From Anolis carolinensis (taxonomy: Eukaryota): a stretch of DNA of 64,000 nt. The notes under the pieces were generated by a model. The model saw only the letters and a list, made by a program, of their open reading frames with translations, did no database searches and was not told the origin of the DNA. The position numbers and the translations under genes were made by a program. The stretch spans positions 108,105,971-108,169,970 of the forward strand of contig NC_085843.1 in assembly GCF_035594765.1 (NCBI RefSeq). Reading direction: 5' to 3'. Below, piece by piece: positions 1-64,000 of this stretch. Every line of letters begins with the position of its first letter. Position 1 is the stretch's first letter.

Positions 1-764
1 AAGTGAAACTCAATGCATGCTGAGAACAGAAAGGTGCCTCCTGCTGGCCAAGACTGGCATGTTCCACATTGTCGTTCATGGGGTTCCCAGCAACAGATTG
101 GAGAAGTAATCCTGCTAAGTTTGTATTTTTCTTCTTTAAGATGTTTGTCTGCTTTACAATAAAATTGTTTACATTTCACGCCACCTATGTAAATAGTGCC
201 TTTGAAAAATAATTTTGTTAAACCCCAGAAAACTGCCTTTGTCAAAATGCAGGCAGCCATCCTTATAAGTGGATCCTATATCCATAGATCCCACCAAATA
301 TGGTTTGAAAATATATATTTTAAATGTCCAAAAAACAAACATTGATTCTGTTATTTTACATAAGGAACATAATTTTACTATGCCATTGTATATGATAGGA
401 ATTAATCACATACAAATTTTGATATCCACAGGGGTGTGGGGTGGGGGTGGTCCTGGAACCAAACTCCAGTGAAAACCAAGGGCTCACTGTACATATTTAT
501 TAACATCTCATCAATGATTTCACTACCATCCATATTTAGATTCTGTATCTTATGGATTGGAAAGCAGTACAATAGCTTGTACTGCTTTACTTACTTTTAT
601 ATACCTGTTTGACATACAAACATGTTTAATATCTCCTACATTGAACTGAACTGAACAGTACTGTCTGTCTGTGAGAGTTAATGCATGAAATCCACTGTGG
701 ATATTACTGAAGAAGTGGGAAAATACACATGTAAAAAAAATGTGGGCTCATCTGTAAGCCTTCT

Positions 765-839
765 ATTTCCTGCTTCTTGGCAGGGGGTTGGACTGGGTGG
801 CCCATGAGGTCTCTTCCAATTCTATGATTCTATGATTCT
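765..839 (+). mobile_element. CR1 extreme 3' fragment (others on minus strand at 12352-12424, 13502-13680, 61800-61828)
   Basis: GGGGGTTGGACT...TCTTCCAA..CTATGATTCTATGATT, same as end of 7433-8027. Confidence 0.8.
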
Positions 840-1829
840 TTGTCCTCATCTATACTTTTATGATTGTTAAGATGTATTAAAATGCATAACAACCCCATAA
901 TCTAATTTCATCTCAGCATTGTTGTGCAATAATGTGAATGTTGTTAAGGTAGAAGAGGTTAATGCAGAGCTAAAGTATCTGTAATGCAAATGAACATTCT
1001 GGCCAATGTAGATTAATCTGATGTTAGAAACGAAGTGAAGCAAAAATTGCTTTCAGTCATGTGTGAAAATATTCTTGCACTTATTCTCTTTGCTTCCTAA
1101 GAAAGATCTCATATTTAAGCCACTTTCAAAAACAGGCTCACTTTTCAGGAGTCTTTGAGTGTAGTGATGATGGGAGAACCCTGTGTCCACTTGAGAATCT
1201 GGACATGGTTTTTTAGGAATTGAATCTCCATGTTACCTCTAATTTGCTGGGCTTTTTGTTTTTAAAAAACTGTCTCACCTTTGAGGAGGAGGAGGAAGGA
1301 CCCTAGCCACAATGGCTCTGGCACCCCCCACCCCCATTTTGTCCTCAGCCAAATAGCTGTTTGCTATCTAGCTGAACTAAGCATCACCTCCTACTTCCAT
1401 TTTCTCCCCAATGGACCCATAGACTTAGTAAGAAAGACTCAGGCAGATATAAAGACTTCTGGGTTCCTTCATGCTTCCTCCTCACTCCACAGAAAAATTG
1501 CACTACAAAGCCGCATTGAAACAAAAAAGATATTGTTCATGCAGAGCAAATTTTTTAAAAATATTTTAAGAAAATTATTTTTTCTAAAATTTCAAAAATG
1601 GGTGTGTTTTACATCTGATGGCATCTTAGATTCAGTAAATTATAGTCTATTTGCAGTATTTTTAAAGGAGTAAATGCCCAAATGTGTTCATTTTTTTCCT
1701 GCAGCGGGACATTGAAGTGATGCATTTGCAAATTGCAAATACTAGTTCTTTGCATAAAGGGACATATTTTCATTTATGGTGAGAATGCCCCCAGTTGAAG
1801 AATTTTTGGAACAAGATATTTATAGAAAT

Positions 1830-2540
1830 CGGTAACATTATAGTATTAAACATCACGCCGGATGCTAGGTTAGCATTATTAATGGATGCCACAAAGTTGA
1901 ATTTAGAAATGGAAAAGAATTGGTGATTATTTTACTCACAGTGACGAGACTTATAATTGCACAGAAGTGGAAGATAGTAACCAATCTCACACTGGAAGCA
2001 TGGTATGGGGAAGTATGGAATGTAGCCTTAAATGATAAATTATCAATGGAAATGAGGGTGTTCAGAGGAGAAACGGATAGATCTGATTTTGATTTATACT
2101 GGTCAGTTTTTATTAAATATGTTATAGAAAGTGAAAAAGGAAAACAATGTAATAATAATTATAATTCACTATTATAATTGTATATTTATATTACATGCAA
2201 TATTACTAATAATATTGCAATATAGTTGTATAATATAATATATTGTATGTATATATACTTGTAAACCGCCCTGAGTCCCCTTCGGGGTGAGAAAGGCGGT
2301 ATATAAATGTCGCAAATAAATAAATAAATAAATAAATAAAACAATACAATCTTGTTGGTCAGGAATTTTGGATATGACATTTGTTTAATGGTTGACTTAT
2401 AAATTTTATGGTAAAGGAAATGATACTTGTTCAGGTCTTAGTGGTGGAGTTATGTGTTTGTAAAATGGTCATTGTTTTGTCTTCTGTTTCACTGTAAGTT
2501 GTAAATATATGTAAATAAAAATTAATTAAAATAATAAAAA
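1830..2540 (+). mobile_element. L1-clade LINE 3' end, interrupted at ~2149-2338 by a short L2-tailed insertion
   Basis: ILLTVTRLIIAQKWK...WYGEVWNVALNDKL resembles non-mammalian L1 ORF2 C-terminus; A-rich tail; insertion flanked by AAAACAAT duplication. Confidence 0.6.
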
Positions 2541-2936
2541 ACACCAGTTCTTTTTGTGACCACTTATCTCAACTGCTTTAGTTTAGAAATAAGACATCTT
2601 GATGCTACCACTCCTTGCTGGTCACGGAGCCCCATATGAACACCTGGCTGATGAGATGACATTTGTAATGTCAGAATGAGGCACCTCTGCAACCAGCAAG
2701 AAGGAGGGGTTAATCTTCTCCCTCCTTGCTGGTCTTGCAGACAAGTGGTCTTATGAAGCTCCATAACTGGCAAGGAGCAGTGCTGGCAACATAGACAACA
2801 GTTGATGGTCCAGCGAGCCTGATGAGGTGGTGGTCCAGTTGGACTGTCTAAATGCCAATGTAGCTGGTTGACCTGAGTGCATCTGGCAACCATTATGTTC
2901 ACTCTAGGACCAATCTGGAGCATGAATGCAACAGAA

Positions 2937-3100
2937 GGGCCACAGCCCCCGGGGGGGGGGGGAGAGAGGGGGTTCAAACCCCTCCACCCGAAATGTGTCA
3001 GGTTAAAAAAAACTTTTACTTATGCATTTTAACTGGTTAACCAATTTATGAGTAAATCAGGTTTTTTTTAACCTGACACATTTCAGGAGGGTTTTGAGCT
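2937..3100. mobile_element. palindromic MITE remnant
   Basis: GAAATGTGTCAGGTTAAAAAAAAC (2990-3013) inverted at 3061-3084. Confidence 0.55.
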
Positions 3101-4140
3101 CCAGCTTAAGTGCAGACTCCCTCTGTTACATTAGGATTGATATAATCATATGGATACTACACTCCTTGATCAATGAGGAAAGAAAGGAATCAGAGAATGG
3201 TAGCACTGGAGGTGAAGGACAGCACTGGTGGAACCAGGAGGAGGAAGACATTGAATAAACAGTGCCCCCTCCCCATAAACAACACCTTCAGTTACAATTC
3301 CAAATCCCTTCCCTCTCTCATCTCCAGTTTAATCTTGTCCAGTACTGATATTAAAACTTTGAAAATAAAGCTTATGGTTTGCTTGTTACATATCTTTATA
3401 CTGTAAATTCAGAGTATGTTGTTCATTGTTCTTGATCAATTGTGCCATTTCACAACTCAGCACCAGTGTGCGTTTCTTTCATCGAGAAAGAAATCGAGTC
3501 TCTGTCTGGACTACAGAGAGACTAAATTCAAATTTGTTCTTTACGAACTGATGCAAGTGACTTTCATTACAGCTGCTAATTACTCCCCCCTGATGCTGTC
3601 TGGATCATTTTAGGATGAGGGGTGCCTTCCTGAAATTCAGGCAGACGACTAAGCAATTTGCTCTTCCACAATCAATAAACTCACAAGAACATCAGAACAG
3701 AGTAAATAATCCATTAATCTTAATCAAACATTGCACACAGGTCTCGAGAGTGTCTCCCAGGCTCTGTGGCATTCCTTCTGGGTGGCCTTGTATATACATG
3801 AAAGCTCTTATGACTGAGGTTCATTTTTAATAGCAAGATCCAGCCTATAAAGCAAGCCAGACCAGAAAACTATCAATTTTCCTGTTTTTAGGAAACCGTG
3901 AATGAAGTAGAAAAATTTGGAATACCATTTTCCTCCTTCCCTCCAGCCCTCCTCCTTTCTCATTTTCTTACCTTCTTTCTATCCTCCAACCATCTTTCCT
4001 TTCTTCCTTCTCAGCTTGCTTCCCCCCCTTTTTTCCCATCTTCTCTGCTCCCATTTTCCCCTTTTCTTCCTTCCCTTCCTTCTTCTTATCTAGGGTTACC
4101 TGATTCTCTGGTGTTACTTTCCATTGCTGGAAGATTTGGT

Positions 4141-6973
4141 TTTTTTATTTATTTCGTGTCAAAAGCATTGCATAATAAATAAATTTAAAAGTGATGAAAT
4201 AAAGGAAATCACAAGCAGCTAAATAGTTTTAGACCAAAAGCGGGCAACAGCGACCGCATTGTCCGTAGCTTTAAACAGCTCCTCCTCTGTACATGAGGTA
4301 GGACATTGTGGGCAAGCATACATATGTGGAGTTGTTTGTTCTCCAGGTAGTGCCACCTTGCCAAGTTGTCTTTTGATCTGCCCACTCCACTTCTGAGTCT
4401 GTTCACGGTCTTCCAAGTTGCCCATTCTTGGTTTGTCCCTGGAGAAAGACCCTCATGGGGGGCCACCCAGTTAGAATTGCCTGGTTTAACTGCCCAGGGG
4501 GATACTCTTGCTATTGCTGGAGGAACATCAAGAGGAGTGGTGGTTCTCATGAAGCCCTTCCTTGATTTGAGTCTGGTGGGAGGAGGCTGATAGTCATGCA
4601 GTGGGTGGCTTTCACAATGTTCGACCTCATTTCTCTCACCATTAGCAGCAACTTCCCATTGCACGTCAGGAGGGGCAATGCCAGCTAACTTGTAAAGTTT
4701 ATCAACAGATGTAGGTTTAAGGCATCCTGTGATTGTTCTGCATGTTTCGTTCAGTGCTATGTCCACCTGCTTCGCATGGGCAGACTTGTGCCAGACAGAA
4801 CAGGCATACTCAGCAGTTGAGTAAGACAAGGACAGGGCTGATGTTTGGGTCTGCACCCTATGCACTGTCAGTAAGTTTCTGCAGGATGTTGTTGCGTGCA
4901 GCTACTTTGTGCTTGGTGTTCATGCAGTGTTTCCTATATGTTAGTGTTCAATCTAAGGTGACACCAAGGTATTTAGGATGGAAACAGTGTTCAAGCTCTT
5001 GGCCATCCCAAGTAACTTTCATTTTCCTGTTGGCTTCATGGTTACATAGGTAGAAAGCACACACTTGTGTCTTGGAAGGGTTAGGCTTCAGGTGGTTCTC
5101 TTTTAGTAGCTGGAGAGATCTTTCAAGACATTAGTGAGTTAGTTTTCAACTGTTTCAAAATCTTTTGCTTATGTTGTTAGGCCAAGGTCATCAGCATATC
5201 TAAAACTCTTTGTGAGTGGTGGTTGTGGCTGATTGTTCGTGAAGATGTTAAATAAGGTTGGTCCAAAAACACTGCCTTTGCCTCCTCCATCTACTTTTCC
5301 GGCCCTGAAACTCCACATAGAAATTGCGGTTTTCCAGGAGGGTCTGGACAATTTTTGTAAAGTCAAAGTCCCGGGTGATATGGTAGACTTTATGCAGCAT
5401 TTTTCAATGTTGCACCATATCATAGGCTGCTATAAGGTCCACAAAATCTGTTCCCGTAATGCAGCCTTTCTCATAGCCTTCCTCGATATGCTCAGTCAGA
5501 TGAAGAATTTGACCTGTACAGGTTTCCCTGTTCTGAAACCTGCTTGCTGTGCAAAAAGCTTGGGTTTGATAACAGGTCCTAATTGATTTAATAGAATCCT
5601 CTCATATACTTTATATAGATGACATAAGAGAGAGACTGGTCAGTAGCTCCTGGCATTACCGGGTTTTAAAATGCCAATGATCTTAGTTTTCCTTCATACT
5701 CTGGGAATCTGTTTGTGTACCAAGCATTGACTATAGAATTTCAAAAGCCAGTTTTCAGCTTTGGGCCCCAAGTGTTTGATTTGCTCCATCATTAAGTCAT
5801 CTAGGCCAGGTGCTTTACCAGTTTTATATCGCTTGATGGCTTCTCTGAGTTCTTTCAGGTTTAGAGGAGAAGACAACTGGTGGGTTTCAAGTTCTGGCAC
5901 CCTGTTGATTTTCAGCTTTACTCTAGTGTGGTTGGTTTTCCCATTCTGAATTAGCTGGTGAGCTATCTGGTCTGGTGTTACGTTTGCATGTCCATGGTTG
6001 ACCAGAGGGTCACTATCCAGGCATCTCAGCAATTGCCAGGTTCTTCGGCTGCTCTTGGACATATCAAGATTCTCAAGCAGCTCTATCCAGCGGTCTTTCT
6101 TAGCATTAGCTAAGACTGTAGATAATTTTTGGCCTGCTGCTATAGTCTCATCACAGTATGGATTCTCTTAAAATAGTCTGAGATATTCCTGTAGCTGATG
6201 AAGCGATTTTTCATTTAGGCCTGGTAGGTAGCTTGTGCGACAGCCTCTAGGGATTGAGAGCCTTGAGGATCTTTTCACAGCTTCTACAAACAGGTCATAA
6301 TTTTCTATAGAAGGTTCTATATCAGAAATAGCAGCTTCCAAGGTCTCTGTAAACTTTGTCCAGTTAGCTTTATTGAAATTATATCTTCTGTGGAATGGGA
6401 CACTTTTTGGTCTTACAGCTGCATATGCTACACAGCATATTGGTCTGTGTTGTGTGTTAGGTATCGGGTTTAATACTCTTTTGATGCATTGGTGGATTAT
6501 GCTTTCATTTACAAAAATCAGATCAGGGTTATAACCACGCTTCCATCGGCCGCTATTAAATGATGGTGGTAATTTAACTGTCATGAAGGAGGCACATTCA
6601 TTAGAACTGCTTCACCATTTCTATCATCTTCATCATAGCCCCAGACACAGCTATGGCTATTGAAATCTCCCACAATAAAATGGGCTTAATGATTGTGGCG
6701 ATTGGTTGGGGGCGTAAAATAGAAATCAGCCCCAAATGGTTTATAGAGTGATTATACGCTGCAACTATCAAGTTCCACAGATAAGATTTCAATGTTGTTC
6801 ACTTCTGTGAGGGAAGTTGCAGAGATTGCTACACCAGATCGTACAAAAATGGCACTACCATATTGTCTGTGAGGTCATTCCACTGCCAGTTGCATTCCAA
6901 GAATTTTTGGTCTTCTCATTGTGATGTCTCTGTGTGTTTCCTGTATACATAAGATGTCACATGAAATGTCCTC
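4141..6973 (-). mobile_element. Vingi (Ingi-related) non-LTR retrotransposon, slightly 5'-truncated, frameshifted APE+RT
   Basis: APE motifs CDILCIQETH and YNPDLIFV; RT GKAPGLDD, PTLFNIFTN, YADDL; STAEYACSVW; 3' GACACGAAATAAATAAA; TSD AGATTTGGT (4132-4140, 6974-6982). Confidence 0.82.
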
Positions 6974-7432
6974 AGATTTGGTGATCTAACACTTCTTATT
7001 TTTAAAGAAGGAATTCTAAGCACACAGCAACTGTAATGTACACCTTTTTGGAAGAAATTACAAAGATGCATTTTTAGTTGCTGCACATTACATTTGCTAG
7101 CAAATACTTTTTTGGTTTCAGAGTTTTGAAAATTAAGGTGCACATTAGATTCGATGGTGTACTAGATTTGAATAAATATGGTACTATGTCCATGGCAGGA
7201 TTTCAGCTATAAAAAACCAGATATGCAAGTTCCCTCCTAATTCCAGATGCAAAAATGGATTGAACTGTTTGCTAATTCTCATTTCCACAATTCTAGTTAA
7301 TACTTAGAGCATTTTCAGAATACACAGTTATAGCACTATGATTCTACTTTAACTGCCATGGCTACAATCCAATGGAATGACGGATTTTGTAGTGTTTGTG
7401 AAGCACTAGAGCTCTCTGGCAGAGAATTCTAA

Positions 7433-8027
7433 ATCAATAGGCGAATAGCGTCTAGATCCAGGGAAGTCACGCTCCCCCTCTATTCTGCCTTGGTCAGACC
7501 ACACCTGGAATACTGTGTCCAATTCTGGGCACCACAGTTGAAGGGAGATGTTGACAAGCTGGAAAGCGTCCAGAGGAGGGCAACTAAAATGATCAGAGGT
7601 CTGGAGAACAAGCCCTATGAGGAGAGGCTTAAAGAACTGGGCATGTTTAGCCTGCAGAAGAGAAGGCTGAGAGGAGACATGATAGCCATGTACAAATATG
7701 TGAGGGGAAGTCATAGGGAGGAGGGAGCAAGCTTGTTTTCTGCTGCCCTGCAGACTAGGACACGGAACAATGGCTTCAAACTACAGGAAAGGAGATTCCA
7801 CCAGAACATTAGGAAGAACTTCCTCACAGTGAGGGCTGTTCGGCAGTGGAACTCTCTCCCCCGGACTGTGGTGGAGGCTCCTTCTTTGGAAGCTTTTAAA
7901 CAGAGGCTGGATGGCCATCTGTCGGGGGTGCTATGAATGTGATTTCTTGCTTCTTGGCAGGGGGTTGGACTGGATGGCCCATGAGGTCTCTTCCAACTCT
8001 ACTATTCTATGATTCTATGATTCTATG
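7433..8027 (+). mobile_element. young 5'-truncated CR1 LINE inserted in a palindromic MITE (halves ~7320-7432 and ~8028-8125)
   Basis: Intact ORF2 C-terminus [15 protein letters not shown]...[10 protein letters not shown]; 3' hairpin and (ATTCTATG)n tail. Confidence 0.92.
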
Positions 8028-9502
8028 CTCCTCCCCAAATCCAAAACCCTAGGGCTCAATAGGATGGAGTCATGGAAGATAAAATGGGACCATATCACTA
8101 TAATTATATTGTGTGAAAGGACCTGAGTGGGAGCAGCCTAATTTAGGCAGCCCAAGCTATTCTGTGTACACAGGGTTTTTTTTCTGCAGCACAAGGGTGA
8201 TTCTAGGATTTAAGAGTTTGCCAGTGCCCCACTTTTGGCTTAATAGTGAGTAAACCTTTTCTGGAAGGCACCAGGTTGGAGAATACTGCACTGAGTGACG
8301 TAGATTTCAGTATGACTCATGCCTTATCATCCTTCTAATTAAATACATTATACATTGCTGCTGAGTCACCAATAAAAGTTTTCCCACAACAACTTAAAAA
8401 ACATTTTGGAGAGTCAAAACATCAAGTGCTTCTGGAATTAAATCTGGATGGGCAAGAAGTAAGGACAACAAAGTTTCAAAATCTTTCATAATACCTGGTT
8501 CTATGCCTTGCTCCAGATATCATTTCACAAAATCCTTCTGCATGTTCCCACATCCCCTATCCTGAGACACTTTCACAGAGGTGAATTATAGACTCATCAA
8601 AGATCTTCCTGTTAATTAAACCATCACCTAGATACACATACAGATGTCATGTGTAAAATGATTTCTGTGCTCCCTGTTATAAGTATTCCAGTGCTTTGAC
8701 AAGAAGACCCAAGAGTAAATAAACTATGTCTCTAAGACTGATTCACTTGTGGTTTTCAGTTGCTCATGCTTCCACCTGCCAACAGCAATTAGGAAACCAC
8801 AATGCAGTTCATAGTTGATATTTCACCAAGCATCCGGTATACATGTGGCAAAGGATAAGAGAAATCCATATTTTTCCCCTACCAGAAGCCAGAAAAATCT
8901 AATAAATCGATTGCCTGATATTAACTGAACCACAGTAGTATTGGTAACCTACAGAAACTGAATACTCAAATGCTTCTTTTCTTCCATATATATCTTATTA
9001 AACCGTCTCTTCTGCCAGAAGTCTTCTTGTGCCCTGATATTTTGCCATTATATCAGGTGTCCAATTTCTTCACATTGTCATCAGGGCCCAGAATCTACCA
9101 AAACATAAGGTAGCTAGTTCAGTATCATCATGTTGAGATTGAATTGCATCTCCTCCCTGGATGACCAGCCAAGATGGACAGGGATCAAGAAAGCAGGTTG
9201 TTTTCCTTACTTGCCCCAGCAGCTTGTCCACATCAACAGTATTCACCAATTGAAACTGATACAGTGTAATCTCACTTATAGAGTTGCTAGACGCCTTGTT
9301 GCTGGCCTCTGCTCCAATGGAACTATATAAGTCAGCTCTTATGTGAGAAATTTTATCTTCAAATTATATAAAATGATATTTCTTGTGTAACTTGTAATGA
9401 TTGTGTACTGTATCAATTCTTAAATATATGAAACTGTATCAAATATCTTATGAAGGCATCTACTTCCCCATGTGTCTCCTATTTACATAAGCTTCTGGGA
9501 AT

Positions 9503-9904
9503 GGAGATAGCTGTGGCGCAGGCTGGTTAGTAGCCAGCTGCAATAAATCACTGTTTAATTGTCAGGTGCTCACTCTGACATGGGCTGGCCTCGAACTCAT
9601 GACCTCTTGGTCATGAGTGTGAGGTCAGCCCGTGTCAGAGTGAGCACCTGACAATTAAAATAAAAAATAGCCCTGCTCGTTGTTGACCTAAGCAACCCAA
9701 AAGACAATTGCATCTCTCAAGAAGGAAAATTTAGGGACCGCTTATGCAGGGAGGCTAATTTAACTGATTTACAACACCGGATGAGGAAGTACTACATCAA
9801 AAAGTATTCATCGTCACAGTGGATGATGAAGCAGCAGCTCCTCCTATGGCCGGAATCAAGCATACCCTCACAAAGCCAGAAGCTGGGAAGTTAAATAGCC
9901 TCTG

Positions 9905-9947
<43 letters not shown>

Positions 9948-10060
9948 TGTTTGTCTAATGACATTAAACGTTTGCCATATATTTGTACATTGTGATCCAC
10001 CCTGAGTCCCCTTCAGGGTGAGAAGGGCAGAATATAAATACTTCAAATAAATAAATAAAC
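9503..10060 (+). mobile_element. tRNA-head SINE with L2-type tail (Anolis SINE2-like), containing (CTGT)n and an internal inverted duplication
   Basis: A-box-like TGGCGCAGGCTGG; tail CCCTGAGTCCCCTTC...(TAAA)n; related copy at ~57113-57535. Confidence 0.7.
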
Positions 10061-10151
10061 AATTAGGAAGATCCCCCAGTGACCTTCCAAGCTAGATAAT
10101 ATCAGTTCCTTTGTGCATGTATGTGAGACAATCCCTTTATCACCAGAGCTC

Positions 10152-10774
10152 TGTTTAGAATGCTTACTGTTTAAATGTGACTGGAGGCTTATGGTTCCCA
10201 TGGAAGAGAAGGCTAAAACAAACATGAATACATTAGCCTTCTGAAAGGGCAGCCAGGCCTCTAGTCATCCAGGATTACCACCTTTTGCTTTCCAGGTTTT
10301 ACACCTTTGTCTTCTTGGAACTGGACACTTAAATCAATCAAGGACTCGTCTTCATACCCACAACATCCTCTTCAGCTTCACGTCCTCCAACGGACTAGGC
10401 CTTTAACCCTACCAATAATCAGCTGTTCTTCCTGCCATGTGGATCCCCTCCTTCCGTTTGTGACATCAGGGAAACCGCCAGCCAATCCCTGCATCAATCC
10501 TAGACAGCTTGTTTCTCAGCCAATCAGGAGGAGGCACTGGAAGTCTGAATAGCTGTCAAACGGGTATAAAATGTCTTGTATTTTACTGTACAGATCTGCT
10601 TGTACATTCTGAACAGTAACCTGGTACTTGCATCCCTTTTGCCCAAACTGTAATAAACCTCTATAGTTTGCCTTCAACCTGAAGTGTTTTGTTCTTTGTC
10701 CTGGCTGATCTGGTTTAGTGGAAGTTCATTGGGTATGGACCTTCTTATCTGGAGTCCTAGCTGAAATCACTACA
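10152..10774 (+). mobile_element. probable solo LTR (ERV-like); boundaries uncertain
   Basis: CCAAT boxes (10412, 10491, 10520), TATAAAA 10565-10571, AATAAA 10652-10657, GT-rich tract, ends ...ACTACA; no TSD resolved. Confidence 0.5.
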
Positions 10775-13700
10775 GTCTCAGGGCTGAGACTTTCTTCTCC
10801 AGTCCTGAGAGCATATCTCATATCTCCACCCTTTTTCTAAGTTCCTTAATCTTCAAGTAGCACAGAACCATCAGGAGAGAGTGTTCAGTGTGAGGAAAAA
10901 TACTGATCTGTCACAGGAATCATTGAACTATTTTGTGATTACTGCATGTTCCCTGCTCCTCCTGCTCTCTCAAATGGTTAAAGCCAGAGTACAATTTCCA
11001 TTTGTGTTCGCAAAACAGTCATTGAAGGAGGAGAGAGATACTGAGATATTTTGAAAGCAGCAGCAAAAGAAGTATGGTAGAGGATGAATCTGGATTGTTC
11101 CTGAAAAACTGAGACCTTTGTAGGTTGAAGACCCCTGTGCTTCTCACCTGCTGCTTATTTGTCTTTCAGGATGCCTAATTCTTCCCTGTGGTTTCCCAGC
11201 TGTCCTTCCGGGGGCTGTTAGCTCACCCCTGCCCTTGGTAGCAAATTGTTATGTGCGTCATGTCATATGTGATTAAGTTTTTTCCTATGTGTTCTTGTGT
11301 GAATCATGAATCTGACTAACAAGAAGCCTTGATATTCAGATAAATAATTGAATATCACATAGATTATATAAGTTGATTTTTTTCCAAAGGGCAAAACCAT
11401 GAGCTTTAAGCAAATAAGTACCATGTTTAAAACCTGTATTTGAAAGCACTGTCTACTGCAGAACATTTTGAATAATTATCAAGATTTCTTTTTTCTTTCA
11501 AAAGTTACTGTTTCTCTGCCGAAAACATTTTACAAATAGCCACATTGCCATTCCATGAGGGTGTGTGTGTGTGTGTGTGCAAAGGCTACCCACAATAGAA
11601 AATGTGTCAATTGAATTTTCTAAATAAAATGCATTATTTCCAATAGTGCCGCAATAATCAGAGATGCATAAAAATTAAAAGGACTCAAGAGTCATTTACT
11701 TCACCTCTGTTGATGCTTGACATCACCTCGACAGGATCCCCGAGAGCTGGCTATTTAGCATCTCTTTAGCAGCTCTAACAAATGAGTTCACCACATTCCT
11801 TAAGATATTGCAATACATGTAAAGTGCATTGCAATATTAGAATGGCAGGAAATAGTCATCCAATTGTTCATTGAATACTTATGAAAGGTGGTTTGCCCAA
11901 TTCCTGGAACACAGAACAAAAGTTGCATTCCCATGGAGACAAAGTTTTAAGAATACACTTTTTTGCGGACCAGAAATATAGTGGGGCCAGGATTCACAGA
12001 GTTGAAGATTTGGATTTTTAAAATTATTTTGTCATTATTAGGGGCATTGACATTCTGTTCCTTCTCCCACAATTCTCCTTTCCCTCTTATATTTAGTTGC
12101 ATCCATATAGTACTGCTATCATATTGCAATGGCTATGGTGCAAATAAAATATATTTTGATCCTGGTCTCTACAGGGAAATGTCTTTCCCCCCCAGAAATG
12201 ATGTATTGTTATGAGATATCTCTATCATAATCTTTTGGGGGGTGGAATTACATTTTCTGATGATGATGAAAACTGCTAGAAATTGCTGTACCAACACAAG
12301 CACCTGTACTTTTGGACACCCTGTGTAGGTGTTGCCATAGAGAGGGATCTGAATCATAGAATAGTAGAGTTGGAAGAGACCCCATGGGCCATCCAGTCCA
12401 ACCCCCTGCCAAGAAGCAGGAAAATCTGGAAACAGGCTTGCCCTTCACATTTTAGTCTTACACTACTGGTTGGAACCAAACACTCTACTATCAAAGTATG
12501 ACACATATCCTTGCTTAAACAAGACTGTCTCTTGGAATAAGAGAAATCTATACATGGAGAAACTAGGAAGCAAAGATGTGAGGAAGCAAATGTTTGCACT
12601 CATTCCTTTCTGCACATATGCCTAAAATCTGTTCATCAGTTTGAAAATGTCTCCCAGTGATCTCTAAATGCTGCAGAATTTCCTCCCCTTCCCCTCCTCC
12701 ATGCTGCTCCTTTCTCATTTTTAATTTAATTTTGTTTTAGGATGCAGAGTCTGACACCCAGAAATAATAATTAGGGGATAGCCTGAGTTTAATTCCCAAA
12801 GATCAAAGCCAGAGCAAAAACATCATATTAGTTCAGGTTTCTGTCACATATTTTCCACCACTAATAAGGACAACTCAGTCTGACACATTTCTTACCCTTC
12901 CATTGATTACAAGAAAATCCGACTACACTGATGACCATCAGAGGAAAAGTTATTGACATAAATGAGCAGATTCAAATGGTTAGAAACAGTCGATATTTTG
13001 CTGACATCAAAGGAAGGTAGTACTTTGAAGAAGCATTCTGTACATATAATTGGAAAGGAGAAGGATGGACTTTGCCTATTTGCTGACCAAATGAAGTTGC
13101 TCTGCTTTTTCTTCCCTTTTAAAAATGATGATTTTTTCCTCAGCATAATGTCTTTGCCTCAGAAAAATACTTTAGTTGGCATTGTTTCTCACAGTAAGAG
13201 GAAGTCCTATTTAAGCAAGGATGGCCATATGTTGTTCTCTCTAAAGGACAGTACTCTAATTTCAAAGGTCCTTACTTCAGATCTGTCTAGTCTAAAAAGA
13301 TAAGGAATCATAGGAAGATATAGTAAGGGCCTTGAAGTAGCCTTTATCATAGCCAGTCCTTAGATCTAGACAGCAGACTGGTCAGACAGACAGATGAAAA
13401 TTTTAAGAAGCAGCTGGATGAAGATCAAGCTTTTATGAAGCAGAATTCTGGAAGTGTGAAAGTATCAGCATGCTGAAGATTGGGGAACATTATTGGTGAT
13501 TAATCATAGAATCATAGAGTTGGAAGAGACCTCATGGGCCATCCAGTCCAACCCCCTGCCAAGAAGCAGGAAAATCACATTCAAAGCACTGAACAGATGG
13601 CCATCCAGCCTCTGCTTAAAGGCCTCTAAAGAAGGAGCCTCCATCACACTCTGCGGCAGAGAGTTCCACTGCTGGACAGGTGTTGGATATCAACTAGAGC

Positions 13701-27400: not shown

Positions 27401-30400
27401 TAGTCAATAGAATCAGTCTCTCCCCCCCCCCCCCATTTCAGTTGCTTCAGTTCATTAAACCAATTATGTGTCTAAAGACACATTTTGCTCCATGCATGAC
27501 AGTTTTGAGCTAAGCATTTTGACATCTCCATAGCTGAATAAGCCAGACAGTTGAAAATCTTTGAGGAGCTTACCTCCGAGGTCATAAATCACAGTGAATG
27601 GAGAAAGATTAAATGCAGCTAGCACATCTCTGCCGCATATGCTCCAAGTTGCATTCAGTCCATACATGAATTTTATCATTTCTTCCTCTGACCTACAGAT
27701 TTGAAATTGCATCAGCAATTGGTATTGTAGTATGTGGACTAACCTTATGTGACATACATGAATTCACAGATTAAATACCATCATCTTAATTAAAAGGGCT
27801 GGCTATGCTTCAATATCTGCAGACTGACACATTCATTTAAAAAAGAGGGGAAGATCTGTAATTCAGTGGATTTGTTGTCCCTCATGCATGAATGAGTCAT
27901 CCTTGGGATCCTCATTCCTCATGTTCAATCGTGCATCCAAGCCCTGGGGATATTGCTGAATTGCTGCATGAGGAATTAATTAATTTCATGTTAAACGCAG
28001 GATTCTGAATATTGTAATCCAGCAGGGTGCATTATAATGTTTTACATATTACATAATCATATTGGATCTTAACTGCTACTTAGCTGGTATCAGAAAAGAG
28101 CCAACTTTGAGAAAAAATGATGGCCTAGATTAAGAATTGGCAGATGTCAGAGGCTAGTGAGATGCATTAGTACCTCGAAAGTATTAGAAAGGCCATATTT
28201 CTGCCACACACCTCTGACCCTAAAGGCTCTCTAGGAAAACGTTTTACAACACAGATTGACTAGGCATTCAATTTTCGTTCACTTCTTGCTTTAAGAAAAA
28301 ATATTTTGACACCTAAAATGACCTGGAAGTAACATGGTGAAAATGCTTCCCGGACTCCTGCAAGCCATTTGGTGGAATTATTGACCTCAGGGGGCAGCGG
28401 GCTCTGGAGGCCACAAATTGCTCCTGGGGGCTGTGTATGGACCATGGGCCACACTTTGCCTGAGACTAGCTTAAATTATAACTACCAACCAGAGTAGACC
28501 CATTGCATGAAAGAGATTTACATAAGTACTGATTCAACATTCAATCGATTGAGGTCTACTCTAGGTGGAATATCAATACAATTAATATTCGGTGCTATGA
28601 GGGAGACACAGGGATTTATACAAATATATCAACAAAGACCAGCGATACACTTTCATATAAAGTTATTGCATGGCAAACTTACCTGTAAAGAGCCTCAAAT
28701 ACATCTTTTGATGGAATGCCAAATGCTCTCTCATATTGGTTTTTCCCTTCCCTTAAGAAACAAAAAGAAAAGGGCACAATTTATCTGACAGGCTAACTTT
28801 AAGTGCCTTTTATTTTATGTAACATGCCTCCTACGTAACACACACTTCAGAACAAGTTTGACATTGGAGACATGGCAGAGAATGCTTATATTATGGTTGT
28901 TTGTGTCAGAAGAACTTTCACTCATAGACAGAAGACAGCAGGAGAAAAGATATAGAAAGTAAGATGCCAAAATTGATAGCAGGAGGTTCCATCATGCCCT
29001 ACCCAATGATGTGAACAAGCTAAGATGGAACAAAACACACTGGTATCTAGTGGCTTCTACGTCCATGGAGCATAAGTCTACTCTGTTACTTCAGGCTTTA
29101 AAACAATGCATTTAAGTAATGCATTTCTATACCAAGACTGGACCCAAAGCTACCCAAAATGAGGACCTAATCCTGAAAAATAAATTGCTGTTATTTTTGT
29201 TATTATTCATTTATATCCTGCCTTTCTCCCAATGAGACTCAGGGTGGCTTAAAACAGCATCAAAATTTTGTAAAAGCTTGATGGCATGAAAAATGTTTCT
29301 GTCTCCCGCCAGAAGGAAAGTAAAGAAGGGTCCATTCTAGCTCTCTATCGAGGAAATCCATAGTCTGGGAGAAGCCACTGAGAAAAGTCCCCAAAACAAG
29401 AGAGCTTGAGAAACTGGTGGGACTAGGAAATGCCTTTCCAGATAAACTTAGACCTCGTACAGGGAGATATGGTTCTTCAAACTTGGCCTCAAACCATATA
29501 GGATATTATGGATCAACATCAGTAATATGAATTGCATCTGAAAATTTACTGGCGGCTAATGGAACTATTGTAATAAGGAAGTTATTTGCTCCAAAAATCA
29601 AGACCAGATTAACATCATGGCTTCAACTCTTTAGACCAATTGAAGTTTCTGAACATTTTTCAAAGGCAGACCTACACAGAGTGCATTAAAGTATCCTAAT
29701 GGCCAGATGCAACTTCTCCAGGAATTAGTGCAGTTGGCATACTTTCACTGTGCAAAAGGATTGCTGGTCAGTAATGGGCCTTCAATCCAGGAGTACCCTT
29801 AAACTACATACCTGTATTTTCAAGAGGAGTGTAACGCCATCCAACACAGGCTGATTCTCTATTCGCAGATCTGTCTTTAAATTGATCAGGAATACCTCTA
29901 TCTTGTCTGGATTAAACTTCAATTTCTTTGTCCCCATTACAGTTGCTAGGCACTGGATTACCACAAGAACAGCTTCCTTGTAGTTAAGTGGAAAGGACTA
30001 GCAGAGCTGAGTATCATCAGTATATTGGTGACACCCAAACCCAAAACTACGGACAACCTTCCCCAGTGGTTTTGTGTAGATGCTAAATAGCATAGGAGAT
30101 AAAACCAAACCCTGAGGGACTTCACGGACCAGTAACCAAGGAATCAATCAATTTCCCCCCAGCACCAAACTCTGAAAGTTTTCCACCAGGAAAGAATAGA
30201 GCCACTGATGAAAAATAGTTCCTAGACCCATTCCAGAGAAGCGACTCAGACGGATACCATGGTCAATGGTATAGAAAGCCATTGAGATGTCCAACAGAAC
30301 AAACAGGGCACACTCCCCTTATCCAGTTCCCTCCATATATCATCAGCCATGGTAACCAAATCTGTATCTGTCCCATAACCTGGTCTGAAACTCTACTTTA

Positions 30401-33400
30401 TAATCTCAAAAACATCAGTATGTTGAATATAAGCTGTACTCTTTTACAGTTCCATAGTCTTTCATAAAAATGATATTATATAAGTGTCAATTTTCCATTT
30501 TCCTCTTCTCTGCCTTCACTGTGTACTTCATGTCTTCCCACATTTCTTATTTATTACTTCTTCTGGACCAAACCTGCTTTCTTTTAAAAGATTAGCCTTA
30601 ATTCCTGCCCCCACTCCAGGTAAATGCAATATTTGTTTCTATATCCATAAACATATATAAAATATCAGTAGCATATTTCTTCTTCATTTCATTTGAGATG
30701 GTAAAGAAGAATTTTATGATCATGATGCTGATCATAACAACAGGAGGCTAAGCAGAGAACCATATGGTGGTTCCCATTAGCAGAAAAATCTCATTTCCGT
30801 CCTTTCCCCCCCTTCCACACAGACAAGAGCATCATTTGATATCGCAACGCCTACATGCCAGCTGCTCATTGTCAGGTATCCCCCAGAGAACTATATCCAC
30901 AAATAGTGTTATTATGACTAAGTGTTCCCTAGGTGTTTCCTCACACCTGTAATAGGCTTGTCCTCAGAGGTATTGCAATTTCAGCATTTGGTATTTAGAA
31001 TGAAACAAAAACATAAGAGTATAACTGTAGTAACTCTGAAGCAGTCCCAGAGCTTAGAAACATTTTTAAAATAGTTTCCAGAATCCCCAGACCTCACACT
31101 CAGGGGGATTCTCAGAGCTTTAATTTAAAAAGTAACTTTCCCCCTCCATGAATTCTCCTTTATCAGCAATGAACACTTCAGTTACTGTTTGTTTACAATT
31201 ACCAATAGACCCAGTTATTTTCCCCAATTGCCTTGAAAACAAATCCATGAAAAGAGGATAGAATGGGTTCCATGAAAGGAGTTTGGCAGACACACTTGTT
31301 CTTCTGAAACATAAGCTCAGTTCTTATCCATCTCACCTTATAGCATCTGTCAGATAGTGCCAGCACAGATAGATGGTTTTGGAGTAGTACATCAAATTAT
31401 GATACTGGGATTTTGGACCTGATTTGGTGAGGTAGAGATTTGATATTTCAGTGTTTCCATAAAAAGCTAAAAAGAAAAAAAGAGAAATCAAAATATTACA
31501 CCATGATGACAGCCCCTGTTACCCACAAAGAATAGATTTAGGACCTCATCATACAAGTCATTTGCCCCAGTTTTCACCCCAGTTGAGCCATGGAGTCCCA
31601 CGCTGCTTATCAAATGACACAGGCTCACTTCCAGTAAGGCTCTCTAGCTAAACTGGGGTACAAGCATCCGACAACACTGCACCGGGAACATGGCAGGCTT
31701 CCTGTGTTCCATTGCAAACCATGGGGCCAGCGCAGGGGGAGGCTGGTGAATCACCCCACGAGACAAGTCAATGTGATGAAGTCCTTAGACAGGTCCTTTG
31801 CCTACCTCAAGACAATTTTTGATAATATCCTCCTGACAGAGATCTGTGCTGAGCCCATTCATACCAAATCCAGTTTCAGAACACCTATTCAGCTGTCAAT
31901 CCTACCAAATTACTAGTTAAGATTGACTTTTTATCATTTCTGGTTACCTTTCTTTCTAGGACATTTTCTGGACACATACCAAACTTATGAAAAATGCTGG
32001 CCTTCACTGAATCCACATTCTCCACCTATGTAAATTTTATACACTTCCATTATGTTCTTCCCTGTGCTTTTTAGTCATTTGGATTGTTCCTTTCTCTATT
32101 CTGCAATATTATTTTTGAAATTTGGTGTCCATTACTCAGTAACCTAAGTGTGGCCACATAAAAAAACGTGTACAAAAATAGTTTTTTCCCAACCCTAACC
32201 CTTCTTAATGTCCCTTGAATAAGGAATTTATCTTTTTCATAGCAGTAACATATGAGATCAAAATTTTCATTGAGTCAACTATTCCAAACTCAAGAATTCC
32301 TTTCCTTGTGAAGTCACCACCAGATGAAAGCCCATCAGGACACATTTGAATTAAGATGAACATTGTACATTAGGGGTGAGCAATGTGATCTGTGCCCATA
32401 TTGTGTTATACCCAGGTCTGCCCGTAGAAAAGAAACATGGTTAAAAAAATTCCAATCAAAAATGGCAGGAAGCCCATTCCTATTCTATTTCTTTTTAAAA
32501 AAGGGAATGGAGTAGATCAGAGGACTTTTATGCCTGCTTTACAAACACGACTGCTTTTCCTGGAGGCCCTCAGAATTATTTTTCTTTTTACCACAAATAA
32601 ATAAATAAATAAAATGCCTCAGCATGAGGATTTAGCATATTTCCCAACTGCTCTGATTTGGTTAATCCTCTGTTGTCCCACTATTTAGCTACTTTTAAAA
32701 TGTACCAGTTGTCTTCCTTCTTCCACTTTATCAGTTTGTCCTCAGCTTACTCTTGACTGCTGCAAACAAAATTCAAAGTGCAAAACTAATTAGCATTCAA
32801 TTAACTAAACATAGGAAAGAAGAGGAATGGTAGTAGAATCTGTCTCTTCCCTGTAAGCTCAGGCAAATGGAAACTGCTGCAGATTTTCCTAACCTGTGTG
32901 TTTTTTTGCTATCTTGCCCACACTGTGATGCTGCTTGACCAAACAAGTCACACTTTTCACCCACGTTCTAGGAGCTCTTCTACACAGCCATATAACTCAG
33001 AATATCAAGGCAGAAATTCCCACATTATCTGAGTGTGGACTCAGGTACCCAGTTCAAAGAAGATATTGTGGGGTTTTCTGCCTTGATATTCTGGGATACA
33101 GGGCTGTGTGGAAGGGCCCTAGGACAATTTGCAACATTTTGATCTAGCACAACCTAGTGAATATAGAGTCCTGATGTGGAACAGTTGATCATATTACCTC
33201 CTTCCTGTTTCATGTCTACTCTCAGAAGCTTCAATCCAACACAAGCATCCAAAAGCCTTTCCATTCCACGAATGCTGCTGCCTAGCCGCTCTGCAATGGT
33301 CTTTGTCGACAGTATCTCCTTTGACTCTCTCAGGAGATCAAAGATTCCCAACTCACAGGCAGTGAACATCACCTAAAGGCAAAGATAGGAACCAGAATTA

Positions 33401-36400
33401 AAGATGCTAACCAGGAGCCCTTCCAGACAGCTCTATATCCCAAAATATCAAGGCAGAAAATCCCACAATATCTGCTTTGAACTAGGTTATCTGAGTCCAC
33501 ACTCAGATAATGTTGGATTTTCTGCCTTGATATTCTGGGATATAGGGCTGTTTGGAAGGGCCCCAGATGGGAGCACACAGTCTTGTGTGATATATGTCCA
33601 CTGGAAAGGCAGACAATGGAACCAGTGCTTACAGAACTGTGATTAAGCTTTACTGTAGCAAAGAGTGTTGCTGGTACATGTTGAGTATATTCCTTAACCA
33701 AATGCTTGAGACCAAAAGTGTTTTTGATTTCTTAATATTTTTATTTCTTTTGGAAAACTTGTACAGTAGAGTCTCACTAATCCAAGCTAAACGGGCCGGC
33801 AGAAGCTTGGATAAGCGAATATCATGGATTATAAGGACTGATCAAGGAAAAGCCTATTAAACATCAAATTAGGTTATGATTTTACAAATTAAGCACCAAA
33901 ACTTCATGTTATACAACAAATTTGACAGAAAAAGTAGTTCAATACACAGTAAGGTTATGTTGTAATCAGGGCCGGCCCCACTATTGAGGCACCTGACGCC
34001 GCCGCCTCGGGCGCAGGCCCGGGGGGGCGCCGTCAGGCTGGGCGGGAGGCGGGGCACCGCCCTGACGGTGCCCCGCCTCCCGCCCAGTGCGCCCTGGCCC
34101 GTCTGGCCTTTTCTAGCAGGCCAGACTTCAGCGGAGGTCCCTGCAGGCCGCAATCGCGGCCTGGAGGGACCTCCGCTGCAGTCTGGCCTGCTAGAAAAGG
34201 CCAGACGGGCGAGCGGGAGTAGCGTGGGAGGCGGAGCCAGCTCTGACGCCGCCCCCCCCCCCCCCGCCCAGCGTGCCTTGGCCCTGCCTCCCACGCAGCG
34301 TGGGAGGCGGGGCCAGGGCACGCTGGGCGGGGGGGGGAGCGGCGTCAGAGCTGGCCCCGCCTCCCACGCTACTCCCGCTCGCCCGTCTGGCCTTTTCTAG
34401 CAGGCCAGACTGCAGCGGAGGTCCCTCCAGGCCGCGATTGCGGCCTGGAGGGACCTCCGCTGAAGTCTGGCCTGCTAGAAAAGACCAGACGGGCGAGCAG
34501 GAGTAGTGTGGGAGGCGGGGCCAGCTCTGGCCCCGCCCCCCCGCCCAGCGTGCCCTGGCCCCGCCTCCCACGTTGCGTGGGAGGCAGGGCCAAGGCACGC
34601 TGGGTGGGGGGGGGGAGCGGCGTCAGAGCTGGCTCCGCCTCCCACGCTACTCCCGCTCGCCCGTCTGGCCTTTTCTAGCAGGCCAGACTTCAGCGGAGGT
34701 CCCTGCAGGCCGCAATCGCGGCCTGCAGGGACCTCCGCTGAAGTCTGGCCTGCTAGAAAAGGCCAGACGGGCGAGCGGGAGTAGCGTGGGAGGCGGGGCC
34801 AGCTCTGGCCCCGCCCCCCCGCCCAGCGTGCCCTGGCCCCGCCTCCCACGTTGCGTGGGAGGCAGGGCCAAGGCACGCTGGGCGGGGGGGGAGTGGCGTC
34901 AGAGCTGGCTCCGCCTCCCACGCTACTCCCGCTCGCCCGTCTGGCCTTTTCTAGCAGGCCAGACTGCAGCGAAGGTCCCTCCAGGCCGCGATTGCGGCCT
35001 GGAGGGACGTCCGCTGCAGTCTGGCCTGTTAGAAAAGGCCAGACGGGCAAGCGGGAGTAGCGTGGGAGGCGGGGCCAACTCTGGCGCCGCCCCCCCCACC
35101 CAGCGTGCCCTGGCCCCGCCTCCCACGCTGCGTGGGAGGCGGGGCCAGGGCACGCTGGGTGGGGGGCGGGGCCAACTCTGGCCCCGCCTCCCTCACTATT
35201 CGCCCTGGCCCCGCCTCCCACGCTGCGTGGGAGGCGGGGCCAGGGCACGCTGGGCGGGGCCAGGGCGCGGGAGGCGGGGCCGGTGGCGGGGGCGCTTTTC
35301 AGCACCCCCGCTTCACATCAAAAAATATCTCCGGCCGGCCCTGGTTGTAATTACTGTATTTATGAATTTAGCACCAAAATATCACGATATATTGGAAACA
35401 TTGACTACAAAAATGGCTTGGATTATCCAGAGGCTTGGATAAGTGAGGCTTGGATTAGTGAGACTCTACTGTATTTGCATATACCTACATAACGGCACTC
35501 CATGCAGTCATGCTGGCCACATGACCTTGGAGGTGTCTACAGACAATGCCGGCTCTTTGGCTTAGAAATGGAGATGAGCACCAACCCCCAAAATTGGACA
35601 TGACTAGATTTAATGTCAGGGGAAAACCTTTACCTTTTACATATGAGATATCTTGGAGATGAATCCAAGTATAAACATTATATTCATTGATGTTACAGAT
35701 ACACCTGGTTATACACAACATCTTTGATAATTGTGTGCATGAAACAAAGTTTGCGTACCCTCAGAAAACAAAAGTGTCACTCTCTCAGGCCAAAGTTTTT
35801 TCAGCATTCTGGATTTCGGCATTCCAGAGAAGAGATGTTCACACTGTATATGATGGTTTAATGTGAAAATCTACATCTCTCTTGCAAACGTTTGGTCTTG
35901 CTCAAAAAAACTCAAACTCCTTAGTATGTTAAAATCACAACTGCAAGCATGATGTCCTCATGATGCTTTCTGAAATAGATACCTCACCCATCACTGCTCC
36001 AGATACTGATAGATTACAGTAATTTCTTAATGTTTATTGATATATGAACTCTGGTTTTAATACATTTAATTAAAAGGTTCACTTCAGTTCGCAATTACTG
36101 GAATTTTTGGAAAGGTTAGATGTGATAGCAAGCTATATAAGCTTCAGTGGAGATACCTATCAATTTCATTTTTTGGCATTTGTATTCCTCTTGTATACTA
36201 GATAGATGTAACAGTATGCCATTTTACGAAGTACTGTCACATTTAAAATATTTAAGAAGAGATTGATCAAGTTATTTATTAGTTTTCTACTATGTTGATA
36301 TTTAAAGAAGTAACATAATGTGCAATTCAAGTGTTGTATTAATACTCCAGCAGACCAGGATTTGAATTCCTGCTCAGTCTTGGAAATGCACTGGATCACC

Positions 36401-37833
36401 TTGGGCAAGTCACACTCTCTCACCCTGAGAAGAAGGCAATGGTAAAAATCAGCTGTTAAGAAATCTTGATAGGAAAATCCTATAAAAGGATGATGATAAA
36501 CCACAGTCAATTTGAAGGGACATAGGAGCCACAATATTTGAATTTAGGAGGTTTCTCAGAGCTGGGAAAAATTATAATTGTTTGATCAGAAATTCCTGAA
36601 TCTTCTGAACAAAATAACTAGCTGGAGGGATTCTGGGTGCTGGAATTTAAAAAACAAAACAAAACAAAAACCAAGATTTCCAAGTTCTGGACATTCCTGG
36701 CTTTCAAGTGAGATTCTAACATTTTTGTATTTTTCTACTGACTGGATATATATTTTAAGGTGCCACATATAGGTGCGTTTTATTTCATACCAGTGAAGAA
36801 TAATTTCATGTATATGAATCAGATCTTTTTTTATGCATTCCTGAAATACTGTAAAGGTGTAAGAGTTCTGTAGCACCTTTGAGACTAGAGAAAAATACAT
36901 TTCTAGCATGAGTTTTCATAGACTGTAGTTCACTTCATCACATAGAATGAATTATCTGTAGATACAGATGTTATTGCTGTTGTGTGCCTTCAAATTTTGA
37001 CTAAGGCAACCTATCGCGGAGTTTTCTGAGTCTAAAAGTGTGTGGCTTGCCCAAGCATATATACCAACAGAGATATACTGGAAGGGAGTCATCCTGGTAC
37101 AGTGGTTGAGCATTGCACTATGACTCTGGAGACCAGGATAGTAGGATTTGAATCTCTGCTCAGCCATGAAATTTGCTGGATGACCATGGGAAAGCCACTC
37201 TCTTTCAGCCTCAGAATAAGGCAATGACAACTCTATTCTGGACAAATATTGCAAAGAAAATCCTGTGATAGGTTTGTCTTACGGTCACTGTAAGTTGGAA
37301 ACAACATAAAGACACACAATAACAACAGAACACCAATATTCTAGAAAGGTAAAGGGCTACTGCTAAACTGGAGACAGTAACAAAACCATTTCAAAGGCAT
37401 ACGCTGCTGAACACTTATGGAATCTTATACTACGTTTAAGCAAAATGCTAGAAACTCCCAAAAATTTGAATTTAAAATTTAAACATGTTTCTTGCCTATA
37501 AGGTTTTTAATTTTGGATTTTGTTTGAGTTAATAGGGATCTTGAACCAGCAGAGATTTTGGATTTCCTAAGGCATGGGCTTAAATTATGTTGATAATGCT
37601 CTTAAATCTAACAATATCCATTGCAACACTTGCTGCCTACATGTTTTTCTATTCATATTAAAGCCATTTCAAAAGGCAGGTTAAAAGGTTCTCCGTTTGC
37701 CAATAATATATAAAGTTTCAACAGAGTAACACAGCCATAATAAAATAAGGTATTACATTACCTTTGATATTAAAAATCCATTCTGGTACTGAATTAGGAT
37801 CTGCAGATATTCAAGGTCTTCCGTGGAGTTCAT
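21255..37833 (-). CDS. ASMT: acetylserotonin O-methyltransferase (HIOMT); join of 37762-37833, 33198-33372, 31337-31466, 28683-28751, 27574-27692, 26257-26397, 23324-23446, 21255-21466 = 1041 nt, 346 aa
   Basis: Dimerisation domain ([21 protein letters not shown]), SAM-binding DLGGGAG, GDFFKD, catalytic ILHDW and C-terminal YDAILGRK. Eight GT-AG exons (72/175/130/69/119/141/123/212 nt) with compatible phases and no internal stop. Syntenic with AKAP17A. Confidence 0.96.
23324..23446 (-). CDS. ASMT: ASMT exon 7 [41 protein letters not shown]
   Basis: Hand translation; ttcaatacag|GG ... CCT G|gtatgt. Confidence 0.94.
23826..24458 (+). mobile_element. hAT/Charlie-group (OC1-like) non-autonomous element, right TIR lost
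   Basis: CAGGGGTCCCCGAACTATGGCCCGCGGGCCACATGCGGCCC start; AACTATAGTCTGGCCCTCCAATGGTCTGAGGGACAGTGAAC subterminal end. Confidence 0.65.
24708..26019. mobile_element. 1.3-kb non-autonomous Tc1/mariner-type element, copy 1 (ASMT intron 6)
   Basis: TA|CCATATATACTCAAAGATAAGCC...GGCTTATACTCGAGTATATATAG|TA; collinear with 48229-49421. Confidence 0.82.
26257..26397 (-). CDS. ASMT: ASMT exon 6 [47 protein letters not shown]
   Basis: Hand translation; ttttctctgaaaag|GA ... GAA G|gtaaat. Confidence 0.92.
26447..26597. other. assembly gap (151 N) in ASMT intron 5
   Basis: Run of N. Confidence 0.99.
27054..27187. mobile_element. palindromic hAT MITE
   Basis: CAGTGGTTCCCAACCTG...CAGGTTGAGAACCACTG, nearly fully self-complementary. 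Confidence 0.75.
27574..27692 (-). CDS. ASMT: ASMT exon 5 [39 protein letters not shown]
   Basis: Within ORF 27464..27718; tctgtag|G ... GGA G|gtaagc. Confidence 0.93.
28683..28751 (-). CDS. ASMT: ASMT exon 4 [23 protein letters not shown]
   Basis: Hand translation; tttcttaag|G ... TAC AG|gtaagt. Confidence 0.92.
29195..30400 (-). mobile_element. degenerate L2 LINE in ASMT intron 3
   Basis: [20 protein letters not shown] and L2-type 3' end. Confidence 0.72.
31337..31466 (-). CDS. ASMT: ASMT exon 3 (A)[43 protein letters not shown]
   Basis: Hand translation; ttctttttag|CT ... ATA AG|gtgaga. Confidence 0.92.
31541..31784. mobile_element. Harbinger-type non-autonomous element (different family; another candidate at ~21829-22076)
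   Basis: GGACCTCATCATA...TGTGATGAAGTCC termini with TTA TSD. Confidence 0.6.
32972..33119. mobile_element. PIF/Harbinger-type palindromic MITE
   Basis: G(A/G)GC(C/T)CTTC(C/T)ACACAGCC TIRs, 3-bp TSD TAG. Confidence 0.8.
33198..33372 (-). CDS. ASMT: ASMT exon 2 [14 protein letters not shown]...DMKQEG
   Basis: ORF 33154..33372; tgcctttag|GTG ... GGA G|gtaata. Confidence 0.94.
33415..33563. mobile_element. PIF/Harbinger-type palindromic MITE
   Basis: Same family, 3-bp TSD CAG. Confidence 0.8.
33764..35471. mobile_element. Tc1/mariner-superfamily MITE (~320 bp) split by the hAT insertion
   Basis: 24-bp TIR CAGTAGAGTCTCACTAATCCAAGC, TA TSD both sides; uninterrupted relative at 46232-46554. Confidence 0.88.
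33967..35343. mobile_element. non-autonomous hAT-type DNA transposon with GC-rich multi-palindromic interior
   Basis: TIR CAGGGCCGGCC...GGCCGGCCCTG; 8-bp TSD GTTGTAAT (33959-33966, 35344-35351); single GTTGTAAT at the empty paralogous site 46427-46434. Confidence 0.88.
35492..35637 (+). mobile_element. Sauria-type SINE, 3' part
   Basis: CCATGCAGTCATGCTGGCCACATGACCTTGGAGG core, ACCTTT tail, TACATA flanking duplication; matches copies at 58.1 and 60.4 kb. Confidence 0.75.
37085..37328 (+). mobile_element. old MIR-like/tRNA SINE with (ACA)n tail; relatives at ~36340-36530, 39320-39495 (+) and 17990-18210, 50540-50750, 62155-62345 (-)
   Basis: Shared TTGAATC...CTCAGCC...CTTGGGCAAGTCAC-like head and GAAAATCCTGTGATAGG body. 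Confidence 0.55.
37762..37833 (-). CDS. ASMT: ASMT exon 1 [24 protein letters not shown]
   Basis: Hand translation; AAAA ATG; TCA AAG|gtaatg. Confidence 0.9.
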
Positions 37834-37849
37834 TTTTCTGCAGCGATCT

Positions 37850-37945
37850 GTGAAAAATCCTCTTTCCCTCTTCATTTAAATAAGCCTCTTTTGCTTGCGG
37901 GCATAGATCATTCTGCGTAGTCCAATTTAACTAGACTAATGCCAT
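37850..37945 (-). promoter_or_regulatory. putative ASMT proximal promoter
   Basis: TATTTAAA TATA-like box at 37875-37882 (~42 nt upstream of ATG); overlapping TAAGCC (CRX/OTX2-type) 37881-37886; reverse-oriented CCAAT 37922-37926. Confidence 0.5.
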
Positions 37946-40639
37946 TTCAAACACATGTTTTGTTTTCTAACACATGTGCTGATACAGACCCTCTTTACTA
38001 CAAAAACATGCTGCCATAAGTTCACAGATGGAAATGGACTGCTTGGATGGCATAGGTTAGAAGAAAGGATGACAGAATTATTATATATACATATTGGGTT
38101 AGATTTAGAGTTAGTCATGTGTTGGAAGGGCCTTGCCATGGAAATGGGCAACTCAGTCAAGTATGAGCCTCACTGGTTTGGACAGTGGCAGCTGGTGGCT
38201 CCCCCACTGCAGGGGCAGTGAGTCCCTGGTTTGCATTCACTCTCCCAGCAGCTGCTCTTGAGTTGAAAAAAAGCCCCCACCCCCCAAGTGTCAAACCTCC
38301 AAGAACAGGAGGCCAACAATGTCAGAGCACAATGTCAGAGCTACTCTTCACGAGTAATGCACAGATATCTACATCAACACAAAGCAGCAATGTATGTACA
38401 TATGCAACTCTTTATAATTCCTCAAAAAAGATGTCACTCAATTATAATTCCTTCAGTTCTTAAATTGAGTTTACTTAGAAGTAAATGTCTTTAAACTGTG
38501 TAACAAAAAGTAAATTTTGTACTTTAGAAGCATCTATAGAAACAGTTCATATCAAATTATAATATTCCAATAAAGGGATATAATGTTCCAACAAAACAAT
38601 GAGTTTGTAGTCTCTTAGTAACAGCCATAAAGAAAGGCATTAGAGAGACAAATGTGTCTGTGATAATCATGGAGCTGTATTTTGGTCATAAGTTTGTATC
38701 TAGCCATAGCTTAGGAATGAGTCAAAATGTTATATGCAGATCCAAAACAACAGCTTCTGTGTAGAGGTGCTTCATGCAGATCACAACTCTAAGCACAAGC
38801 ATGACAAGTTCTCCTTAGTTGTTCCCCTTGTTTCGCTTCAACTTCTTCAGGTATTTGGACTTTCTCTATATTGTTGTACTTCAAAAGTAGACAACTCCCA
38901 AAATAATTTCTGTTGGTAACCTTGGCTCTGTATTTGTGGAGTTCTATTACAAGCCAACAGAAATTACTGAAGTAGTAAATAGGTTTGCTTTGTGAGGTTA
39001 GTGTAGCCTTACAAACAAACCTATTAGTCTACTGATTCCTGATTATGACACTGTGGTTAAGCTACTGTACTATGATTTTTTTCATTTTGAATTTGCTGTT
39101 GCTTTCAATCTTTTAAGATGCCATGGGCAATTCACACTTTGTCTTAGTTTCACTTTCCAGAAAAATAATGGGGAGCAGAGGGATAATAATAGTGAGTCAA
39201 CCTATAGGGCTGTTGTAAGGACAACATGCATGGTTGAACACTGGAAATCATTATATACATTTTAACCCTATTTATTACTCACATAAGTTTTTAGCTGTTG
39301 TAGGTAGAACAAGAGTATGGAACTACTCTTGTTGAACTATGCCTCCAAAGACCAGGCTTCAATTTCTGGCTCAGCAATGGAAACCCACTTTGTGGTCTTG
39401 GGCATACCACACACATCTCAGCACCAGAAAACCTTGTGATAGATTTGCCTTAGAGTCACCATAAATCAGAGATGACTTCAAGGCAAACAATAGGGGAACA
39501 CATAGCTGGCACAATCCATATAATCTCCTATGCTCTTTTACTGTCTTCTAGGTGGCTGGACTTAAGTTGCCTTTGCCATTGCCTCTGACGTCACTGAAAT
39601 TTAGCTGAAGTGCTGCAAAAATGTGTAACTCCCCTTTAAAAACATACTTTTCACTTTAAATACAGTCACATTTCTTTTTCTATTTTCAACTCTTTAAAGC
39701 ACAAATTCCAAGAGTGTGACTCCACTTCTAAATGAGACACATGGAAAAACTACTTCACATTGAAATAAAACATGGAAGTTTAAAAATGATATTAAGGATT
39801 TTTAAACTGCTGCACTTCTCAAAGTGAAAAAAAACTGGCAAGGGATGGCACAGTCATGGGTGGGTTCCCTGGGAAGACTGCTTCCTGGACAGCAAAAAAT
39901 TGTCCACAAATATGTAGGGCTCATGATTTTCAGTGAAAAGGGGAATACTGCTGTGATTTTAAATACAGGTCTATAAATCTAATATCCTTTTGTTGAATAA
40001 ACCAGATTCCATGTTACCTTTTGGTTTCAGCTAAATAGTATGTGTCTCTGGAAGAGAACTGAGGTAATCAGCTCAAAAGATTTACTTAAGTCATATATCT
40101 GAAAAGGATTGAACACACAACAAACTGTGTTATGCTATTGATGATTACTGTGTAACCTCTTATTAAAACACGAAGAGGATAAAACTGGGATTACTTTCAC
40201 TGGCCAAGAGTTTTAAGATGCTCAAATCTAATACCCAAAAGTGCTTATTACCAATATCTGTTCCTTGGTTTTGTTTTTGCTTTAAAGAAAGCGTTTCATT
40301 CTAACTTAGAACAGAAAACAGTTGCTTGGCATAACAGTACATTCATATAAATGTGTTAAGTCAGTATTTTCAATCAGGCTGCAGAACAAAAGGGAGATTA
40401 AGAAACAGAGTTCGGTTGGATTTCTTCTAGCTACTCTGGATTCAACTGCAATTTTATTCATGAATGAGTAACAACTAATATTCAACAGTACTGCACCTGG
40501 TACTAGCAATTATTTTGGGAAGCCAAAATCAAATTGCTAGCGCCAACCACAACAAACTGAACTGACAAAGCCTTAAAAACTTGTTTTTTTCAAGCTACCT
40601 TTGACTGAGGTGAACAGTTGATTGAGTCCCAACCTGTTC

Positions 40640-40990
40640 CTATAGCACAGTCTTTTGTTCCTTATCACGGATGGCCATGATTAGCTCTCCTAATTCGCTG
40701 CACGATTGAAATTACCTCTCCACCAAGACTATGGACTGAAGTGCCATGTTATCGCCTCTTTTAATAGCCATGTTTTTACTCTGTTGAAGCTGTGCTATTG
40801 ATCTGTGTTATGTATTTTATATTGTTGTATTTTATACTATTGTGATTGTTATGTATTTTATATTGTTGTATTTTATATTGTGTATTTTATTGTATGTTGT
40901 TGGGCTTGGCCCCATGTGAGCCGCCCCGAGTCCCTTTGGGGAGATGGGGTGGGATATAAAAATAAAGTTATTATATTATTATTATTAATT
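40640..40990 (+). mobile_element. L2-type 3' UTR fragment (similar piece at ~57845-58117)
   Basis: GTGAGCCGCCCCGAGTCCC...GGGATATAAAAATAAAG(TTA)n terminus. Confidence 0.6.
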
Positions 40991-41669
40991 TACTTAAAAG
41001 TTTGATCATCATTCAACATGCAGTGAGCCTATAATATATGGGACTTGTTTGTGGATAAATTGCTGGAATTTGTCATATGATCGTTGGTATCTTATCAGAG
41101 ATTGGAACAGGGTAGGATCTTCTGAAAAGGGTAGAATTTCAGGTAAATAATGCAGACATCTCAAGGCGAATCCATTAGATCTACATGTTGCCTCACCATT
41201 CAACATTGACTGACTGGGTCTACTCTAGTTGGGACTAATATGGATATAAAAGATCAGAATTTAGGTATGCCCTCAAATGCCAGTTGCTAGGAAGCAGGAG
41301 GTTAACGCAGCATTAATATATCACTTGTGATACATATCTGGTTGGCTATCGTGGGAACAAGATCTTGGACCAAAAAGATCTTGGTTTGATCCAGACTGGC
41401 TCCTAACTATGACACTGCACCTCTTCCCTCTGGGCCTCTGATAAAGTTTCTTACCATTTATTCCACCCATCAGAGTGGTGAATACTTTGTATGAAACATC
41501 AGTGATCAGTTAGAAAACTATGTCCTTGTAAAGAACAGTCAAATAAATATTTTGAAGCTATGATGGTTACCTTGAAAGTTTAAAATTTGCTTCATAAGAA
41601 AAATGAATGTTACCTTTTTCAGGAAGCTGAACTGTGGATGTTAATGTGCTGTACAAGTACTTCATGCCA

Positions 41670-43269
41670 TTTTATTCTCAAAGCCATCATGTGAAGTAAG
41701 TGTGACTAAACCAAGTTAACTGGTTGAGCTTCATAGAACATTAAGTCACACCCATTTTTCAAAGAACCCGTTCTTTGTGAGTACATCTAATTCGAATCTA
41801 TAGTATATTTGGTGAAAACTACTGATAAATACATCATGACTGGCACAAATCCCACTGATACCGAGGTACTCGAGGTACTTTAGCTTTGAATCCTGGCATA
41901 TAGCTACCACATTAAGATTCCTCACAATGTAAAAACTCACAAAAATTATAGCATTGCTTATATAATATCCTTCATGTGGCCTTCCTATTTTGTAGGCCAA
42001 AGTCTGCTTCACAGACACACTTGCGTTAAACTTAAAAGATGACAAGAAGTGTTAAAGATAATATAGAACAAAAAGAACTGTTTTGAAACAAAAACAAATC
42101 TGGAGCTGTTTGTCTACGATCAGGTTTGGCTTCCATGAAAAGTTGTTTGTAAAGGCAAAAATAATAAAGTTTCTTCATCAAGATATGAAAGATTAAACCT
42201 CTGAGAGGGGAAAACAGCATAAAATGCAGTGCTTCTTCTTCTTGTAAAGCAATTATAAGATATATTGTAAGATGGAATAATATGGAATAATATTACGCAA
42301 TACCCAATTCTTCAAACAAACAGAAAGGAAATCTGATTTAATGATGCATATGTATATATTTTAATGTACCTAAACATCACACAGAAGTTGGAGTTCACTG
42401 GCAATGGCTTCTATGGTTTTACCATCAGATTTAAAAAGCTGGTTTTACACTGCAGTAGTATTTTGAAGAAATTCCTGAGACTCATTTCTAAAAGCAAAGA
42501 TGTCATAAAAAGAGAAAAGTACAATCTAAATATTGTACATAAAAATAATTTAACCGGAAGATTCATCTTTCAAAATAGAGTTGTTGCGAAATTGCATGTA
42601 GACAATAGCTAACATTTTGAGCAAATTACATCATATATTAATGCAACAGCAGCCTCTATGACAATTTTCTCAAGGCATCCAAAACTGGCATCTTTATTTG
42701 GAAACAAAACATAAACAAGTAAAATTGCAAACACCATGGCCATCCAGGCCCTGCAACAATCTATTAAGTATGCTGCTGTCAAAAATAGCAAAGGCAGCAA
42801 CACACCACTGTATAAAAATATGGTTGCATCTAGCACCAACTGAGATAACAATAAATCTTGCATGGAATTACTGAGTTCTATGAATCAAGTGCGCAGCTCC
42901 AGGTCAAGTTTATATTTCCTATCACAGACAGACATGATAGTCTATGTCTTAGGAAAGATTGCTGTGATTGTTAAAAGAATCTAATGGAAGATTTAAAAAA
43001 AATGAAATGCTGAATGCCTAATGAGGGCTAGTTATCAACGAGAATGAATGGATAAGAGCCACCAGGTTGTAAGGATGTCAACAGAGTTGACAGTTTAAAA
43101 AGTAAAAAAAAAATCTGAAAAGCATGTCAATTATGTTGTTGGTTTTTTGACTCCATAAACTATATTCTAGTAAATTTTTCAATTAGGTTTTTTCCCTTCC
43201 AGGCTAGAAAGAGGAAGAATTTAGTCCAGTTATCTCTGGGATAGCCCTTGCAAAAAATAAAGTCCTCTA
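41670..43269 (-). other. probable AKAP17A 3' UTR with candidate AATAAA signals at 42693-42698 and 41671-41676
   Basis: AT-rich, apparently repeat-free stretch after the stop codon; TTTATT on plus strand; true end unknown. Confidence 0.45.
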
Positions 43270-44154
43270 TTACCTACTCCAAGTGCTTCTCTGGTGGCTC
43301 AAAGATCTCTTCCGGTATTTTTGTTTCTTACCCACACTTTTGTGGCCATGGCTACGTCCTCTTTTATCCTGCTCTCTGTTTCTACTAGAGGAGCGTTGAT
43401 ATTGTGCATGTTCTCGACTTGAACCTCTCTGGTGAGGACTGCTATTTTTTGTGGAGCATTTTTTATGGAGGCGCCTTTCTTTTCTGAATTTTTCATCCTC
43501 ACTACTCAAGTCTCTTCTATGCCTACTTTTTTCTGTTTTGTCTTTGCTGTGATGGTTCTGTGTGTCTCTGTACAAGTGACTCCTTCCCTTGCTGGGTTCT
43601 ATGTTACACTTGTCTTGTTCTGGTATGAGGTCCTTTTTGTAGATATTCAGCTCATGATCTGATGAACTCCTATGCTGCTGATTTGGTGTTATACATGTAA
43701 GGACACATGTAGCACTTTCATCAAAAACTGTTTCTCTGTCACTGATATTAACCTTAGGGTCTTTGAGAAGAACTTTTTCATGAAGGCTCCCATTTAAATA
43801 CTTGGGCTGAGAATCCAGATCTTCATTAGCTGCTATGGTGCTCTGAGACATCAACACTGGTTTAGCCAAAATGGGAGGAACTGAGGTAGGTTTGAAAGAC
43901 TGAGGAACACATGGAAGGGTTTTCAAAGGGGTACTAGGTAAAGTCTTTTTAAGATGTATTGTTTCTATTTTCTTGTTCAGAAGATTACTTAATAGTTTCT
44001 CACGCAACTCCCTCTCTTTCCTCTGCAGTCCAAGAGCTCTCTCTTTTTCTTCCTCTACTCTTCGGAGTTCAGCTTCCTGCAGTTTCCTCCTATCTTCTAA
44101 TTGCTGAATGCGGACTTTTTCTTCACTGTGCTCCTGTTCCAAAAGTTTTATTGC
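43270..44154 (-). CDS. AKAP17A: AKAP17A last coding exon (885 nt to stop), R/S/K/H-rich tail
   Basis: ORF 43270..44142 extended to acceptor ttttctttctcttag|GCA ATA AAA; ends STWSR-TAA. Confidence 0.92.
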   Translation of the reverse strand, partial: AIKLLEQEHSEEKVRIQQLEDRRKLQEAELRRVEEEKERALGLQRKERELREKLLSNLLNKKIETIHLKKTLPSTPLKTLPCVPQSFKPTSVPPILAKPVLMSQSTIAANEDLDSQPKYLNGSLHEKVLLKDPKVNISDRETVFDESATCVLTCITPNQQHRSSSDHELNIYKKDLIPEQDKCNIEPSKGRSHLYRDTQNHHSKDKTEKSRHRRDLSSEDEKFRKERRLHKKCSTKNSSPHQRGSSREHAQYQRSSSRNREQDKRGRSHGHKSVGKKQKYRKRSLSHQRSTWSR

Positions 44155-47100
44155 CTAAGAGAAAGAAAATATAACTTAATTCCTGTCTTTATATGAAAAA
44201 CATTTTCTCTGTAACAAAGACTTTCATACATAAAGAATTGCTGAAAAGAAGAAAAATTCATAAAGATAGTCTATAGGGGAGAGAGAGAGAGAGATTCCTT
44301 GATTACACAACCCAAATAAAGCATTTTTTCCTTGATGTCTTGGTTTTTAGGCCTGTTTCTGTGGTATCAGATCTGTGGCACTCACTCCCATCAGTTTGCA
44401 TATAGAGTCAACAGATCAACAGAGAACATCATAACCATCACACTTCACTGCTCTCACTCACCTGGAACTATGGGAGAACTATGTGAAGATGCTTTTTGCA
44501 GACTTAAGTTCCACGTTTAAAACAATCCTCCAACACATATTGGTGTTTAAACTCATGGATCTTGGATTGTCATATTCAATCTGTTCCTGGATGGACTTTT
44601 TGTTTGGATGTTCCCAGAGGGTTAGATTAGGTAATCATACCTCTTCAGCTCTCACTCTCAACACTGGGATGCCATAGGGCTCTTGAGTCCTCTGCTTTAC
44701 ACTTTGTACACATATGATTTCATCCCCGTCCACCATAACAATATCATTAGCAAATCCACTGATGATACAACCATTGTGAGGCTTGTATCTGAAGGGGATG
44801 AGTCTGCTTATCGGGATGAGGTGCATTGGCTGCTCTCATGGTGCAGGGACAATCATCTGTTTCTTAACATCAATAAGACCAAGGAACCCCATGGATTACA
44901 GAAAGAACATACCAGAAATCCAGCCCTTAGTCATAAATAAGGACCAAGTAGAGAGGGTGGCCAGTTTTAAGTTCCTGGATGTCACTGTTAAGGAGGATCT
45001 GACCTGGGGCATCCATATGGCAGTGTTGGTTAAGAGGGCCCAGCAGAGACTGTACTACCTGAGACTTCTAAGGAACCAACAACAAAATGAAAAACTGCTG
45101 GTGATTTTCTACTTCTGTGCTATGGAGAGTGTCCTAACCTTCTGCATCTGTGCGTAGTTTGCGTAACTGCACAGTGGTAGATAGGAAGGCACTCCAAAGG
45201 GTCACCACTTCTGCACAGAAAATCACTGGTTGCCCTCTCCCCTCTCTGGAAGACCTTTATAGGTCCCATAGCCTTAAGAAAACTCAGAGCTGTGATGCCT
45301 AGGGCACCTTTGGCCCTGGACCCTGTGCCATTTCCTGACCAGGATGAAGAAGATTTGGGTTTTCTCCCAAGTCAGCAAGTTTCGACACCCTTCCAGATGC
45401 CTCATGTTGACATTTCCAAGCTAGAGCCAATTAAGAATGCCCTTGAAACAATGCCGGCTCTCCCAGATTCTCCAAAAAACTTGGCGTTTGATCGTAGGGC
45501 ATTTGTATATTCAGACAGATCAAACAGACAGAGCCTCCGGAGAAGCGCCAGATTAGCGGAGCGTGGTGACTATGGTTAAGCCCAGTTCTCTTGAGAAGAA
45601 TTGAGGAGTTAGACACCTGGTGTAATAACTGTAACAAGCTCTTGGAAAGTTTTAGGGAGTTAGGCACCTGGTTTGGGGGAGCTTATGAACTTCAATAAAA
45701 GTGTTGTGTTGAGAACTTGCCTTTGTGGTGACAACTTTACATCTCACTGAGAAACATCATCGTCTCCAGCTCCTGGATTTCCAGGCAGCCTGACGGTGCA
45801 CTTACTCTTGAGTAGACCGGGCGCCGGTCTACCTCCTTGCCAAGTTTGGACTGCATTTCAGCTCCAGAACATCTAGTTCCTGCCTTGCCCTGAAACCCTG
45901 TTTTTGGACATTTATTCAAGAGAACTCTTCTTGCTTCTTGCTCTTTTCTCCACTCAAAACTCAGGCGGAGTTTGAGTGTGTTTTGGTTTCTGGATTTTGA
46001 ACTCTAATACTGGACATAAGACTTTTACTTATTGGACTAACTTTGATCTTTTCTGAAAGGTCAATTGCTTCTACAACTTTGCTGCTTATTTTCTTTTGGA
46101 ACTTTACTTGCTTTAATAAAGATATATTGTTATTGGTCTTTGTGTTGGGTTTTCGATGCTCCAGCTGCCTAGGGCGTAACAAGAGCATTCTTGGGGATCC
46201 ATCTCATCCAGCATATTCCCTTTTTGAATTACAGTAGAGTCTCTCTTATCCAACGTAAACGGGCCGGCAGAACATTGGATAAGCGAATATGTTGGATAAT
46301 AAGGAGAGATTAAGGAAAAGCCTATTAAACATCAAATTAGATTATGATTTTATAAATTAAGCACCAAAACATCATGTTATACAACAAATTTAACAGAAAA
46401 AGTAGTTCAATACACAGTAATGCTGTGTTGTAATTCCTGTATTTACAAATTTAGCACCAAAATATCACGATGTATTGAAAACATTGACTACAAAAATGCG
46501 TTGGATAATCCAGAATGTTGGATAAGCGAGTGTTGGATAAGTGAGACTCTACTGTATTACCATCTGGCAGACAGTACAGGGTAGCAAAGGCAAGGACAAA
46601 CAGACTGAGAGACAGCTTTTATCCTGGAGCTGTAACTATACTGAACACCATGGTTTCACACTGATGTGGCATTGGGGGCTGTGCGGTAGTGGTAGGATTG
46701 TGGAGGGATGGGTGTTTTGTTTTGTGATATGTGCTTGGGAAAGGATTTAATTTTATTGTACAATGTACATCAAGTTATTTTATTATGGTATTTGTGGTGC
46801 TGATTCAGAAAATTGCATTAGATAGACTGCATCAGTTCTAGTTTCTTAGATAAAGGTTATCATGGTTTTCTATGGGCAAGCAGATGAAGACTGGTAGATG
46901 GCATTTGTTCTCTACCTCAAAAGCTGGAGTTGATAGGGGGAAACTGATATCATTTTTGGAATCAGCAGGTCAAATATACCCAGAAGGGCTAACATTAGAG
47001 GCACCAAAATGTGTGTTGGCCTGTGTTTCTCATTCAATAGTTCCTGTGAAAAAAGCTCATGGCAGGTCACCATAACAATCAGTCTCAGAAGTCAGGACCG

Positions 47101-50100
47101 CTGCTAAAGAAGTCTAAAAAAACTGGTGAAGCAGAGAGCTAGGATGCTAAGTACGGCAAAGCTATACATGAAATCTTCCTCAAAACAAACCAAAACATGC
47201 AATTTATAGCTAATATTGAGCTTCTGCATACTTGAACATGCTCCAAAGGCTGCAAGTAGGCCATGGATTGCTCCATAAATGTGCCAGTGTCAGGCACCAA
47301 TGGCTTGTTGGAGAAACTAAGGCAACAGTGTTGCAAAGAGGTGGAAAGCCTTCATGCTCCAGGCTCTTTGTCATCAGTCTCAGCCATAGATGTTCATTTA
47401 TTTTCTACAGATCAGAGCCCAAGGTTGAATTTAACTAATTGGTTAAACACATATTTCTTGTCAAACAGAAAGGCTGGCTGGATTGTTAGCCCAGAAACAT
47501 GTCCAAGCTGAAACCAAATCCATTTTAAAAAGTTTTAAACTGAAATTTTAAACCACAAAATATTGTAAGATTATAAAAACAGAGAAATATCAACAATTAA
47601 AATCAAACAGCTTCTTTCACGTGGTTCTAATTCAGTTCTTATACCTCAAGCATATTTAACTTTACAGTTAATCTGTAATGGAAAATGACAGATATTAATG
47701 GAGCTCAAAGTGGAGGAACACTGAACTGACCAGAGTAATTGATTTTACAAGCTGGCACCAGGGCTACAATACGTACAGTATAATACAATACAGAGTGCAG
47801 GCAAGTTAGCAGATATTGATGTAGTCCTTCAAATAATATGGACTCTCATGGCTTTGAAGTTTAATATCAGCACTTTAAATTATGCTATAGATGCATTTTG
47901 TACCAGTTCAGGCATTAGAGCACTAGATAACTGAAACAAATTCTGGTTTCTCCAGCCATAGTGCTATTGATGAATTCTAAAACAACATGAACTGAGCTGG
48001 CAAATTATATAACTACTGAAGAGAATAACTGCCCCTGAAAGCAGACATTTTTGTCCTATGTAGAAACAGACACACATCCTATTGTGTAATGTTGCTGTTC
48101 ACTGTGCATGTGTAGATTTATGCATGGTACAGGATATCCAACAAAGTGTCAAAAATATCAGTTGGTATGCATTTTTTCAAACTATTTCACAAATCATAAT
48201 TTTCTACTTACAGTTTTAAAAATTACTACCATATATACTCGAAGATAAGCCAAGTTTTTCAGCCCTTTTTATGAGCTGAAAAAGCCTCCCCCGGCTTATA
48301 ATCGGGTCAAGCCTGGCAGCGGAAACTGGAGGCAGTTACTTGCAATATATGATATATTTATCTCTCATCTTACCCTCCCTTATCAGTGTTTACTTTTCCA
48401 AAGCCTCCCTAGCTCTTAACCAAGGGAATGTTTTGAAAAGAGAAAGAAGCCCTTGCAAGTCAGGAAGAAGAATATATATATATATATATACCCATTAATT
48501 GTATAAAAGCATTTTCCCTGAAATATTTGTTAATCTCTGCTACAAATAGGCATTTCTCCCTGCAAGCCTTTGCAATCCCAATGTACCCTTATATTTGTAT
48601 CTATCTATCTAAATAAATTTTATATATGATTTCCCCCTCATGTGTTTGCAAGTCTTTGCAAATCCTATATACATATAGAGATTTCCATGTACCTGTATAT
48701 CTGTATCTATGTGTATACATTATGTTATATATGAATTTTTGCCTCACATGATTGCAAGTCTTTGCAAATCCTATACAGATATAGTTATCTATATATAGAG
48801 AGATGTTTAGATAGATATATATGAATATAGATATATAGGTCTTGCAAATATTGTAGGGGAAATGCACACACACACACACACATATAGATTTCTAGATAGA
48901 TACAAACAAACATATAGGGCTTGCAAATATTGCAGGAGGGAAATGTATATATATATATATATATTTGCAAACATTTCAGGGGAAATGCATATGTGAAATT
49001 AGTATATATAATTATAGATCTATATCTAGCTCTGCATTGTTTATGTAGGCATTGAATGTTTGCCTGTTACTATGTTGGAAGCTGTCCTGAGTCCACACGG
49101 GGAGATAAATAGGGAGGGATACAAATGAAGATTATTATTATTATTAAGTTAATACCATATTGTTTTTGTTGACCCTACTTTTCCACTTACAGAGCTAGTT
49201 TACTGTTTTTCTTTGAAATACGGTAAATATTCAAAAACCTTTAAACTACTGGTGCCTCAATATAATTTCATTGGGATCTATTTTCATTTTGAAATTTACC
49301 AGTAGCTGCTGCATTTTCCACCCACGGCTTATACTCAAGTCCGTAAGTTTCCCCAGTTTTTTATGGTAAAATTAGGTGCCTTGCCTTATATTATGGTTGG
49401 CTTATACCCAAGTATATATGGTATATTCTATTGGAAACAGGCCCCTCAAGTTAAGTTACCTTTGCTCTGCTCAGCAGTTCGGCAATTAGTCGAATGGACT
49501 GAAGATTTCTTTGAGCTAAAAGAAGCTTCCTCTCTTCAAGTTTTATTTTTTCTTGCAGTCTTCTTTGCTCTTCAGCTTGTATTTTTTCAAGTCTTTTTTT
49601 GTTTCTACGAATTTCACGATCCTTTTGTTTTTGCTCTCTTTTCCTCAATTTTTCTTCTCTCTTTTTCTCTCTTTCTAATTCCTCAAGTTCTTTTTGTTTT
49701 CTAAAGAAGAAAATGAAATCAATCACTAGAGGTCTAGCTTCTGAATTTAACTGAATGATTAGAAATGTACAAATCATTTCTCTCCACAAAATCTCAACAG
49801 CAGATAAACATTCGTAGTTCATTATACACTAGCCTAACTCTTTTATAAATCAATGACCCAAGAAATTTACAAAATGCCTGAGGTGGCAATTTTCACTCCA
49901 CTTATGAAATAAAATTCCAAAAATACAAACAACTCCACCACAGATTATGTGTTACTGTTAGCTCAGGATTTATTCAAACTGCATTGCAAACCTCACTAAT
50001 GCAATATCAAATTGATTTCAAAAGAACAGGTTTTATTAGTGGTATGTATAAAAGCTTTCTCCATAAATTGTTGTATTTTCTTAATTTATTTTACTATCAG

Positions 50101-53100
50101 AATCAAAATCCAATGGTATAAAATTTCCAACCATTATGCTCACATTTTGGCCAATGCTTGATTCCTTACTAACAGTTTTATCATAATGTTCAGATGTATA
50201 CATTAATTTAAAATATTCAACAGATCTTGAAAGTTTAAAAAATTGCCCAAAACATACCAAAAAAACCCCCCTAGCAAATTCAAGTATAGAAATGCCTGGA
50301 GTTTGTAATCATACATGAAAAGAATGAAAGGTACCTTTCCTCCTCTTTTTGCCTTTCCTCTGCTTCTTTTTCTTTACGTTTTTGCTCTTCTCTTTGTTTT
50401 TCAAGCTCTTGAAGCTTTTGCCTTTCAAGCTGACGTTTCCTAATTGAAGCATCGCTCAGATGCTTTGTTGAATCAAATGAAACCTTTTAAAGACAAAAGA
50501 AAAAAATTCTGCTAATATGTTAAACTATGATTTTATTAAATGTATTGGTTTTGTGTGTCTTTTGTTTCCAACACCTGTAAGCTGAATGTATCATGGGGCT
50601 TTCTTGGCAAGATTTGTTCAGAGAGGATTTGCCTTAGCCTTCATCTGAGACTGAAAGATTATGAACTGGGTATCCATGGTTGAACATGGATTCGAACCCT
50701 GGACATGGTGTGGCTCCTGTCCAACACTCAAATCACTATACCACCCTGGATCTATCCATTAAATCAACTCATGAATTAGATGGTTGAAGATTAAAAACCT
50801 GAGAATTGTTGGGACACCTATGTTGCTTTCAACAGCTAGCTTTTTCATCATCTTTCTCACAGCAAGAATGTCCCCCTGGGCAGCTAAACCTGGCAATTCT
50901 AACTGGATGGCCCCCATGAGGGTCCTCCTCCAAGGGCAAACCAAGAATGGGCAACTTGGAAGTCCCTGAACAGACTCAGGAGTAGAGTGGGCAGATCTAA
51001 AGACAACTTGGCAAGGTGGCACTACCTGGAGGAATCCTCCACCTTGTGTGACGTTGGAGCAGAACAAACAACTCCACATATGTATGCTTGCCCACAATGT
51101 CCTGCCTCATGTACGGAGGAGTTGTTGTTTAAAGCTACGGACAATGCGGTTGCTGTTGCCCGCTTTTGGTCTAAAACTATTTAGTTGCTTGTGATTTCCT
51201 TTATTTCATCATTTGAAAATGTATTTTATTGTGCAATGCTTTTGGCACGAAATAAATAAATCTTCTTTCTCTCCCATGCAAGTGCCTGGCCCCACGGAAG
51301 GATTTTATGAATTTTTCAAAGGTTCTAAGTGTTATATTATACAGTAGGACTCCCTTATCCATGGATCCAATAAGTATGGTTCCTCTTTCTTACATTACAA
51401 AAAATTTCCCCTTGTAAATGTTTGTTCCCCCCGCCCCCCAACTAGGTTTTAGGCAATTCTATTATATCCTTTTGACTCAAATCAACATACAAGGTTTACT
51501 ATTATCTGTGGTTTCAGGATGCCACATGTGTGCATTTCTGTAATACATCTCTCATTTTATTATCAAAAATATTTCAGAATTTCTCCATCTACACATTTGT
51601 TTACATTTCAAAACATCTTCTCAAGATTGATTGCAAAACAGAATCATGAACGTTATGTAACATATTAAATAAAGAAATCAACCAGAACATCAGCATGAAA
51701 ATATTAAAGTTGAAAGCAAAAATGTAAATGTCCCTATACATATAAAGACAACATACCCAGAAACCATAAAAAAGTAAAGTGAAACACACCAGTTTTTTTT
51801 CCACTACAGGAACCAGGATTACTTTCTTCAGATGAAAATTCCACATGGATGGGAACATGAGAAAAACACTGCCTGCTGTGCTCATGATCATAATATATCT
51901 CAGTGGTGGGCACATGAGCAGGAGCTCTATTGCACGTTGAAAGAAAATTCATAAATGTAAAAATAGCCTTCAAAACAGCCTGTCTACTACCTTAGGCACA
52001 CCTGCCTTTGAGCAAGCTCAACTGAATGCAGTTCACAGAGAATGAAGTGTCAATTAATGAGAAGCCAACAACTGAGATAAAATCCTCTTATTGAGTAGTT
52101 CTTATTGATAGTTGGCTCTCTTGCATCTCTTCAAAGGCCAACAGAAAATGGAACTAAAATCTCAAAAGACTGCAGAAAATGGAACATGCGTCTATAATAT
52201 ATTCTGAGATCCAGATAAGCATGGTGTTCTTTTCACATGACCAAAAGCTAAGGTAATTATATGGGCTCAGCTTCTTTTAATTCTTGTGAAAGCATTCATC
52301 TGATATATGTCAGAAGCAATCTTGACTTATCATGAATGAACAGTATGTTAATGATTCCTGATCACTTCCTCACAAGAAGAGTGGTTAAACAAATGAAAGA
52401 AGTGATTTCAAGTGCAGGAGGAAATGCCAGTGTATGTGTTCAAGGCTTACATGTAGAAAAGAATGAGCATGTTACAAATGTGGACTGCAATTCTATATCA
52501 TAGTTGGAATTAAAAACGGCTATGTGGCAGAGGTGTTACAGAACCTTCCTAGTGAATTGTGAAGATACATATCAGGGCACTGGCAAGAGTGTCCTAGCAT
52601 GCATTGGAGACTTCAAATACATTGGAGCTTACTAATTAATAACCCCCGCCTATTGTTCAAATGGATACTTAAGAGTGTCCAATGTGTACTGACGTCCATT
52701 AGCCACTTTGTTGGCTCCTCTATACAATAACATCATGCAGAATGAATACAAACACTGCAAAATTGTTCAATTCTGTTACCCAGAAATATTAAATCCGCTT
52801 AGTCACAAATCTCATACTGAATTCCTGTCATGATTTTTTCTTTAAAAGAAAAAAAAAAAACCCTTGTATCTATCTTTATAGACCAGGGGTCTCCAAATTA
52901 AGGCCAGAATGTGACCCTTCAAGGTCATTTACCTGGCTCCCACCCTAAACCTTAGATTTGGACTTTCTTCCCTGTCTGAAACAACTTGAAGGCACACAAC
53001 AACAATCCTAATTAATCTGACTATCTCATCAGCCAAAAGCAGGCCCAAATTTCCCATTACAATATTGTTATGTTTATGTTGGTTAAAATTGCTCTTCATT

Positions 53101-54990
53101 TTAAATATTGTACTGTTCTTTAATGTCTATTTGTACTAGAAATAAGATACGTTTAGTGTGCATAGGAATTTGTTCATGTTTTTTTTTTCAAACAATAGTC
53201 CAGCTCCCCAACTGTCTGAGGTACTATGAACAGGCCCTTGGCTTAGAAACTTTGAGAATCCCTGTTATAAACTGTACACTCTAAATCTCTACCCCCACCC
53301 ATACCCCATATGTGGAGGGGATACGTTCCAAGGCAACCAACATGGAAAGCTGAAACTGTGAACAACTGCCCAACTCTATATTTTCATTGTGCTAGAACCA
53401 GCAGTCTATTGCAGAACTACACTTAAAAGATCAACAGGCCCATAAACATGTATGTTTTTGAAGCGGAAGTGGACATAGAATCTGTTGATGAGCAGGTCAC
53501 ACTATAGTGTTTCATACAGTAATCTTTAAGAATGTAAGAAGTTACACTGATACAAAAACTACCAAGCAGAAGCCCACCTAGTTAAGTATTTTGTTCAGTA
53601 GCCTACAGAAGTCCACCAGAAGGCTTTCACTGCATCTGCACCTAACACTTCACATTGTCTAACAAATGATACTCAGATCTACTGGTACTGGAGATGATAC
53701 ATAACTCTTTTGATGAGTAGTCAGTGACAGCCTTATCCTCCATAAATATATACATCACATATACTCATGTATAAGTCTAGAAATTTTGGTCAAAAATCAA
53801 CCCAAAAAACTTGCCTCAACTTATACATGTTGACTTACACATGGGTATATACACAATATGTCCCTTTTAAAGCCACTCAATTAAGTATCCATCTTTACAT
53901 TTCGTGGTTGCTATGTAATTTAGCCTTCATAAGAGATTAAATTTACCTTCCTTTCTGTGTCCTGTTCAGTCTCATTGAACAACCATGAGTTCCACCATTA
54001 TGAAAAAATAAGAAAAGCTTTTGCAAACTTGGGAATCATTTGTGAAAACATAAAATAAAGCTGATACTGCTACTGTTTCTCGTCTCCCCAACTCACTGAA
54101 CCGTGAATTCAGTTTGTGAAAGCAGAGAACACTGCACAAGTCTAAAATTGCAACCAGTTGTTTCAAATATACAAAAAAAATCTAACATTCTCTAAAAATA
54201 TATACCAGGAAAAGCTCAGATACTTCACCTTTATGTTGCAAGCCACTGCTTTGCCATCTTCACCTTTGTACATTAGCTTCATCCCACGCAAAGCATTCAT
54301 AGCCTTGATAAAGCCTGCATATTCCTCATATTGAACATAAGCTTCAAAATTCAAATGGCCTCCAAAACTGAATGTATGGAAGTTTCTTCCAGTCATTTCT
54401 TCCCTGTATGGATCCAACATGGGAATGTCCACATTACGAATTTCCCCAAATTTGTTAAACACTTTAATAAGAACTTCTTCATTTGGTTTTTCTGATCCAG
54501 AGTCTTTCGGTGCAAACCATTTACAAGGCAAACCTTCCAAATGAATAGTGTCCGGTCTTTCCCCTGGCAGCGTTTCATTCATATCTTTTGCATCACGAAA
54601 AAAGGAATCCCAGTCATGTCGAGTAGGAAAATCAATTTTGTATTCTGCAGCACGAACTTTGAGAATGTCTGAAAAACCACTTAGCTTTATAGTTTTGCCA
54701 TCTAGACATGTAAGGAAGGATTTAACCAGACCCTTATTTTCCACTTCTCCTTCAAAGCGGATGAAATCCATGGTGCTTTTGGAAATCCGTAAAGTTGAGA
54801 ACTGATGTGTTTGCACCATTCCTTTCAGTCTTTCCATCACTTCCCAATTGGAAATGGACTTTCCTGGTTGCTTTAACTGTGGAAGGGCCACACTGATTGT
54901 CATTTTTGTAATGGGCTTGAGGAATAGCCCATATGGAGCACAGAGCTCTACAGCTTCGGAAGTATCATGAACTATTGTAGCAGCCGCCAT
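43270..54990 (-). CDS. AKAP17A: A-kinase anchor protein 17A (XE7/SFRS17A splicing regulator); join of coding exons 54229-54990, 50335-50483, 49460-49700, 43270-44154 = 2037 nt, 678 aa
   Basis: N-terminus MAAATIVHDTSEAVELC, RRM-like region PGERPDTIHLEGLPCKWF, charged coiled coil and C-terminus HQRSTWSR* are recognisable as AKAP17A. Exon lengths 762/149/241/885 with GT-AG boundaries join in frame. Confidence 0.96.
45291..46181 (+). mobile_element. solo LTR (Gypsy/BEL-like), 891 bp
   Basis: TGTGATGCCTAGGGCA...TGCCTAGGGCGTAACA termini, 5-bp TSD AGAGC (45286-45290, 46182-46186), AATAAA near 46115. Confidence 0.82.
46232..46554. mobile_element. Tc1/mariner-superfamily MITE, uninterrupted copy
   Basis: TA|CAGTAGAGTCTC...GAGACTCTACTG|TA; collinear with 33764-33966 + 35352-35471. 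Confidence 0.88.
46790..47025. mobile_element. DNA transposon end fragment (Chapaev3-like)
   Basis: GGAATCAGC/GCTGATTC inverted motifs and ...GTTGGCCTGTG terminus; family from recall only. Confidence 0.35.
48229..49421. mobile_element. 1.2-kb non-autonomous Tc1/mariner-type element, copy 2 (AKAP17A last intron)
   Basis: Same TIRs, TA TSD and internal TTGCAA/ATAT minisatellite as copy 1. Confidence 0.82.
49460..49700 (-). CDS. AKAP17A: AKAP17A third coding exon (241 nt) KQKELEELERE...RLIAELLSRAK
   Basis: Within ORF 49451..49822; ttcttctttag|A AAA ... GCA AAG|gtaact; includes amphipathic helix LQSIRLIAELLSRAK. Confidence 0.94.
50335..50483 (-). CDS. AKAP17A: AKAP17A second coding exon (149 nt) VSFDSTKHLSDASIRKRQLERQKLQELEKQREEQKRKEKEAEERQKEEER
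   Basis: Translated by hand (absent from ORF track); tcttttgtctttaaaag|GTT ... GAA AG|gtacct. Confidence 0.93.
50859..51260 (+). mobile_element. 5'-truncated Vingi copy (3' 400 bp)
   Basis: Closely similar to reverse complement of 4141-4520; flanking near-duplication TCATCTTTCTC/TCTTCTTTCTC. Confidence 0.82.
52884..53264 (+). mobile_element. hAT/Charlie-group (OC1-like) MITE
   Basis: CAGGGGTCTCCAAA...TTTGAGAATCCCTG; 8-bp TSD TTATAGAC/TTATAAAC. Confidence 0.75.
54229..54990 (-). CDS. AKAP17A: AKAP17A first coding exon (762 nt CDS; acceptor 2 nt upstream of ATG)
   Basis: ORF 54163..54990; minus strand ttttttgtag|CC ATG GCG; ends ...AAC ATA AAG|gtgaag. Confidence 0.95.
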
Positions 54991-56819
54991 GGCTACAAAA
55001 AATTATGATTCTAGCAAGAACAGGCTTAACTATTTTATAGGCTTATCTATTTTGTAGACATGGGTAGAAAACTGTTCCTCTGTTTGAATAAATTACCATT
55101 TTAACTATATCTCAAAAGCAGCTTTTAAAGACTGTAAGTTCTCTATCTTTTAGGGCCTGTTAAATGTTATCATTATATGTGAATCCATTAAATAGGATTC
55201 CCTTTCTTAATTGTGCTGTTCTTGTGTTCTCTAATTGAAGGCAATATGAATTATCTTTGCACAGCAACTGTAAAAGTATGCAAGGAGTACTAAGAGTGTT
55301 ATTTGCAAAAGGGAAACTCAAGATTTGGGGGAGGGGGGCAACAGTCTTCTGAGAGCACACTGCTTCAACACAATTATTTGAATTATCACAATCTTGCAAG
55401 AATTTCAACATTTGTAAAAGCCGGGAAAAATATTCTGTGGAGAATTGAAATAGATGAGTTAGTGTCTTGTTTATTAGATCAAAGAAAAAGATATTTCTCA
55501 ACATTATTGCCAGTAAACACAGTTACCCAAATTAACTGAAACGGTTTATGAAACAAACATCCTGACAAAACTTAGCATATTTAGTCACAATATGTTTCCT
55601 ACTGTTCTCACTGAAGTTCATGCTTAGGTGAAGACAAATGGGTGACAACTTTGGAATGGGAACAAAATTGACATTTATACCACGTTCGAAATATATTTGC
55701 ACTACAAACTCATTAAGTTTGTATTTTTTCCTCTTCCTGAGTATAATAGCATGCAGAATTACAAGCTCAGCAAAACAAACTTATAAATTATACAAGTATG
55801 TTAAAAAGAAATCCCATAAATATCATATTTAAAGCACTTTATATCTGATACAAATATAAAAACACATAATTTCATACATAAAAGACAGCCATAATGACAG
55901 CAAACATTCTACATAACAAAATTCTTTACTATAGATTTCACTTAAAAGTGAAAAATGTCAAACAAATGATAAAAACATCACAGCACTACTACTTCCCCAA
56001 GTTCCCAACACTGCATAATTTAATAGATGAAAATATGATGCTGATACTGATAATAGTAATAACGAATTCTTTATTATAGGTAACATTTATCCATAATTTG
56101 TTTGCTTCATTAAGACCAAAACAAAATGGTATGTCCTTTGACACCTATCTGAATAAAGTAAGTGCTTTTTAGAACCAAGACTTCAGAAAATGTGCTTCCG
56201 AGAACAAAAACTCTCAGAAGCACCCAGAAAGAAATTTGCAGTAGCTTTGATGCAAAGGAGTGAGGCCTCTTCTAAACTGCCATATAATCCAGATTATCAA
56301 ATTCAATAGTTCACATTATCTGCTTTGAACTGGATTATGAGTATACACTGCCATATAATTCAGTTCAAAGCAGATAATCTGGATTTTATACAGCAGTGTA
56401 GAAGGGGCCATGAAAATCCTTCTGTATGAGAGGATCTCAGTGGCCTCAGCCTTCAGGGCTTCTTTCCTCTGGGCAAAGGATATCCTGAACTCCCCTTTTG
56501 CCGGAAAGCAGCAATAGGGAGTCAAGTGCAAACTTTGATCCCACCTCAAAACAAAGACCTTGCAGGAGCTACTGTTGGGTTTTTAAGAAACAGAACTTCA
56601 AAAGCATCGACTACAATTACAAAAAAAGCTTTTAGGACCAAACCAAGGGATGTTGTGTTTTCAATATTTTAATAGATCTGTTTAATGGTTTTATTGCTTT
56701 TAACTATTAATATTTTTATGTTTAATTCTGTTTGTACTTTTGTTAGGTTTTAAATTATGTATTGTACTGCTTTTATTATTGTATGGGTCTCTATTTTAGA
56801 GAGCTAAAGCAGTCGACAT

Positions 56820-57010
56820 AATAATACAATGCCCCCTTGCTCTCGGTCCCATTCTCGTCTCAGGTGCGGTTGGTGAGTACGAGGGAGAGAGCCTTCTCGA
56901 CAGTGGCTCCTCGGCTCTGGAACTCCCTCCCTAAGGATATCAGATTGGCCTCCTTCCCTGCTTTCCTTCAGAAAAAAATAAACACTTTCCTCCAGGGGGA
57001 GGGGGAAGCT
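56820..57010 (+). mobile_element. L2 LINE fragment
   Basis: RERAFSTVAPRLWNSLPKDIRLA. Confidence 0.7.
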
Positions 57011-57112
57011 TTTGGGGAAAACAATGAGCAAGTGCATTAAATGATAAAAGATTTTGACATTATGGAGCTGGTTTTAATTATAGCTGGTTTGAATTATTGT
57101 TGTATTATGTAC

Positions 57113-57535
57113 TGGGGCTGCGGTGGCACAATGGGCTAAACAATTATGCTGCTGTTGCTGACCTGAACTTTGGCAGTTTGAATCCGTGGGACGGGGTGAG
57201 CTCTCGCTGTCAGCCCTAGCTCCTGCCAAGCTAGCATGCAAATGTGAGAAAATAGGTAACAAAAGATGCTCCAAGAAATCATGCCGGATACACAACCAAG
57301 AGCTAACAATGCAGGCTCCTCGGCTTGAAAATAGAGAACACCTCTCCAGAGCCAGAGATGAGCAACACCTCCAAAGCCAAAAATGAAAAGATAAGCCTTT
57401 GCCTTGTCTGTGCTGTGTCTCATTGTATGTAATTATAACTAAGGTATTGAATGTTTGCCTCTGATTTATATATACTGTAATCAGCTCTGAGTCCCTTCGA
57501 GGAGAAGGGTGGAATATAAATAAAGTGTATTATTA
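57113..57535 (+). mobile_element. tRNA-head SINE with L2-type tail
   Basis: GGTGGCACAATGGG A-box, GTTTGAATCC B-box, L2-type 3' stem-loop. Confidence 0.65.
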
Positions 57536-58118
57536 TTAATACTGCAGTTTTATATGATGTGTTAATTTTTTTGTATCTGTGATTTATATTTATTTTGAGT
57601 TTTTGTATAGTCTTAGATTCGTATGGCATTGAATTTCTGTGAAGTGTTAGATGCTCTAAGTCCCTTAATGAGGGAGTGAGGGCAGGGTATAAAAGTAAAT
57701 AAATAATTTGCTGGGATTTGATTCAGGAGACCCTGTGGATTGCAAAATCTATGGATGCTCAAGTCCCATGCTATACAATGGCAGTGTACAAAATGATAGA
57801 ATCCAGATTTGCTTTTTGGATTTATATATACATAACTTTGCACTTTGCTAGACCTGCTCTACCATTTTATACCATTTTTTCCTGAGTTGTGGTCTTTCTG
57901 TGTTATCACCCTGTTTTTAAATTGGTTTTACCTTTATTATATTGTGTTATTGTTTTTAATGTGTTTTACCTGGGTTAAGTTTGCTGTTTTATATGTATTT
58001 TATTTTGCTTATTATTTGTTTTGGGCTTGGCCCTGTGTAAGTCGCACTGAGTCCATGCGGGGAGATCGTGGCAGGATAGAAAAATAAAGTTGTTGTTGTG
58101 GTTATTATTATTATTATT

Positions 58119-58432
58119 TGGAGCCCACTATGGTACAGTGGGTTAAACTGCTGAGTTGCTGAATTTGCAGATTGAAAGGTTGGCAGTTCGAATCTGGGGA
58201 GCGGGATGAGTTCCTGATGTTCTGCCAACGTAGCAGTTCGAAAACATGCAAATGTGAGTAGATTAATAGGTACCGCTCAGGCAGAAAGGTAACAGTGCTC
58301 CATGCAGTCATGCTGGCCACATGCCCTAGAGGTGTCTATAGACAACACTGGCTCTTTGGCTTAGAAATGGAGATGAGCACCAATCCCCAGAGTTGGACAC
58401 AACTAGACTTAATGTCAAGGGGAAACATTTAA
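58119..58432 (+). mobile_element. Sauria-type SINE, full length
   Basis: A/B boxes (GTTCGAATC), AACATGCAAATGTGAGTAGA core, GTCAAGGGGAAA 3' end. Confidence 0.8.
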
Positions 58433-58468
<36 letters not shown>

Positions 58469-58879
58469 CATTCAAACCATGGATGGTTGAATCCGTGGAT
58501 ACAGAATTGGAGAATAGGGAGGACAGACTACAGCTGTAAAACGGGCGGGGGCCAAGTTAATTAGCCACAGATTGTTAACTAAAATAAAATACAAACGTAT
58601 CAGCGAGAGCAGGGATGACTTTACTGATAACAGCCCAGCTTTAAGCAGCCATGGGCATCGAGTGGGCCTCCCAAGACACAAAGATCCAGAAGATGGTCTA
58701 ATGACAAAGCGCCCAAATCCTGCCCATTTCTCCTACCTCCTCTTTATTCACAAACCCAACCGCAAAAGGCCAAGGAGACGCGCTCCCTCTCCCCTGAAAG
58801 AGGAGAAATGCAGAGGCAAACATAACTCCTTCTCGGCTGGAAGAGGAAGGCACAAGCACCCCCTCCCCGTTTTACACCA

Positions 58880-59290
58880 AGAGCCTCTCTCTCCACACAC
58901 GGACATACGCACCCCTCCCTTGGCCACACGGCCTCGTTAGGAACAGCGACCGAAGGGGGCCTTCGCGGCCATCCCGTGCCTCTCCTCCTCCTCCTCCTCC
59001 GCGCTCACTCCCTCTCTGGCTGCTGGCCTGGGCGCAAGGCGACGCCGGCCTTCCCACAAGGCCCAGCGCTACCAAAACAAAAAAACTTCCGCTTCCCTCG
59101 GAAACATAACCAGGAACTCCAGCAAGGGAAGTAGTGAGCAGAGGACCGGAAGAAGAAAGGCCGGGGAGTACATAGAGCTAGCAATTATAGAGCGGCAGAC
59201 TCTCTCTTGCGGAGATTAGACGTTCCCTGTTGTTAGGGTCCAGATTGGAGGCATGGCTTGGGGGCGCATACGCACTGAATACAAATTCAT
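58880..59290 (-). promoter_or_regulatory. AKAP17A CpG-island promoter and probable non-coding exon 1
   Basis: Local GC/CpG enrichment; tandem ETS/GABP cores ACTTCCGCTTCC (59085-59096), CCGGAAG (~59146-59152), NRF1-like GCGCATACGCA (59264-59274). Candidate donors GGG|gtgcgt (exon end 58913) or GGA|gtgagc (59009). The first coding exon begins at an acceptor, so an upstream exon is required. Confidence 0.7.
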
Positions 59291-59301
59291 ACGAAGACTG
59301 A

Positions 59302-60228
59302 GGGCCCTTCCACACAGCCCTATATCCCAGAATATCAAGGCAGAAAATTCCACAATATCGGCTTTGAACAGGGTTATCAGAGTCCACACTCAGATAATGT
59401 GGGATTTTCTGCTTTGATATTCTGAGTTATAGGGCTGTGTGGAAGGGCCCTGAGCCTCCTACACAGCTGAATAAAATTCCACATTTTCTGCTTTGACCTG
59501 CAAGATATGGCAGTGTGGACCCAGGGCCCTTCCACACAGCCATATAACCCAGAATATCAAGGCAGAAAATCCCACAATATCTACCTTGAACTGGGTTATC
59601 TGAGTCCACACTGCCATGTATTCCAGTTCAAAGTAGAAAATGTAGGATTTTATTCAGCTGTGTGAATGGTGCCAAGGGGCCCTTCCAGGCAGGCCCAATA
59701 TCCCAGGATCTAATCCCAGGTTTTCTGTTTATCCCAGATTATCTGGCAGTGGGTGTGCATATAATCCTGTTTAAAGCAGAAAACCTAGGATCACATCCTG
59801 GGATATAGGGCCTGTCTGGAAGTGCAAAGCAGATAACCCAGTGCAAAGCAGATCTTGTAGCATTTTCTTCCTTGATATTCTGGGTTGTATGGCTGTGTGG
59901 AAGATCCCCCAGGACTTTTCCACACAGCCATATAACCCAGAATATCAAGGCAAATAATCCACAATATCTGCTATCTGAACACACAGCCATATAATCCAGT
60001 TCAATTTGGATTTTACACAGCTATGTAGAAGGGGCCGCAGTCTTCACTGTTGGTTTTCCACCCAAATACTAAGCTGACTAAGGGCCCTTCCACACTGCCT
60101 TATATTCCAGGATCTGATCCCAGATTATCTGCTTTAAACTGGAATATATGAGTCCATTGCCAGATATTCTGGGATAAGAAGATATCCTAGGATCAGATCT
60201 GGGATACAGGAGCAGTGTGGAAGGGCCC
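59302..60228. mobile_element. cluster of tandem/nested PIF/Harbinger-type MITEs (about 6-7 whole or half elements)
   Basis: Repeated GGGCCCTTCCACACAGCC / GGCTGTGTGGAAGGGCCC termini; first unit 59302-59450 with TGA TSD. Dispersed relatives at ~13793-13935, 15383-15516, 56263-56410, 61011-61128, 62773-62900. Confidence 0.8.
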
Positions 60229-60354
60229 TTACTTAGCTTACAAGATCATAGGGGATCTGGTACCTATAACTACTGGTAAACTGATCAAGGCAGCTGGTAT
60301 GAAAATCCTTTGACAGAAACTATCCTGGAATAAGCAAAATGTACGCATCTCCAA

Positions 60355-60678
60355 GGGCTGCGGTGGCACAGCGGGTTAAACTGCTAAGCTGCAGAATTTG
60401 CTGACTGGAAGGTTGGTAGTTCAAATCTGCAGGACGGGGTAAGCTCCCGTTGTTAGCCCCAGCTTCTGCCAACCTAGCAATTTGAAAACATGCAAATGTG
60501 AGTAGATCAATAGGTACCGCTTTGGCAGGAAAGTAACTGCTCTCCATGCAGTCATGCTGGCCACATGACCTTGGAGGCGTCTACAATGCCAGCTCTTCAG
60601 CTTAGAAATGGAGATGAGCTCCATCCGCCAGAGTCGGACTCGGCTAGACATAATGTCAAGGGGAAACCTTTACTTTTA
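60355..60678 (+). mobile_element. Sauria-type SINE, full length, followed by a second related SINE (~60693-60945)
   Basis: Same core as 58119-58432; ACCTTTACTTT tail. Confidence 0.8.
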
Positions 60679-63162
60679 TGTATCTCTAAATGTGGAGCCC
60701 CTGGTGGTGCAATGGGTTAGCTCTTGTGCTGGCAGTACTGCTGAGTGAAAGGCCAGTGGTTCAAATCCAGGGACTGGAGTCAGCTCCCGTCTGTTAGGTC
60801 CAGCTTTCCATGCAGAGACATGAGAGAAGCCTCCCACAGGATGGTAAAACATCTGGGCATCCCCTGGGCAACGTCCTTGCAGACAGCCAATTCTCTCACA
60901 CCAGAAGCAACTTGCATTTTCTCAAGTCACTCCTGACAGAAAAAAATATCTCCAAAATTAGAAAGAATGCACACAAAATGTGAGACATTCTGATCTTTTT
61001 TATCAATCTGAGGACCCTTCCACACAGTCTTATAACCCACAATATTTGCTTTGAACTGGGTTATCTGAGTCCATACTGCCATATAATCCTGCTCAATGTG
61101 GACTTTATACAGCTGTGTGGAAGGGCCCTGAAATATCAATTAACTAACTAGGTTTTTATCATAGCTAGTATCATTATTGTTAATATTTGCTGTCAAATGT
61201 TCCAAGATGTATTAAGAGGGCTTGCAAATCCAAGGTTGTGGTGTTCTTGACTGAGTCATTCAGATATAATATGGTCTTTTTCTTTTCCTATACCTCTCCC
61301 CCTTGACTGAGGATGTATCCACACTGTGGAATTAATTCGGTTTGATACCACTTTAACTGTCATGGATCAGTGCAATAGAATTCTGTAGCCTTGTGCGTTA
61401 TCTATCCTTTTCTGGCCTCTCCTGCTTTGTATGTTCTTCCTCATTAATGCCTTTTGCCATCTTGATAACACTTTGATGTTGCTTGATCAGGTTTCATTTT
61501 TTATCTGTGAAAGTTGGAAGATATGCTCTAGGAGCTTTGCTGCCAATGTAATCTTTAAAAAATATTATTAGACTGAATTATATACAAATTTACTTGTAGT
61601 AAGTAGTACTAGCAAAAAAAAACAACAACCCTACTTCTAATGAAACATACACTGGACTGTGCTGCTTATTAACCACCCTGTAGCACAAAATGTGGAATTC
61701 CACTAGAGGAAGCTGTTGTCATGAGAAAAAAATTGAATTATACTGAATAGCAAGAACATTATTTTTAAAAAAAACTTTAAAAAATGCTGCATATACTTTC
61801 ATAGAATCATAGAGTTGGAAGAGACCTTTATCTTAGCATAGGCCACCTAATCAATTGGTCTAAACAAGTCTTAGAAAAGCTCAAAAGGTGAAAATTGATT
61901 TTTCAGTAGTTATTAACCATGATGGTTTAGTGTAGAGATGGGGATCATATGACCTTCCAAATATTTTTGAATTGCAACTCCTTTCATCCCACGCCATTAA
62001 CTATACAGGCTAGGACTGCTAGGACATGCTGTCCCACAATATCTTGACGGCATCATGATTTCCACTTCTAAATAAGCCCTCCTCTATAGGCAGTGGAGGA
62101 TATTATTGTGGTTGTTAATTTCTATTCTGCCTTTTTCACATATCAGAAGTCAAGTTGCTTGTTGTTGTTTACTTTAAGTAATTTCCAACTTATAGCAAAC
62201 CTCAGGAAAACATATCATGATGTTTTCCGGCGCTGAGAGTATGTGACTAATACAAATTCAGCCAGGGGGTTTATATAGAGAATTATATTTTGCTTTCCAG
62301 AATCATCATCCAATGCTCCAATCATTACACTATATTGGCTCTCAAAACAAATTTCTCTTACAATTTTTTAAAAAAAGTATCACGAAAAATCTATAAAATT
62401 CAAAAGTTAAAACAAGATTAAAAAACCAAAATATTTAAATCAGATTAGAAAATTAATCATTAAACATACGCATGGATTAGTCATATCCAACACATTGTGT
62501 AAGACCTTATATAGTCACTCATCAAATGTCAGCCAGAATAGAAACATCTTTACTTGTCTGAGGTAAGAAAATAGGGAGATAATGTGATATCTCCCCTCTT
62601 CATCTGATCTTACATAATTTGTTCTGATGAGGCATATGATAATCTTGTTATACCAAAACGTGTGGGACATTTTCTCATATAGGCAATAAGATGCATTGGA
62701 TGCTCTGTCTACAATCCTTCCCTAAAGTTAGATCCTGAAGATGTGACATTGAGCCCTTCTTCACTTGACCAAAGCCCCATCCACACTGCCACATAAAATC
62801 CAGATTATTTACTTTGAACTAGATTATGTTAGTCTACACTACCATATAATACAGTTCAAAGCAAATAATTTGGATTTTATATGGCAGTGTGGATGAGACC
62901 TTAGTCAAGTGTAAAAGGGGCCAATGCCACATTAAATCCCAGTTCCTCTTGGGATTGAGTCGCCACACCCAACCCAAGCCTTAGGCTTTCACTCCCACCT
63001 CACCTCATGACATGTCATTTTTATGCATCAGGAGAGATCTTTAGAGGGGCCTGCGCTGCTAGCAGGCCCCTTAAGTGAGTTTTTTCTGGGGGAAATGGGA
63101 GCTGGGGAGGGGGGGGGGGTGTGGTTGTAATCCCAACCCTTTGGGCTCTGAGTCTGAAGAAC

Positions 63163-63569
63163 TGAGATCCCCACAAAACCCTTGTCATGATTTGGAAATT
63201 ACTTGGCATTTTCTTAATGATAGCAAGATTAATATATCTGGCCTAGCCACCTGTAAAAGAGTTAAGCCACTATTAGGGTGTGGTGGTTAATGCAATCGGA
63301 GTAGTATATAGGTTGTAGTTATAATAAGTTTGATGAGAGGCGGATGGTGGTTTTGAGAGTGTATTTGGAGAATTAGTGCTATGAGAAGTGAGGAAGAAGC
63401 TGTACACTTTGTATATTTTGTATATACTTTGTATACTGCTGCAACAAAGGAGAAATAAAAGCCTTCTGCTTATTTGGGAAAAAACAAAAGTCTGTGTGTT
63501 TTTGTTCAAGTGTTTTTGTGTTTTTGGATCCCTGGTTCCTTAACTGAAACTAATGCAAACACTTCTACA
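63163..63569 (+). mobile_element. solo LTR, 407 bp
   Basis: TG...CA termini, 5-bp TSD AGAAC (63158-63162, 63570-63574), TATATA near 63305, AATAAA near 63454 followed by a GT-rich tract. Confidence 0.75.
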
Positions 63570-64000
63570 AGAACGGGAATTTTATAACTGCATAGAACCC
63601 CTGACAATCCCCACCTGCAAAGATCCGGATCTTAACTTAAGGTCCAGATTTTTCCAGGTGTTTAATTAATCCTGATTAATTTGGGTTTACCAGAGATGTC
63701 ATTTGGGTCTGTCTGGAAAGGCCCATTGTCAGACAACCAGAACCTACATAGATGTATGTGGTGCTATGTAAACATTTCTTAGCTTATTATTGGAATTCCT
63801 CAGAAATTATAAGCATAAGTAATTATAACAGTCTGTGTCAAAATCCCAAAAGAAACCATGCACATATATAACTTTATTTGCTTACAGCTGTAGTTAAAAG
63901 ATTGGCTCACACTTGGGTCTGGCTCCATGTTGGTGCCAGATGTCCTAGTGATGGCTTGAGATGCACCAGCCATGTTCTCTAAGCCATCAGGTGGTGTATA

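What the first reader, a model, noticed from the sequence alone, without database searches (positions are those of the whole stretch)
33967..35343. hAT-type element whose body is an alternating-orientation concatemer with flip/flop hairpin loops
SEEN: a 1377-bp, very GC- and CpG-rich insert in AT-rich ASMT intron 1, with perfect 11-bp TIRs and an 8-bp TSD. Its interior is one ~140-bp unit repeated head-to-head and tail-to-tail, so symmetry axes recur every ~140 bp. Type-A axes lie at ~34154, 34438, 34716 and 34992; type-B axes at ~34297, 34574, 34852, 35129 and (shortened) 35224. The asymmetric A loop alternates strictly between GCAATCGC and its reverse complement GCGATTGC. B loops read GCAGC, GTTGC, GTTGC, GCTGC, GCTGC. 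Diagnostic variants (GACTTCAG/GACTGCAG, CCTGCAGG/CCTCCAGG) are shuffled between arms. A separate perfect 22-bp stem sits at 34038-34087. KNOWN: 8-bp TSD plus short CAG-starting TIR is the hAT signature. Flip/flop loops in alternating concatemers are the hallmark of hairpin-primed (rolling-hairpin) synthesis, as in parvoviruses. INFERENCE: the interior grew by repeated fold-back priming or template switching, for example during gap repair after excision, rather than by ordinary unequal crossing-over. It may represent a family of self-expanding fold-back transposons.
Basis: partly seen in the sequence, partly recalled or inferred. Interest (0 to 1): 0.8.

Follow-up and report, generated by a model that had tools for sequence, protein, structure and literature searches.

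The report
Palindrome-array hAT transposon in anole intron
A 1.4-kb non-coding cut-and-paste (hAT) transposon of an abundant green-anole family carries a GC-rich array of DNA hairpins; the structure is real, but known repeat-copying errors explain it without virus-like rolling-hairpin growth.

Summary
Window 33967-35343 is a 1377-bp insert with a perfect 11-bp TIR and an 8-bp duplication (GTTGTAAT). Its GC is 74% against 39% in the flanks.

Uninterrupted copies of the hyper-abundant repeat it landed in show the empty site, which fixes both boundaries. TIR and target site match the published orphan anole families hAT-N6/N7/N8_AC, bar one TIR base. Interior words are multi-copy in three individuals and in a second organism. 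This scan noted the same kind of element at least four times elsewhere in this genome.

The rolling-hairpin reading is only partly supported. Arm markers are mosaic:
- Markers near the B axes repeat in direct orientation every 278 bp.
- Markers around the A axes alternate, giving a 556-bp period.
- No axis shows the long mirror identity that fold-back doubling predicts.
- Strict alternation of four loops has a 1-in-8 chance under free flipping.

Exchange between inverted arms is nevertheless required. Template switching at quasi-palindromes, which homogenises arms and inverts spacers, explains it when added to direct tandem amplification. I could not obtain other copies or long reads, so the mechanism stays inferred. 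It is a new member of a known kind, of modest interest.

The parts
33959..33966 (.). left copy of the 8-bp target-site duplication GTTGTAAT
   Evidence: paralogous empty sites hold one copy only (joint 33958->35344 with 8 letters fitting both sides)
33967..33977 (+). left terminal inverted repeat CAGGGCCGGCC
   Evidence: one mismatch to the published CAGAGSCGGYCC
33978..34096 (.). left subterminal region, including a perfect 22-bp stem with a 6-nt loop at 34038-34087 and a diverged B-like arm
34097..35166 (.). tandem array, period 278 bp, 3.8 copies; each unit holds one A and one B palindrome
   Evidence: TRF; D1, I1-I9; axes
34607..34824 (.). A3 palindrome, the most perfect: uninterrupted pairing for about 80 bp on each side of a 4-nt loop, then arms of different type
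   Evidence: (I7, 95%)
34250..34344 (.). B1 palindrome, whose asymmetric markers are flipped relative to B2 and B3
   Evidence: (I21)
35167..35332 (.). right subterminal region: a truncated, diverged unit with B5 palindrome (axis 35224), 95-bp and 20-bp sub-repeats and a small hairpin
35333..35343 (-). right terminal inverted repeat
35344..35351 (.). right copy of the target-site duplication
33796..33966 (.). left half of the hyper-abundant host repeat that the element interrupted
   Evidence: summed word depth 1e6-1e7 against about 50 for single-copy DNA; loose ends at 33966 read on into 35352 onward
35344..35667 (.). right half of the interrupted host repeat
33157..33372 (-). exon of an ASMT-like O-methyltransferase gene (dimerisation domain), downstream of the element in gene orientation
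   Evidence: PF08100, E = 5e-19

Best explanation
This is a non-autonomous hAT transposon. It belongs to, or sits next to, the anole orphan group with CAGRGSCGGYCC ends (hAT-N6/N7/N8_AC). A transposase not yet identified moves it in trans, and it inserted into a copy of a very abundant repeat in intron 1 of an ASMT-like gene. Its cargo is a CpG-rich tandem array of a 278-bp unit made of two quasi-palindromes (A and B). Two ordinary copying errors most likely shaped the array. The first is out-of-register direct re-annealing, by slippage, unequal exchange or strand-annealing gap repair, which adds or removes 278-bp units. The second is short-range template switching or recombination between the inverted arms, which makes arms alike and inverts the central spacer. 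Together they give direct periodicity on the B sides, alternating A cores and shuffled variants. Shown: the anatomy, the boundaries, the multi-copy status and the mosaic pattern. Inferred: the mechanisms and their timing, most of it probably before this insertion.
For: - TSD, TIR and empty site.
- Match to the published family features, TIR CAGAGSCGGYCC and TSD NTTRYAAN.
- Interior word depth is 1e3-1e5 against about 50 for single-copy DNA, in three individuals and a second organism.
- Direct relation of units: UB2/UB3 11 mismatches direct against 20 inverted; UA2-UA4 direct below inverted.
- Two markers (c98 and the CT indel) separate odd from even arms in units 2-4.
- Inverted exchange is needed: 8 of 11 informative characters have the minority state in both orientations, and 32 of 55 character pairs fail the four-gamete test.
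- A3 arms are identical for about 80 bp and then differ, which looks like a conversion tract.
- Two adjacent changes in arms h4 and h6 perfect an inner 18-nt palindrome.
- Template switching between inverted-repeat arms is documented to homogenise arms and reversibly invert spacers (PMC8604942). It is frequent during break repair (bioRxiv 10.1101/2023.08.09.552703).
- Edge units are the most diverged and central units the most alike.
Against: - Only one copy could be read, so the order and mechanism of events rest on about 11 informative characters in 8-9 arms.
- A-core markers fit a 556-bp period (9/12) and anti-correlate at 278 bp (2/18). Simple direct 278-bp expansion does not predict this.
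- Unit 1 is best matched in inverted orientation. At least one larger inverted event occurred, and fold-back synthesis could also have produced it.
- The TIR differs by one base from the published consensus, and the Repbase consensus could not be compared.
Confidence: 0.6

Rival explanations
1. The array was built by iterated hairpin-primed (rolling-hairpin-like) fold-back synthesis. Each round copies the whole existing array in inverted orientation, for example during gap repair after excision.
For: - A loops alternate strictly, and the three A-core markers on the left arms alternate with them.
- Working it through by hand, two rounds of doubling predict alternating loops at one axis type and an x', x, x pattern at the other. 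The B centres A, T, T fit that.
- Unit 1 matches units 2-3 better in inverted orientation.
Against: - Doubling predicts near-identity of arms mirrored about the last fold-back axis. Mirror matches are 18/36 about B2 and lower about A3 and B3, no better than direct lags.
- B2 and B3 are asymmetric palindromes sharing the same polarity, so they are direct copies.
- B1, B2 and B3 arms differ at several sites within 25 bp of their axes, unlike fresh fold-backs.
- B4 does not fit the predicted terminal loop state.
- Four loops alternate by chance 1 time in 8.
Confidence: 0.17
2. The mosaic does not come from events inside this element. It comes from ectopic gene conversion or recombination with the hundreds of paralogous copies, so that arms of different subfamilies were pasted together.
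For: - The family is highly multi-copy.
- At mirror positions 34118 and 34189 the bulk of family contigs carry the other letter, and about half do at 34402. Subfamilies differing at arm positions therefore exist.
- Many four-gamete failures.
Against: - All eight arms of this copy share the minor state at the 34118-type position (h8 has a further private change two bases away). This points to exchange within the element or its lineage.
- Conversion tracts coincide with palindrome axes.
- No paralogous sequence could be read to test donor tracts.
Confidence: 0.13
3. The multi-unit array is an assembly artefact, and the true locus holds fewer units.
For: - No contig of the four runs spans the element, because short-read contigs break in it.
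- Long palindromes are hard to assemble.
Against: - Each unit carries private single-base differences (columns 22, 49, 63, 67, 75, 92 and 103) and different poly-C lengths. Spurious duplication would not create these.
- Earlier notes of this scan report comparable arrays at other loci; I did not check them.
Confidence: 0.05

Closest known systems
hAT-N6_AC, hAT-N7_AC and hAT-N8_AC, orphan non-autonomous hAT families of Anolis carolinensis (Novick et al. 2011, PMC3014272)
   Same: - 8-bp TSD; this copy's GTTGTAAT fits the N6 consensus NTTRYAAN at every position.
- The 12-bp TIR CAGAGSCGGYCC matches 11 of 12 bases at the left end.
- Young and abundant, with no known autonomous partner.
   Different: - Position 4 of the TIR is G, not A.
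- Length is 1377 bp against 810, 288 and 329 bp. The excess over N6 is 567 bp, close to two 278-bp units, but I could not obtain the consensus to test this.
- The paper does not mention palindromes or internal arrays (no occurrence of the word).
Quasi-palindrome template switching (Ripley model; arm homogenisation and spacer inversion, PMC8604942)
   Same: - Loops occur in both orientations.
- Arm mismatches are resolved to symmetric states.
- Clustered changes perfect an inner palindrome.
   Different: The documented cases are single short inverted repeats, mostly in yeast and bacteria. Here, arms of about 140 bp are arrayed in tandem inside a vertebrate transposon, and no event was observed directly.
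Parvovirus rolling-hairpin replication with flip/flop termini (own knowledge)
   Same: Palindromes with asymmetric centres are found in both orientations, in head-to-head and tail-to-tail geometry.
   Different: There is no replication initiator, no nicking site and no evidence of linear replicative intermediates. The marker pattern lacks the mirror identity of concatemers made that way. This is a resemblance of pattern only.
Foldback-type elements and Galileo, with long inverted ends built of expandable tandem repeats (own knowledge, not checked here)
   Same: Cut-and-paste elements whose non-coding parts are structurally dynamic repeat arrays that form hairpins.
   Different: In those elements the arrays are the terminal inverted repeats themselves. 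Here the TIR is only 11 bp and the array is internal cargo, and the superfamily signature is hAT.

Membership tests
hAT superfamily (non-autonomous member) | 8-bp target-site duplication | tested here: met
   GTTGTAAT lies on both sides. Paralogous uninterrupted host repeats hold it once.
hAT superfamily (non-autonomous member) | target preference nTnnnnAn (Ac/Hermes type; PMC10368747) | tested here: met
   T at position 2 and A at position 7 of the single TSD. One site only, so weak on its own.
hAT superfamily (non-autonomous member) | short TIRs beginning YARNG | tested here: met
   CAGGG start, 11 bp perfect. The YARNG rule is from my own knowledge.
hAT superfamily (non-autonomous member) | mobilised by a hAT (DDE/BED) transposase | not testable with these tools
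   There is no second copy or transposase with these ends in the window. Novick et al. found no autonomous partner.
hAT-N6/N7/N8_AC group | TIR CAGAGSCGGYCC and TSD NTTRYAAN | tested here: inconclusive
   The TSD fits fully. The TIR fits 11 of 12 bases on the left and 10 of 12 on the right.
hAT-N6/N7/N8_AC group | internal sequence homologous to the family consensus | not testable with these tools
   No consensus is held: the paper has no supplement on file, and Repbase and Dfam are not available.
Rolling-hairpin concatemer | arms mirrored about the latest fold-back axis are the most similar pairs | tested here: not met
   Mirror matches are 0.32-0.64 and no better than direct lags. The closest pair of full units, UB2 and UB3, is related in direct orientation.
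Rolling-hairpin concatemer | flip/flop of asymmetric loops at both axis types in the predicted order | tested here: inconclusive
   A loops alternate. B centres A, T, T fit, but B4 does not. There are only four and five loops.
Rfam RNA families (miRNA precursors and others) | score at or above the gathering threshold | tested here: not met
   The best hit scores 85 bits against a threshold of 124. Hits fall on both strands at every palindrome, so they are generic hairpin matches.

The most novel reading that the evidence does not exclude
The family may be a natural recorder of hairpin-mediated template switching in the vertebrate germ line. Each transposition-coupled gap repair could add, delete, flip or homogenise palindromic units. 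Sister copies would then differ in unit number and loop orientation far more than in base substitutions. Arrays rich in a repeated GC motif might also be favoured because they recruit the unknown transposase.
Probability: 0.18. Interest if true: 0.6.

Novelty: new member of a known kind. Interest (0 to 1): 0.3.

Why it matters
If copy-to-copy comparison showed that unit number and loop orientation change faster than point mutations, this abundant young family would give hundreds of natural replicates. They could be used to measure fold-back and template-switch errors during break repair in a vertebrate germ line. It would also explain how non-autonomous hAT elements gain long structured interiors. 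As it stands, this copy is one more insertion of that family in an intron. Its 125 CpGs meet the usual CpG-island criteria by composition. That could matter for regulation of the ASMT-like gene, but I did not test it.

Tried and rejected
- **Other copies in the window.** BLAST of the element against the window and TIR pattern searches found none.
- **Other copies in public collections.** Exact-pattern scans of metagenome, prokaryote genome and viral contigs with a terminal and an internal pattern found nothing. That was expected, since those collections hold no lizard DNA.
- **Earlier-findings look-ups.** Searches by place and by sequence gave nothing. Searches by words gave sibling notes but no sequences.
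- **Presence or absence of this insertion in other individuals.** All available runs were short-read contigs that break in the repeat-rich flanks, so it cannot be told. Depths there are sums over contigs, so I did not use them as copy numbers.
- **Independent CpG decay as the sole cause of the two A-loop states.** Both states are one CpG transition from the perfect palindrome GCGATCGC. But all four palindromes being singly mutated and alternating has probability at most about 0.008, even with a hypermutable loop. I rejected it in favour of one mutation plus flips or duplication.
- **A single 556-bp direct duplication as the whole story.** It fits the A cores (9/12) but not the B sides (14/29).
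- **Pure direct 278-bp duplication.** Rejected because minority states occur in both arm orientations.
- **Coding capacity.** The long ORFs are by-products of GC richness and have no Pfam match.
- **Structured RNA.** Only sub-threshold hairpin hits.
- **The published family consensus.** No supplement is held for Novick et al., and no other paper holds these TIR strings.

Full report
**What is there**

The stretch 33967-35343 is a sharply bounded 1377-bp block. Its GC is 74% and its CpG observed/expected is 0.66, with 125 CpGs. The rest of the window has 39% GC and CpG o/e 0.20. It starts CAGGGCCGGCC and ends with the exact reverse complement. The similarity stops after 11 bp. GTTGTAAT flanks it on both sides. 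No second copy and no second TIR lies in the window.

**The boundaries**

The flanks 33796-33966 and 35344-35667 belong to one hyper-abundant repeat. Its summed word depth is 1e6-1e7, against about 50 for single-copy DNA in the best run.

Many contigs from other copies of that repeat run straight across the insertion point. Joints 33958->35344 occur in all four runs, with 8 letters that fit both sides. Loose ends at 33966 and 35344 continue into the opposite flank. So the uninterrupted target holds one GTTGTAAT, and the element is a true insertion with an 8-bp duplication.

The same call shows that interior words are far above single-copy depth, at 7e3-1.2e5. This holds in three individuals of organism A and in a second organism label, so the interior belongs to a multi-copy family. 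Earlier notes of this scan, which name the genome as green anole, list at least four similar palindrome-array hAT elements elsewhere in it. I treated these as leads only. Whether this particular insertion is polymorphic could not be seen, because short-read contigs break in the flanks.

**Family**

Novick et al. [quoted passage not shown] Their TIR is CAGAGSCGGYCC, and hAT-N6 has the TSD consensus NTTRYAAN. Divergence is 0.6-2.4%, copies number about a thousand, and no autonomous partner is known.

The TSD here fits that consensus at all eight positions, and the left TIR differs at one base. The TSD also fits the Hermes/Ac-type nTnnnnAn preference (PMC10368747). The paper says nothing about palindromes. 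No other paper in the library holds these TIR strings.

**Gene context**

Open frames on the minus strand at 33157-33372 and 23319-23474 match the O-methyltransferase dimerisation and catalytic domains, with E about 1e-18. A putative first exon lies at 37756-37875 (no Pfam hit).

**Anatomy of the interior**

TRF finds a 278-bp period with 3.8 copies and 92% matches at 34097-35166, plus a 95-bp sub-repeat at the right edge. The loops and the 22-bp stem read as stated. A two-unit piece folds as single-stranded DNA at -382 kcal/mol, 43 standard deviations below shuffles. The interior has no Pfam-matching ORF. Its only Rfam hits are sub-threshold and hairpin-like, on both strands.

**Testing the growth model**

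A tandem array of a unit made of two palindromes has the same geometry as an alternating concatemer of half-units. Only asymmetric markers can separate the two. I cut the array at its axes into arms h1-h9, turned them all to the same orientation and aligned them. This gave 11 informative characters.

- **Markers near the B axes follow direct 278-bp periodicity.** Column 98 and a CT indel separate odd from even arms in units 2-4. B2 and B3 are asymmetric palindromes with the same polarity. As whole units, UB2 and UB3 differ by 11 mismatches in direct orientation and 20 in inverted orientation.
- **Markers around the A axes do the opposite.** They match at 278 bp in only 2 of 18 comparisons and at 556 bp in 9 of 12. 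The left arms read TCA, CGC, TCA, CGC.
- **Unit 1 is best matched in inverted orientation** (UB1 against UB3: 8 mismatches inverted, 13 direct).
- **The characters are mosaic.** Of 55 character pairs, 32 fail the four-gamete test. Eight of the 11 characters have their minority state in both orientation classes.

Pure direct duplication is therefore excluded, and information has moved between inverted arms. Fold-back doubling is not supported either. Arms mirrored about B2, A3 or B3 match no better than arms at direct lags. The B palindromes are asymmetric within 25 bp of their axes. B loops do not alternate. Under free flipping, four loops alternate by chance one time in eight.

**Local signatures**

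- Both A-loop states are one CpG transition from the perfect palindrome GCGATCGC. Independent decay is unlikely to give four singly mutated, alternating loops, by my estimate at most 0.008. One mutation followed by flips or duplication is more economical.
- A3 pairs without interruption for about 80 bp beyond its loop. Its arms then switch to different types, which looks like a conversion tract.
- In A2, A3 and A4 it is always the right arm that has taken the left arm's state at the stem sites, while the loop site stays asymmetric. This is the expected result if a nascent strand folds back and copies its own left arm.
- In arms h4 and h6, two nearby changes turn an imperfect inner repeat into a perfect 18-nt palindrome.

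These are the documented outcomes of template switching between inverted-repeat arms: arm homogenisation and reversible spacer inversion (PMC8604942). Such switching is strongly stimulated during break repair (bioRxiv 10.1101/2023.08.09.552703). It is not reasonable for the growth of the array as a whole.

**Timing**

Units differ from one another by 4-7%. The edge units (the left B-like arm and the truncated right unit) are the most diverged, which is the usual profile of an array homogenised in its middle. The TSD and TIR are perfect, and related families are under 2.5% diverged. By inference, the array was largely in place in the source copy before it landed here. Growth at this locus is therefore unlikely.

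**Verdict**

The rolling-hairpin growth model is not supported, although exchange between inverted arms is real. The element is a further member of a published, abundant, young kind whose hairpin-array interior has not been described in the papers I could search. Other genomic copies, the Repbase consensus and spanning long reads were out of reach, so the mechanism remains an inference from one copy.

Noticed in passing
window 33796-33966 and 35344-35667: The element is nested in a hyper-abundant repeat, with summed contig word depth 1e6-1e7 in every run. It contains a 15-bp tandem motif (2.2 copies) at 35430-35462. Its uninterrupted paralogues served as empty sites. I did not identify the repeat family.
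   Followed up: partly
window 37756-37875, 33157-33372, 23319-23474 (minus strand): These are exons of an ASMT-like O-methyltransferase gene. The dimerisation domain (PF08100) and the catalytic domain (PF00891) are both recognised. The first listed piece begins with a methionine but has no Pfam hit of its own.
   Followed up: partly
window 34118, 34189, 34402: At mirror-image positions in the arms, most family contigs in all four runs carry the other letter (about half at 34402). The arms of this copy carry the minor state instead. This points to subfamilies, with spread of a variant to arms of both orientations within a lineage.
   Followed up: no
window 33967-35343: By composition the insert meets the usual CpG-island criteria: 1.4 kb, GC 74%, CpG o/e 0.66. 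It carries the core GGGAGGCGG 9 times on each strand and its longer form GAGGCGGGGCC 13 times in all. It sits in the first intron of a gene. Promoter or methylation effects were not tested.
   Followed up: no
window 32932-33219 and 33364-33795: Further very high-copy repeats lie just upstream of the host repeat. Contigs from other genomic copies show many joints that skip 336-457 bp between about 33004-33120 and 33447-33463.
   Followed up: no
window 26447-26597: A run of 151 N, either an assembly gap or masked.
   Followed up: no
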